Shown here: in pieces, positions 1-64,000 of the stretch | How the letters are laid out: the number at the start of each line of letters is the position of its first letter | How positions within the stretch are numbered: the stretch's first letter is position 1 | Source of the DNA: Chiloscyllium plagiosum | Taxonomy: Eukaryota | DNA: 64,000 nucleotides | Direction of reading: 5' to 3' | NCBI RefSeq assembly: GCF_004010195.1 | Contig: NW_025215380.1 | Location: forward strand, 108,428 to 172,427 | Translations under genes and position numbers: made by a program | Notes under the pieces: generated by a model | Told to the model about the DNA's origin: nothing | The model's input: the letters and a program-made list of their open reading frames with translations, nothing else | Databases searched by the model: none

Positions 1-445
1 CCAGCCTGTTCAGCCTCTCCCTGTAGCTCAAATCCTCCAACCCTGGCATCCTTGTAAATCTTTTCTGAACCCTTTCAAGTTTCACAACGTCTTTCCGAGA
101 GGAAGGAGACCAGAATTGCATGGAAACCACTCTCTGGCTGCAGATATTACTCCTTATCTCCATTTTAAAAGGCCTTCCTTTTACTCTAAGGCTGTGCCCT
201 TGGGTCCTAGTCTCTCCTCCCAATGGAAATATCTTCCCAACATCGACTCTGTCCAGGTCATTCAGTATTCTGTATGTTACATCCCCCCTCATCCTTCTAA
301 ACTCCATTGAGTATAGACCCAGAGTCCTCTAACTTTCCTCATATGGGACCACTCTCGTGAACCTCCTCTGAACCCGCTCCAGGGCCAGTACATCCTTCCT
401 GAGATATTGGGTCCAAAACTGTGCACAATACTCCAAATGTGGTCT
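1..445 (-). mobile_element. CR1/HER1-type LINE 3' fragments (two pieces)
   Basis: Minus strand matches the CR1 ORF2 C-terminal region (QFWSP..., LERVQKRFTRMLPGL..LSYRERLNRL) seen in other copies in this window; degenerate. Confidence 0.75.
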
Positions 446-1607
446 GCCTGCCTGTAAACTCAGGAATGAAAATCATCCGGCCCATGTTCCAGTCTCCCTT
501 CACCTGCTGGCGTCATAGTCCGACAGAGGTCATTTGCCCAGGCAGAGGGTTGCAACATCGCAATGGTGAGGGGGTCCAACAGTTGGGTGGGACCAGGCCC
601 AGAGGAGAGGGAAGTGGGAAACTTTGTACCCTATCCGACCCGTCTGCTGGAAATATCCAGGGTGGTGGACAGAGAAATCAGCTCTTATTAACAAAGCCGA
701 ACAGGTCTCACAGCTGCGCACATTGTCCATGCCTATTGCTAATTGAGCCTGGAAATCTGTAGTACTGACAGACTCAGTGCTGCGCACTCAGAGATGCTCT
801 CATTCAGATCAGACCTTAAACCGATGTCCTGTCTGCTATCTACAGCAGAGGGACAAATTCCCACATCAAAGAGTTCATCCTGGTCAATGTTTCTCTCTCA
901 ATTTGTTAACAGTCTCATTGGTGTTTGTCTGCTAATGGGTTACCATGATTCCAACAGCAATGAGTGCATAATCCAAAGAACCTCATTGGCTGTACGCTAC
1001 GTTAAGATGGTCCTGATGTTCCCCCAGGCAGACACATCGGTGCAAGTTACTTCTACAAAGACTATAAGCTCGTCACAAACTATCTGGAAACTGTGTGGGG
1101 GATATCAACTGCTTCCAGTCAATATCATGGTTTCTTTATTTGCAACACCAGCTCAGATCAGGGTCAAACCAGCTCAGAAACACAGTCTCATGATCGGTAT
1201 CATTGAAAGTTAAATGGAATAAAAATATCAAGTGGTACTCTGACTATGATTACTGAGCAGTGTGGACAGACAGGGAACCGTTGCTGCTGGGGGGGCTCAG
1301 GTTTGAGGATGGTGCGTGTCTGCCTGGATGGGCCTTCAGCAGAGTCAGGGTGCTCAGTGTTGGCTCCATACATTCTCCAACACGTGGGGGCAAGATATCA
1401 CACAGGCAAATGGAATGGGCAGCTCTGTCCTCTGCTGTCACCACTCTCCCTTGTGGTTGAGCTGCTGAGCCTTGAAGTGTCGTTGTTAGAGTGGGAGGCC
1501 ACGCTGAACGATCAGCAATTTTCTCCTCCCAGTCAGGGATAGCAACACTGCCACGTTTTCAGTCAACATTGAGCACAACCCTTCCCCTTCCTGTTTGGCT
1601 GCACTTT

Positions 1608-2180
1608 CCTGCTGGGAGCGGAGGAACCTGCTGGGACAGGGGAAACATGCTTGGAGAGAAGGAGCCTGCTGGGAGAGGAAAAACCTGCTGGGAGAGGAGG
1701 AACCTACTGGGAGAGAAGGAGCCTGCTGGGACAGGAGGAGCCTGCTGGGACAGGAAACACCCGCTGGGAGAGGAGGAACCTGCTGGGAGAGGAGGAACCT
1801 GCTGGGCGAGAAAGTACCTGCTGGGAGAAGAGAAACCCGGGTTCAGTTCCTGCCTCAGGCGACTGACTGTGTGGAGTTTGCACATTCTCCCCGTGTCTGC
1901 GTGGGTTTCCTCCGGGTGCTCCGGTTTCCTCCCACAGTCCAAAGATGTGCAGGTTAGGTGAATTGGCCACGCTAAATTGCCCGTAGTGTTAGGTGAAAGG
2001 GTAATTGTAGGGGAATGGGTCTGGGTGGGTTGCTCTTTGGTGGGTCGGTGTGGACTTGTTGGGCTGACGGGACTGTTTCCACACTGTAAGTAATATAATC
2101 TAATCTAGACCTGCTAGGAGAGGAGGAACCTGCTGAAAGAGGAGGAACTTGCTGGGAGAGGAGGAACCTGCTGGGAGAGA
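1608..2180 (+). repeat. 19-bp minisatellite (CCTGCTGGGAGAGGAGGAA), interrupted by a SINE
   Basis: About 12 units at 1608-1838 and about 4 more at 2110-2180. Confidence 0.9.
1836..2108 (+). mobile_element. HE1-type SINE, 5'-truncated
   Basis: GACTGTGTGGAGTTTGCACATTCTCCCCGTG core, CR1-like 3' tail, (TAATC)n end. Confidence 0.85.
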
Positions 2181-2542
2181 CCCTCCTGATGGAGATGGGT
2201 TTCAGGCCTACAGATGCAATGGCCTATCCATTGATTCCAGATGAGCAGGGCTATGATACAGATAGATGCAACTTTCTGGGGATGGTCACGTTGGTCTGGC
2301 AATCTCTCCATCTGATGAGGTTTCAATTCAGGCCTCAGCAGTGGAAGCTCTCCAGGATCTGAATGTGTTGTGAGCGGACAGACCAGGTTTCACCACAGTC
2401 AAGGAGCATGGCTCAGCACGATAGCCTGAGGGAGCAGGCCCTTTGCTGATTTCCAGGGGTCCCTGTTGTCTGAAGAAGCCAGAGCAGGCACAGTGCTGCT
2501 CCTCTTCATTCATGGTCGTCCCTTGGGAAAGCCGGCTGCCGA

Positions 2543-2790
2543 GACACAGCGCCAGAGACCCAGGTTCAATTCATATTGAAGTGGATAGTGTGTTTGCGTG
2601 GGTTTCCTCCGGGTGCTCCGGTTTCTTCCCACAGTCCAAACATATGCAGGTTAGGTGAATTGGCCATGCTAAATTGCCCATAGTGTTAGGTGAAGGGGTA
2701 TATATAGGGGAATGGGTCTGGGTGGGTTGCTCTTCGGAGGGTCAGTGTGGACTTGTTGGGCCGAAGGGCCTGTTTCCACACTGTAATCTA
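2543..2790 (+). mobile_element. HE1-type SINE
   Basis: Same core and tail as the other copies, with an internal deletion. Confidence 0.8.
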
Positions 2791-2859
2791 TACTCAATGC
2801 CCTGACTGATGAAGACCAATGTGCCAAAAGCCTTCTTCTTCAGTGGCCTGTCTTTGACC

Positions 2860-3705
2860 AAGATCTCTGTATCCTTGCTAGCCAGTGGAGAGGTCCTGGA
2901 GGACTGGCAAATAGCTAATGTTGTTGTTCTGTTCGAGAAGGATAATCCAGGAAACCACAAACCGACGAGTCTCACAGCAGTGATTGGGAAGCTATTGGAG
3001 AGAGTTCTTCAGGGTAGGGTTTATACACATTTGGAGAGGCATGGCCTCATTAGAAACAGTCAGCATGGCTTTGTGCAGGACAGATCATGTCATACTAACT
3101 TGACTGAATGTTTTGAGGAGCTGACTAAGGATAGAGCGATGGGTGTTGTTTAACTGTACAAGGATTTTAGTAAGGCTTTCAACAAGGTCCCTTATGGTAG
3201 GCTCAGCTCGAAGATGCACAGGTCCACACTGACTTGGCCACGTGGATTCAGAATTGGCTTGCCCATAGATGGCAGAGGGTAATGGTGGAAGGGTGTTTTT
3301 AAAGTTGGAAATCTGTGACTAGTGGTGCTCCACACGGATCCATATTGGAACCTCTGCTGCTTCTGTCATTTATAAATGACTTGGATGAAAATGTAGATGG
3401 GTGGGTTAGTAAGTTTGCAGGCGATACAAAGATGGTGGAGTTGTGGATAGTGTGGAAGGTTGTCAAAGCATACAGTGGGATATAGATCAAATGCAATTAT
3501 GGGCAGAGAAATGGCAAATGGAATTTAATCTGGATAAGTGTGAGGTGCTGCACTTTGAAAGATCATAAAGTTAAGAAAAAATATACAGTTAAAGGCAGGA
3601 CCCAGAACAGCACTGATGGACTGAAGGACCTTGGGGTTCAAGTCCAGAGTTCTCCAAACTTGGGTAGGGTGGTAAAGATGGCAGCTGGCATGCTCGCTTT
3701 CATTG
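2860..3705 (+). mobile_element. CR1/HER1-type LINE reverse-transcriptase fragment (decayed)
   Basis: EDWQIANVV..FEK..PGNHKPTSLT, SQHGFVQDRSCHTNL, DFSKAFNKVP, FINDLD..VSKFAGDTK; stops and frameshifts present. Confidence 0.9.
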
Positions 3706-4459
3706 CGAGTGAGACAAGGGGAAATAGTGCTAACCACTGTGCCACCGTGGGAAGGGGTATCCATAGGAGGTTTCAAAAAAGAGCTGGAGATATATTTGAA
3801 AGTAATGAATTTAGAGGGCTAGGGAGATAGGACTGGAGAATAGGACAAGCTGGCTTGCTCTTTCAAGAGCGAGTGCAGACACAATGGGTCGAATGCACCT
3901 TTTGTATTGTCAAATTCCATGACTTAATACTGAAGCAGTACTTTAACACATAGCAGTCTGAACATCAGATTATTTCATATATTTAACATCAAAACAGCCC
4001 TATGACAGACTGCAGGGACTGGCCATGAAGTGTCTAAATGTCAGATTTTAATAATTTAAAAACTCTTTAATTAATTGAGCTAAGTCTGACGGAAGGAACG
4101 TGCTAGAGAGTGAATGAAAATAAGAGGGTGAATGTATTCAGCACTGAAACAGTTTTTGTAAAGAGACAGCAGGGATTTTAATAAAGACTTTTAAATTAAT
4201 AAACCTAAGGCAGACAAGAGGAATTTGACACAGTGTGAGTGAAAACCACATTATGAATAATGAAGGTCTCCTGGTCTGACAGAGTGAGAACGCAAAATGA
4301 ATGTTTCATGCTGGAGTAAAACAGCCAGAGAACAGGGGGTTGGCATTTTGTTCATTTTTTTTTCCATAATGCCCTATCCATCTGTGACTCACTCACTCAC
4401 TCATCCCCACTTCCTTTCCCCATTAGCTCTCAGATTAGCTTTTCCTGTTCACTTTATTG

Positions 4460-4640
4460 GCCTCTTTCTTTCTCTTTATCTGTCGTGTTTTTTTTTGTCT
4501 TTCTTTCTCCCACTCTATCTCCCAATCTCTCTCTTTGTTTGTCTCTCTCTCTCTCTCTCTCTCCCCCTCTCCCTCTCTCTCTGTCTCTCCCACATCGCTC
4601 CTGTTCTCTCCCTCCCTTCCTTCCTGTGTTGCTCTTTGCT
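4460..4640. repeat. CT-rich simple repeat
   Basis: (CT)n and pyrimidine-rich run. Confidence 0.85.
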
Positions 4641-5324
4641 CCTTACTGCCTAATCTCTCTGACAAGCACAGAGACAGATGCGAATGGTTCACACCGAATG
4701 ACTTCAGTCCCTGGGGGAGGTGGAGAGAGAGCTGTCCCTGTTGTGGAGGAGCCGAGTGTCAGAGTCATTCACCAGTGGCCCAGAAGCTTTGACATACATT
4801 GTTCACCCGTGCACAGGCGCACAGCTCCACTTTGGACCCAGTCCAATTCGAAACAGCAGCTGTCTCCTGTTTTTTCTTCCAGTGGAGAGCAGGGAGGGAG
4901 TTACGGTACAGTTGATCAATCCAAGAATGGCCTGAATTAATAAAGGGTGAGGTTGTTCCAGGCCTCTGTGAGCAATGTGGAGTCATAAAACCGAGGACCA
5001 ATGCTTAAGTTGACCTGAGAGAGACAGAAGGAACTTGGTGTACAGTGTGTATATGTCAGTTGAAACTCAGAATGGGATGACAGGAGGGAAATAGCAAAAC
5101 CTCAAAGGACAGCTAATGATTCAACTCATCCAGGGGGACACACGGATAAGAACAGGTGCAATCCTGGTTTTGCACCAAATCCAGTTTCTAACCTAGAAGG
5201 AAGAGGGATTTATAAAGGAAATTGAATGGGCACTTGAACCAAATAAATCTGTAGGGCTGTGGGGAAGGGAAAGAGGAAGGTGATGGATTGGGCTGTTCTG
5301 GGGAGAGGCTAACATGGGCTGGGA

Positions 5325-5985
5325 GTCATACAGCATGGAAGCCTTTGGTCCGATTCATCAATATCGACCAGATATCCCAACCCAATCTAGTCCCATTTGC
5401 CTGCATTTGGCTCACATCGCTCTAAACCCTTCCTTTTCATATATCCATCCAAATGCCTTTTAAAAGGTTTAGAGGGATTTGGACAGGGTGCTGGCAGGCG
5501 GGACTAGATTGGGTTGGGATATCTGGTCGGCATGGATGAGTTGGACTGAATGGTTTGTTTCCGTGCTGTACATCTCAATGACTCTATGACTAAATGTTGC
5601 AATTGTACCAGCCTCCACCACTTCCTCTGGCAGCTCATTCCATACACACACCATCCTCTCCATGAGAAAGGACCTCAGGTCGTTTTTATATCCTTCCCCT
5701 CTCAACTTGAACCTACGTCCTCCAGTTCTGGACTCCCCTACCCTGGGGAAAAGACCTTGTCTATTTATCCTATCCATGCATCTCATGATTTTATAAACTT
5801 CCATAAGGTCACTCACCAGCCTCAGACGCTCCAAGAAAAACAGCCCCAGCCTATTCAGCCTCTCTCTATATCTCAGACCCTCCAACCCTGGCAACATCCT
5901 TGTGACTCCTTCCTGAGCCCTTTCCAGTTTTGCAACATCCTTCCTTCAGCAGGGAGACCAGAATTGAACACAATATTCCAAAAGT
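5325..5985 (-). mobile_element. CR1/HER1-type LINE 3' end with an inverted internal piece (about 5465-5590)
   Basis: ORF 5469..5897(-) MLPGLEGLRYRERLNRLGLF..VWNELPEEVVEAGTIATF; a reverse-oriented 3' UTR copy lies inside. Confidence 0.85.
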
Positions 5986-6512
5986 GATGGGCTGAATGGC
6001 CACTGTCCGTGCTGTAATGATTCTGCAGCTTAGATTTTCACCATTGGGCTGGAGAGAGGTCAGCTGCTGCGGTAGTGCACCTTCTGAGGGTGACCCTGGA
6101 CAGCTGTCTAAGATTGCCACTTCACCTTGGGGGTCTGATGTGAGACTGGTGGGGTGCGGAGACCCTGGGAATGCCCAGATCGATTCTCTAACACAGCCGC
6201 TGAGCAAACAGTCTTAAGCTACACGCGCCTTAAATCTCAGTCCAAAAACCCAGCATTCCACCTGCTCCTGTCGTATCCTTACCTGGAATGCTGGGTTATT
6301 CCTTTCAAGGAAATGTGGGAATCTGAGCTGAACTGGGACCTGGCTGTTTTAGTCTTTGAGTCTCAAGTGTGCTGACACAGCCAGGAATGAAGGAGGCTCA
6401 TGGGATACTGAGCTTTATTACAAGAGGAATTCAGTGGGTAGATGCTTGGTTTCGACCAGGACAGACTCGATGGGCTGAAGTGCCCTTTGCTGTGCTGTGG
6501 AACTCTAGGATG

Positions 6513-6814
6513 GGGCGGCACGGTGGCTCAGTGGTTAGCACTGCTGCCTCACAGTGCCAGGGACCCGGGTTCGATTCCCACCTCAGTTGACTGTCTGTGT
6601 GGAGTTTGCACATTCTCCACATGTCTGCGTGGGTTTCCTCCGGTTTCCTCCCGCAGTCCAAAATTGTGCAGGTTATGGTGCCCATAAATTGCCCATAGTG
6701 TTAGGTGCATATAGGGGTAAATATAGGGTATGGGAAGTTACTCTTAAGAGGGTCGGTGTGGACTGGTTGGGCCGAAGGGCCTGTTTCCATACTGCACAGA
6801 ATCTAATCTAATCT
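6513..6814 (+). mobile_element. HE1-type SINE, near full length
   Basis: tRNA-like head with A box (TGGCTCAGTGG) and B box (GGTTCGATTCC), conserved core, (ATCTA)n tail. Confidence 0.9.
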
Positions 6815-7784
6815 CTCAAAGTCAAGATGTTGTGTTACAGTTCCACGGGTAAGACCACGTCTCGAATTCTCTGTGCTGTTTTGGTCTCCCTGTTTAAGGA
6901 GGTGGTTCACAGGAGGTTTCTCAGATTGGACCGAGTAGGTTATCTGATGAGGAAAAAGTTGGACAGACTGGGCTCTTGTCCCCTGGGAGTGTAGAGAGTG
7001 AGCGGTGATTGGATTGAAGTGTATAAGATCCTGGGCTGGGTGGGGATGTGGAAAAAGGGATGATTTCCTCTTGGGGGTCAGTCCAGAACTGGGGGCTGGA
7101 GGGGGTGCCACTGGTACAAAAGTAGGGGTCCGCCCACCACCTCCCCTCAGGACAGGGACAAGAAGAATGGTGTTCTCTCAGATAGTTGTGTGTGGGTGTG
7201 GAACTCTCTGTCTCAGAGGGTGGGGGTGTATGTCGGGACATTGAATATCTTTGGAGATGGGTTGGTCTGTGTGAGGGAGGGGGTGGGGATAGTCGGTGGG
7301 GGGGCAGGCAGGAACATGCAACTCGGAACACAGACACATCAGCTGTGAAAGGCAGAGCAGGCTCAAAGGGCAGAATGGCCCCAGTCCTACTCCTATTACT
7401 GAGATGTTTGTATGGCCCCAGGAGAAGATTGGGGGCGGGGGGGTTGTGAGCAGATGCTTTGAACGTTTGCAGTGTATTTGGTGAAGGAACCGTGCTGTGG
7501 GGAAGGGAGTATCACATACACACATGGCAACGAACGAGATTTGGATCAAGAATAAAGTAAAACAAAAAAAAATTCCTCAACTCTGGCTAGGACGATTGAG
7601 ATCATGCTGATAAAATCTATCCCAGCTGCCAATGTTGTCTGCAGGTTATTACTGAGTGTGGTCTCTTTCTTTCTTACTTTCCCACTGTCGGTTTAACTCA
7701 AAGATTTGTTTTCGATCTCCAACACACGTTGATAAAGTGCAGTGACATCAAGAGAAAGCAGATTTCTAACAAGACAGACAAACC

Positions 7785-8015
7785 CAGGGGTGCATAAAGT
7801 TAAAAAAAATCACACAACACCAGGTTATAATCCAACAGGTTTATTTGGAAGCACTAGCTTTCGGAGCGCTGCTCCAAACCACTTCATCAAACACTTGAAG
7901 AAGGAGCGTCGCTCCGAAAGCTAGTGCTTCCAATTAAACCTGTTGGACTATAACCTGGTGTTGTGTGATTTTTAACTTGGTACACCCCAGTCCAACACCG
8001 GTATCTCCAAATCAT
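7785..8015. mobile_element. Palindromic Penelope-derived mini-element (family A) with hammerhead-like core
   Basis: Inverted arms AAAAATCACACAACACCAGGTTATA...TATAACCTGGTGTTGTGTGATTTTT; core TTGAAGA-A-GGAGC..GCTCC-GAAA-GCTA at 7895-7923. Confidence 0.7.
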
Positions 8016-8534
8016 GAAACCCAGGGGTTACTGCTAAAGGCCTGGTGGTGAGCTCTGAATCGGGTTGGGGGCATCACTGAGAAGGTGGCATTTAGTGCCC
8101 ATCAATAATTGCCCTGAAGAGAATGCTGGGCAAGGCGTTGAATTGATGTGGGTCATTGCTTATGCCTGAAACATTGACTCTCCTGCTCCTCAAATGCTGC
8201 CTGACCTGCTGTGCTTTTCCAGTGCCACACTTTTCAACTCTGACATATACATGCTGTATATCAAGCTCCTTCTCACTGTCTCAGATGTACGAATGAAGAA
8301 GTGTTAAATATATTGATGAACACACACACACACACCTGAATACTTTCTCCTTGACTCAGCTCAATAAATTAACAAGTGTTAAAAATATTGATAGACTGAC
8401 ATACATTCCTGAAGAAGGGCTCATGCCCGGAACGTCGATTCTCCTGCTCCTTGGATGCTGCCTGACCTGCTGCGCTTTTCCAGCAACACATTTTCAGCTC
8501 TGATCTCCAGCATCTGCAGTCCTCACTTTCTCCT

Positions 8535-8900
8535 AAGAGGTGACTTGATAAAGGTGTACAAAATGTTGAGAGGCATAGATAGAGTGGATGGCCAGAGACT
8601 TCTTTCCCCAGGGCAGAAACGTCCACCACAAGGGAGCATAATTTTAAGGTAACTGGGGGAAGGTTTCGGGGAGATGGCAGAGGGAGGTTCTTTACCCAGA
8701 GAGTGGTGGGTGGGTAGAATGCTCTACCAGCAGTGGTAGTAGAGTGGGATACATTAGGAACATTTCAGCGATGCTTAAGTAGGCACATGGATGATATTGC
8801 AATGAGGGGTATGTAGGTTGGTCTGATCTTAGATTAGGATAAAAGGTCAGCACAACATTGAGGGCTGAAGGGCCTGTACCATACTATTCTATGTATATGT
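8535..8900 (+). mobile_element. CR1-type LINE 3' fragment
   Basis: RGDLIKVYKMLRGIDRVD motif plus CR1 3' UTR. Confidence 0.8.
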
Positions 8901-9181
8901 AGATGAATTGGTGCACACACACACAGTACACCAAACATCTTATTGACTCAGATCTGTAAATTAAAACGTGTTAAGACATATACATACTGTAAACAAGATT
9001 TCTCCTTGGCTCAGATTTATGTATTGAATAAATAGATAAACGGACACATATACACCGCACCGAGGGCCTTCTCTCGGTCTCAGATTTATGAATTAAGGCG
9101 ATTCCAGCCTGATGTTGCGGTCTGTGCTATCTAGTGGTTAAAGGGTCTGGAGTTGCTGAGTTTTAATGAAGAGGCACTGAC

Positions 9182-10226
9182 CTGCTGCTGCTGCCCGGCT
9201 CCTGTTGCCTCCCGCGGGGGTTTCTCTCTGGCTCTCCCCGGGTTGTTGGTACCGGGAGCTGCCCGGGACACTGTCCGGCTCCGGGCTGCCGGCTTCCTGC
9301 TGCAGGGCCGCCCTGATACCGGCCAGGAGCCGGGGGAAGGTGAGCCTCCCGCTCGGCGCTGCTGCTCTCCGGAGGCAGCCCATCAGCCCGGGAGGTAGCG
9401 CCGCCTCCCTCCGGCCTTCCCCCGGCCAGCGGCTCTCTATCTCCCGCAGCTCGACCGAGCCCCGACCCTCCTGGTCCAGGATGTCGAACAGGGTCCGCAG
9501 GCTGTGCAGGAACGAGCGGGGCTCCGGGTCCCGGGGATGGGGCTTCCTTGCATTGGGGTCCCTGGGGCTGAGGGCCTGGGGAAGGGGGTCTATGGGATGG
9601 GGGTCCCTGGGGTGGGGGTGGGGTCTCTGGGATTGGGGTCCCTGGGATGGGAGTCTCTGGGATTGGGGTCCCTGGGATGGGAGTCTCTGGGATTGGGGTC
9701 CCTGGGATGGGAGTCTCTGGGATTGGGGTCCCTGGGATGGGAGTCTCTGGGATTGGGGTCCCTGGGATGGGAGTCTCTGGGATTGGGGTCCCTGGGATGG
9801 GAGTCTCTGGGATTGGGGTCCCTGGGATGGGAGTCTCTGGGATTGGGGTCCCTGGGGGTGGGGGCTATGGGATAGGGGTCCCTGAGATGGGAGTCTCTGG
9901 GATTGGGGTCCCTGGGATGGGAGTCTCTGGGATTGGGGTCCCTGGGGTGGGGGTCTATGGGATAGGGGTCCCTGAGATGGGAGTCTCTGGGATTGGGGTC
10001 CCTGGGATGGGAGTCTCTGGGATTGGGGTCCCTGGGGTGGGGGTCTATGGGATAGGGGTCCCTGAGATGGGAGTCTCTGGGATTTGGGGTGGGGGTGGGG
10101 GTCTATGGGATTGGGGTCCCTGGGGTTGGGGTCCCTGAGGTGGGGGTGGGGGTGAAGTTCCCGGGACAGTGGGTCCCGGTGCAGTCTCGGCCGGTTCTCC
10201 CGGTGCAGCTCCTCGGGCCGGCTCAT
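9182..10226 (-). CDS. SAPCD2-like: First coding exon of a suppressor-APC-domain (SAPCD1/SAPCD2 family) gene
   Basis: PRSFLHSLRTLFDILDQEGRGSVELREIESRW..LPPGLMGCLRRAAAPSGRLTFPRLLAGIR closely resembles the human SAPCD2 N-terminus (PRAFLQSLRTLFDILD..LREIESRW..APASGYLTF). ATG at 10226, CpG-rich, donor CAG|GTCAGT after 9182 (phase 1). Later exons not identified; paralog identity uncertain. Confidence 0.88.
9631..10080. repeat. 30-bp G-rich minisatellite (GATTGGGGTCCCTGGGATGGGAGTCTCTGG) x15 with 90-bp higher-order structure
   Basis: Directly visible; lies inside the SAPCD ORF. Confidence 0.97.
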
Positions 10227-10634
10227 TGCTGCAGCCCCCCTCCCGGGGCCAGGCAGAGAGACTCTGCCTTACCCCGTGGGGCTCTCCATGTAGACAGCCC
10301 TGCAGTCTCTCACCCTGCTCCCCGGCTCTGGGAGCTGCAGGACCAGTCCTGGGCGGAGAGCTGAGCTTTGGCCAGAGCTGGCGGGTGGGGGGTGTTTCTC
10401 TGAGAGTGTGTGTGTGCGCGTTTCTAACTTCGGTCCTGGGTGTGTTCCTCTTTCTGTGCATGTGTGTGTGTGTGTGAGGAGCAAATTATTATTTACTTTC
10501 TACACATGCAGGCGTCTTTGTAAAATCCCGGGGTTTCAAAACACTTCTTTTTAAAAGCACAGAAATATAAAAACTATGTGCGTGCTTGTGTGTGTGTGGT
10601 TTTGTATACGTCTGCGTGTGTATACACTTATGAG

Positions 10635-11015
10635 CCATAGAGATGTACAGCACGGACACTGGTGGTCCATCTCGTCCATGCCGACCAGATATCCTACATT
10701 ATCCTAGTCCCACCTGCCAGCACCCGGCCCATATCCCTCCAAACCCTTCCTATTCATATACCCATCCAAATGCCTCTTAAATGTTGCAATTGTACCAGCC
10801 TCCACCACTTCCTCTGGCAGCTCATTCCATACACGTACCACCGTCTGGGTGAAAACGTTGCCCCTTAGCTCTCTTTTATATCTTTCCTCTCTCACCCTAA
10901 ACCTATGCCCCTCTAGTTCTGGACTCCCCCACCCCAAGGAAAAGATTTTATCTATTTACCCTATCCACGCCCCTCATGGTTTTATAAACCTCTATAAGGT
11001 CACCCCTCAGCTTCC
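10635..11015 (-). mobile_element. CR1/HER1-type LINE 3' end
   Basis: ORF 10704..10937(-) VWNELPEEVVEAGTIATFKRHLDGYM. Confidence 0.85.
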
Positions 11016-11529
11016 CAATAGAGTAGTCATTTATTGTGACTTACGTTTTTTTATAAAACAGTGAAAAGTGTTTAAGTCACCACGCCGCAGCTCCTCTATC
11101 AATAACAGAAAGCATAAGTATGAAAATAAAATTAAGAGAAAGTCCACAAAATGCCATGGATGACAGAGGGATAGGGAAAGGTTAAGCCAGGTCTGGAAGA
11201 ATAACAGAAATTGCTGGAGAAACTCAGCAGGTCTAGCAGCATCCATGGAAAGAGCAACAGAGTTAACGTTTTGGGTCAAGTGACCCTTCTTCCTTATTTT
11301 ACTTTAGTGAGGGTGTGGAATGTACTGCCTGGGAATGGTGGAGAGGCAGGTTCAACTGAGGCATTCCTGAGGGACAGAGGATGGGTATTTGGATAGAAAT
11401 GGGGGGGGAGGGGTCAGGGATAGTGGGGGAAAAGGAAGGAGATTGGGCCCTGGGGGATAGAACCGATGCAGGGATGGTGGGCTGAATGGCCTGCTGTGCT
11501 GTAAGAATCCTGTGCGTGTGTGATTACAG

Positions 11530-11651
11530 GCGGAGGAATCGAGTACCTGAGAACTACCCGTCATGGGTCAGTGACACCAGGGTCAACCCAGATGACATTG
11601 TGGAGTGTATTATCCAAACTCAGGACTTCACCAACTGCAGTGATTCCGAAG
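11530..11651 (+). CDS. EEIG1-like: Internal exon of an EEIG/FAM102-family gene (C-terminal region)
   Basis: Acceptor ttacag|G, donor GAAG|gtaagg (alternative donor AGG|gtaaga after 11737). Translation RRNRVPENYPSWVSDTRVNPDDIVECIIQTQDFTNCSDSE aligns with human EEIG1/FAM102A [40 protein letters not shown] (recalled sequence). Confidence 0.8.
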
Positions 11652-12158
11652 GTAAGGAAAGCCTGGCAGCCATCGGAACTCCAAGCGGGAACATTCCACG
11701 GCTCGGGAGTCTTCGGGCCACACTTCCTCTGGACAGGGTAAGATAGAGCCATCTCAGTGCAGAAGGAGACTGTTCAGCCCACTGAGCCCGTACTAGCCCC
11801 TTGGAGAGGTACCCGGTCAGTCCCATTACCCTCCCCACTGGGTGCCTCCTCCAGGTTATTCCCATTCCAATCTGACTGAAATTGTTTACTGTCGCTCCTT
11901 CCACCCTCCTTGCCCGCAGACGGTGCATTACCCACTCACTGGATCATCAAATTCCTTCCACCCCCCCTCCCCGTCCCCGTTACACCCCCTCCCCACCCTT
12001 ACATCATGCCTCATGTCCCCAAACCTAAAAGCTGTGTACCCCCTCACCCACACCCACCAGCCAGTGAGATCAGCTCCCTCTGCCTACCCTCAGCTAAACC
12101 TGTCACTACCCTGCCCAGCTCGACCAAACCTCCCCTCCACCCTCCCCACTCCAACCAG

Positions 12159-12196
12159 AGGCATTTGGACGAGGAATCTGAACGGACTATCGCCAG
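12159..12196 (+). CDS. Candidate micro-exon of the EEIG-like gene
   Basis: Pyrimidine tract + ccag|, donor CAG|gtttgt; phase-compatible between the 11737 donor and the 13579 exon. No homology support. Confidence 0.3.
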
Positions 12197-13059
12197 GTTT
12201 GTGAGTGACCCAGGAATAAACAGAAAGACAAGAGGTGACCCAGACTCTGTAGAGGGAAGGGCAGGTTCAACAAATGAGCCAAGACTTGGCAGATCAAATA
12301 TAATGTTGAGAATTGTGAGGTTTGGCAGGAAGAATAGAGGTGCTGAATATTTTTTAAATGGAGAAAGACTGCAGAAAGCCAAAGGATTTGGGAGTCCTTG
12401 TCTATGAATCTCATAAATCCAGTTCAGTGGGTCATAGAGAAGACAGATGGAATGTTGGCCTTTATTAAGGCGCATGGGTTTAAGGCAAAAGGGGTAAAAG
12501 TTAAAGGTGATGTGCGAGTTAAAGAAGGATCTGAAGAGGGTTTACACCCAAAATGTCAACTTCTCCACCTCCCGATGCTGCCTGGCCTGCTGTGTTCTTC
12601 CAGCTTCCTGCCTGTCTATTTTGGTAATGGAAGCAGATACGAGAGCAACGTTTAAGAAGCATTTAGGCAGACACATGAACAGGCAGGGAAAAGGACATTG
12701 TGCAGGCAGGCAATTTAGTTTAGAATGGCATCATGGCCAGTACAGACATGGTGGGCTGAGGGGCCTGACACTGTGCTGTACTGTTCTATCTTAAGTGTTC
12801 AAAGGGAATGGAATATAAAAAGAGGGAGGTTTCACTAAAACTGTACCAGCAACTGGGCAGGCCACAACTGTCAACAGTTTCGGGGCCCTGTATCTCAGGA
12901 AAGATAGACTGGTAATGGAGGCAGACCAGAGAAGGTTCACTCAGCCACTCCGAAATCTAGCTTTCAATTAAACCTGTCGGACTATAACCTAGTGTTGTAT
13001 GATTTTTAACTATGTACACCCCAGTCCAACACCGACATCTCCAAATCATGTCTGTACAT

Positions 13060-13325
13060 ATGTGTTTGTCATTGTCTGCATGTGTAGTTTTTATTGGTGT
13101 TTGCACAGGTTTTGTGTGACAGTCTGTGTTTTTGTATGTCTGTGTGTTTTTCTGTGTGCGTTTGAGACTGTGTGTCTCTGTGTGTTTTTGTGTATTTGTC
13201 TGTGCGTCTGTGTGTCTGTGCGTCTGTACATCTGTGTCTGTGTATTTCGTTTTTGTGTTTGCCTGAGTCTGAATGTGTGTTTTTGTCTGTCTGTTTGTGC
13301 GTTTTTGTGTTTATCTGTCTGTGTG
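13060..13325. repeat. Degenerate (TG)n/(TGTC)n microsatellite at gap edge
   Basis: Directly visible. Confidence 0.9.
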
Positions 13326-13578
13326 NNNNNNNNNNNNNNNNNNNNNNNNNNNNNNNNNNNNNNNNNNNNNNNNNNNNNNNNNNNNNNNNNNNNNNNNNNN
13401 NNNNNNNNNNNNNNNNNNNNNNNNNNNNNNNNNNNNNNNNNNNNNNNNNNNNNNNNNNNNNNNNNNNNNNNNNNNNNNNNNNNNNNNNNNNNNNNNNNNN
13501 NNNNNNNNNNNNNNNNNNNNNNNNNNNNNNNNNNNNNNNNNNNNNNNNNNNNNNNNNNNNNNNNNNTCCAACAAACAG

Positions 13579-13675
13579 TGCTGACAATGCTGAGAATGAG
13601 GATGGTTACATCAGATTATCGGGACAGAGAGATGCATCAGTGAACACAGAGCTGAAAATAGCAAGCAATCATTAG
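13579..13675 (+). CDS. Candidate terminal coding exon of the EEIG-like gene
   Basis: aaacag| acceptor; NEDGYIRLSGQRDAS resembles EEIG1 TEDSNLRLFVSRDGS; TAG at 13673-13675. It lies across an N-gap. Confidence 0.45.
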
Positions 13676-16184
13676 GAAGGGACAGAAGGACATTCCAAAT
13701 GGGCAGACCCAAAACCACTGACAGAAAAGCATAGTTTCACATCACGGAACAATTTCAAAACACTCCAAACCCAGTGTATTACTTTCCTTTTAAGCAGCAA
13801 CAATATCGGCTGTGGGGGCAGCTAACTTGTGCACAGTAAGATCCCACAAACAGCCCTGTGTTAATGTGATTGCCTGTTCCTTTGTGAAGTTGAATTGGGG
13901 TAATATTGGTCAGGACGTGAAGGAGAATTCCCCGAAAGAGTGGCCAAAGGAAGTTTTCCATCACCCAGGACCTCAGGTTAACATCTCACCGTTAAGGTGG
14001 GCCCTCCTGCAGCCCAACATTCCTCCGGTATTCCAGTTTGAATGTAAGCATTCATGGCTCAACAACATTGTAGCTAACTGAGCCACGCCAGACGCTCAGA
14101 GAGACACAGTTTAGAGAGGGTTCGTGGACTGCAGCCATTCCAAAAAGCAGCTCATTGCCATCTTCTCCAGGGGCAATAGGAGATGGGTGATAAATACTGT
14201 CTTGTCTAACGTCCCCCATAACCCCCAGGTGAATAATCTATAAAAACAAATGCTACAGAGGATAAATGGAATGATTGAAGTGGTGAAAACGTTTCAGTTA
14301 AAAAGTCACAGCCTGGAAGGTTAACTCTGTTTTCTCCCCAAGATGCTGAGTATTTCCAGCACGTCTCTGCCTTATTTTAAAATTTCTGATCTATTTTGTG
14401 TCCAGTGTTCATTCTTGACATTCTTCTTGACCTTTTCTTTTGCTATGCTGAACGGTCCAAATATTTCTAGTGTTCAGACATCAGCAGCAATGTGCAAAGG
14501 ACATCCCAGAACACTTGAAAGAATTGAATGTGATTTGAAGCCAAACGACACAAGGTCACATTGAAACACATAACCGCGTTTGAGCCCATCCCTGAAGCCA
14601 TGATATGTCACTGTGATCTACTGTGACCACCACCTACCCGTGACACTTCTGTTGGGCCCCATTACATAAGGACAAGATGTGGGTCAGGCAACCAGCATTT
14701 ATTACAGCACCAGGTAAATTACATGTGTGCATTGCAATCACAGGCTCTTGTGTGGGCTCAGACTGAGCAATTCCGGTGGACTGTAGCGCACTCCTCTCAG
14801 AGTCTCATGCTGCAAAAGGTCAGAGCTCAGTAGGATGATGACCAAAAGCTTTATGCTATTCGATCACAATTCAAGACATGGCCATGATTATGGCCTCTAA
14901 GGCATATTGCACATCTGCAAGAGACGTAACACAAAAGAAGAGATTTGGTTTAAAGGAGAAAAGGGAGAGAGAGAGATTTGGAGATTGAACTTCACAGTAT
15001 AAGGTCTTGGTAGCAGCTGCCAAAATTGGGCTGAACAAAACACAGAATGCTCAAGAGAGTAAACCAGAGGCGCTGAGAATCAGAGGGACACAGGACTTCG
15101 GGACACCATTCAAGATCCTGGCTGCTCTGGCTGTATCCTTAGCCACACTGACCCCCTTAACCTTAAGCTCCCTCCTTGTAAAACACTTATTCAAATTTAA
15201 AGAAATAGACAATTTCCACTAATCCACTGGGGAAGAGAATTCCACACTCCAAAGACCCTCTGAGGTCAAACAAAACTCCCCATCTCCGTCTTTAAAAAAA
15301 ATTTCTAATTCTTAAACAGTGCCCCTTTGCTTCAATCTCCTCCACAGCAGGAGGCATCGCAACACCCTCGGAAGGTTATACCACTTGGATAAGATCAGCT
15401 CTCATCCCGCTAAGCTCCAGCAGATACAGGTCCAACCTGTCCAACCTTTCTTCATAAGTCTTTCATCCCAGGAATGAGTCAAGTGAACTTTCCTTGAACT
15501 GTTTCCAGAGCAATCATTCTCAACTAGCATGAATATCCTGGAGAGCGGGAGGAACGTCACGAGAAAATGACAGGGTGAGGGTACATCAGCAAATTTAATG
15601 ACTAGTCTTAAACTGAGAAACAAAACAGCCAGTAGAGAAGAGTGGTGATTTCAACTGTAACATTCTCGCAATTTTGCGTTGTTTTCTGTATAAAGTGGGG
15701 GTGATAACAGTACTGAATAAACATGTAACTTTATCCAAAAGTGGGGAATTGTCCTTCAAGGGAATGCAGAATAGAGGGAATGGTTTTCGGAAAGTGATTC
15801 CATTGTCTTTACAAGTTTGTGAGGCCTCTGCAGAATATTGCTTCCTCTTTCGTTGCCACCTTTGTCCAAAATGGCTTCAGCTGGCAATGATCAAAGAATC
15901 ACAGCAAATTATGACCCAGAAGGAGACCTTTCGGCCCATTGTGCTGGCACTGGCCCTTTGAAACAACTGCCATCACCCCCTGCCAATCTCTCTTGTCGCC
16001 CTATCCCTGTGCCCCATTGCCAACCCAATACCCACACATTACACTCTGGATTGTCTTCCATTGCATATGCATTGCAGACCCTAGATACTGACTGTGTGAA
16101 AATGTTTGGTTTTGCTTGACACTCAATTGCAGAAGTCAAGCCACCGTTTAGCCACACTAGCAGTGATTGTCATTGGCAGTGATA

Positions 16185-16357
16185 CAGGTTTATTTGGAAG
16201 CACTACCTTTCAGAATGCTGCTCCTTCATTAAATGGTTGATGAAGGAGCGGCGCTCTGAAAGCTAGTGCTTCCAAATAAACCTGTTGGACCACAATCTGG
16301 TGTTGTGTGGTTTTTAACTTTGTCCACCCCAGTCCAACACTAGCTCCTCCAAGTCAT
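16185..16357. mobile_element. Palindromic Penelope-derived mini-element (family A)
   Basis: Same inverted arms as 7785-8015; TTGATGAAGGAGC..GCTCTGAAAGCTAGTG core. Confidence 0.65.
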
Positions 16358-16621
16358 TGACACTGATGTTCATGTACCTAATTCACTTCTCTGGGAAGGA
16401 CGATGTCCCCCTCTGCTGGCTGCAGTGTAGCATGACATGGACTGCCAAATCAACCCATTGGTGACCCTTACAGTGACAGGGAGGGTTTATTTGTTTGACA
16501 TCCTTGCAACGTTACCTAACGTCCTGAAGTGCCCTGCAGCCAATCGGGCCATTTGGAAGTGAGGTTGCTATTCCAAATCTGCAAGGTCTCCCAGATTTGA
16601 CCCTCCATTAACTAGGGCTCT

Positions 16622-16694
16622 GAGGGATTAGCTCAACTGATAGAGCGCTCGTTTTGCATGTGCAAGGTAGTGGGATCAGTGCCCGTATTGTTCA
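16622..16694 (+). pseudogene. tRNA-Ala (TGC-like anticodon) pseudogene
   Basis: GAGGGATTAGCTCAACTGATAGAGCGCTCGTTTTGCATGTGCAAGGTAGTGGGATCAGTGCCCGTATTGTTCA is colinear with vertebrate tRNA-Ala (GGGGGATTAGCTCAAATGGTAGAGCGCTCGC...GGGATCGATGCCCGCATCCTCCA); stems and B box are damaged. Confidence 0.8.
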
Positions 16695-16701
16695 CTCCCT
16701 T

Positions 16702-16965
16702 GGCGCAGCACCAGGGAGCCAGGTTCGATTCCAGCCTCAGGCAACTGTCTATGTGGAGTTTCCTCCGGATGCTCTGGTTTCCTCCCACAGTCCACAGATG
16801 TGCAGGTCAGGGAATTGGCCATGCTAAATTGCCCGTAGTGTTAGGTGCATTCGTCAGGGGTAAATATAGGGTAGTGGAATGGGTCTGGATGGGTTACTCT
16901 TCGGAGGATCAGTGTGGACTTGTTGGGCCGAAGGGCCTGTTTCCGTACTGCAGGGAATCTAATCT
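16702..16965 (+). mobile_element. HE1-type SINE, 5'-truncated
   Basis: B box GGTTCGATTCC, core and tail. Confidence 0.8.
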
Positions 16966-18293
16966 AGGGCTCATCCAAAAGTCCCGTCCCACTGTCACCA
17001 ATAACCTAGACTGCCTCCCAGTAAGGGCATGTCTTCATTGGAAAGTTCTCATACTCGTTTTTAAATCCCTTCATGGCCCTCAGCCCTCTCTAACCTCCTC
17101 CACCACCCCCAAGCTTGCACTCTACGGATTCTGGCTTCTTGCTATCCATGATTGTAACCAGTCCAAAGTAGCTGGCTATGTTCTACATTACCTGAGCCCA
17201 AAGCTCTGGAGGTGAATTAATTATAAAGTACATTTGAAAAATACAAATGTACATTTCACTCGATAAGGTTTTGTTGGGTAAGGTTATCTGTGGACAAAAA
17301 GTGAAGATACACATCAACCGTGGTCTACCTCAGGGGCAGTACAAGCTCAGGGGGCCGAGTGGCCTGCTCCCGTTGAACACTTAGGACTTCACAGGAAGGA
17401 CTGTAAAGTTAGACACCTTATTTATTCATTTTTCTGCTTTTATATTCTTTGTTTTGGTTTATTTTTCCATGTTTTAAGATGGCACCAGAGAATGGTGAGA
17501 CTATACCACACTTTCTCATTGTATTTTGTAACAGGATATAGGTGACAATAAATGAGTCAAACTACATCAACTTTACAAATGAGGCCTTTTTTTCAAAATT
17601 TACCTTGTGGAAATGTGTGAAATATAGGATAACCCCACCTCGATTTGAATTCCTGTGAATAATAATTTGTAATAATGTTCCCTTAAATTCTACAACTCTT
17701 TGCTCATCATGAAAGTCTGGTCTCTTTGGGAGAGCTATTACATTTTTCCGAATCCGCTGTCTTCGACCCAAATTTGTTAGGATCCCACAGAAAAAAGAGA
17801 ACACTGTTTTTGCAGGCAAAGTGGGTCAAAATGTTTATTGGTGGTTAAATATGTTCTTACAATTTCATAGAACAGAATTATAAATAAACCATAATGGGGT
17901 AAAAGCACTATGATAATGAAGCCAGATTAGCAAGTTCTCGGGGAATCCTTTAGCACTAAAGAATAAGGACAAGAGAAAGGGCCTTATCTTATGAGAGAGT
18001 GGACTAACTTTGAAATGATGCTCAGCTCTCAGCAATGATCTCAGAGTTGTTCAAAATCTAAATCTCTGTCCTCTCAAAACTGAATCCTGGCATCAATCAC
18101 TCCATCAATAAGGTGGACAGAAAGCAATGCATATCAACTGTGGTCGACCCCAATGACAGAACTAGTTGGAGGGGCTGAATGGCCTCCTCCTGTTGAACAT
18201 CCTTGTGGTTTTGAACAACATTGGCCAGGCATTTTGCATATCGGAGTCAAGATTAGAGTGGTGCTGGAAAAGCACAGCAGGTCAGGCAGCATC

Positions 18294-18649
18294 CAAGAAG
18301 CAGGAAAAATCAATGTTTCGGGCAATAGCTCTTCATCAGGAATGATCGCGAAACGTCGATTTTTCCTGCTCCTCGGATGCTGCCTGACCTGCTGTGCTTT
18401 TCCAGCACCACTGTAATCTTGACTCTAGTCTCCAGTATCTGCAGTACCCACTTCTGCCTTCTGCTGTTCCGCAAGGAGCAGGAAAAATCAATGTTTCGGG
18501 CAATAGCTCTTCATCAGGAATGATCGCGAAGCGTCGATTTTTCCTGCTCCTTGGATGCTGCCTGACCTGCTGTGCTTTTCCAGCACCACTGTAATCTTGA
18601 CTCTAGTCTCCAGTATCTGCAGTACCCACTTCTGCCTTCTGCTGTTCCG
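18294..18649. repeat. 178-bp direct tandem duplication within a palindromic Penelope-derived mini-element (family B)
   Basis: Units 18294-18471 and 18472-18649 are nearly identical. Confidence 0.9.
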
Positions 18650-18679
18650 AGTTGGGCTGGAAACCTGCCTATTGTACGA

Positions 18680-19100
18680 AGATTAACTTGTAACTCCGAC
18701 TCAACCTGGAGAGAGACAGTGCAGTTGTGTCAAAGGGAAATCATGTTTAACCAATTTGCTGGCGTCCTTTGAAGCTGTATCATGTGCCTGGATGAAAGGC
18801 GACCCGTAGAAGTACTGTATTTGGATTTCCAGCAGGCATTTGAGAAGGTGTCGCTGGGGAGTCGTGGGAAACGGAAGCTCAAGGTGTAGCACGAATAGAG
18901 GACTGGTCGGCCGTAGAAAATGGAGAGTATGTCTAAATGGGTCTTTGTCTGATTGGACAGGTGTGACATGTGGGGTCTGTGCTTTATGTTTCCAGATGAC
19001 AATGTTTTGCAACTTACATCAGTACCTTAGCTGAGGGAGAGCAAAGGTGTGGTAGTGAAATTCACAGGTGACACCAAGATAGGTCAGAAAGTATCTTGTT
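18680..19100 (+). mobile_element. Old CR1-type RT fragment
   Basis: Remnants of KGKSCLTNLL, YLDFQQAFEK, KFTGDTKIG. Confidence 0.65.
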
Positions 19101-22100
19101 GTGGGTGGTGGGGGTAGAGGTAGGGGTGGGGGCTGATGTTTTAACTTGGAATTATTCCTCCCTCAGTGACTGATCAGGCAACAAGTGGGTGGTACATAGC
19201 CCACCAGTCCCAAGAAATTAAGGGTGGGGAAGGTGGAGGGGAGTGAGGAGGTTTTAGATGGAGGAACAGCTTCTGTGAGGGTGAAGTAGACCAGGAGCAG
19301 AGAGGAAAGGCCAGGCGCTTCGGGGCTAAACATGCAGAAGTGATTGTCATGTCCTCAGTAGAAGGAGGAGCTTATCTCTCACCATGGCTCATGTGTATTC
19401 GGGTCCGACCATTCAGGAGAGAGATCAGGAAGCACTCCCACTCACAAAGTGGGATAGAGATTTAAAACCCGCTCCCACATTTGGCAGTGGGTGCTGGATC
19501 AGATGTTAATCTTAAACCTGAGACGGTTAAATCTCTGTTAAGCAAGGATTTGAGGGGGATATGGGCAAACACAGGTAGATGGAGTTAGGCCACAGATTGA
19601 CCATGGATGGCAGAACAGGCTCAAGGGGCTGAATGGCCTCCTCCTGGGTTTCTTTATATCCATTCCGTTACTCGGTGTCTGAACAAATGACCTGGAGATT
19701 GATTTTAACAACTCAGCCGTCTTTTCAAGTTGATGCATGACCGGACTTTCCAATGTGGTTTGTGGTTTGGAGGAGCTGGAACACATCAGCTGCACTTGGT
19801 TTCCTGCCCGTCAACTCCCCGTGTGGCTGATGAAGGAGCTGTGCTGAGTTTGACCTCTCCCCTGTGGAGACACGTCTCTGTTGTCTCTACCCAGAAGCGT
19901 TACCACACGCAACTGAGGGACCTGTCCGCCACCAGGATCACCCAGACCTTCCCCTTTAATGCTTTTTTTTCCACGCCATTAACTGCTGCCAGTGACCACC
20001 CATGCAGCCAATCAAGTATTTCCAAGCAAAGCCCATGTTGGGGAAAGCGAATGTGAGGAAGAAGTGGGCTAAATCGAAATGGAGTTGGAGAGGGGAGATC
20101 AAGCACTGTATCCCCAATGATGCCCACCTCTCTCTCTCTCTCTCTCTAGAGGCATCCTTTGAGACACAAACTGCCCTCAGAAGGCATGTTCCTCCTGCCA
20201 ACAAGCAATGGTCATACCCTGGTCCCAGATTATAATCTGACTGAGGACCCCCTTCCCTCTGCAGGTCAAGAAAATGCTTGTGGTAGTTACAAACGGTTTC
20301 ATAGTTGTATGTGACAGGACCAGTGATAAAAAAATGAGATTGATGTGTGTTTGTGGAATCCAATGTGACACACAATCATGCAGATTCCCTCCTCCCACTT
20401 CCACCCATACTCCCAGGATGCTTCATTGGTTGCCACAGGCTTTAAGACATCAAGAGCTATAATGCGATGACTCCTGTCTGAATAAATGTCTTTTTTTAAA
20501 TTCACATCTGCATTGTAAAGTTGCCCAATTCGTCCTGCTCATCAGCTGCTCAAGTTTTCATCCATGCGTTTGTTACTGTGAAATGGAACTGGTCATGCCA
20601 CCCACGGCCTACATCCGGTCTCAGACAAACCCAGCAGCCCCTCTTCCCTGTTCTTGCTGACAGACATTGCTGCAGCACCTTGTCCAGCTAAGCCCCTACC
20701 GCAGTATTGTCCACTCTCGCTCCCGAATCCCTCCGTGGCCTCACCCCTCCCAAACTCAGGCATCTCCTCCAGTCTCCAAGCCCTCTGTAACCCCCTGATT
20801 CTGACCTTGTCAGCGGCCCACCCCATCCCTGATGGCTTAAACTGCTGCACCCAAGATAGCCATGCAGTCAGCCCTCTGCGACCCTCAGCTCCAAACTCTC
20901 CTCCCTACACCTCGGGCCCTATCTCCCCCAAACCCCCTTCCTCCTGGAAACACGTTCCCTCGACTCAGCTTTCAGTTACCCTTCCTGACCAGGGTAAAGT
21001 ATCAGATTTCATTCAATAGCTGCGCAGGAGACAAAAACACTTTGGAGTATACTACTGCACCGAATGTGCTATATAAATACAGAGTTGTTGTTAGAGTTCA
21101 GATTCCGACTATGTCAAGCATCGCTCATTCCAATGAGCCGGGGTGGGGGGAGGTCATCATGTGACTTTAATTACATAGATATGATACCCAGGGAAGGGCA
21201 TTGTTTAATTAAGTACTTAGAACACTTATTAAGAGAGACTGCTGATTCTATTTTGATTTAATTCCTACTATCCCCCTTCCCTTTTCTGTTTCACATGGGC
21301 ACTGCCCCCCATGGGGCTCAGCTTGTCACTGGTTCCTTGCGTGTTTCTCCTGGTGATGGAATATTCATACATTTATTTACACCTGGTGTTCATGTTGTGN
21401 NNNNNNNNNNNNNNNNNNNNNNNNNNNNNNNNNNNNNNNNNNNNNNNNNNNNNNNNNNNNNNNNNNNNNNNNNNNNNNNNNNNNNNNNNNNNNNNNNNNN
21501 NNNNNNNNNNNNNNNNNNNNNNNNNNNNNNNNNNNNNNNNNNNNNNNNNNNNNNNNNNNNNNNNNNNNNNNNNNNNNNNNNNNNNNNNNNNNNNNNNNNN
21601 NNNNNNNNNNNNNNNNNNNNNNNNNNNNNNNNNNNNNNNNNNNNNNNNNNNNNNNNNNNNNNNNNNNNNNNNNNNNNNNNNNNNNNNNNNNNNNNNNNNN
21701 NNNNTAGTAGTGTAGGGGTGTAACACATAATATATAAATAGGGGAATTAGAAAAAAATGTATAACCAGGAGAGTAGAATCTCCAGAAAAAAACATATAAC
21801 CAGAAGATTAGAATCTCCCCAGTTGAGAAAAAGAAGATTAAGTATTTAGAGCACTTATAAAGAGAGACCGCTAATTTTATTTCGATTGAATCCCTACCCA
21901 CCCCTTCCACTTCTCTCTCATGTAAGCATTGCCCCTACCAGGCCTTCTTGTTACTGGTTCACCGGCCAGATGGGTGGTGGTGTGGAAATATTGAAAAAGG
22001 TTCTTCCCCAATGGTGTCGTTTTTACTCAGTCACTGAGACACACAAGTGCAGGTGATGGCGGCTCTAACGCCAGCACTACAGCGATAGTGTGGGGTATGA

Positions 22101-22759
22101 GAAAAATGAAACAGATATATAAAGCAAGACCATGGAGAGATCCAGGCAGATCGGAGGACCTTCCCGCAGCTCTGCTCCAGAGGACCTGACCAAGGTACAC
22201 TCTTACACGAAGGGATCCAGTAAGGGGGAGAGTCATTGAGAGGGTTGTGATACTCCATGTTACATCAGAAAAGAGCACACAAAGTCTTACTTCAGACCTT
22301 CCATGACCAGCCAGCAAGGGGTGGGTGGGGGGGGGGGGGGGGGGGGGGTTGACTGGGAGTGGGCTATATTGTCTAATTGGCACCTTTTCTTTCGGAATGC
22401 CCCTTCATGTTGCTGCATGCTGGTTGAGTAAAGGTTGGTTCAATCAATGGGGTACAATGACAGAGAGTAGGACGCCCCATGGATCTGTGGCCAGGGGCTG
22501 ACCAAGGTGACCATTAGCAGGGGGCTCCAGAAGGGGGCAGTATTACCTTACCTTCCATCTCTCTCTTCTATCCAATTCTGGGTGATCCTGGAAAGGGAGT
22601 GTGCAGTGTATCACGTTGGACAGTCCACCAGCACAACCACGCAGGAGCTCAAGTGAAGAATCACCTGACAAAACCAAATTACAATCCACATCTCCAAATG
22701 TCATTTGGGGCTTTGTCCTTTGTTGCAATACCCCTTTAATGGGCTTGTTATCGGCTCAT

Positions 22760-23140
22760 ATAGCATGTCCAACTCGTCCGTGCCAACCCAATATCCTCAA
22801 TTATTCTAGACCCATTTGCCAGCCCTTGGCCCATATCCCCCTAAACCCTTCCTATCCATATACCCATCCAGATGCTTTTTAAATGCTGTAATTGTACCAG
22901 CCTCCACCACTTCCTCTGGCAGCTCATTCCATACACGTACCACCCTCTGCGTGAAAAAGTTGCCCCTTAGGTCTCTTTTAAATCTCTCCCCTTCACACTA
23001 AACCTATGCCCTCTGGTTTTGGACTCTTCCATCCCAGGGAGAAGACCTGCCTATTCACCCTATCCATGCCTCTCATGATTTTTTAAACCTCTATAAGGTG
23101 ACCCCTCAGCCTCCAGTGCTCCAGGGAAAACAGCCAAGGT
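22760..23140 (-). mobile_element. CR1/HER1-type LINE 3' end
   Basis: Same 3' sequence as 10635-11015. Confidence 0.85.
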
Positions 23141-23619
23141 TTACTTGTTCATTAGGATTAAGTTAGTTGAATCAGTTGTTTTTAAATTCATTCATAGGAT
23201 ATGGGCATATTGTCCATCCCTAATCGACCAGAGGGCAGTTAGGAGTCAACCCCATCGCTGTGGGTCTGGAGTCACATGTAGGCCAGACCAGGTAAGGATA
23301 GCAGTGTCCTTCCCTAAAGGGCATCAGTGAACCAGGTGGGGTTTTCACCTGACAATCGGAAATGAGTCCATGGTTATCATTAGACACTTATTTTCAGATT
23401 ATTGTTGATTCCAAAGTCCACAGCAGGATTTGAACACAGGTTCACAGAACATTACCTGAGTCTCTGCATTAATAGTCTAGAGGTGATACCATTAAGTTAG
23501 CACAGCCCCATAGGCAATATGGATTATAAGCAAACCACAGCATAAAGAGGGACATGGTGTTGTTAGATGGGAGGCAAGCAGATGTAATGCTGCATTCTAT
23601 AAGAAATAGAGTCTTCTCC

Positions 23620-24165
23620 AGGGTGGGGGTGGGGAGAAAGTAGCATAGAGTACAATAGGTGAGTGGGGGAGGGGATGAAGGTGATAGGTCAGGGAGGAGA
23701 GGGTGGAGTGGATAGGTGGAAAAGGAGATAGGCAGGTCGGACAAGTCCGGACAAGTCAAGGGGACAGTGTGGAGCTGGAGGTTTGAAACTAGGGTGAGGT
23801 GGGGGAAGGGGAAATGAGGAAGACTGTTGAAGTCCATATTGATGCCCTGGGGTTGAAGTGTTCAGAGGTAGAAGATGAGACGTTCTTCCTCCAGGCGTCT
23901 GGTGGTGAGGCAGCGGGGTGAAGGAGGCCCAGGACCTCCATGTCCTCGGCAGAGTGGGAGGGGGAGTTGAAATGTTGGGCCACGGGGCGGTTTGGTCGAT
24001 TGGTGCGGGTGCCCCACCCCCACCCTCCTCTAGCTTATCTCTCCACCCTTCAGGCTCTCTGCCTTTATTCCTGATGAAGGGCTTTTGCCCGAAACGTCGG
24101 TTTTGCTGCTCGTCGGATGCTGCCTGAACTGCTGTGCTCTTCCAGCACCACTGATCCAGAATTCA
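23620..24165 (-). mobile_element. Penelope-like element 3' fragment with inverted terminal piece
   Basis: AQHFNSPSHSAEDMEVLGLLH (GIY-YIG C-terminal part); intact hammerhead-like core on + at 24071-24098. Confidence 0.8.
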
Positions 24166-24387
24166 CATGCCTGTGCTGATTTGGCATGTTGCTTGGGATC
24201 CGTTTAACCACTTAAAGTCAACGTGTTGTTCAGAAATGGAATTCAAAAGGAAGCAAAACATAACCAGATGTAAGGGTGTTGAAGAGGGAGCCAGAGGAGC
24301 TGGAATTCAGCGGAGACCTTTCCAATGGGCTAGCAGAGGTACAAAGGGTCGAACAGTCTACAATCTCTGCGATATCGTTCCAATACT

Positions 24388-24701
24388 TCACGATTTATGG
24401 CCAAGTGAAAGGAAATTCAGTGAGTGGTTAAGTCCTCTATCGATCAGACATGCCCTTCGATAGACCATCATAATTCCCAGGAAAGTCAAGAGCTTCCCAC
24501 AGATAAGTGAGACCGCAGAATAGACAATAAATGCTGGCATCTTGTTGGGAGACCATGGACTGGGACTAGGGTTATCTCCTATACTCTCATCGTCAAAGCC
24601 CGATCCCAACTCAGAAAAATCAGCGCTTAGCTCTGAATCTGCGTCGTCGGTCGTTAATCCTGAAGATGGATCTTCAAAATCCGTGGACCAGGAGCACGCC
24701 C
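24388..24701 (-). CDS. Exon 2 (last coding exon) of a predicted small type I membrane protein
   Basis: Acceptor ctctacctttaaag|GG (phase 1); open frame GACSWSTDFEDPSSGLTTDDADSELSADFSELGSGFDDESIGDNPSPSPWSPNKMPAFIVYSAVSLICGKLLTFLGIMMVYRRACLIDRGLNHSLNFLSLGHKS*. Confidence 0.65.
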
Positions 24702-25334
24702 CTTTAAAGGTAGAGGTTTTTGAGAGTGAATTTCAGACTTAAATCTCACAGAGTAGTGGACTGTTCACTTCAGAACTCACATTGACAATCTCCACGGCCT
24801 AACTCCAGCCATGTTCAGTGGTCCAAAACAGAGAACAACCATGGAACAACAATGAGGAATTTCCTCAGTCGCACTCCCTGTTGTCATGACAATGGATCAT
24901 ATCCCCGGATTACCGGTGGGGAAATTGAACTTTTAATTGCAACATGGGTTTTTTTTTTTAGGAGAGACCACAGTATAACTGTTGATGTAACTTCAGTGAC
25001 CTTCTAGCAAAGCTTTGGAAAGAATCATAGGATATCACACCGGAAGGAACCGAGGCACTTTCAAGAGGAGAAATGTAATTCAAAACAAATTAGGTATGAT
25101 CTCCAGTGATTTTCTCTTCAGAAACATGATCAGCCCCTCTCTGTAGCCATCTCCTGTGGCTTATGTCCCCATCTATAATCATTAACTTTCCAGTAATATG
25201 CAACAAAAAGGCTTAAAATCCAACTGTATCTTGTGGTTTGGGAATATTAGAGGGCTGATCAGACAATATAGGCTAGTGCCCTGTGACAATCACAACTTGA
25301 GTACAGCCAGGGGACATGCCTACATTGTAAATAA

Positions 25335-26160
25335 AGAGTCATAGAGCTGTACAGCACTGAAACAGACCCTTTGGTCCAACTCGTCCATGCAACCAGATAT
25401 CTTAAATACATCTAGTTCAATTTACCAGCATTTGGCTATTCATATACCAATCCAGATGCCTTTTAAATATTATAATTGTGTTATACTAACAATTATAATA
25501 CTCTTGCATACACGCATCACGCTCTCCATGATAAAATTGCCCCAACTTGGCTTTTAAGTCCCTAATTTTGGGCTCCCCTATCCTTGGGAAACGATCTTGT
25601 CTATTTATTTTATCCATGCCCCTTCTGATTTTATAAACCTCTACAAGGTTACCCCTCAGTTTCCAAGGAAAATAGCCCCAGCCGATTCAGCCTCTCCTTT
25701 TAGCTCAAACTCTCCAACCCTGGCAAACTCTCCAACCCTGGCAAACTCTCCAACCCTGGCAAACTCTCCAACCTGGCAAACTCTCCAACCCTGACAAACT
25801 CTCCAACCCTGGTAACATTGTTGTAAATCTTTTCTGAACCTTTTCAATTTCAACAACATGGTTCCAACAGCAAGGAGACCAGAATTGAATAAAGCATTCT
25901 AAAGTGGCCCAAACAATGTCCTGTGTGGCTACAATGTGACTGCCCAACTCCTATACTCAACACACTGACCAAGTGTACCAAACACCTTCTTCATTATCCT
26001 GTCTACCGCGGCTCCACTTTCAAGGAACTATGAACCTGCGCTCAAATGTTTCTTTGTTCAGCAACCGTCCCCAGGACCTTGCCATTAAGTCCTGCCCTGA
26101 TTTGCTTTTCCAAAATATAACGCCTCACATTTATCTAAATTAAACTCCACCTGTCACTCT
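25335..26160 (-). mobile_element. CR1/HER1-type LINE fragment containing an 18-bp tandem expansion (CAAACTCTCCAACCCTGG, about 25706-25812)
   Basis: CR1 ORF2 C-terminal motifs; the repeat is directly visible. Confidence 0.85.
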
Positions 26161-26781
26161 CTCGTTTTAAGTACTGCAGGTCAGAGTAGACGGTATAAAC
26201 AACTTGGAAACAGGAACAGAACTAACTTGCAGACCTATGAACACCTTTAAGACCGACATCAGGGTTAATAGTATTGTAAGTTCTACTCTTACAAGTAATA
26301 ATTTGTTTGTCTTTTCTAACTCAGTGCCAGTTTCTAATCCATCTGCATGCAGGACACGTTTTGTAAAATCATTTTTTTTTCGTGATTAGCAGTTAACAAA
26401 CTCATTCTTTTTAAACTCAACAATTCCTGCCTGGATAATTTCGATCCTTTTAAAAACACCAGTACCTTTGGATTCGGGAAGTTCATCACAAGAGAATAAA
26501 TCCTTTTCAAACTAATCCTGTTGAAAATGACTGAGAGAGAGAGTGAATAAAGAAGGGGAGCGAGTTAATCATTCCTCACTTGGCAGCATCATGGTTTCAG
26601 GGTACCCTGAAGAGTGAATGGGGCACGATGACTGGTGGGAGTCAGGGGGTGAGCTTGGGACAGCAGTAACAATGTCTACCCTGGAGATTCCGAGAATTGA
26701 TAACCCTCACTCAGACATGCAGTGAAACATTTCAAATAACATAACATCAGCATGGTTCTTTCGACAAAGAGAAACACTTAC

Positions 26782-26836
26782 CAAAAACGTAAAGTGACAG
26801 AATGGTTGTGAAATGGATGCTGAATTTCCCAGTCAT
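26782..26836 (-). CDS. Exon 1 (signal-peptide leader) of the predicted small membrane protein
   Basis: ATG at 26836, MTGKFSIHFTTILSLYVF-G, consensus phase-1 donor G|GTAAGT; joins in frame to 24701. Confidence 0.62.
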
Positions 26837-27118
26837 TCTCTCCAAGCTCCGATTTCAGCTGGAGTTTGAAGGCTTCTCAGCTAACCCCTTAAGCTTGCAG
26901 TTTGAGGAACACATTCGTCATCTTCACACAGTTATTTAACCAAAAAAGGAAACAGATGGAAGTGCAGAAATTGCACACGAAATGCCACAATGTTCCTGGT
27001 GGCTAGAATGCTAACGCGTCCTTTTCCATGCAACAGCTGAAAAAGAATGCTTGGGTAAAGTTTTCAACAGGATACATCTCCACCCACCCAGTCTCACGTA
27101 CCAACAACCTCACACTCT

Positions 27119-27363
27119 CAGACAGTACACTCCAGACCCTAACCCCTCAAGTGACCATCTCCCTCCCCCACACTCTGAGACAGTACACTCCAGACCCTAA
27201 CCCCTCGAGTGAACCTCCCCCTCCTTCCACACTCAACAGACAGTACACTCCAGACCCTAACCCCTCGAGTGAACCTTCCTCCCCCCACACTCTCAGACAG
27301 TACACTCCAGACCCGAACCCCTCGAATGAACCTCCCCCTTCCCCACACTCTCAGACAGTACAT
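27119..27363 (+). repeat. About 59-bp tandem repeat, about 4 copies (CAGACAGTACACTCCAGACCCTAACCCCTCGAGTGAACCTCCCC...)
   Basis: Directly visible. Confidence 0.9.
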
Positions 27364-28374
27364 TGGAGATTGACTGAGATTGGAGAGGTGGCACAATTCT
27401 CTCCGAACCCCACTGCCCATAATCAATTTCAAATTCAGTCAGAGGCATCCCTCCGGTCGGTTACGTACTGCAGATGTTAGGCTGCATCCAGTTTCACAGT
27501 TAAAACAATTTGGGCAGGTTTCTGTCATCAACCAGCGATGACCAATTTATTACAAATCAATCTCACACAGAACAGACATGCCAAGTTTATTGACAAGAAG
27601 AAAGGAGGGTTTAGACTGTGCAAAGATCGATCTGAATTGTATTCCAATATTACAGACATTTACACAGAGCCCAGGTTGGGGTAACAGCCATACGATGGTC
27701 GGGTACCCCACAGGACAGAGCAAATCCCACAGCAATCACCTTCAACTTCCCCGATGCTGTGCGTCTTCAAATCTCATTAAAAGTTCACAAAAGATTACAA
27801 ATTCCTCCCATCTGGTAGCCTGGCTATAAAATGTGAAGAAGACTTTGGAACAGAATGAGTGCGGGCACGATGGGCTGAAGGGTCTCCCTCTCCGTGGTAA
27901 CGGTTGTGTGAATCTGTGATGTCCTTCAGGGTTCCTCGATAGCAGCTGACACTCGCCTTCCCCGGTCTATGCTTCTCTGGATATTTCACCAGGTGGTGGA
28001 AAGCACACATTTGGGATTTACGGGCTCCTGGGAAATGATCCAACCCCCCCCCCCCACTTCCCTGACATTGCAAATTTCGTCATTTTGATTCACAACTCAT
28101 GAGTATTTGGCCACATCCTCCCATTGGCAACCTATCTCAGAGGATCTGTCACAGCCAGAATGAGATCAATTGAATTGTTTACAATGTTCCGCTCCTCTGC
28201 CCAAAGCAGAAGTGATTCTCCAAGTCTTGTTGCTTCTCGTTCCCCTTTTGGGGAGGTGTGGGGGTTGGGGAAGTTGGGGGAAGGAGCAAATGAGATGAGC
28301 AAAGCAACAGCGCTCATTCGGGGAAATTCCACATCCAGTTCTAGAATCAGACTCAAAATCACCATTGAATCGAG

Positions 28375-29435
28375 ATGTGTTGAGAGTGTGGTGTTGGAAA
28401 AGCACAGCAGGTCAGGGCAAGCATCCAGGCATCTGGAGGCAAAAGGCCTTCATCAGGAATGAGGCTTGTGGGTCGGGAGACTGAGAGGTATACGGGAGAT
28501 GGTTGGGGCTGTGGGGGAATGTACCTGAGAATGTCATAGGTAGGTGAAGATGAGGGAGAAAGTGATGGGAGGTAGGCATGGGGTGGATAGATGGGAAAGG
28601 TGATAGACAGGTCAGGAGGGTGGTGCCGAGTTGGAGGCCTGGGACTGGGATAATGGTAGGGGGGGGGGGAGGAGAAATGAGGAAACTGGCAAAATCCACA
28701 TTGATTCCATGTGGTTGGAGGATCCCAAGGCAGAATATGAGATGTTCTTCCTCCAGGAGTCGAGTAGTAAAGGTTTGGGAGTGGAGGAGGCCCAGGAACT
28801 GCATGTCCTTGACAGAGTGGGAGGGGGAGTTGAAGTGTTCAGCCAGGGGTCGGTGGGGTTGATAGGTGCAGGTGTTCCAGAGATGGTCTCTGAAATGATC
28901 TGCAAGGAGGCATCCTGTAGAGGAGACCACATCGGTGCAATGGATGCAGTAGATGATGTTGGTGGAGATACAGGTAAATTTCTGTCGGATATGGAAAGAT
29001 CCTTTGGGGCCTTGAATGGAGGTGAGGGGGAAGGTGTGGGTGCAGGCTTTGCACTTCCTGAGGTGGCAGGGGAAGGTGCCAGGAGTGGGGTGTCGGCTGA
29101 TGGGGAAGGTGTGCCTGATGAGGGAGTCGCAGAGGGAATGGTCTTTATGGAAAGCAGATAGGGCTGGGGAGGGAAATCTATCCCTGGTGCTGGGGTCTGT
29201 TTGTAGATGGCAGAAGTGGCGGAGGGTGATGCGCTGTATCCAGAGGTTGGTGGGGTGGATGATGAGGACCTGGGGTGGGGGGGGTTCTGTCCTTGTTGCA
29301 GTCGGGAGGGTGGGGTTCGAGGGCGGAGGTGCGGGAAGTGGAGGAACTGTGCTGGAGGGCTTCATTGACCTTGTGGGAGGGGAAATTGCAGTCTTTGAAG
29401 AAGGAGGCCATCTGGGATTTTCTAAGGTGGAATTG
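28375..29435 (-). mobile_element. Penelope-like retroelement 3' half (RT thumb/linker, GIY-YIG, terminal repeat), decayed
   Basis: MASFFKDCNFPS, QRITLRHF..LQTDP, PGTFPC..KCKAC, FTCISTNIIYCIHC, AEHFNSPSHS, EEHLIFCLG.LQPHGINVDF. Confidence 0.88.
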
Positions 29436-29494
29436 GTGGGTTATGATTTACCGCTCTCATCGCCACAGCCTGGGTTCGATTCCCAGTCAGTGAA
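29436..29494 (+). pseudogene. 5'-truncated tRNA-Glu(CTC) fragment
   Basis: GGTTATGATTTACCGCTCTCATCGCCACAGCCTGGGTTCGATTCCCAGTCAGTGAA versus vertebrate tRNA-Glu GGTTAGGATTCGGCGCTCTCACCGCCGCGGCCCGGGTTCGATTCCCGGTCAGGGAA. Confidence 0.8.
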
Positions 29495-29499
29495 TTTAA

Positions 29500-30890
29500 A
29501 CTTCACCATGATCATCCAGTCCCTGTACACCTTGATCCACCATGACAAAGGCCTCCAAGCCTCCCGTTTCTTCCTCTCATGCCATCCCAACCAGTACCAT
29601 TCCACTGACACCCTCATCCATCTGGCTGAACTGGTCCTCACCCTCAACAACTCCTCTTTTCAATTCTCCCACTTCCTCCAAACCATAAGGGCAGTCCTGG
29701 GCACCCTCATGGAGTCCAGCTATACCTGTCACTTTGTGGGTATGTGGAACAGTCCATTTTCTACAGCTACACAGGCACCACCTCCCACCTGTTCCTCGGC
29801 TACATCGATGACTACATCGGCCCCACCTCATGCTCCCGCGAGGAGGTTGAACAGTTCATCAACTTCACCAACACCTTTCACCCTGACCTCAAATACACCT
29901 GGACCATCTCTGACACCTCCCTCCCCTTCCTGGACCACTCCATTGCCATCTCAGGTTACTGACTAACCACAGACATCTACTACAAGCCCACCGTCTCCCA
30001 CAGCTACCTAGACTACACCTCCTCCCACCCAACCCCCCTGGAAAAACACAGCGCATCATCCTCCACCACTTCCGCCACCTACAAACAGACCCCACCACCA
30101 GAGAAACATTTCCCTCCTGACCCCTATCAGTGTTCCAGTAAGATCATTCCCTCCGCAACTCCCTCGTCAGATTCATGCACCTCCTCCCATCAACCCACAC
30201 CCCATTCCCGGCACCTTCCCCTGCCACAGGAAACCTTGGCCACAACTCACCCCTCATCTCTATCCAAGGTCCCAAAGGATCCTTCCACATCCAACAGAAA
30301 TTTACCTGCACCTCCACCAATGTCATCTACTGTACCTGTTGTGTGCAATGTGGTCTCCTCTACACCAGGATCATTTCAGAGAACATCTCTGGGACACCCG
30401 CACCCAGCAACCCCACCACTCCATAGCTGAACACTTCAACTCCCCCTCCCCCTCCGCCAAGGACATGCAGGTCCTGGGCCTCCTCCATCACCAAGCCCTT
30501 ACCACCTGATGCCTGGAGGAAGAACTCCTCATATACTGCCTTGGGACCCTGCAAACACAATGAATCAATGGGGATTTTACCAGTTTCCACTTTCCCCTCT
30601 CCCCACATTATCCCAGTCCCAAGCCTCCAACTTGGCACTGCCCTCTTGACCTGCCCATTGTCTTTCCCACCTATCTGCTCCACCCTCCTCTCCGACCTAT
30701 CACCTTCATCCCCCACCTTCATCTACCTATCGCATTCCCAGCTACCTTGCTCCCAGCCCACAAGCCTCATTCCTGATGAAGGGCTTATGCCTGGAACATC
30801 GATTCTCCTGCTCCTGGGATGCTGCCTGATCTGCTGTGCTTTTCCAGCTCTCAATTCTGATCTCCAGCATCTGAAAGTCTTCACTTACTT
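29500..30890 (+). mobile_element. Penelope-like retroelement (RT core to GIY-YIG and terminal repeat), decayed
   Basis: QSLYT, LAELVLTLNN, YIDDYIG, FINFTNTFHPDLKYTW, SLPFLD, YKPT..SYLDYTSSHP, FTCTSTNVIYC..C..CGLLY. Confidence 0.9.
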
Positions 30891-32309
30891 CTCATCGAGT
30901 GGAAAAGGTTGTGTATGAGATTAGAAATGACCAAATCCATCACTCGGTTAACAAACTGAAGTGAAGGACTCCCACCTCCATCCCCGACCATTGCTCTGCT
31001 ATTTCCACATCTCTAACAGAACTCCCCCACCCCCACTGAAAAACAAACCAACCACCACTGTAATAGTCAGCTTGAGGTGATGAAGAAATTTTGCCCAAAG
31101 CGTCGATTCTCCTGCTCCTCAGATGCTGCCTGAACTACTGTGCCTTTCCAGCACCACAGTCTCAACACGGAGGTAGGATCACTACCACTGAGGTATGAGA
31201 TTGCTCAAAACAAATGTGCATCCAATTGACAACTAGGGAACAATAGATCTCCCTTTCTAATAAATCTGTTCAAGGATGTCATGACACACCTCTAGACCAA
31301 GCAGGACTTGAACCTCCTGGCCCAGAGGTATCACAACAGCCAGCGCCACAACAGCCCCTGATCCGCATTGACAGACCAACAGGGAAACTGCAGTAGTATG
31401 ACTTTGAGGAATGGAAGAGACTCAGGCTTCAGGGAGAAGGCAGAAGTCATCCCGGTCATAGAAATGATGTAAGGTGCTGGCATTGGACTGGGGGGTGGAC
31501 AAGGTCAGAAGTCAATCAGCAAGAGTTTCTCGTCCAACAGGTTTATTTGGAATCATAAGCTTTCAGAGTGCTAACTCTTTGTCAGGTGAAGTCACTTCAC
31601 CTCTGAAAGCTTGTGATTCCAAACAGACCTGTTGGTCTATAACCTGCTGTTGTGTAACTTATGGCCTTGTTTCGAAAGCAGCTAAGACTGAAACTGAGCT
31701 TGAAAACCAAACCTTCTAAGGAGACGTAATCTGGTTCAAGTTATATAAATATGGACACAGTGCAGTCCTTGATCAGTTGATGATTCCAGTAGTACACTAC
31801 AGGTAACCAGAGGAAGGCGGAGGCATGATCCAGGACTCTCGCTCTGTCTAAGCAACCTGTGGTCTGTACATCCTTGCTTACTGTGATCTGCCTGTACTGC
31901 TCACAAACAAAGCTTTTCACTGTACTTAGGTATACATGATTATGATAAATCAAATCAAATCAAATCAAGAGTTGAGAATCATAGAAGGGTAAGTTGTTCT
32001 TTGAAGGTTCACTTCAATGAATAGACACCATCCAGACTGTCACCAGCAAAGCTGAGGTTCTTCAAGCAGGTACCATGCCATGGTGAAAAGCCATTCCAGA
32101 AGAAGACATGTTGTTACACTTTGCTGGCATCTGGCGATTTGACAGAGGATGAGAAGAGGGTAAATTCTTTGTGAGGAAGGCAAAGTTTTGAAGGACTTTA
32201 CCACTGAGAGTGGTGAGATATATGCTGAGCTGACTTTAGACCAAATTCCTAAGGTCTTTCTTAGTTGTACCTACCACTCTATGTAAAATTTCTCATTTAT
32301 GATTACCTG

Positions 32310-32985
32310 TTAACATAGAAACGTTGAAAAGGGCTGCAGGAGTAAACTATGCAGCCCTTTCAAGCTTGCCCCACCTTTCAATACAATCATGTCTGATGGT
32401 GCAAACTCAGTATCCCATTCCCACCATCTCCACATATCCCCGATCCCTTTAGCCACAAGATTCTAGGTTAGAGTGGTGCTGGAAAGCACAGCAGTTCAGG
32501 CAGCACCCGAGGAGCAGGAAAATCAATGTTTCGGGCAAAAGCCCTTCATTTAGCCACAAGGCCCACGTCCAGCTCCCTCTTGAATATACCTAATGAAATA
32601 GCTCCAAATCTTCCTGTGGGAGAGAATTCCACAGGTTCACAACTCCCTGAGGGAAAACATTCTTCGTCATCTCAGTCCCAAATGGCCTACCCCTTATTCT
32701 TAGGCTGTGACCCCTTGTTTTGGACTTGCCCAGCATCGGGAACATTCTTCCCTCATCTGGCCTGTCCAGTCCCATCAGGATTTTATATGTTTCCATGAGG
32801 TTCCCCCCCCCCCCCCCCCCTCCCCACCATTGTTCTAAATTCCAGCGAGTACAAGCCCTCACATCAGTCCTGCCATCCCAGGGAATCAGTCTGGTGAACC
32901 TTTGCCGGAGTGCCTCAATAGCAAGAATGTCCTTGCTCGGGCTGGGATACCAAAACTACACACAGTACTCAAGGTGTGGTCCTAA
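32310..32985 (-). mobile_element. CR1-type LINE 3' fragment interrupted by a Penelope-derived piece
   Basis: ETYKILMGLDR..MFPMLGKSKTRGHSLRIRG. Confidence 0.75.
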
Positions 32986-34585
32986 TTCATAGTTAACTTA
33001 AAATTATTCTGATTTCAGACAACTTGGACCTAACCCGAGTTCCTATTTATTGCCTGACTCCTGTACTATGTATAGTAAAAAAAAATCTTGTTTTAAATCC
33101 GTAATTTCATTTTTTCAAGAAACAACTAAATGTCAGGGTTTTTTTTGTTTCTCTCCCCATAAAAGAAAATAAATATCTTTACCAAGATGTAGCACTAACA
33201 ACGTACCCTTCCAATGGTGGATCCAGACATTTCTGCCTATCCTGTTCAGAGGCTCATGTCTGGAGCAGGCTGGTCTGGGACTTCTGACCCAGAGGCAGGG
33301 GTACGACCACTGCAACACAAGAGCCCCCCACCCCCCCAAAAAAAATCGAAGTTTCCTTTACACCTCGAGGTCCACCTCGCGTTACTTCTTTGGGAGTTTG
33401 GATTGTGCAGCCTGAGGAACGGGGGGGTGGGTGGGGGTGGGGGGGAAGGGGCCATTCAGCCCGTCAAGCCTGTCCACTCCACAGGCTCAATCAGACAGTC
33501 TACACCAAATCAACACTTTGTTTTGGCTCGACTAACTCACAAACCGCATTTTCGGTACAATCAGCCTTTATTTATTTATTTATTTATTTGTTTATTGTTA
33601 TACGTGGCGGGGGAATGCAGAGAGACAGCCAAGATGTGGAGAGGAAGAAGACGGCAAGACATTTGAGAGGTTCTGCACTTCACTTTCACCCCTTCCCCCG
33701 GTTCCGAACAAACGTGAGGGGGGGAGAACAGACCATTGAGCTTCCTTCGTATAATTTAGAGAAAACACTGGAGGCAGAAGAGGAGTGGGGGGGGGGCGGA
33801 ACAATAAATCATTGCAAACTGATTATTGCAAAAATCATTGCAAATAAAACCATTGCAAACATTTTGTTTTTGGGGGGGGGGGGGGCGGGGTGTGTTGTGA
33901 AGGGANNNNNNNNNNNNNNNNNNNNNNNNNNNNNNNNNNNNNNNNNNNNNNNNNNNNNNNNNNNNNNNNNNNNNNNNNNNNNNNNNNNNNNNNNNNNNNN
34001 NNNNNNNNNNNNNNNNNNNNNNNNNNNNNNNNNNNNNNNNNNNNNNNNNNNNNNNNNNNNNNNNNNNNNNNNNNNNNNNNNNNNNNNNNNNNNNNNNNNN
34101 NNNNNNNNNNNNNNNNNNNNNNNNNNNNNNNNNNNNNNNNNNNNNNNNNNNNNNNNNNNNNNNNNNNNNNNNNNNNNNNNNNNNNNNNNNNNNNNNNNNN
34201 NNNNNNNNNNNNNNNNNNNNNNNNNNNNNNNNNNNNNNNNNNNNNNNNNNNNNNNNNNNNNNNNNNNNNNNNNNNNNNNNNNNNNNNNNNNNNNNNNNNN
34301 NNNNNNNNNNNNNNNNNNNNNNNNNNNNNNNNNNNNNNNNNNNNNNNNNNNNNNNNNNNNNNNNNNNNNNNNNNNNNNNNNNNNNNNNNNNNNNNNNNNN
34401 NNNNNNNNNNNNNNNNNNNNNNNNNNNNNNNNNNNNNNNNNNNNNNNNNNNNNNNNNNNNNNNNNNNNNNNNNNNNNNNNNNNNNNNNNNNNNNNNNNNN
34501 NNNNNNNNNNNNNNNNNNNNNNNNNNNNNNNNNNNNNNNNNNNNNNNNNNNNNNNNNNNNNNNNNNNNNNNNNNNNNNNNNNNNN

Positions 34586-35035
34586 GGGAGGGAGACACTC
34601 AGACAGGATCCTGGTCTGAGGAGGGAGACACTCAGACGGGATCCTGGTCTGGGGTTTGGGGAGGGAGACACTCAGACAGGATCCTGGTCTGAGGAGGGAG
34701 ACACTCAGACAGGATCCTGGTCTGGGGTTTGGGAAGGGAGACACTCAGACGGGATCCTGGTCTGAGGAGGGAGACATTCAGACAGGATCCTGGTCTGGGG
34801 AGGGTGACACTCAGACAGGATCCTGGTCTGGGGAGGGAGACATTCAGACAGGATCCTGGTCTGGGGTTTGGGGAGGGAGACACTCAGACAGGATCCTGGT
34901 CTGGGGTTTGGGAGGGAGACATTCAGACAGGATCCTGGTCTGGGGAGGGTGACACTCAGACAGGATCCTGGTCTGGGGAGGAAGACACTCAGACAGGATC
35001 CTGGTCTGGGGAGGGAGACCCTCAGACAGGATGCT
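34586..35035 (+). repeat. Minisatellite with two unit lengths (GGAGGGAGACACTCAGACAGGATCCTGGTCTG +/- GGGTTTG) at gap edge
   Basis: Directly visible; probably continues into the gap. Confidence 0.92.
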
Positions 35036-35358
35036 GGTTTTTCCTTGACTAAAGATGGAGATAAAAAGCACACAGCACAAACAATCTGGCGTAAGATGGA
35101 TAGATAGATTACATACATAGATAGAAAGTAGTAATGGCTGGAGAAATATAACAGTTTCTGGCAGCATCTGTGGAGCGACAGAGGAGTATCTCGCTTGACA
35201 CTGCATGTTTAATTCTCACAATCCTTTTATTTAAGTGTTTAATTTCTGCAGCATTTTATTGATTAATTTCTGTATTCTTATATGTGAGTAGTTATTTCCC
35301 ATAGTCCTTATATATGCGTGTTGAATTTCCACAGCAGCCTTTGATTTCAGGACCCAAA

Positions 35359-35665
35359 CAGCACGGTGGCTCAGTGGTTAGCACGGCTGCCTCACAGCTC
35401 CAGGGACCTGGGATCGATTTTCAGTCACGGGCAACTGTCTGTGTGGAGTTTGCACATTCTCTCCGTGTCTGCGTGGGTTTGCTCCGGTTTCCTCCCACAG
35501 TCGAAAGATGTGCAGGTTAGGGTGGATTGGCCACGGGGAAATTGTCTGCAGTGTGGGGGCTAGGTGGTTAGCTATGGGGATGGGTGCGTGTGTAATGCAC
35601 CCCCGGAAGGTCGGTGTGGACTTGCTGGGCTGAATGGCCTGTTTCCACACTGTAAGGATTCTGTA
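35359..35665 (+). mobile_element. HE1-type SINE
   Basis: tRNA-like head, core and tail. Confidence 0.85.
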
Positions 35666-36803
35666 TATTTAAAAGAAATAGCCCACTGCACAGCCATCAG
35701 ATTCTCCCTGATCGCTCACTACCTCAATGAAAACCTCAGCCGAGTTCTGTACACATTGCAAACACCTCCACGTTAGGTCTGTGAGAACAAGAGGCCTTCT
35801 CCCGCTTGTCTCAAACTCCTCTCTGAACAGCTGACCCTGCTCACCTTCCTGGTTCAGGCAGCAAAAACCTCTGCTAATACCACACTTCTAACTCTCAAAG
35901 ATTCAAGGGAAGCAACTGGCTTCACTACAAGAAGTCACATAAGGGATACTTAGAAACATAGTAAATAGAAACAGGAGTAAGCAATTCAGCCCTTTAAGAC
36001 TAGTCCTCTGTTCACTGTGATATTGGCTGATTAGTATTGTCAAGGCATTGAATATTAGAGCAAGGAGATTATGGAGCTGAATGATCTAGCTGTCCTGATG
36101 GAACTTAGTTAGTTAGTTAAATAACAGTGTTAGTTAGGCCACATCTGGAACCCGCATTCGAGGGAATTACTGGAGTGGGTACACTGGGAGATTGACCAGG
36201 ATGTTGCCCTGGGCTGGAGAGTCTCGGCGATGGAGACAGAATGGATTTGCTGGGAGGGCCACAGGTAGGCTAGCCAGGGAAAACATTTCCCTTTAGTTGA
36301 GGGGTCAATAACCAGGGGGCCTTGGATGTAAGGTAAGGAGCGGGAGGTTTAAGGGGATTTGTGGATGAGACTTCTTCACCCGCAGGATGGTGGGTATCTG
36401 GAACTCATTGCCTGTAAGAGTAGTTTGAACTCTATACACAATTACGTGGTATTTAGATGAGCACTTGAAAGGCCATATTATACAATGCAGGTGTGGAAGT
36501 AAGATGAACATACTGCCGATGGGTGTTTGATGATCGGCACAGACATAGATTGATGGCACGGAAATAAGTCTTTGGGCTCAACTTGTCCACGCCGATCAGG
36601 TTTCCCAAACTAAACTAGTCCCATTTGCCAGCATTCCCTTCTGATTCAGGCAAGTTTTCTCCCGTCTCGTGTACTTTATGCTCTTTTATTTGGGCACACA
36701 GAACCCATTCCTTGCATATGCCTCGGTAAGTTTAAACGTATCAATAAAATCGTGCAAAATAAAAGCTCCTCAGTAATAGCCCTCTACCTGGACAGAATGA
36801 GCT

Positions 36804-36819
36804 GGCTCTTAAAAGAGCC
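36804..36819 (-). terminator. Histone 3' stem-loop of H4 gene
   Basis: Minus strand CCAAA-GGCTCTTTTAAGAGCC-AGCTCA followed by purine-rich GTAGAGGG (HDE-like). Confidence 0.95.
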
Positions 36820-36941
36820 TTTGGGTTTTTTTGTTTTGTGTTTTTTCATTAAAGTGGTTCAGAGGAATTCCATTCGGGGTGTTTTCAAAGGGCTGGTTTA
36901 TACAAAAAAAATAAACAAAACGCTCTTTCCTCCTCCTCCTC

Positions 36942-37460
<519 letters not shown>

Positions 37461-37879
37461 CTACTCTCTCAACAGTGGGCAGTGTTGCGCTGCGTCCTGG
37501 GGAGAGATTTGCACAGACCTCCTCCATGGACACGAATGAACACTAATGCGCAGAGAAACGTCCTCAATATTAATTTGGAGATGCCGGCGTTAGACTGGGG
37601 TGTACAAGCTTAAAAATCACACAACACCAGGTTATAGTCCAACAGGTTTCGAAACATTTACTTCATTCTGTCTCTGGTTCTGACAAAAGTTTCCAGGTTC
37701 CTCTTTCTCTGCCGAGGTTGTGAAGTTATTTTTTTTCTCTGTCCCAGCTTTCGGAGCTGTGGTGCTGCGTCCTCGAAAAGAATTCCGCAGACCTACACAG
37801 TCACGGATGCACTCCAATAGATGCAGAAACATTCAGTCACTAAGCGCACAGACATACATAGGCACAAACATACACTCCC

Positions 37880-39480
37880 CCCTGTAATCCGTGAGATCTA
37901 ACCTTGCTAACCAGTCTCCCATGGGGAACCCTGTCGAACGCCTTACTGAAGTCATAGATCACATCTGCTGCTCTGCCCTCATCAATCTGCTTTGTTACTT
38001 CCTCAGTCCTCGGCAGATAAGGTTATGGATTATCCACAAAGATTCTGCAAGTACATTAAGACCAAAAGAGCAACTAGGGAGATAATAGGGCCCCTTAATG
38101 TTCAACAAGTTTATCTATGTGTTGAATTGAAGGAGAGGGGAGAGAATCTAAGGGGGGGGTAGGTATAGGACAGATGTTAGGGGTAGGTTCTTTACTCAGC
38201 GAGTCGTGAGTTCATGGAATGCCCTGCCAGTAGCAGTGGTGGACTCTCCCTCTTTATGGGCATTTAAACGGGCATTGGATAGGCATATGGAGGATAGTGG
38301 GCTAGTGTAGGTTAGGTGGGCTTGGATCGGCGCAACATCAAGAGCCGAAGGGCCTATACTGCGCTGTATTCTTCTATGTTCTATGCTACATGAATATTTT
38401 GGTGTCAGCTTTTACTGTAGAGTAAAAACGTGCCGGCTGGAGAACTTGGGGATATAAATACTGATGTTTCGAAAACAGTTCACATTGCAGAAGGGGAAGT
38501 ACTGGCGGTCTTAGAAACATAAAGTTGGATAAATCTCTGGGACCTGATCAAGTGCATCCCAGGACATTGTGAGAAGTTAGGTAAGAAATTGTGGGGCCGC
38601 AAGCAGAGATACTTGTATCATCTATAAACACGAGTGAGGTGCTGGAGGACTGGAAGATGATTAATGTTGTGCCATTGTTTAAGAAAGGCTGTAAGGAGAA
38701 TCCTCTGAACTACAAATCAATAAGTCTGATATCCGTGGTGGGGAAGTTGTTGGAATAATTCTGAAATATAGGATTTGCATGCATTTGGAGATGCAAGGAT
38801 TAATTAGGGATAGTCAGCTTAGTTTTGTGAAGGGGGAATTATGTTCACACATTTGATTGAGCTTTTTGAGGAAGTAACCAAAAAGATTGATGAGGGCAGA
38901 GCAGCAGACTTTAGTAAAGTCTTTGACAAGGTTCCGCACGGTAGACTAATTAGTAAAGTCAGATCATATGGGATTCAGAGACAGCTTGCCAAATGGATAC
39001 AAATTTGCTTTAATGATAGGAGACAGAGGGTGGTGCTGAAGGGTTTTTTTCGGACTGGAGGCCTGTGACCAGCGGTGTTCCACAGGGTTCAGAACTGGGT
39101 CAACAATTGATTGAAATTTGTGTAAACAATTCAGTTGAGAATTTAGGAAAGATGGTTAGTATGTTTACAGATGACGCCAAAATTATGATACATAGACAGT
39201 GAAGATCTTGATCAATTGGATCAATGGGCGGGGGGGGGGGCGGGGGAGGGGGGTGCTGCAGATGGACTTTAGTCTGAATAAATGCAAGGTATTGCATTTT
39301 GGCGGAAACAAACAAGTGCAGGACTTATACAACTAATGCTAGAGCCCTGGGTAGTGTTGTAGAAGAGATCCACAGGTTCAGGTACGAAATTATTTGAAAT
39401 TTTAATCACGTGTAGAAAGGGTTGTTAAGAAAGCGTTTAGCACACTGGCCTTCATTGTTCACAACTCTCAGTACAGGTGT
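37880..39480 (+). mobile_element. CR1-type LINE RT fragment (decayed, with nested 3' piece at about 38150-38385)
   Basis: KSLGPDQVHPR, EDWK, FEEVTKKIDEGRA.DFSKVFDKVPHGRL. Confidence 0.88.
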
Positions 39481-39930
39481 TAAGAGAGAGGTTACCTGAC
39501 TGAGGTCTACAAAGCCTGAATTGAAAATTAAGCTTGCACTGGTGCTTGTCATAGAGGCACCTGCGCAGAGATGGGTTGGCAGTTCGACCAAATTAGATTT
39601 GCGCACATCGTGGAATGGGAGCTTTAAAGATGTTGTAAGCGAACGGAGTGATTTTTAAAATATATATATAAAAGCTTGTGCCTCAAGTTGATTTTATAAA
39701 CACAGAGAGGAATGGATGAATGCAACAATCCCGACCGTCCTGGAAGCACGTGCTGGGTCTAAATCGGAGCACTCGCCTTTCACGTCCGCCTTGAACATTG
39801 AAAAGGCTCTGGAGCTGCGCCTCGTTCCTTTAGTATCGGTCCCTGCGGTGTTAGAGGTGGACCCTGGAGGAGGTGGGCGGGGGGAAGGGGGAGGTGTTGA
39901 AGGCGGCGCCCGGCGTTAGTAGCCACCGGA

Positions 39931-40611
39931 ATGGCTTCGGGCGACCTGATCGAAGGTTCTTCCCGGGGCAGGAAGGGGCGGCGGCGGAGGAGCGCGCCCA
40001 AAGTGCGGCAGGTAGCGGCCGCTGGCGGGGGAGTTCCTACCATGTCCGGGCACATCCTGGAGGCGGTGGGGTCTTCCCGGGACCGCCGCGGCCTCTCGCT
40101 GGCCGGCGTCAAGAAGGCGCTGTCGGCCGCCGGTTACGACGTGCCGCGAATCAATTCGCGGGTGAACCAGGCGGTGCGGAGCCTGGTGTCCACCGGCTCG
40201 CTGCTGCGGACGGCAGGCGCCGGGGCATCGGGTTCCTTTAAAATCAACCGGCAGCACCATCCGGAGGGTCAGAACCGCCCGGTGGCAGCAGCAGCGGCCG
40301 CCGCTAACCCCAAGTCTCGGGGTCGGCAGCGGAAAGCCGCCACCACCCGCGGCAGGAAGAGGAGCCCGGGACGGAGGAAGAAACCGCCGCCAGGCGGCCG
40401 GAAGAAGGGCAGGGCCGCCGGCGGACGGAGGAAAGCGGCCAAAGGGACCGGGGTCCGGAGACCCGGTGGTCACATTCGGGCGGCCCGGAAAGCGACCAAG
40501 GAGCCGTTGCCGGGCGCTGAGCCGCCGCCCGGGGGGCAGGAAGCTCAACCACAGACGGGAGCAGGAGAGAGCGGCTCCGAGGAGGCTGAGCCAGGGGCTG
40601 GGAAGCGCTGA
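39931..40611 (+). CDS. H1: Divergent Arg-rich histone H1-family protein A (226 aa)
   Basis: Winged-helix domain ILEAVGSSRDRRGLSLAGVKKALSAAGYDV..NSRVNQAVRSLVSTGSLLRTAGAGASGSFKIN; intronless; stem-loop 37 nt after the stop. Confidence 0.96.
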   Translation: MASGDLIEGSSRGRKGRRRRSAPKVRQVAAAGGGVPTMSGHILEAVGSSRDRRGLSLAGVKKALSAAGYDVPRINSRVNQAVRSLVSTGSLLRTAGAGASGSFKINRQHHPEGQNRPVAAAAAAANPKSRGRQRKAATTRGRKRSPGRRKKPPPGGRKKGRAAGGRRKAAKGTGVRRPGGHIRAARKATKEPLPGAEPPPGGQEAQPQTGAGESGSEEAEPGAGKR

Positions 40612-40647
40612 AGGAGCGGAATAAATGACCAAAACAACCGAAAAAAA

Positions 40648-40663
40648 GGCTCTTTTCAGAGCC
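40648..40663 (+). terminator. Histone 3' stem-loop (H1-A)
   Basis: GGCTCTTTTCAGAGCC with HDE-like GAAAGAG at about 40679. Confidence 0.96.
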
Positions 40664-40789
40664 ACTGATATCTTCAGAGAAAGAGTCATCTCGGCAAATT
40701 TAATTTTATGATATTTATTAAATGTGAGGGTGGCACTGAGATGTAAATAATGAAGCTCATTCTCAGCCGTACAGATGATCATAATAGTA

Positions 40790-41820
40790 ATTCCTAGTCC
40801 CACCTGCCAGCACCCGGCCCATATCCCTCCAAACCCTCCTATTCATATACCCATCTAAATGCCTTTTAAATGTTGTAATTGTACCAGCCTCCACCACTTC
40901 CTCTGGATACTCATTCCATACTCTGTGTGGAAAAAGTTGCCCCTTAGGTCTCTTTTATATCTTTCCCCTCTCGCCCTAAACCTATGCCCCTCTAGTTCTG
41001 GACTCCCCCATCCCAGAGCAAAGACTTTCTCTATTTACCCTATCCATGCCCCTCATAATTTTGTAAACCTCTATAAGGTCACCCCTCAGCCTCCAACGCT
41101 CCAGGGAAAACAGCCCCAGCCTGTTCAGCCTCTCCCTGTAGCTCAGATCCTCCAACCCTGGCAACATCCTTGTAAATCTTTTCTGAACCCTTTCAAGTTT
41201 CACAACATCCTTCCGAGAGGAAGGAGATCAGAATTGCACGCAATATTACAACAGTAGTCTAAACAATGTCCTGTACAGCCACAACATGACCTCCCAACTC
41301 CTATACTCAATACTCTGACCAATAAAGGAAAGCATACCAAACGCCTTCTTCACTATCCTATCTACCTGCAACTCCACTTTCAAGGAGCTATGAACCTGCA
41401 CTCCAAGGTCTCTTTGTTCAGCAACACTCCCCAGGACCCCTCGAGCCTGATCTGCCATTCAATAGGATCATAAGTAGATAAACAAGTTGCTGGAAGGTCA
41501 GGCAACATTAGGTGAACAAGTCGAGTATAATTAGATCGGGTATAATTAGACCCTACTGTCCCTAATTCACCAGGATCATGGCTGATCCGACATTCCTCAC
41601 ATCCACTTGCCTGCCCTTTTCCCTGGATTTCCCGACTGATCAAGAAAAGCCTTAAGTATACACACACCCGGACTCTGCCCCCACAGCTTTCTCTGTGGCA
41701 AGGAGTCACAACCCCTTGAAAGGAGAAATTCCTCCTCATCTCAGTCTGAAATTGGTGCCCTTTCTTCTGAGACTGTGCCGTCTGGTCCTGGATTTTCTCA
41801 CGAGGGGAAAAACATCCAGA
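40790..41820 (-). mobile_element. CR1/HER1-type LINE fragments
   Basis: ORFs 40982..41203(-) and 41246..41458(-) with KLERVQKRFTRMLPGL and QRDLGVQVH. Confidence 0.88.
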
Positions 41821-41957
41821 GACTCTTCTTCAGCACTCAACCCCCACCTCTCTAGTTGTTACACTTGCAAAGTTACAGCCCCGACGCTGTCCCTCGCTAT
41901 GATTTGTGCGATTTGGACACGGGGCACACAATGGGAATTGAGGATTTCCTATCCTTC

Positions 41958-41965
41958 ATTTGCAT
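41958..41965 (+). promoter_or_regulatory. Octamer (ATTTGCAT) H2B promoter element
   Basis: Perfect octamer about 115 nt upstream of the H2B ATG; the octamer is the known vertebrate H2B subtype element. Confidence 0.7.
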
Positions 41966-42077
41966 GGAGCTGAGAATATCAGGGTTGACCCGGGACAGCG
42001 GCGCTGGTCTGTCTCTTCCTCGCCGTGGCTTGAAAGAGCTCGACTTTCCCGAGAGGAGGCAGCCGCCAGAGTCCATC

Positions 42078-42557
42078 ATGCCGACCACCGCCTCCTCTTC
42101 GTCGTCCGCCGCCGCCTCCTCCTCAGCCGCTTCGTCGGCCGCCATCTCTGCCTCGTCTTCGACAGGGGTGACCGGTGCCGCCAAGGGCGCCGTCTCCAAG
42201 AAAGGCTCAAAGAAGACGGCGATGAAGATGTCCCGCCGGGGGGCGGCGAGCGACCGGAGGCACCGCCGGAACCGCCGCCGGGAGAGCTACAGCCTCTACA
42301 TCTACAAGGTGCTGAAGCAGGTGCACCCCGACACCGGTATCTCCTCCAAGGCTATGAGTGTCATCAATTCGTTCGTAGGCGACATCTTCGAGCGCCTGGC
42401 CGCCGAGGCCTCCCGCCTGGTCCACTACACCCGGCGGCAGACCCTGTCCTCCCGGGAGATCCAAAGCGCCGTCCGCCTGCTGCTCCCCGGGGAGCTGGCC
42501 AAACACGCCGTGTCCGAGGGCACCAAGGCGGTCACCAAATACACCAGCTCCAAGTAG
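42078..42557 (+). CDS. H2B: Histone H2B variant with extended N-terminal tail (159 aa)
   Basis: ATG 42078; fold [51 protein letters not shown]; stem-loop downstream. Confidence 0.97.
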
Positions 42558-42622
42558 GGCTGTGTCCCCTTGCCCCACCGGGATTATACCTCCCTGTTAA
42601 AACCACCCCGGAAAAGAAAAAC

Positions 42623-42638
42623 GGCTCTTCTAAGAGCC
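42623..42638 (+). terminator. Histone 3' stem-loop (H2B)
   Basis: GGCTCTTCTAAGAGCC-AC, downstream AAATAGGGCTG HDE-like. Confidence 0.93.
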
Positions 42639-45600
42639 ACTCCAACTGTTCACAAATAGGGCTGTAGCAGCGAACAATTTTCGACGCACCCATTAAAACC
42701 ATACCATAAAAGCAGCAATTCTACAGCAATTTAAAAACCCCATGGCTGCAATTTTACGAGCGGAACAACAAAGGAAAGGAACAAGCCGTAATTGAAATAC
42801 CCCTCCCACACGGGAACAATAACTTTAAAAACAATCTCCTGTTAAACTCGCCCAAGAAGAAAACTGCTTTTATAAAATTCTCTTCCATGGCTCCTATTTA
42901 CTGCAAGTGTGACAATTGGGAAAGTAGGAAGGAATAAGTTAACTTAAAATTAAAATCATACCTAAAAAGGAAAAGGTGCTCAAAAATAATTCTGAGACAA
43001 GACTAACTTTCCAAATGTAGTAACTGGAAAACTGGGAAGGAACAAATCTTAATTTTAAATATTTGCATAAACTAACCAACTGGTCCGATCACTAATCCAT
43101 TTATTCATTTGACAGTCTGCCAATTATTTCTATTTTTGAAATCGTTTATTGATATTTTTAAACTACCTGTTGTCAGGCAGGTATAACACCTTTATAATAG
43201 GCGGTACTTGAACCCGGAACACAGCTGCGAGTTTCTCTATTTATAAGTCTATTTGTGATTTCTTTTCACCTCTCCAGTATGGTCTCTAACACACAACTGT
43301 AGCCAGATTTCTGTCATCTTGCTTCAGCTAAACATAAACTCATTATCCTGGTAGGGGTGTGATGATGTTGACTGTAGCAATCAATTTCTACTGGTTTAGA
43401 CTAACAAGAGATGGCTAGGGAGTCATCAAATAAACCTAGGTTTCCACCAGAAAATAAGACCTTCAATTAAATCCCCTCCCAAGAAAACGGCATTTTAAAC
43501 TATCTCAAATAAAAGAGCCCTTGTTGGAGACACATCAAGCCTCAAACAGGGTTGCAATTTATTCCAAGTGTAGCAATAGCGGCAGAGAGATTGAGAAGGA
43601 ACAAATTGCCTAATCTTAAAATATCCATCAGAAAGATTCAACTATTCCTACTTTGTAATTATTTATTTACTTACTTAACTTGCTGGGATCTTGTGTCCAG
43701 TTCAAGAAATCGGCCTCTTCTAAAATCTTTCTACTATGATTATCCCAATTAATATTGGGGTAGAAGGGGACAAATTAAAAGGAACTGCATCCAGAACCAG
43801 TGGGGTTTCCAGTCTGAAGTGAATTGTCACCAAAGGCCCAAGGTTTAACTGCTCAGAGACTTCCTCAGTCTTGTTTTGATCAAAATAAAATACATATCCA
43901 TCATCTTGGCAGTGGCGTGGTGAGATTGTGAACTGATTGTAACGGTCAATCCTTACTAGTTTAGTCTAACAACAGAGGCCCAGGCTTTTACCAAATAGAC
44001 TAGCTCCAAGGAGAGAGTGCTGGCAACCTACAGTTGCAAAGCACGGTCCAAAAGTTCCTTCAAGAGTCACTCAATCTAGATCTTGTCAATAATTTCCGAT
44101 TATTGTGCATGAGGTTCTCGAATTACATGCAAATTCACTGTTATTTTGCAGTGTTGGAGTGGCAGAAGACATTTGGATATGGATCCAGATGTCCCTGTAT
44201 GCCTATTTTCTAACATCCTAAGTTTTATAACATGATGGGAACTCTCTGTCCTCCCTGCAGCCTGATGTGAGTTGGGCTCTAATTTGCAATCATAAGAGTC
44301 ATCCACCTCTGTGTGCAGTCACTGAATTCAGTCAAACTCAATCTTTTCAGTCACATCTGGTCGACTGTGAATGATGCGCATTGTTTACCATTTGTGAATC
44401 CATTCCATCCACAGTTTTCGCTCTCACTGTAGATCAACCAGAGGTGTTGTTTCACTTGAGCTGGAGAATGAGGGGATAGATACTCAATAAAGAACCTTGA
44501 GTGCAAATATTCCACTTAAAACCAAGGCAACATCTCTGCTGAAGGAAGTAATTTTCTCTGAGATTGAATCCCAGGCATGTGCTGTTCAACTATCAAAATT
44601 GAGAATGATGGTGAGGAGGGAGAAATAGGGAATAAATCGAGCAATAATGTCAAATACTGCCAAGTTTATGCCTAAAAGAAATTGCATAAGGTAAGAAGGA
44701 ACTAAGTGGAGGCAGATTATTCTCACAACTGCTCTGTAAGAGTTCCTCTCTGTACTTCCTAAATCTTTTAGGGCATCTGTTCGTTTGTTCCTATTTTACT
44801 TGTTATAAGTCTCAGTATGATTTTTTATCCAATCTTGAATATTTTTGAACTGGACAATCTTGTGTCCACTTCAAGAAATCGGCCTCTTCTAAAACATTTA
44901 TGCTATGATTATCCCAATTAATATTGGGATAGAATGGAACAAATTTAAAAGAAAACACGTGCAGGCTTTAAAACAGGGAGAGAGAAGAAAAAAGATTCTG
45001 CTTAGACGAGGGATGAGGGTGATTTGTGTATATATTTAAATAAAAAAGAACAGCAGAGGCTGAAAACGTGAAACAGAAGGAGAGAATACTGGAGAATCTC
45101 AGCAAGTCTGGCAGTACTTGTGGACTGCGAAAGGGAATAAGTGAATTATTGTTTTCAATGAGAACCTTGAACAGGATTTTAAACCTCGAAACTGGGGGTG
45201 TGGGCGGGAGTTAATGAAAGAAACACGAAGGGTCACAGGACTCGAAACTTTAACGGTTTTTCTCTCTCCGCTAATATCATTGAGCTTCTCCAGCACCATC
45301 GACACTTTGCTGGATTAAAAAAAAAACAAGTTCAGGGTAACAAAACTGAAACAAAAAAAACTGCGTAGAATGGAAGTATGAAGCAATGGTGGAGAAATTC
45401 AATGTTTGACACTGTAGAGAGAAAACTAAGAATTAATATTTAGAGTCCAACGAATCTTCTTCAAAACCTCTCCACACATTCTGCCAGAGCTACTGACTCT
45501 CTTGACTGTGGTTTCAGATTTTCAGCATCCGCAGCTCTTTGTTTTATTCTTGTTAAATTTCGATTCCATTGACCCTTCCTCAGAGTCAGGAGGACTTTTC

Positions 45601-45762
45601 TTATCTCGTTGGTCTTTGACTCTGTAGCGTCCGGTCGAGGGCTTTAAATAGCGGCGGCGGCTGCGGGCGATTCCTCATTTTCCAGTGATAGGCGAGAGAG
45701 GCAAAGACACCCCTGAGCTTGGACACCCACCGCTCACCCACACACCCCTTACCCCCGCGGTC

Positions 45763-46530
45763 ATGGCCGACACCCTGGCGGCCCGAAAAAAGGGCAGGAA
45801 GGGTAAGGCCCTGCCACCGCCCCCCTCCGCCGCCCGGAGCAGCTCCACAGTGTCCGAGCGCATCCTGGAGGCGGTGGCGGCGGCCGGTACCAAGAAGGGC
45901 CGCCGCGGTCTGTCGCTGGCCGCCCTCAAGAAGTTGCTGTCGGGCAACGGCTACGACGTGGCGGCCAACCGCTGGCGGCTCAAGCAGGCGGTCCGCAACT
46001 TGGTGGCCAAGGGCTCCCTGGTGCAGACCTCGGGCAGCGGCGCCTCGGGCTCCTTCAAGCTCGGCAGCACCAAGGCGCAGAGGGAAGCGGAGACCGCCGT
46101 CCGCGGCGCCGAAAGCAAGAACAAACTGAGAAGGGGTGGCGAGATGCTGCCGTCTCCGCCGTCTTCCGCCAGCTCCTCCGCGGCCGCCCACCCGCCCATC
46201 GGCGCCGCCTCCGTCTCCAACCGGCGCAAACCCCGGAAGCCCGCCGCCGCCAAGAGACCCAAGAGGAGCGTGGCGCCCAAAAAGACCAGGCCGAGGTCCG
46301 GCAGAGTCGGCAGGAGAGAACCGATGGGCCGCCGCACCGCCAGGGGACCCAAGCCCGGGAGGAAGGCGGCAGCTAGGGCCGGCCCTCGGAGAGCCAAGCG
46401 CCGGCCGGCCAAACCCAGGAAAGCGGCCAACACCCTGGAGGAAGCGAGTAAACACCCGTCTCAGGAAGAGGTCTCCGCCTCGGCGAAGGCAAACCAGGGC
46501 GGCTCGGACACACAGAACAGCAGCAGCTGA
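45763..46530 (+). CDS. H1: Divergent Arg-rich histone H1-family protein B (255 aa)
   Basis: ATG in good context (GTCATGG); VSERILEAVAAAGTKKGRRGLSLAALKKLLSGNGYDV..LVAKGSLVQTSGSGASGSFKL; TTTAAATA box at 45643-45650. Confidence 0.96.
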   Translation: MADTLAARKKGRKGKALPPPPSAARSSSTVSERILEAVAAAGTKKGRRGLSLAALKKLLSGNGYDVAANRWRLKQAVRNLVAKGSLVQTSGSGASGSFKLGSTKAQREAETAVRGAESKNKLRRGGEMLPSPPSSASSSAAAHPPIGAASVSNRRKPRKPAAAKRPKRSVAPKKTRPRSGRVGRREPMGRRTARGPKPGRKAAARAGPRRAKRRPAKPRKAANTLEEASKHPSQEEVSASAKANQGGSDTQNSSS

Positions 46531-46586
46531 AGGGGAAAGCGAAAGCTCTACAACGTAAAGAAAACTATTCAAGTTACAACCAAAAA

Positions 46587-46602
46587 GGCTCTTTTCAGAG
46601 CC
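46587..46602 (+). terminator. Histone 3' stem-loop (H1-B)
   Basis: GGCTCTTTTCAGAGCC-ACAA, HDE-like AGAAAGAG at about 46614. Confidence 0.96.
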
Positions 46603-47897
46603 ACAAGACATTCAGAAAGAGTCGAAGCCAATTATTGCCACAGAGGTCTGAATTGTACTTCTAACATCCACAAAATATTCAGAAAGTCGCTACGTTTGTG
46701 TAACATGTTTGAGTTATATTTAGACTAACGAAGAAAAATAAAGCCAAATTGCAGACAATTTCAGACTCTTCAGATTCCCGAGACACACAGAAAGCTATGA
46801 GTAGTGATTGGAAAAGAGATGCTTAGGTTTATACAAAGGTATACAAATTGCAAAGGATGGATGGCACATGAACAAATTTATCTTCGTACTCAACATGAAG
46901 TTAAATTGAAGTGATCACAAATTATACACATTGTCCTCTGCACCCTGAAGCGTTTTCTAGAAATCGCTTGGACGGATTAAAAAATACTAACAAATCATCG
47001 GAGAAACCTACTCCGGCCGTCCTCAAACAGACCCCTGGACCGCGGAGATTCTTCAGCTGTTTATTTTAAAAACAAAACTTGACTTTAAAATTTACAAACA
47101 CACTTTTCAAGTTGTTAATACTATTAGCACAAAAAGTGGAGAAATTTCAATAACAGTGTGAAATAAATCTACAGAATTCAAACAGAGGGCTGATTGGCCT
47201 TCTCTCAGCGTTTATTTTTATTGTTTTATTTTTTGGTCTTTCATGGGATGAGGGCATCTCTGGCTTTACCAACATTTGTTGCCCATCAGAAATTCGCCTT
47301 GAAGACTGACTTGCTGGGCTATGCTGAAGTCACTGAAGAATCAACTCCATTTACTGTGGGTCTGGAAGACATTCAATGTATTCACGAACCGATGGGTCAG
47401 GATTGTTCCTAGTCCAGTGACATTACCTGACCTATTTCAGATGTTTGATGAATTGAATTTAAATTGTACCAGGTCCCGAGGTGAGATTCGATGCTGCGAC
47501 TCGACAACATTGAGCCGGGGTGTCTGGACTTTTCCCAGTCCAGTGACAGTACCAAACATTACTGACCACTACTTGAAGATTTACGATGAATTGGAATTCA
47601 TTTCCATCAGGTCCCGGGATTTGGATCTGAATCAGTGTCTCTAGTGCGTGGAGCTGGGGTTTCTCATCTGGGCTTGTTTATTAAATTGGGTTTAAATTCT
47701 ACCAGGTCCCGGGATGGGTATCGAGCTCGTATCTCCTGAAAACCGCGGGTGTGTGGGTGTGGAGACCGGTTCCATTCTCGTGGTGCCACCATCACCCCAT
47801 TGTCCACTTTGAAAGGCGTCTCCACCGCGTCCGCCCCGAGTCTTTAAATGGAAGGGGAAGGGCTAACGGCGGCTCAGTCAGTCTCAACTCAGGGACT

Positions 47898-48398
47898 ATG
47901 CCGAAGGTGCGCCGAGCCTTGGCCGGCAGTGCGGCGGCCAGGAAACAGCAGCAGCCGCCGCCTCCGACTCCTCCTCCTCAGCAGCAACAGGAGCCGCTAC
48001 GGCCTTACCGACGCCAGCGGCGTCAGGAGTTGCGGATCTCGCAGCTGATCCTTCAGGCGCTGTCTGCCCGCAAGCAGCGGGGGGCCCTGTCGCTCACCTC
48101 CCTCCGCAAGGCGCTGCTGGCCAGGGGCTACGACGTGGAGCGCAACAAGGACAAGGTGCAACTCGCCATCCAGAGCCTGGTCAACAGCGGCTCGCTGGTG
48201 CAGACCACGGCCACTGGCTCCCTCAAGCTCAGCGCCGGCCACAAGGAGGGGGCCAAGCCGCCTCCGACCGCAGCCCTGCTCCCGGCCAAGGAAGGGGCCG
48301 TTTCCGCCTGCGCCAGGGAGGAAGCCCAGCCACCCGACAAGAAACCCCGCAAGAGACGGGGCGAGAGGAAGCCAAGGCCGAGGAAGACCAGGAAGTGA
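47898..48398 (+). CDS. H1: Divergent short histone H1-family protein C (166 aa)
   Basis: ISQLILQALSARKQRGALSLTSLRKALLARGYDVERNKDKVQLAIQSLVNSGSLVQT; TTTAAA box at about 47843; stem-loop downstream. Confidence 0.94.
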   Translation: MPKVRRALAGSAAARKQQQPPPPTPPPQQQQEPLRPYRRQRRQELRISQLILQALSARKQRGALSLTSLRKALLARGYDVERNKDKVQLAIQSLVNSGSLVQTTATGSLKLSAGHKEGAKPPPTAALLPAKEGAVSACAREEAQPPDKKPRKRRGERKPRPRKTRK

Positions 48399-48449
48399 GC
48401 GGAGAAACATCCCCCACTCCCTTCTCTTTTCACGATCCTGAACATAAAC

Positions 48450-48465
48450 GGCTCTTTTGAGAGCC
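48450..48465 (+). terminator. Histone 3' stem-loop (H1-C)
   Basis: AAAC-GGCTCTTTTGAGAGCC-ACAAA. Confidence 0.94.
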
Positions 48466-48709
48466 ACAAATTCTCTCAAAACTAGATAACCGTCTCTCAG
48501 ATTCATCTGTATATAAATGATGCAAGTACACTAATATATAACAGGCAATGCAAGCGTTAGACCTGCACGGAACTAAAGGAAAACAGCTGTCAAAATTCAG
48601 GACTAATAAGAGGGGGTGCACATTGAATGGTCCCTAACAACATCAGAGGGACTTTGACATCCATGTCCATCGGAGCACTTCAACAATGAAGTGAGTTTCG
48701 TTCGGCGGA

Positions 48710-48932
48710 GTAAAAGTCGAGAGTGTAGTGCTGGAAAAGCACAGCAGGTCGGGCAGCATCCGAGGAGCAGGAGAACCGACGTTTCGTGCAAAAGCCCTTC
48801 ATTGGGAATGAGGCTGATGAAGGTCTTTTGCTCGAAAAGTCGATTTTCCTGCTCGTCGGTGCTGCCTGACCAGCTGTGCTTTTCCAGCACCACACTTTCG
48901 ACTCTAATCTCCAGCATGTGCAGTCCTCACTT
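48710..48932. mobile_element. Palindromic Penelope-derived mini-element (family B)
   Basis: Inverted arms GTGCTGGAAAAGCACAGC...GCTGTGCTTTTCCAGCAC, matching the ends of the Penelope copies at 28.4 and 30.8 kb. Confidence 0.75.
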
Positions 48933-49054
48933 ACGCCAAATAGAAATCTCATGCCACTCCGGCCTGCCTGAGTACAGGGTATTGTCAGCAGCCTTTATTA
49001 AAAGCCTTAACGTGTCTCCCTTAACGTGGTTCAATGTCCAAGCCCATTAACAAC

Positions 49055-49420
49055 TCAATTCCTTAGAGCCCGGGTGTCTCTGGAGAAGGAGCACGTGGTC
49101 TCCCTGGAGTTGTTCAGGGAGAGGTGAACGCATCATTTCCCCCTCCAACTCTCTTTCGACTTAATCCCTACCTTTCCCTTCACTGTTTGATCACTGTTTG
49201 CCCTTTGATGTGAAGGGCATTGCTTGTCACTGGCCACTCGGGTGTTTCCTTTCTTCCTGGTGGCGGAAATTGAACAAAGATTCGTGCACCTTGTGTCTTT
49301 GACTGTGTCTCACACCTGCACACACACACACCATGGGGGCTGGGGAAAAATAAGCACTACCGCAGTCAGGCAGTGGTGTGGGGGTAATAAAAAAAAGGAA
49401 AAAAGAAAAACAGGAGTGGC
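49055..49420 (+). mobile_element. Probable Tx1/L1-type LINE 3' remnant
   Basis: RARVSLEKEHVVS..FRER-like ORF end followed by UTR and A-rich tail; related decayed sequence flanks the gap at 21.2-22.1 kb. Confidence 0.45.
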
Positions 49421-50999
49421 GGAAGTTCTGCTCTCTCTGAGGAAATAAAACAACTCAACTCCTGCAGTAAGGAAGTAATCTGTACACACTTTTAAGGAGC
49501 AGAAATCGTGAATAATATCCAGGTTCGGGTTGAGCTCAGCTGGAATTTCTGGCGTAGCGCATAAGTAGAAGCACATCGGGAAATGGGAAAGCAATACCAG
49601 AACAGAGAAAAAAACGTAGAAAAAAAACTTCACAATCTCGGCAGAGAAAGAGGAATCTGGAAACTTTTGTCAGAACCAGAGACAGAATGAAGTAAATCCT
49701 TAGAAACTGAAAGTCCCGTCGTGCTAGGAAATAAAACAGTTCAGTTTTAGTTACAACGCTGAATGTCACTGATATAGTTTGTAAAGAAATACCGAATAAA
49801 CTATCGTTACAATTATTGCGGATGGAACCCGAGGGGGATCAAGGGAAATTGGCAAGAAAAATAAATCGCCTTTTTTGTTGTTCACTCGTGCGGTATCGCT
49901 GGCTGGACATTTTATTATCCGTTCCGAGTTGTCCTTGAGAAGGTGGTAGTGAGCTGCTTTCTTGTGAAGTAATTTTATGATCATTGTGGAACAGATAAAA
50001 TACATTCTAAAAGGAAGCCAGCAATTTAAACAAATCCCAAATTAACTAACTTCGTATCAGTGATTGGAATACTAGAGGATTTTGTTCTGAAGCGAAAATC
50101 AGCATGTCAAATAAATTCTGTGAAGTAACTTTATGATCGCTGTGGAACACAAAATAGTAGTTTGCTAAATTAAGTTGAGCAAATCCTAAATAAACCATAT
50201 TCCTGATCTGGAGAGAAAACAAACTTTCCGTTTCGAGTCTAGTGAACCTTCAGCGATTTCAGCTGATTTCTCCCGCAATTTGCGATGTTTCAGATCTCCA
50301 GCACCCGCAGATCTGCTTTGTATTACATTTGTGATCAGAGTGGACGACCAGACAATTATTGCATTGTAAGGGAAATCAGCAATTTAAAGAAATTCTGTGT
50401 CAAGTTTACCTTACGATATCTTATGGCAATCGTGGAATATATTAAAATAGTAAATAAAACTAGAAAATGGCGGAGAAACGCAACAGGTCTGGCGGCATCT
50501 GTGGAAGCAAGCAGAGTCAATGTTTTGAGTCTGGTCTGTCTCTTCCTACAAATAGTATATTGGGAGTAAAGAATTGTCAGCCAAGTTAAATCAATCCCCA
50601 GATAAACTCATTCTACGATATGTTGTGAGCATCACTTATGATTTTCTAAAAGGGAGATGGACAAGTCAAATAAATAAATCCCATGTGGAATGGCTGTGCT
50701 GCTGGGGCAAAATGAGATTGTGTTACGTGGTTCAGAGAAGGGACTGAGCTGATATAAAACTACTGAAGATCTGAAACAAAAACAGAAATGGCTGGACAAT
50801 CACAGCAGACCCGGCAGCATCTGTGGAGAGAAATCACTTAACGATTCGTTTCGAGTGACCCTTCCTCACCTCTGCCAGACCTGCGAAGCCGATCCAACAA
50901 TTTGCTTTTGTTTCCGGTATTCAGCATCCGCATTTCTTTCGGGTTTTAAAAAGAAAATCGTAATTTCTCGAGAAACTCTGCCTGGATGTATCAACAGAC

Positions 51000-51645
51000 A
51001 ATAGGTGCAGGAGGAGGCCATTCTGCCCTTCGAGCCTGCACCACCATTCACTATGATCATGGCTGATCATCCTCAATCAGTATCCTGTTCCTGCCTTATC
51101 CCCATAACCCTTGATTCCATTGTCCTTAAGAGCTCTATCCATCTCTGTCTTGAAAGTATCCAGAGACTTGGCCTCCACTGCCCTCTGGGGCAGAGCATTC
51201 CACACAGCCACCTCATCTCTGTCCTAAATGGTCTACCCCGTATTTTTAAGCTGTGTCCTCTGGTTCAGGACTCACTCATCAGCAGAAACATGGTTCCTGC
51301 CTCCAGAGTATCCAATCCTTTAATAATCTTATATGTCTCAATCATATCCCCTCTCAGTCTTCTAAACTCAAGCGTATACAAGCCCAGTCGCTCCAATCTT
51401 TCAGTGTAAGGTAATCCTGCCATTCCAGGAATTGACCTCATGAACCTACGCTGCACTCCCTCAATAGCCAGAATGCCTTTCCTCAAATTTGGAGACCAGA
51501 ACTGCACCACAGTATTCCAGGTGTGGTCTCACCAGGGCCCTGTACAGCTGCAGAAGAACCTTCCTGTTCTTGCCACCAAAGTGGATAACCATACATTTAT
51601 CCACATTAAACTGCATCTGCCCACTCACCTAACCTGTCCAGGTTT
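51000..51645 (-). mobile_element. CR1-type LINE 3' fragment
   Basis: VQFWSPNLRK..EGVQRRF..LERLGLYTLEFRRLRGDMIETYKI. Confidence 0.88.
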
Positions 51646-51972
51646 CTACCGTACTGTTGTTAGAATAGACTCACAAACTCACCTGTATCTGTGTTTTATT
51701 GTTGCTCCTGTTTACCTATTATTTACTGTCTATGCTACTTAACTCTGTGATCTGCCTGTATTACTCGCAAGACAAAGCATTACATGCGACAATAAATCCA
51801 ATTCAATCCTGAGCAACTCTGGCGGCTGCACCTGTTAAAGAGAGAAAACAGGAGTTACAAGTTTCCAGTCCAGGGATGCTTCTCCAGGATTTCACTGCGC
51901 TGTGATTCCCTGTGGAAAATAAAGCTCAAATGGTGGGTGTGATCCAGCTGTTCTTTCTGGACGCGGTATGGT

Positions 51973-51988
51973 GGCTCTGAAAAGAGCC
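51973..51988 (-). terminator. Histone 3' stem-loop (H1-D)
   Basis: Minus strand AAAC-GGCTCTTTTCAGAGCC-ACCA, HDE-like AGAAAGAA downstream. Confidence 0.96.
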
Positions 51989-52084
51989 GTTTGTGCAGGA
52001 GAAACGGGGAGAGAGAGAGCGAAGTGTGAGGCGGCAGAGGGGCTCCGTCCTCTTCCCCCGGAAACAAATAGCTGAGCGGGCGTT

Positions 52085-53098
52085 TCAGTATCTCCTCTGG
52101 CGGACGCCCAGCTTCTTGCCCCGGGATACCCGCGGCTTCCCGCGGGAGCCGCCGTACCCGGGCACCCTCCGGCCGCGGTGACGGGCCGCCGGCCTGTACT
52201 TGCCGTAGAGCCGGGCCGGCCTCCGGGCGGGAGACGGGTAGTAGTAGTAATAGTAGGTGGCCACGGAGGGAGAAAGGCTGGAGCTGGTCTTCAGGCGGAC
52301 GCTCTTGGCCCGACCCCGGCGGCCGGTGGCGGTGACGCGCGGTTTGCGGCGGCCTCTTCTCCCCCCGTCGCGGCGGGAGCGGGCTCGCTGCTGCTGGCGG
52401 CGGCGGACAGTCCGGACGGTCACCTTCCGACCCTTGGAACCTGCTCCCGTCCAAGTCCCTCCTCCGGCGGCGCCCACGGTGTCTCTGCGCCGGGTGGACT
52501 TCTTCCGGAGGCGGGCCGGTGGCGACCTCCGGGAGACGGGGTTTTGGTGCCGGCGTTTGACCGCCCCACGTTTCTTCTTGGCTTTGTCCTTGTCCTTGTC
52601 CTTCTTTAAGCCGCTGCTGCCGCCGCCTGCACCTCCGACACCGACGGCGGAGCGGTTGAAGCGGAACGAGCCCGAGGCGCCGATGCCCGCCGTCTGCACC
52701 AAGGAGCCGTTACGGACCAGGTTCTTCACCGTCTGGTTGACCCGCGTGTTGTTGCGGCTCACGTCGTAGCCCTTGGCCGAGAGAGCCTTCTTGAGGGCGG
52801 CCAGCGAGATGCCCCGCCGCTCTTTGGTGGCGGCGGCGACCTGCAGGATCTGCTCGGCTATGGTGAGCTCCTTCTTCTTGCGGCGCTGCGGACAGCGGGG
52901 CTGGGGCTGCTGCTGTTGTTGCAGATTCTGCTGCTGCGTCTGGTTCAACTGCTGCGGTTGTTGCTGCTGCTGCTGGGTTTGCTGCTTCTTCTTCTTACCC
53001 GCCCCCTTCTCGGCGCCTGCTCGAGGGTGCGAGCCGGGCGGCCTCCCCCCTCCACCCGAGTCCCCGGCATCGTCCACCTTCCGGCTGCCGTCGGCCAT
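52085..53098 (-). CDS. H1: H1-family / protamine-like protein D (337 aa): poly-Gln N-tail, winged helix, long Arg/Gly/Tyr C-tail
   Basis: ATG at 53098 (GGCATGG); IAEQILQVAAATKERRGISLAALKKALSAKGYDVSRNNTRV..LVRNGSLVQTAGIGASGSFRFN; stem-loop downstream. Confidence 0.95.
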   Translation of the reverse strand: MADGSRKVDDAGDSGGGGRPPGSHPRAGAEKGAGKKKKQQTQQQQQQPQQLNQTQQQNLQQQQQPQPRCPQRRKKKELTIAEQILQVAAATKERRGISLAALKKALSAKGYDVSRNNTRVNQTVKNLVRNGSLVQTAGIGASGSFRFNRSAVGVGGAGGGSSGLKKDKDKDKAKKKRGAVKRRHQNPVSRRSPPARLRKKSTRRRDTVGAAGGGTWTGAGSKGRKVTVRTVRRRQQQRARSRRDGGRRGRRKPRVTATGRRGRAKSVRLKTSSSLSPSVATYYYYYYPSPARRPARLYGKYRPAARHRGRRVPGYGGSRGKPRVSRGKKLGVRQRRY

Positions 53099-53312
53099 GC
53101 CTTCCTCCACCCCGGCCCGCCAAAGCTGGTGGTCGTTGTTGTTTTCCTCTTCAGTCTCGTATCTTCAATGTTGAGTTTTCTTCCAACGCACGCAAATTTT
53201 CAAATTTAAAATGATGGAGAGCAACACCGAAGCGATGAAGGGGGAAATGCAAATCTCCCACTGACCAGCCCAACGACGGTCAAGAAAAGCCCCTGCAGGT
53301 TCGGAACCGCCG

Positions 53313-53331
53313 CTTTTATAAGGCGGGGGCG
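53313..53331 (-). promoter_or_regulatory. GC box + TATA box of H1-D
   Basis: Minus strand CCGCCCCCGCC-TTATAAAAG. Confidence 0.7.
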
Positions 53332-53409
53332 GACGCAGTGGAAGGAGATCCCGCCTTCTTTCTTCTCTTTCCCCCCACCCCCAAGAAGTCTTCCTCCATC
53401 TCTCCATTA

Positions 53410-53602
53410 TTAAAAATCACATAACACCAGGTTTTAGTCCAACAGGTTTAGTTGGAAGCACACTAGCTTTCGGAGCGCCGCTCCTTCATCAGGTGGTTGT
53501 GCAAGATAGTGTGCTTCCAATTAAACCTGTTGGACTCTAACCTGGTCTTATGTGATTTTTAAGTTTGTACACCCCAGTCCAACACCGGCATCTCCAAATC
53601 AT
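53410..53602. mobile_element. Palindromic Penelope-derived mini-element (family A) with intact hammerhead core on minus strand (53461-53495)
   Basis: CAC-CTGATGA-A-GGAGC-GGC-GCTCC-GAAA-GC-TA-GTG. Confidence 0.75.
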
Positions 53603-54167
53603 CTCTCAATTATCGGCTCCTTCTATTATTTTATCACTATCCAGGCTCCGTCCACTTTTTAACTCCCTTTTCTTCCTTCCCTAATCCTCTCCACTTCTTC
53701 GCCCCCCAACCCCCACAACCCCCGACGTCAGGAAACCATTTGGGTCCCGAAGAAGAAACATAACAGACATGAAAAGTTAAAAGCGTGGTGTGCAATTCTC
53801 TCTTTTCTTTTCAGTCTCTTTTTTTTCCCCAGACAGGCGCTGCCCGATGTGTTGAGTTTTCTCCAGCAGCTTTCTGTGTGTCTTTGCAGTGTTGAGCTAA
53901 AAATTGTTTTGAAATGTTGACGCGTTGACCTGGACGCCTATCGCAGTAAAACCGACGGCTGCATCTTCCAAGCCATGCATTTGAAATAGAACACAGGTAG
54001 AAAATTATGCTGTTCATGTCTTAATGTTCATGATTCCTTAAACATTCACTAACTTTGCAAATTAGTGTCCCATAGCTCACTTTCTAGAGGTAGTTTCCAT
54101 TCTCATCTGTTCTGGATTTCATAATAAATTAGATCACTTTCAATCTATAAGTGACGGGGTACAGGTT

Positions 54168-54406
54168 TTAGATTACTTACAGTGTGGAAACAGGCCCTTC
54201 GGCCCAACAAGTCCACACCGACCCGCCGAAGCGCAACCCACCCATACCCCTACATTTACCCCTTACCTAACACTACGGGCAATTTAGCATGGCCAATTCA
54301 CCTGACCTGCACATCTTTGGACTGTGGGAGGAAACCGGAGCATCCGGAGGAAACCCACGCAAACACAGGGAGAATGTGCAAACTCCACACAGTCAGTCGC
54401 CTGAGG
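54168..54406 (-). mobile_element. HE1-type SINE, 5'-truncated
   Basis: Reverse complement of the core and tail. Confidence 0.85.
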
Positions 54407-56078
54407 TATTTTCTTTTCAAGTGTGTCAATATTCAGCAGTGATGTGGAGGTGTCGGTGTTGGACTGGGGTAGACAAAATTAAAAATCTCACAACACCAGG
54501 TTATAGTCCAACGGGGTTATTTGGAAATACAAGCTTTCGGAATGTTGCTACTTCGTTAGGCATACCTGATGGACTACAACCTGGCGTTGTGTGCGTTTTA
54601 ACAATATTCAGCAAGAAGTCGAGATGACATTTATTATTGTGAAAAATAATACTTAAACGAATAATTCAAATAACACTCTCACTGTTACATTCACTGTTTT
54701 ACGTTGCAGCAGCTAACCGCTTAGATACTGTAAATTCGGTTGAAAATCCAAATGCCCAAATTATACCTGATAAATAAAGTCATATACTTTTACGTTAGTA
54801 GTAATTTTATTGAATCATGAAATGTGTGTGTTTACGATCTTGCCCCTACTGTCTGAATGGGGGGGGGGGGCGGGGGGGGGGGGGGGGGGAGGGAGGCTGA
54901 TGCAAATTCTATCATGGCTTTCCAAAGAAAATCGAACATGAGCTCCTTCGAAAAGGTACAATGAAAGGGATGGGAACGAGACCTTCAGAGAAGCAGTACT
55001 CAAACAACAGACCAAAAAGCATTATCTCTTTTTAAAAATTATGTAGTTGGGTGATTCTACAATAAGCGTTCACACTGTTTCTCCACCTGTTTTGTGTAAC
55101 TTCAGGACTCAATCTGTTTCTGTTTCATTTCCCATTCTCTGATATTTTAGATTAGGCTTCTATCCTGGATATCATTGGAATCGGAGAGCGTCAATAATAT
55201 CAAACAGAAATTGAGGGAAGTAAACTTGCAGTGAGGCTACCGGGATTCAGCAGAGGAAGTTGGTCTAAATTGCATTGCGCTGCACAGAAAAGGGTTGGAT
55301 GAGCTGAATGGACTCCTGTTGTGTACATGACTGTATGATTCCACTAGAGTATTGTTGACAATTCTGGGCCCGTTGGGAGAAATTGGAAGACTTCAGAAGG
55401 GCTTTAAACGACTAATTCCAGGAATGAGAAACTTCAGCTATGCTGGCAGATTGGAGAGATTAGGACTGTTCTCCTTGGAGAGAAGAAGGCTGAGAGGAGA
55501 TCTGGACAGAGAGTCCGGACAGATTAGATAAGAGAGAAAGTGCTCATGTTTGTAAAAGAGTCAAGAACAGAATGGTGCAGAAGAGGTTTACAAGATCGGT
55601 TCCTGGAATGCAAAATGAAACGGCATAGGTAATATGCAAACAAACTAAATGTGATGTGAGAAGGATTTTTTTTCTACATAATGACTGATCCGGATTTGGA
55701 ATGCGCTACTTGGAAGTATGCTACAGGCGCGTTCAATCGTGAATTCCAGAATACTATATTTGAAAGAAAACAGTGCGCCGGGTTCCAGCAAGAAAAAAGA
55801 ACAGTAGACTAGCGCTGCTCAGAGAAGAAGTGTTGACGCAATGGACTGAGCAGTCTCCTTCTCCGCTGTAACAACTCTGTGATTTTTTTGTCGTGCTATC
55901 CTATAATAACAAATTGTGCTCTAATGCTTCTCGTGGAAGATGCACTTTATGGTTGACCACTGTATTCGGATATGGTGCACCATTTTATTTGATTCAATTC
56001 TACAATTTTATCTTACAATTCTGTTCTACGATCGCTGAATCTATTCTGTTAGAATTATAACCAGCTGAGAAAAGTAGT

Positions 56079-56412
56079 CGGCACGGTGGCTCAGCGGTTA
56101 GCACTGCTGCCTCCCAGCGCCAGGCACCCAGCCTAGAGCGACTGTCTGTGTGGAGCTCGCACATTCTCCCGGTGTCTGTGTGGATTTCCTCCGTGTGTTC
56201 CGGTTTCCTCCCACAGTCCGGTCAGGTGAATTGGCCATGCTAAATTGCCCGTAGTGTTCAAGGATGCGTAGGTTAGGTGCATTAATCAAAGGGTAAATGT
56301 AGAGTAATCGGGGAATGCGCCTGGTTACTCTTTGGAGGGTCGGTGTAGACTTGCTCGGCCAAATGGTCTGTTTCCATGTCAGGATTGCCTGTAGGGATTC
56401 TATGATTTCTAT
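56079..56412 (+). mobile_element. HE1-type SINE
   Basis: GGCACGGTGGCTCAGCGGTTAGCACTGCTGCCTC head, core, tail. Confidence 0.85.
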
Positions 56413-56941
56413 GAAAACAATAATTTGAATTAGCAGCCCCTAAAGCCCATAATATCCAAATCATAAATGAAAATGTAATTCCTTTATGAGGTTAGACAGA
56501 GGAGTGCTGATGCTCTCCTCCCCAAACCCAGTTCACTCTGACCCGACGGTTCTCTTATTTACGAATCTATTCTGTTTATTTTTTTTTTAAACTTTATTGC
56601 TGGAACAGGCAGCATCCAGGGAACAGGAGATTCGACGTTTCCTGGATGCTGCCTGACCTGCTGTGCTGTTCCAGCAATAAAGTTTCAACTTTGATCTCCA
56701 GCATCTGCAGACCTCACTTTCTCCTGTTTATTTTTTTTAATGATCCTGTGTCCGTTTTGAATCCAGTCCCGTCCAATGACAATCCGGGATTTGATGGACA
56801 GGTCAACGCGCTCTGGATTGGCTCGGCGCGGGAGGTGGGCAGGGCTAGGCATCAGGTTGTCTCTACCCCGTCCGCTCGGGACCTTTATCTGGGGCACGGC
56901 CGCCGCCGCTCCGCCGTTTCCCGCGTCTGCCGCTGAGGGTG

Positions 56942-57516
56942 ATGGCAGATGTGGTTCTGGCTAAAACGCAGATTCTCAGTACTCCCTTGTCTGACTCTAC
57001 CCCCCCACGCCACAAGCGTTTCCGTCGTTCTCACAACTGGCACTAAGAACGCCGCCTGACAAGCGCAGCAAGGAGGCCGCAACTGCTGAGTGGATCCTGA
57101 GGGCGGCAGCTGCCACCAGGGAATGTGAGCTGGCAGCCAAACTGGGGGCCTTGAGGAAAACCGCTGCGGCCGCAGGCCACAAATCGAGGGGCGGTCCCAG
57201 CCGCCTGGACCCGTCATTTAGTACCGTGGCTAACAAGGGCTCCTCTTCGGTGTCCCTGCAGCCCCACCTGACGCTAAAAGGGAGGAGGTGTTGCCGGAGT
57301 AGAGGGGCTGATACCAGTGCCAAGAAAGTGCCGGCAGCCAAGAAAACTGTCCTGAAGGCAGGGCTGCCGGTCAAACCATCCAGGAAAATAACTGCGAAGA
57401 GCCCCCGGAAGAGAGTAAAAGCGGTGGCCAAGGCGGGAAGAGCATCTAGGCGGTTGACAGCGACGGGGTGCAGACCTGGGGGGAAGAAGCGGGCGACTGC
57501 GATGAAGAGAAGATAG
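56942..57516 (+). pseudogene. Frameshifted, degenerate H1-family gene E
   Basis: ATG 56942 (MADVVLAK..) stops after 34 codons. The shifted frame reads TAEWILRAAAATRE..LGALRKTAAAAGH..VANKGS plus an H1-like tail (AKKVPAAKK..AKSPRK). One extra C in the C7 run at 57000-57006 would join them. Confidence 0.75.
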
Positions 57517-57549
57517 AGGCGCAGGACCGGAGACAGTTGAATACAAAAA

Positions 57550-57565
57550 GGCTCTTTTGAGAGCC
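57550..57565 (+). terminator. Histone 3' stem-loop (H1-E)
   Basis: GGCTCTTTTGAGAGCC-ACTCA, HDE-like GAAAGAG at about 57583. Confidence 0.93.
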
Positions 57566-59309
57566 ACTCACGTGTTCAACATGAAAGAGTTTTCACTTTA
57601 CCAGCAAATATCTTATCTATAGCAATTGGGCTGAAAGTAATTGTGTTTTTATGCTGTTCACATACGTGTTTTCTTAAATGGTTTTAAATTTCAATTTGAG
57701 CACCTCAGCAAAAGTGACATACACCATACAAAGACATTGGTGCTTTTTATTTTATAGATTAGTTGTGCCCTGATGCAGGTGCTGAAACGCAAATGTGAAA
57801 TACAACCGACCTGAAAACTGCTGCTTTTCACGTGTTCGATGGGCTGAGTATTGACAGAATTTTTGCTACAGTGCTGCCTGACGTGAAATTATTTACTAAA
57901 GCAGCTCCGTTAAAGGATTTGCACCGTGTGTTTGTTTTAAATTGAATATAGGACAGAGCCAAAACAAACTGGAAAATGCTCAGCAGGTCTGAGCATCTGT
58001 GGAAAGAAAGTCAGAAGATTTGATGGTAGCGAAGAAAATAGGATTGATGAAGGGGTGAAGAGTAAAAGAAAGATGGAGATAGAGCCCAAGGAGCGAGAAG
58101 AATTGGACAAAGGAGTGGATAACAATTAGCCTAGGTGAATGAACAGCTGCCAGTTGGGACTATTAGTGGCTGATAATTATTTTGAGGTGCAGGTGTTAGA
58201 CTGGGGTGTACAAAGTTTTTAAAAAATCACACAACACCAGGTTATAGTCCAACAGGTTTACTTGGAGCCACGAGCTTTCGGAGCGCTGCTACTTCCAATA
58301 GTTTTTATTGAAGACAGAAAGCGGGAAACATCAGGATCAACCAGCGGACGCACCGATGTCGTTCTCCTATTGGTTTAATGTCGCCAAAGTCTTATCCAAT
58401 CAGCATGTGAAGCTTCAGGCCGCTGTGTTCCACGTCAGGCACAGTCGATGCAATTCTCAATCAGCGAGGTTAGAGTGTTCGAGAGGGCGCAGTGAGCAAA
58501 GGTCACAGTCTAAGGCCCTTCTGCCAACGTGTAACAAGGGTCTGTTCAGTTAACAGATCCTCTCTTTGCCTCAAATGTACGCAGTAGTAGGAAATACTTT
58601 TGGTTTAGCTACTGCAGGGAATGTCAAATTCCAATGTTGTTATGTTTTTGATATGCAAAGTCTGTACAGATCTGCTTTAGTGTCTCTGTGTGTATTTTTT
58701 TCGAATAAAGCATATTTTTGCAGTTAAAAAAAATTCAGCTACATCAAAACAGAGGGAGAAAGGCTGGGCTAAGGTAATGACCCAGTCTTCCTGGTCTGCA
58801 AACACAGCAAGGTTTATGCCTCAAAGTGGGGCACAATCTGAAGGGGCAATAGAAAAATCACAATGAGCGGGAAATTTTAGGCTCTTTTCAAGGTTACCCA
58901 TTTCTTTATTCTTAAAAGAGTCAGATAATACTTCTAACTTATTTTTCACAGAGTAGTCCACTGCATTTGAGACATTTGCCTCACAAAGTTTATCGATGCC
59001 CAAAGGATCACTTATAAATCTCTCATACATCTTTTATCTGTATTTGTCTTTCAGGATGAACTTGTTCTGGATTATGCAAATAAACAATGATTTTAAAAAG
59101 GCATTGCCAAAAGCAAGACCTCATTAGTTAGATAGTGGTTGTGTAGGAGAGGAGAGTATCAGAAAAGTAGAAGAGGATTTTGAGGACACTGGATGTAAGA
59201 ACAGAAAGAGGTCACTCAGCCCTTCCAGTCTATTCAACTAGATCCTGCCATTTTCCTGCACTGACCCCACATCCCTTAATACCTAGACATCGATTGATTT
59301 CTGTCTTGA

Positions 59310-60750
59310 GCTTAAGACCATAAGACATAGGAGTGAAAGCAAGGTCATTCATCCCATCGAGTCCACTCTGCCATTTAATCATGGCTGATGGGTGTTTCAA
59401 TTCCACTTACCCGCACTCTCTCCATAGCCCTTAATTCCTTGTGAGATCAAGAATTTATCAATCTCTGCCTTGAAGACACCCAACGTCCTGGCCTTCACTG
59501 CGCTCCGTGGCAATGAATTCCCAGGCCCACCACTCTCTGGATGAAGAAATGTCTCCTCATTTCCGTTCTAAATTGACCCCCTCTAATTTGAAGGCTATGT
59601 CCACGGGTCCTATTCTCCCTGCCTAATGGAAACAACTTCCCAGCTTCCACCCTTTCTAAGCCATGCATTATCTTGTAAGTTTCTATTAGATCTCCCCTCA
59701 ACCTTCTAAACTCTAATGAATACAATCCCAGGATCCTCAGCTGGTCATCGTATGTTAGGCCTAATATTCCAGGGATCATCCATGTGAATCTCCACTGGAC
59801 ACGTTCCAGTGCCAGTATGTCCTTCCTGACGTAGGGCCCAAAATTGGACACAGTATTCTAAATGGGGTCTAACTAGAGCTTTATAAAGATGGATTGAATA
59901 TAAAAGCAGAAGCACATCGCTGCTTTTATATTCAATCCATCTTGAGATAAATGACAACATTACATTTGCTTTCTGAATCATAACTCAACCTGCAAATCAA
60001 CCTTTAGAGAATTCTGTACTAGCACTCCCAGATCCCTTTGTACTTTGGCTTTATGAATTTTCTCACCGTTTAAAGAATAGTCCATGTCTGTTTTCTTTTT
60101 TCCAAAGTGCAAGACCTCACACTTGCTCATGTTGAATTTCATCAGCCATTTCCTGGACCACTCTCCAAAACTGTCTAAATCTTTCTGTAGCCTCCCCACC
60201 TCCTCAGTATACCTGCCTGTCTGCCTAACTTCATATCATCAAGGAACTTCGTCAGAATGCCCCCTGCCCCTTCATCTAGATCATTAATCTATAAAGTGAA
60301 CAGCTGTGGCCCCAACACTGAATCATTCCCCACTTGTCACCAGCTGCCATTTTATCCCAAATCTCTGCCTTCTGTCAGACAGCCAATCCTCAATCCATGC
60401 CAGTAGTTCACCTCAAACACCATGGGCCCTCATCTTACTCAGCAGCCTCCCATGAGGCACGTTATCAAAGTTCTTTTGAAAGTCTAGATATATGACATCC
60501 ACTGGGTTTCCCTGGTCTAACCTACTTGTTACCTCTTCAAAGAATTCTAACACGTTTGTCAGGCATGACCTCCCATGCTGACTTGATCTAATCTGACCCT
60601 GCACTTCCAAGAATTTAGAAATTTCATCCTTAACGATGGATTCTAGATATTTACCTACAACCAAGGTTAGGCTGATCGGCCTAGAATTTTCCATCTTTTG
60701 TCTTGATTCTTTCTTGAACAAAGGGGTTACAACAGCAATTTTCCAATCAT
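59310..60750 (-). mobile_element. CR1-type LINE ORF2 3' portion (decayed)
   Basis: DDWKIAVVTPLFKK, RSCLTNVLEFFEEVT, YLDFQKNFDNVPHGRL, QRDLGVLV, RPHLEYCVQFW. Confidence 0.92.
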
Positions 60751-61244
60751 CTATCATCACAGCCATTTGATACTACATAGGTAGACCACCTTCTAAATGC
60801 AGATATACGTCCTCATTTCTGTCTTTAAAAGCTTCCTACGTATTCTGAGACTCTGTCTCCTGGAGCTAGATCCCAAGAGTAACAACATCTGCATCCACCC
60901 TATGTGTCCTGAATGAACTTTCTTCATTTCAATCAGATTCTGCAGAATTCAAATCCACTTTCCTCAATCATCCCCATAAGGCACTCCTATCATCCAAGGG
61001 TTTAATCTGACCATCCTCTGTGTTCTCATATAAGTAAATCCTTTACATAATACTCCAGGTCAGGTCTCATCAACCTCTGTACAACTGCAACAACTTACAC
61101 CTATAACCAAATCCTCTTGTAATAAATGCAGACTTACCATCTGTGTTCCCAACTGCTTGCTCCACCTTCATTGTAGCATTTTGTGACTCATGGTCAATGA
61201 CTTGTAAATTCCTTTGGATATCAATACTTGCCAATTTCTCACCA

Positions 61245-62940
61245 TAGAGTCACAGAGTCATAGAAATGTACAGCATAGAAACAGACTCTTCATCCCAACT
61301 CATCCATACTGACCAGATATGCTAAATTAATTTAGTCCCATTTACCAGCATTTGGTCCACGTCCCTCTAAACCCTTCCTATTCATATACCCATCCAAATG
61401 CCTTTTAAATGTTGTTGTACCAGCCTCCACCAGTCCCTCTGGCAGCTCATTCCATACACGCGCCACCCTCTGCATGAAAACCTTTTAAATCTTTCTGCTC
61501 TCACCTACACCTATGAGCTCTAGTTTCGGACTCCCACACCCTTGGGAAAAGACCTTGGCTATTCACCTGATTCATATCCCTCATGTAAGGTCATCCCTCA
61601 GCCTCCGGTTCTCCATGGATAACGGGCCCAGCTTAATCAGCTTCTCCCTATAGGTCAATTCCTCCAACCTTCTCAGTATCCTGTGAATACTTTCTGAACC
61701 TTTTTCAAGTTTCACAGCATCTTCCCTATAGCAGGGAGACTAGAATTGTACACAGTATTGCAAAAGTGGCCTAACCAATGCCCTGTACAACCACAACATG
61801 ACCTCCCAATTCCTATACTCAATGCTCTGACAATAAAGGAAAGCATATCAAATGCCATCTTCTCACTACCCTGTCTGCCTGTGACCCCACTTTTAAGGAA
61901 CCATAAACCTGTACTCCATTGTCTTTCTGTTCAGCAACACTGCCTAGGGCATTACTATTAAGTCTATAAGTCCGGCTCTAATTGCTTTCCCAAAATGCAG
62001 CACTTTGTATTTATCTAAATTAAACTCTATCTGCCACATCTCAGCCCAATTGGCCCATCTGATTAATATCCCATTGTATTCTGACATAACCTTCTTTACT
62101 GTCCAGTACATCATCAATTTTGGTGTCGTCTAAAAGCTTAATAACCATATCTCCAATGTTCACATTCAAATCCTTTATATAAATGATGAAAAGCAGTAGA
62201 CCCAGCACACTGTCTACATAGGCCTCTAATCTGAAAAACAACTTTCCACCACCACCTTCTGTCTTCTACTTTCGAGTCAATTTTGTATCTAAATGGCTAG
62301 TTCTCCCTGTTTTCCATGTGATCTAACCTGGCTAACCAGTCTACCACGTAGAACATTATCAAACCCTTAATGAAGCCCATATACACAATATCCACGCTCT
62401 TCCTTCATCAATCTTCTTTGTCAGCTATTCAAAAACACTCAATCATGTTAGTCAGGCATGATTTCCCATGCACAAAGCCATCTTGACTATTCTTAATCAG
62501 TCTTTGTTTTTTTCCAAATTCAAACAAATTCTGTCTCTCAGAATCTCCTCAAACATCTTACCCACTATTGACGTCAAGCTCATCAATCTATAATTCCTTG
62601 GCTTTTCCTTGCCACTTTTCTTAAATAATGACACCACTTAAGCCAAACCTCCAGTCTCTAGCACCTCAGCCACGGATTTTGATGAGACAAATATCTCAGC
62701 AAGGGGTCCAGCTATCTGGGGCCCACCTGATCACGACCTGAAGATTTATCCAACTTTCTGCATTTTAAGAAGCCCAGTACCTACTTCTCTTCATATGGAC
62801 TCTTTTCAAGGTATCACTATTATTTCCCCAAGTTCAGTAATTTCCATATCCTTCTCCACAGTAAACACTGATTGGAAATACTTGTTTAGTATCTCATCCA
62901 TCTCCTGTGATTCCACATGTAGGTGGCCTGGCTGATCTTT
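61245..62940 (-). mobile_element. CR1/HER1-type LINE ORF2 3' portion (decayed)
   Basis: EILNKYFQSVFT, SVLGLLLFIIYIKDL..DDTKI, HER1-type 3' UTR. Confidence 0.9.
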
Positions 62941-63049
62941 AAGGGACGAGAATGTGGTGCTGGAAAAGCACAGTACGCCAGGTAGCATCCGAGGAGCAGA
63001 AAAGTTGCTGTTTCGAGCAAAATCCCTTCATCAGGAATTCCTGATGAAT

Positions 63050-64000
63050 GTCAGAAGGAAATTAATTTAAATAAATGTGAGATGCTGTATTATGTAAAAG
63101 GAAATCAGGGCAGGACTCATACACTTAATAGTAAAGTCCTGGGGAGTGTTGCTGAACAGAGAGACCTTGGAATGCAGGTTCATAGTACCTTGAAAGTGGA
63201 GTCACAGGTATATAGGATAGTGAAGAAGGCATTTGGTATATTTTCCTTTATCATCAGAGTATTGAGTATAGGAGTTGGGAGCTCATGTTGTGGTTGTACA
63301 CGGCATTGGTTAGGCCACTTTTGGAATATTGTGTGCAATTCTGGTCTTCCTCCTATCAGAAGGATGTTGTAAAACTTGAAAGGCTTTCGAAAAGATTAAC
63401 AAGGATGTTGCCAGGGTAGGAAGGTTTGAACTTTGGCTTGAACTATAATCATGTCTCACAAACTTGATTGAGTTTTTTGAGGAAGTTACAAAGAGGATTG
63501 ATGAGGGCAGAGCAGTAGATGTGATCTATATGGGCTTCAGTAAGGCGTTCAACATGGGAGACTGATTAGCAAGGTTAGATCTCACAGAACACAGGGAGAA
63601 CTAGCCATTTGGATACAGAACTGGTTCAAAGGTAAAAGACAGAGGGTGGTAGTGAGGGTTGTTTTTCAGACTGGAGGCCTGTGACCAGTGGAGTGCCACA
63701 AGGTTCGGTGCTGGGTCCACTACTTTTTGTCATTTTCATAAATGATTTGGATGCAAGCATAAGAGGTACAGTTAGTAAGTTTGCAGATGACACCAAAATT
63801 GGAGGTGTAGTGGACAGCAAACAGGGTTACCTCAGATTACAACAGGATCTGGACCAGATGGGCCAATGGGCTGAGAAGTGGCAGATGGAGTTTAATTCAG
63901 ATAAATGAGAGGCGCTGCATTTTTGGAAAGCAAATATTAGCAGGATTCATACACTTAATGCTAAGGTCCTGGGAGTGTTGCTGAACAAATAGACCTTGGA
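63050..64000 (+). mobile_element. CR1/HER1-type LINE RT fragments
   Basis: TSGVPQGSVLGPLLFVIFINDLD..SKFADDTKIGG. Confidence 0.93.

Follow-up and report, generated by a model that had tools for sequence, protein, structure and literature searches.

The minus strand of the window (the whole 64,000-nucleotide stretch of Chiloscyllium plagiosum DNA analysed here) carries a single-copy gene with two coding exons, located by synteny in the MHC class III region. In our opinion this unnamed gene most probably acts in the way a charge-paired activating receptor does, without belonging to any Ig or lectin receptor family. More specifically, we consider it about an even bet (probability roughly 0.5) that its product is a domain-less type I protein which pairs, through a conserved lysine in its membrane helix, with an adaptor carrying an aspartate pair (DAP12- or CD3-type), and serves as an activating receptor or co-receptor.

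The coding part of exon 1 (26782-26836, minus strand) is 55 nt long, that is 18 codons and one further nucleotide of a signal-peptide leader, and ends at the donor G|GTAAGT. Its ATG has an A at -3 and an in-frame stop directly upstream. A GT...AG intron of 2080 nt (24702-26781, minus strand), which contains pieces of LINE-like repeats, separates it from the 314-nt coding part of exon 2 (24388-24701, minus strand), where Cys-Ser-Trp, an acidic stalk, the membrane helix, Arg-Arg, a short tail and a TGA follow one another; the phase-1 join gives one frame of 122 amino acids plus stop. This two-exon model had been proposed in an earlier note on the same DNA, and an independent gene model from Chiloscyllium punctatum, chiPu_0019916 (GCC21444.1; P0002, 137 aa), indeed has the same junction: it maps to both exons and is 88% identical over exon 2. 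The leader exon matches the N-terminus of P0002 and also that of the catshark model scyTo_0019692 (GCB74951.1; P0004, 116 aa), and the join of leader to exon 2 thus has the backing of both public models. A separate observation is that past the TGA (24388-24358) the frame reads 10 more codons matching the C. punctatum C-terminus; a stop must therefore have been gained or lost in one lineage.

Protein, profile and DNA searches of the genome find the gene only once, and the DNA at 26760-27050 is likewise single copy. Neither a paralogous membrane segment nor an inhibitory paralogue or multigene family of the protein was found in this genome. Weak matches of the protein on C21, C2 and C31 (E 4.9-6.4) have no membrane lysine and look like chance.

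Run data were compared for 4 of the 18 listed runs over 21750-27100; the type of run X4 is not on record, and run X1, which comes from another study, is RNA by our guess. Contig 16 of X4 (584 nt) equals 24135-24702 with no differences, and its last 16 letters depart from the intron. The last letters of the leader exon are TG and those of the intron AG, one G being shared, so a spliced molecule is expected to match to exactly 24702. Splicing at the acceptor 24701 is thus strongly indicated, and the partner exon is presumably the leader. The 24701/26782 joint is absent among the 15 joints listed (64 more exist). As regards the check proposed in the earlier note, reads spanning 26782/24701, a contig leaves the genome exactly at the predicted acceptor. 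Depth in X4 is 6.7-9.4 over unique stretches of the last exon down to 21971 and 0-0.65 in unique bins of the intron; high depth in the last exon together with low depth in the intron is the pattern of spliced RNA, with a 3' untranslated region of about 2.4 kb. This long untranslated part (21971-24387, minus strand), which includes repeats, is covered by X4 contigs 9, 10, 14 and 16, and two exact contigs of X1 (1 and 8) also fall within the last exon. Neither single-cell run gives usable coverage: for X7 (about 2% read) a single bin of exon 2 reaches a depth of 0.12, while nothing from X8 falls on 21750-27100.

The placement of polyadenylation at the AATAAA of 24064-24069, as first suggested, must be corrected. 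This hexamer lies where a high-copy repeat (24067-24151) ends; 264 kb contain 14 copies of this repeat end, of which 3 carry the hexamer. The last exon moreover extends about 2.4 kb further. Since X4 contigs continue to 21971, the AATAAA at 21876-21881 (minus strand), some 90 nt beyond the point where coverage stops, is more likely the working signal.

Upstream of the gene, the TATA-like, ETS and E-box motifs are present where they had been reported, as is the AATAAA just discussed. They comprise TTAAATAA (26932-26939, minus strand, about 96 nt before the ATG) and a cluster of an ETS core, an E-box (CAGATG) and a further ETS site (GGAAGTG) at 26948-26964, which may be a blood-cell promoter element. 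A hexamer at 26984-26989 (minus strand) resembles the RUNX consensus, and the chance of one such hexamer in 200 bp is about 0.2. The 264 kb examined contain 8 instances of an E-box and an ETS site within 6 nt of each other. Because these upstream motifs are short and picked post hoc, as were the RUNX-like hexamer and the E-box/ETS cluster (the latter graded weak), we put little weight on them. Expression in blood cells would be suggested solely by the MHC location and these promoter motifs.

From N- to C-terminus, the 122-aa product consists of a hydrophobic leader, a stalk of 48 residues, a hydrophobic segment of 25, Arg-Arg and a short tail. Hydropathy and an AlphaFold model based on a three-row alignment (leader helix, a coil with pLDDT below 50, membrane helix) predict a type I chain with a signal peptide and one transmembrane helix. 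Cys-Ser-Trp (residues 21-23, 24688-24696, minus strand), invariant in three of three sharks, would either close the signal peptide or begin the mature chain. The acidic Ser-Gly stalk, the lysine in the helix and the Arg-Arg that had been described earlier are all confirmed, at residues 32/52, 88 and 100-101. In the stalk there are 13 Asp/Glu and 11 Ser residues and no Lys, Arg or Cys. Candidate glycosaminoglycan sites are Ser32-Gly33 (24658-24663, minus strand) and, as the better candidate, Ser52-Gly53 among Asp/Glu (24598-24603, minus strand), which has an aligned Ser-Gly in the catshark. The consensus for attachment is Ser-Gly close to acidic residues, and calls made from the motif alone are described as unreliable (PMC8418075); attachment at these sites is a prediction from the motif. 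Ser-Gly among acidic residues is present in all three sharks, with two Ser-Gly sites here, two in P0002 and four in the catshark. Measured against stalk composition, their number gives p of about 0.23 here (0.23-0.27 in the bamboo sharks) and about 0.007 in the catshark; only in the catshark do the sites exceed composition.

The hydrophobic segment (residues 75-99, 24460-24534, minus strand) lies between Lys-Met-Pro and Arg-Arg. Lys88 (24493-24495, minus strand) is the 14th of its 25 residues and stands 12 residues from the cytoplasmic end, before Arg-Arg, in all three shark sequences; in terms of a helix of 22-23 residues it occupies position 11-12, the exact start of the helix being a prediction. 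From Arg-Arg onwards the tails differ (3, 23 and 33 aa, the catshark chain stopping at Arg-Arg-Lys), and a YxxL/I/V motif of ITAM or ITIM type is absent from all three.

The orthologues were found in two ways. Of five candidates from a word-index search, the one returned was C. punctatum chiPu_0019916. An exhaustive search of 1.84 billion proteins gave four matches, namely the query, two repetitive insect proteins and scyTo_0019692 (39% identity, E 1.3e-5). The insect matches, from leafhoppers, cover only residues 8-52 and were dropped. The best match of P0004 in this genome is in turn this locus (E 0.00145), a reciprocal best hit. When the sequence was shuffled (n=3000), the real match to P0004 was equalled or exceeded by 0 shuffles for exon 2, 0 for the transmembrane region, 6 for the stalk and 1 for the leader. 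A profile search among 4546 candidates retrieved only the two members of the profile itself. All three sharks keep the leader, and their invariant features include Cys-Ser-Trp, acidic Ser-Gly, Lys-Met-Pro, the lysine followed by Leu-Leu, and Arg-Arg, so that the lysine and Ser-Gly, whose conservation in other chondrichthyans had been named as a check, are kept in the catshark orthologue. The conservation of the lysine counts as two independent lineages, in a segment where 8 of 25 positions are identical anyway. The two orders represented here diverged some 170-200 million years ago. Public records name P0002 and P0004 only as 'hypothetical' or 'uncharacterized', and a literature search, with subscription journals largely outside its coverage, found no paper naming chiPu_0019916 or scyTo_0019692.

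The earlier note had further described the protein as domain-less and of no assignable family, and the searches agree; nor did they find an Ig exon. Pfam gives no family match (E up to 1 or 10), including syndecan, podoplanin and glycophorin; a PDB sequence search returns one flagellin match (E 0.48); a fold search with the low-confidence model finds no relative. Of the 88 frames scanned on the minus strand from 10.3 to 36.9 kb (drawn from 399 low-repeat frames of at least 45 aa in the window), none matches an Ig family and two have sub-threshold matches to unrelated families. The intron at 24702-26781 contains no Ig motif and no N, the three N stretches falling outside the span from leader to membrane helix. 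A weak search for a longer form of the protein gave 0 of 8000 candidates. In the Atlas there is no usable feature match for P0002, and P0004 has si:dkey-262k9.2-like proteins, SNORC, podoplanin, glycophorin and syndecan as its neighbours by language model, with scores of 0.83-0.86, below 0.9; SNORC and podoplanin score 0.85-0.86.

The gene sits between a frame containing exon 1 of a SAPCD gene (9138-10268, minus strand; PF25825, E 1e-21) and a histone cluster of H4, H2B and several H1-like genes (36942-57516). Other features of the 281-kb scaffold are tRNA-ligase exons (PF08264, E 1e-15), which we take to be VARS1, more exons of SAPCD (PF11414) and, by a weak match (E 0.027), an NT-C2/FAM102-like exon. 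In humans vars1, abhd16a, nfkbil1, csnk2b and others are class III genes. The MHC chromosome of the sawfish is given in the order vars1, SAPCD-like, histones, FAM102A-like, abhd16a, nfkbil1, csnk2b (PMC10751288), and the MHC chromosomes of white shark and catshark have a matching order, judged by symbol and gene size in its supplement. On this synteny the gene is placed in class III. The SAPCD-H4 slot is unannotated in the sawfish, where NCR3-like genes are about 0.7 Mb away (PMC10751288). On the same strand in that slot are LOC121291375 (79 kb) in white shark and LOC119975953 (34 kb) in S. canicula, products unnamed in the table; both are possible orthologues whose introns would be longer or whose exons would be more numerous. 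MSH5 and VWA7 were considered as identities of the slot gene in other sharks, and both symbols are absent from the shark and sawfish sheets of the supplement (PMC10751288). Many class III neighbours are housekeeping and not immune genes.

Several features of the surroundings deserve mention in their own right. Left of the window the scaffold looks mis-ordered, with VARS1-like 3' exons on the plus strand, later SAPCD exons on the minus strand, VARS1-like 5' exons on the minus strand and then SAPCD exon 1; in other elasmobranchs vars1 and the SAPCD-like gene are tail to tail. Within the frame of the first SAPCD exon, a tandem array of 15-bp units (9572-10138) encodes a Gln/Ser/Pro-rich repeat before the SAPC2_N domain. 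The histone cluster includes several divergent H1-like genes whose N- and C-terminal extensions are long and unusual (among them 52085-53164 and 45652-46530), and an H2B-like gene has a Ser/Ala-rich N-terminus; histone-like genes also flank vars1 in the sawfish. Between the histones and the FAM102-like gene, an open frame (L017:3774-3995, minus strand) that begins like a signal peptide and matches nothing in Pfam is possibly another unnamed class III gene.

How would such a protein work? Receptors that use DAP12 have a central lysine, at position 7-12 of 20-23, and such a lysine in any hydrophobic helix suffices, even when placed in poly-leucine (Feng et al. 2006, PMC1440944). According to the same source, the bulk of an ectodomain keeps helices off CD3 dimers, and transmembrane peptides free of it bind a CD3 dimer. 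FcR-gamma is an unlikely partner, because its receptors use an N-terminal arginine (PMC1440944) and here the lysine is central. A short, motif-less, divergent tail is the usual mark of an activating receptor (PMC4701786, PMC3031540). Given a lysine 12 residues from the cytoplasmic end in three of three sequences and tails that diverge and lack motifs, we infer by analogy that the chain, predicted to be type I, would pair with an Asp-pair signalling dimer, of DAP12 type in the first place and CD3 in the second. The acidic Ser-Gly stalk would carry glycosaminoglycan or O-glycan chains, and this glycan-bearing stalk, in place of a fold, might speculatively bind basic ligands or lectins. The protein would then act as an activating receptor or co-receptor, perhaps in blood cells as the location and promoter motifs suggest. 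A more daring version, which we offer tentatively and would not bet on, is an ITAM-coupled signalling proteoglycan of class III, whose sugar chain senses the ligand and whose lysine wires it to DAP12 or CD3, possibly as a CD3-binding surrogate in T cells.

With regard to the partners, a zeta/FcR-gamma-type transmembrane exon exists in this genome, and so do CD3-like exons with a central aspartate. Exons of DAP12 or DAP10 were not found in this assembly by weak exon-level searches (a DAP10 profile and CD3-TM seeds); a literature search found no report placing DAP12 in sharks, and the elephant-shark supplement is free of adaptor names. At G000:C35:133000-210000 there are four CD3-like exons with CxxC and a transmembrane segment, the normally acidic position being Asp, Ser, Asn and Asp, so that two chains are without charge; the Asn-type exon is found twice, beside an N gap.

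It is possible, if rather doubtful in our opinion, that the protein has no immune role and is a small membrane proteoglycan or mucin, comparable in function to SNORC, podoplanin or a minimal syndecan, which would serve as a co-receptor for growth factors or matrix. Its lysine would then be there for another membrane partner or for quality control, and its place in the MHC would be incidental. Size and layout do resemble SNORC, a type I protein of 121 aa with one chondroitin-sulfate serine (PMC7210984); the language-model neighbours named above point the same way, as leads only, and the single copy would suit such a gene. On the other hand, SNORC itself is a different gene: the true one is on another chromosome (G000:C13, E 9e-9), its membrane segment has no central lysine, it does not align with the P0002/P0004 family (probability 0.2) and the latter has no PF15756 match, hence we rejected this identity. 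Pfam matches to the other families are missing as well, and a buried lysine kept in two shark orders is not explained by a proteoglycan role.

The charge-paired reading also has to be set against other origins. A phase-1/1 exon can be lost leaving the frame intact, and a phase-1 leader followed by a stalk/transmembrane exon is just what would be left over if such an Ig exon had been lost or skipped in an NCR3-, TREM- or MDIR-like receptor gene; the long same-slot genes of white shark and S. canicula, LOC121291375 (79 kb) and LOC119975953 (34 kb), could be read in the same sense. Against a remnant or short isoform of this kind stand the blank Ig scan of the 88 frames and of the gapless intron, the two orthologue models that join leader straight to stalk, the search for a longer form (weak as it was) and the missing paralogous membrane segment. 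We consider it unlikely, and an Ig-remnant origin would in any case be compatible with the lysine-adaptor mechanism. Still a little less probable to us is a chain of the T lineage that binds CD3 and, itself domain-less, acts as a surrogate for the TCR complex or modulates it, much like pre-TCR-alpha. Bare Lys/Arg transmembrane peptides do assemble with a CD3 dimer (PMC1440944), CD3-like exons with aspartate were found here and DAP12 was not, and the gene has ETS/E-box/RUNX-like motifs upstream and MHC linkage; but it has one basic membrane residue against the Arg-plus-Lys pair of TCR-alpha and pre-TCR-alpha, the stalks of all three sharks are free of cysteine and allow no chain-to-chain disulfide, there is no Ig domain, and the promoter motifs were chosen post hoc. 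That the locus is a chance frame or a pseudogene is very improbable and already largely refuted: its unread junction, a modest pyrimidine tract at the acceptor (rank 27 of 223 AG sites) and a frame 10 codons shorter than in C. punctatum are outweighed by intact orthologue models in two shark orders and by exon-shaped coverage that ends at the acceptor.

With this finding the class III region, which has already yielded UrIg and NKp30 (PMC10751288), gains a further membrane gene, one that is unnamed, single-copy and divergent (39% identity to catshark). Reconstructions of the ancestral immune complex draw on the elasmobranch MHC. In the literature cited here, the receptors described as charge-paired are of the Ig or lectin families. 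If the charge-paired reading is true, this would be a domain-less receptor of that kind, and a glycan-bearing coil could feed an ITAM module.

Among known systems, chiPu_0019916 and scyTo_0019692 are orthologues of this gene. SNORC (C2orf82, PF15756) is alike in having about 120 aa, type I topology, an acidic disordered ectodomain with Ser-Gly and a short tail, and differs in its other chromosome, its three exons in mammals, the missing membrane lysine and the failure to align. NCR3 (NKp30) and UrIg share the chromosomal region and are built of V or VJ-C1 Ig domains (PMC10751288), to which no similarity was detected here. A comparison can also be drawn with pre-TCR-alpha, a short chain with a basic membrane residue for the acidic pairs of CD3 type, whose second basic residue and connecting-peptide cysteine are missing here. 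TCR-alpha and pre-TCR-alpha combine Arg plus Lys with a connecting-peptide Cys, and pre-TCR-alpha has an Ig-less isoform. TREM, NKp44, CD300 and SIRP-beta are DAP12-associated type I receptors. Receptors of this class (also KIR2DS) have an Ig or lectin ectodomain; the 122-aa protein has no folded Ig or C-type lectin ectodomain but an acidic Ser/Gly/Pro coil, and its gene is single copy with no inhibitory twin found. What they have in common is a type I chain, a central lysine in the membrane and a motif-less tail.

Follow-up and report, generated by a model that had tools for sequence, protein, structure and literature searches.

The window, a 64,000-nucleotide stretch of bamboo shark DNA, contains a linker histone gene, H1-D, whose parts and neighbours are listed in Table 1. 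An earlier note on this DNA had described here a 337-residue open reading frame with a glutamine-rich N-terminus, which was borne out on the minus strand. We searched the genome with the H1-D DNA and found one full-length place, together with a domain-only match to a paralogue. H1-D exhibited the properties of a replication-dependent-type histone gene, namely the lack of introns, a 3' stem-loop and a position inside a histone cluster. The stem-loop lies 93 nt past the stop codon, scores 0.7 bits below the RF00032 cut-off (34 bits), and shares 23 identical nt with the stem-loop of the paralogue. When upstream sequences were compared, the GTCCG element next to the TATA box was also found before the paralogue, the canonical H1 genes, both H1.0 genes and H4; we take it to resemble the H4 site II element. 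Canonical H1 genes carry an upstream AAACACA box. This box was present in all five canonical H1 genes checked and in both H1.0 genes, whereas none was found within 400 nt upstream of H1-D. A repeat of very high copy number starts some 305 nt upstream of the H1-D ATG, near the position where canonical H1 genes have their upstream box.

Table 1. Features of H1-D and of neighbouring genes, in positions of the window
Feature	Position	Strand	Remarks
H1-D coding sequence	52085..53098	minus	337 aa, intronless; one copy found by DNA search of the genome
H1-D TATA box	53314..53320	minus	ATG 222 nt downstream
GTCCG element adjoining the TATA box, upstream side	53330..53334	minus	also before the paralogue, canonical H1s, both H1.0 genes and H4
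H1-D histone 3' stem-loop	51948..51993	minus	RF00032, 33.3 bits, E 5.4e-8
Winged-helix globular domain, residues 80-147	52658..52861	minus	PF00538, E 4.9e-16
Domain stretch near-identical to paralogue	52649..52849		versus C37:34588918-34589183
Interrupted Gln tract, residues 39-66	52901..52984	minus	20 Gln in 28 residues; follows Gly run and Lys run
Most protamine-like tail window, residues 224-263	52310..52429	minus	17 Arg, 19/40 Arg+Lys
Spacer between conserved RLK and ARLY anchors	52217..52288	minus	24 residues; contains Ser/Pro/Tyr insertion
Six Tyr codons, residues 282-287	52238..52255	minus	TAC TAT TAC TAC TAC TAC
Very high-copy repeat	from ~53403 onward
H1-A	39931..40611	plus	Arg-rich variant; relatives in other sharks
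H1-B	45763..46530	plus	Arg-rich variant; relatives in other sharks
H1-C	47898..48398	plus	Arg-rich variant; relatives in other sharks
H4	36942..37253	minus	with stem-loop
Divergent H2B	41931..42557	plus	with stem-loop
ORF with SAPC2_N domain	9138..10226	minus	E 1e-21

The exact H1-D protein has no entry in a collection of 15 billion proteins, and H1-D is not annotated. An open frame by itself is little proof for the H1-D tail, since a second reading frame is also open through it. Only the frame given here aligned with the tail of the horn-shark orthologue above shuffled sequences (z 5.0, versus 0.8 and 0.1 for the others). In addition, the GC content at fourfold sites was 0.84 in the H1-D tail and 0.86 in the paralogue. 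H1-D is an intact, stem-loop-type linker histone gene, and it belongs to an ancient family of cartilaginous fishes whose members have arginine-rich tails.

The H1-D cluster on contig C101975 contains six H1-type genes, a variant H2B, an H2A and two H4 genes. A paralogous cluster on C37 includes the locus (L005) that encodes the paralogue XP_043533748.1 (P0003), and both variant clusters are separate from the many lysine-rich canonical H1 genes on C50. The genome further contains two H1.0/H5-type genes, likewise separate, and an H1x-type gene. Even within the window, H1-D is not the only such gene, because the other H1s there are arginine-rich too (Arg/Lys of 33/17, 33/27 and 22/16). The possibility that C37 represents a second haplotype of the window was rejected, as no match of at least 95% was found over 1.2 kb, and the H1-A pair was 89.5% identical over 935 nt.

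The globular domain of H1-D matched PF00538 with 59.2 bits (cut-off 22.4). The predicted structure was confident in this domain only (block pLDDT 76-94) and dropped to about 38-50 from residue 151 on, the tyrosine run included. The domain model fitted H1.1 with an rmsd of 0.9 Å (Foldseek) and superposed on H1.4 too. H1-D exhibits a tripartite H1 layout, with a basic tail (33% Arg+Lys) that is predicted to be disordered. We then located the residues of nucleosome-binding site I, which consists of K69, R73 and, traditionally, K85 (PMC2685081, available part), in H5 numbering by a hand count along the H1.0 chain 6la2_S. In H1-D, K69 corresponds to Asn121, R73 to Lys125 and K85 to Ala137, and the conserved basic set of site I is therefore not kept, whereas the positions of R42, K52 and R94 stay basic and the GASGS hairpin is retained. 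All 24 rows of the H1-D clade have Asn at K69 and Ala or Ser at K85, and the remaining 15 of 15 rows of the chondrichthyan clade also lack a basic residue at K85. Outside the chondrichthyan clade, by contrast, Lys or Arg was found at K85 in 117 of 134 rows and at K69 in 98 of 134 (21 of the 194 proteins lacked an anchor and were left unscored). Consequently, the earlier description of the winged helix as intact is valid for the fold only, since the K69 and K85 lysines are absent in the H1-D clade. Judging from these alignments, the change at K69 and K85 marks H1-D as a variant with the fold retained. In docking simulations of H5, the K85V substitution shifted the protein off-dyad (PMC6129471, available part).

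The N-terminal head had been described as poly-Gln; it is rich in glutamine, but the tract is interrupted. Its order of glycine, lysine and glutamine runs is common to H1-D and to the horn-shark and ray orthologues, and since it is present in P0002 and P0169, this head is at least as old as the split between sharks and rays. For the distal tail, the hand count of roughly 40 Arg and 12 Lys proved accurate (41 Arg and 12 Lys in residues 181-337, with 10 Tyr), and the whole tail (residues 149-337) has 43 Arg, 20 Lys and no Cys. RRR clusters and SP sites are present, as had been noted, but there are only two RRR clusters (at 203 and 232) and three S/T-P sites (192, 276 and 289); the longest Arg run is 3.

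Somatic H1 tails are rich in lysine, alanine and proline and nearly lack aromatic residues. The tail of H1-D is not of this near-arginine-free kind: Arg/(Arg+Lys) was 0.68, versus 0-0.05 in three canonical H1 tails. However, H1-D is no more protamine-like than its own orthologues, because its tail has equal or lower Arg (23%, compared with 23% in P0002 and 26-28% in P0011, P0034 and P0169) and equal or lower Arg+Lys (33-43% across its subtype). Over the whole protein, Arg amounted to 16.3% in H1-D and to a similar 14.3% in P0102, a teleost protein of the protamine-like (PL) type whose nearest Atlas clusters carry the automatic name protamine-like protein. The H1-D tail gave no Pfam match at E ≤ 10, protamine families included; searches with the tail alone found no homologue in the protein collection and no Atlas match, and the genome has no second copy of it apart from itself. 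A search of the genome with Protamine_P1 gave no match, but it is uninformative, the controls being likewise unmatched. A GRP-containing basic C-terminal motif, found in 14 of the 20 chondrichthyan rows listed (including P0003-P0009), is lost in H1-D. We had presumed this motif to be AT-hook-like; the reading had no Pfam support at E ≤ 10 and was rejected.

The six consecutive tyrosines and the QRRY end of the protein were both confirmed. In both alignments, the Ser/Pro/Tyr segment of H1-D corresponds to a gap of 14-16 residues in the relatives. The spacer between RLK and ARLY (24 residues in H1-D) is 8 residues long in seven same-subtype rows and 3 in two, and it could be measured in nine of the ten such rows, P0033 lacking an anchor. 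The run is not conserved among the relatives found: YY occurs in 0 of the 23 relatives of the shark and ray clade, among them the ten same-subtype rows from six species, and YYY was found in H1-D only among the 194 proteins compared. At the DNA level, the run is a TAC triplet repeat with one synonymous TAT and with TCT CCC on either side, and it is the sole run of at least five TAY codons in 376,321 non-N bases examined from the two clusters. The gene also carries Gln, Gly and Lys-Asp repeats. An assembly error at this site was ruled out, since an independent contig (contig 18 of sequencing run X4) spans positions 52163-52349 with 0 differences and 0 gaps relative to H1-D. A second X4 contig, which covers the H1-D head, shows a gap of 3 nt that probably falls in the Gln repeat. 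X4 thus likely carries another allele, and the Tyr stretch is unchanged in it.

The earlier note had named, as the outcome that would undo its reading, orthologues that stop before the Tyr-rich segment because of read-through or a frameshift. Such an origin of the tail was rejected: only frame 0 matches the orthologue, the orthologues continue across the site in frame, and two ray rows end in RRY in the same frame as H1-D. In spirit, the objection nevertheless holds, as the run is not conserved. From the aligned sequences, we conclude that the Tyr run is a lineage-restricted in-frame insertion, absent from every relative found, and likely to have arisen by triplet slippage. The proposal that the Tyr/Arg content acts as a mechanism was not supported, as the run, missing in 23 of 23 relatives, sits in an insertion that dilutes charge; the run is likely incidental and not the mechanism of the H1 family. 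Its invariance in X4 and the synonymous interruption may indicate a lineage-level role. Because the same-subtype orthologues that the protein searches retrieved include none from other carpet sharks, from mackerel sharks or from ground sharks, the horn-shark split alone limits the age of the run, and the run could be common to the carpet-shark order. Unless it is conserved among carpet sharks it matters little, and it illustrates well how a triplet repeat can enter a disordered tail.

Relatives were collected by searching a 90% protein collection and its 50% representatives, which yielded the 23 close shark and ray relatives as well as additional rows from chimaeras, sharks and rays. In the domain tree (75 columns, 51 rows), H1-D fell into a starred elasmobranch group (100/98, 21 rows) nested in a starred chondrichthyan group that includes the chimaera rows (99/93, 32 of the 51 rows). 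In a second tree of 41 rows, from which most near-identical relatives were omitted and to which 11 further rows were added, 16 chondrichthyan rows formed one side of a branch (98/93). In the domain-free tree (19 rows), H1-D, P0002 of the horn shark and five ray rows formed one group (84/84, not starred), the other rows being of the P0003 subtype. On the domain tree, by contrast, both horn-shark subtypes were sisters (93/72). From codon 84 on, only 2 of 67 codons differ between H1-D and the C37 paralogue, while the DNA of head and tail cannot be aligned; between H1-D and a paralogue-like contig of another organism, there are 7 differences in 201 bases. These patterns suggest that domain-limited gene conversion between old paralogues has likely occurred repeatedly. 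We therefore read the orthology of H1-D from the flanks.

Similarity and trees place H1-D among the replication-dependent-type H1s, and likewise the teleost PL-type rows. Matches of the domain to H1.1-H1.4 (E 3e-21 to 2e-16) were stronger than those to H5/H1.0 (E 6e-6 to 2.5e-4), with identities of 56-58% to H1.1, H1.2 and H1.4 and of about 30-35% to H5/H1.0. The sequence comparisons disfavour a descent of H1-D from the H5/H1.0 branch, although a grouping with H1.0/H1x was not rejected by the AU test (p 0.119). A sister relation between the H1-D clade and teleost PL-type proteins such as P0031 and P0102, obtained with one PL-type row (95/87) from 75 columns only, dissolved once six such rows were included and was not upheld.

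The closest known counterparts of H1-D are elasmobranch proteins with the automatic name 'histone H1-like', namely XP_067865288.1 of the horn shark (P0002), those of rays (P0034, P0169, P0011 and P0171) and the paralogue. Their domains are 68-92% identical to that of H1-D (BLASTP, matched part), and they share with it the Gly/Lys/Gln head, an arginine-rich tail with RRKPR, RLK and R-x-Y-R-K anchors, Asn at K69 and Ala or Ser at K85. The Ser/Pro/Tyr insertion and a longer Gln tract are found in H1-D alone, which also lacks the GRP-containing C-terminal motif. The chondrichthyan family of arginine-rich H1s, with H1-D as its Tyr-insertion member, is apparently undescribed: our literature search, whose scope left out most older subscription work on dogfish sperm proteins, found no account of it.

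Among proteins of sperm chromatin, the scylliorhinines Z1-Z4 and S1/S2 of dogfish are basic nuclear proteins of shark spermiogenesis that are short and are not known to have a winged helix. True protamines have 50-110 residues, up to 80% Arg and no globular domain (PMC13148410, available part), unlike H1-D with its 337 residues and 16% Arg. More similar are the PL-I proteins of molluscs and tunicates and the teleost Mullus PL-I, which combine a winged helix with a disordered Arg+Lys tail containing a protamine-like window. According to the available part of PMC13148410, PL-I proteins are recognised by a winged helix plus a stretch of 30-50 residues rich in Arg and Lys, and such a basic stretch is removed by proteolysis from the PLs of molluscs, tunicates and a liverwort; H1-D has one in residues 224-263 (Table 1). 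The same text states a descent of PL-I from the replication-independent H5/H1.0 branch, and Mullus PL-I is listed as polyA+ (PMC4584325, available part), whereas H1-D has a stem-loop. H1-D appears PL-I-like by composition, as far as the sequence tells, and its fold and gene type are those of an H1. The suggestion of an H1-protamine intermediate is supported to this extent, that H1-D is an H1 with a protamine-like, arginine-rich tail predicted to be disordered and that 17 Arg in a window of 40 residues fit the PL description (PMC13148410, available part). Mammalian H1.6 (H1t) is likewise a divergent H1 inside a histone cluster (PMC8015243, available part) with a replication-dependent-type origin, a likeness of setting; H1-D differs from it in the far longer, arginine-rich tail of 190 residues and in belonging to a chondrichthyan family with several members per genome.

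We propose that H1-D would bind chromatin uncut, through a weakened dyad site and a long arginine-rich tail, in male germ cells as their histones are being replaced, and we give this best reading about an even chance. With two site-I lysines gone, the winged helix may hold the nucleosome dyad more weakly or off-dyad, and the long, predictedly disordered tail (net charge +75) could neutralise and bridge DNA through arginine. A weak hold on the dyad together with such a tail would suit a variant that acts at the stage when nucleosomes come loose and other proteins take the place of histones; in the bamboo-shark lineage only, the two SP sites and the aromatic residues of the insertion could tune phosphorylation or condensation. 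The placement in the male germ line follows from the PL-like make-up (PMC13148410 and PMC4584325, available parts), the fast evolution of the tail and the precedent of H1t (PMC8015243, available part). Sperm basic proteins tend to evolve fast, and sharks use PLs, according to passages of PMC13148410 (the latter citing Bloch 1976). Against this placement, however, the long H1-D branch fits relaxed selection too, and arginine enrichment also marks the erythrocyte histone H5 (PMC4584325, available part).

The branch of H1-D in the domain-free tree (1.09, versus 0.03-0.04 for the carpet-shark paralogues) would also be expected if H1-D were a redundant duplicate under relaxed selection with little or no expression, its domain kept by gene conversion and its Gln, Gly, Lys-Asp and Tyr repeats expanding freely. 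The near-identity to the paralogue past codon 84 between unalignable flanks, the loss of the GRP-containing motif, the high-copy repeat upstream of the ATG and the missing annotation are consistent with this possibility. The X4 contigs of H1-D, which lie between just below the TATA box and just past the stem-loop, also had a depth of only 3.4-12.5, compared with 137.8 for the paralogue contig, although contig depth is a poor measure and no conclusion on expression was drawn from X4, since its run type is unrecorded and contigs cannot show RNA ends or levels. Nevertheless, the several insertions are all in frame without a stop, GC at fourfold sites is close to that of the paralogue, the TATA box and stem-loop are intact, and the subtype is retained in the horn shark and five ray species, which makes a decayed duplicate unlikely.

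We also consider it rather improbable that the H1-D family consists of specialised somatic, oocyte or embryonic linker histones, such as an H1 that compacts nucleated erythrocytes in the manner of H5 or a cleavage-stage H1, in which case the Tyr run would be incidental. Arginine enrichment is an H5 feature, the stem-loop is of replication type, and paralogue-like contigs occur in three runs of unlabelled tissue; among the four runs searched of 19 listed, X1 and X2 (another organism, guessed to be RNA, small shares searched) contained paralogue-like domain contigs only. In run X8 (polyA single-cell, tissue unlabelled, about 2/100 of the run), no reads fell on H1-D except on the Gln repeat. PolyA data capture stem-loop mRNAs poorly (PMC8857922, available part), and with polyA selection and unlabelled tissue the X8 result says nothing on the expression of H1-D. 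The two H1.0/H5-type genes and the H1x-type gene already in the genome, the greater closeness of the domain to H1.1-H1.4 and the missing AAACACA box argue against such a role. Finally, it is highly improbable that H1-D is a protamine precursor that loses its Arg/Tyr tail by cleavage in spermatids, with tyrosines condensing or cross-linking instead of Cys bridges, since, despite the PL-sized basic window, a tail with 10 Tyr and no Cys, a Tyr run that stays identical in X4 where the Gln-bearing contig has a gap, and, as weak evidence, a sole interruption that is synonymous, the run is missing in all 23 relatives, the Tyr-bearing end is poorer in Arg (14 of the last 68 residues, 21%) than the window upstream, no Arg run exceeds 3, the tail matched nothing in Pfam, the tail searches, the Atlas or elsewhere in the genome, and dogfish sperm protamines are short, encoded by their own genes and in several cases Cys-rich.

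The reading of H1-D as an uncut germ-line linker histone could be extended to a far bolder one, which we regard as very unlikely. Cartilaginous fishes would keep a dedicated, duplicated germ-line histone cluster (arginine-rich H1s without dyad-binding lysines, together with variant H2B and H4) as an intermediate between H1 and protamine that still lives on at the base of the jawed vertebrates; in bamboo-shark H1-D, a newly selected aromatic 'sticker' of six tyrosines and flanking SP sites would in addition tune how the chromatin of spermatids phase-separates, whether or not the tail is released. The case for an H1 origin of protamines comes from molluscs, tunicates, spiders, a liverwort and a small number of teleosts (PMC13148410 and PMC11607694, available parts). 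The arginine-rich, site-I-deficient H1 family of sharks, rays and chimaeras, in its own cluster, provides named candidates for testing the transition in the earliest-branching jawed vertebrates. Protein transitions have been described in the spermiogenesis of S. canicula, and the shark testis is zoned by stage (PMC11607694, available part). The family and its cluster of variant histones are more interesting than the tyrosines of H1-D.

Several other genes were observed in these regions. The ORF with the SAPC2_N domain, which follows a long tandem repeat of 10 residues, is probably the first exon of a SAPCD-family gene; an MHC-linked or HIST1-like position of the window, considered from this gene, was dropped, since neither is mentioned in the available part of PMC10751288. 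H1-C has a shortened wing and an orthologue in Hemiscyllium. The divergent H2B has a long N-terminal extension, rich in Ser and Ala and then in Arg, and translation more likely begins at its second ATG (159 aa); two further divergent H2Bs lie on C37. Variants of H4 are unusual. The H4 of the window differs from the common solved H4 by four substitutions (Ile for Val, Ser for Ala, Arg for Lys and Leu for Met), the first two of which are also present in the C37 copy. H1-derived genes with degenerate domains were found on C101975 near 195,000-200,100 (L042) and on C37 near 34,538,000, 34,567,000 and 34,596,600. One of them lacks the GASGS wing, and a pair of 184 and 179 aa, seemingly without much of helix 3, has stem-loops in both members.
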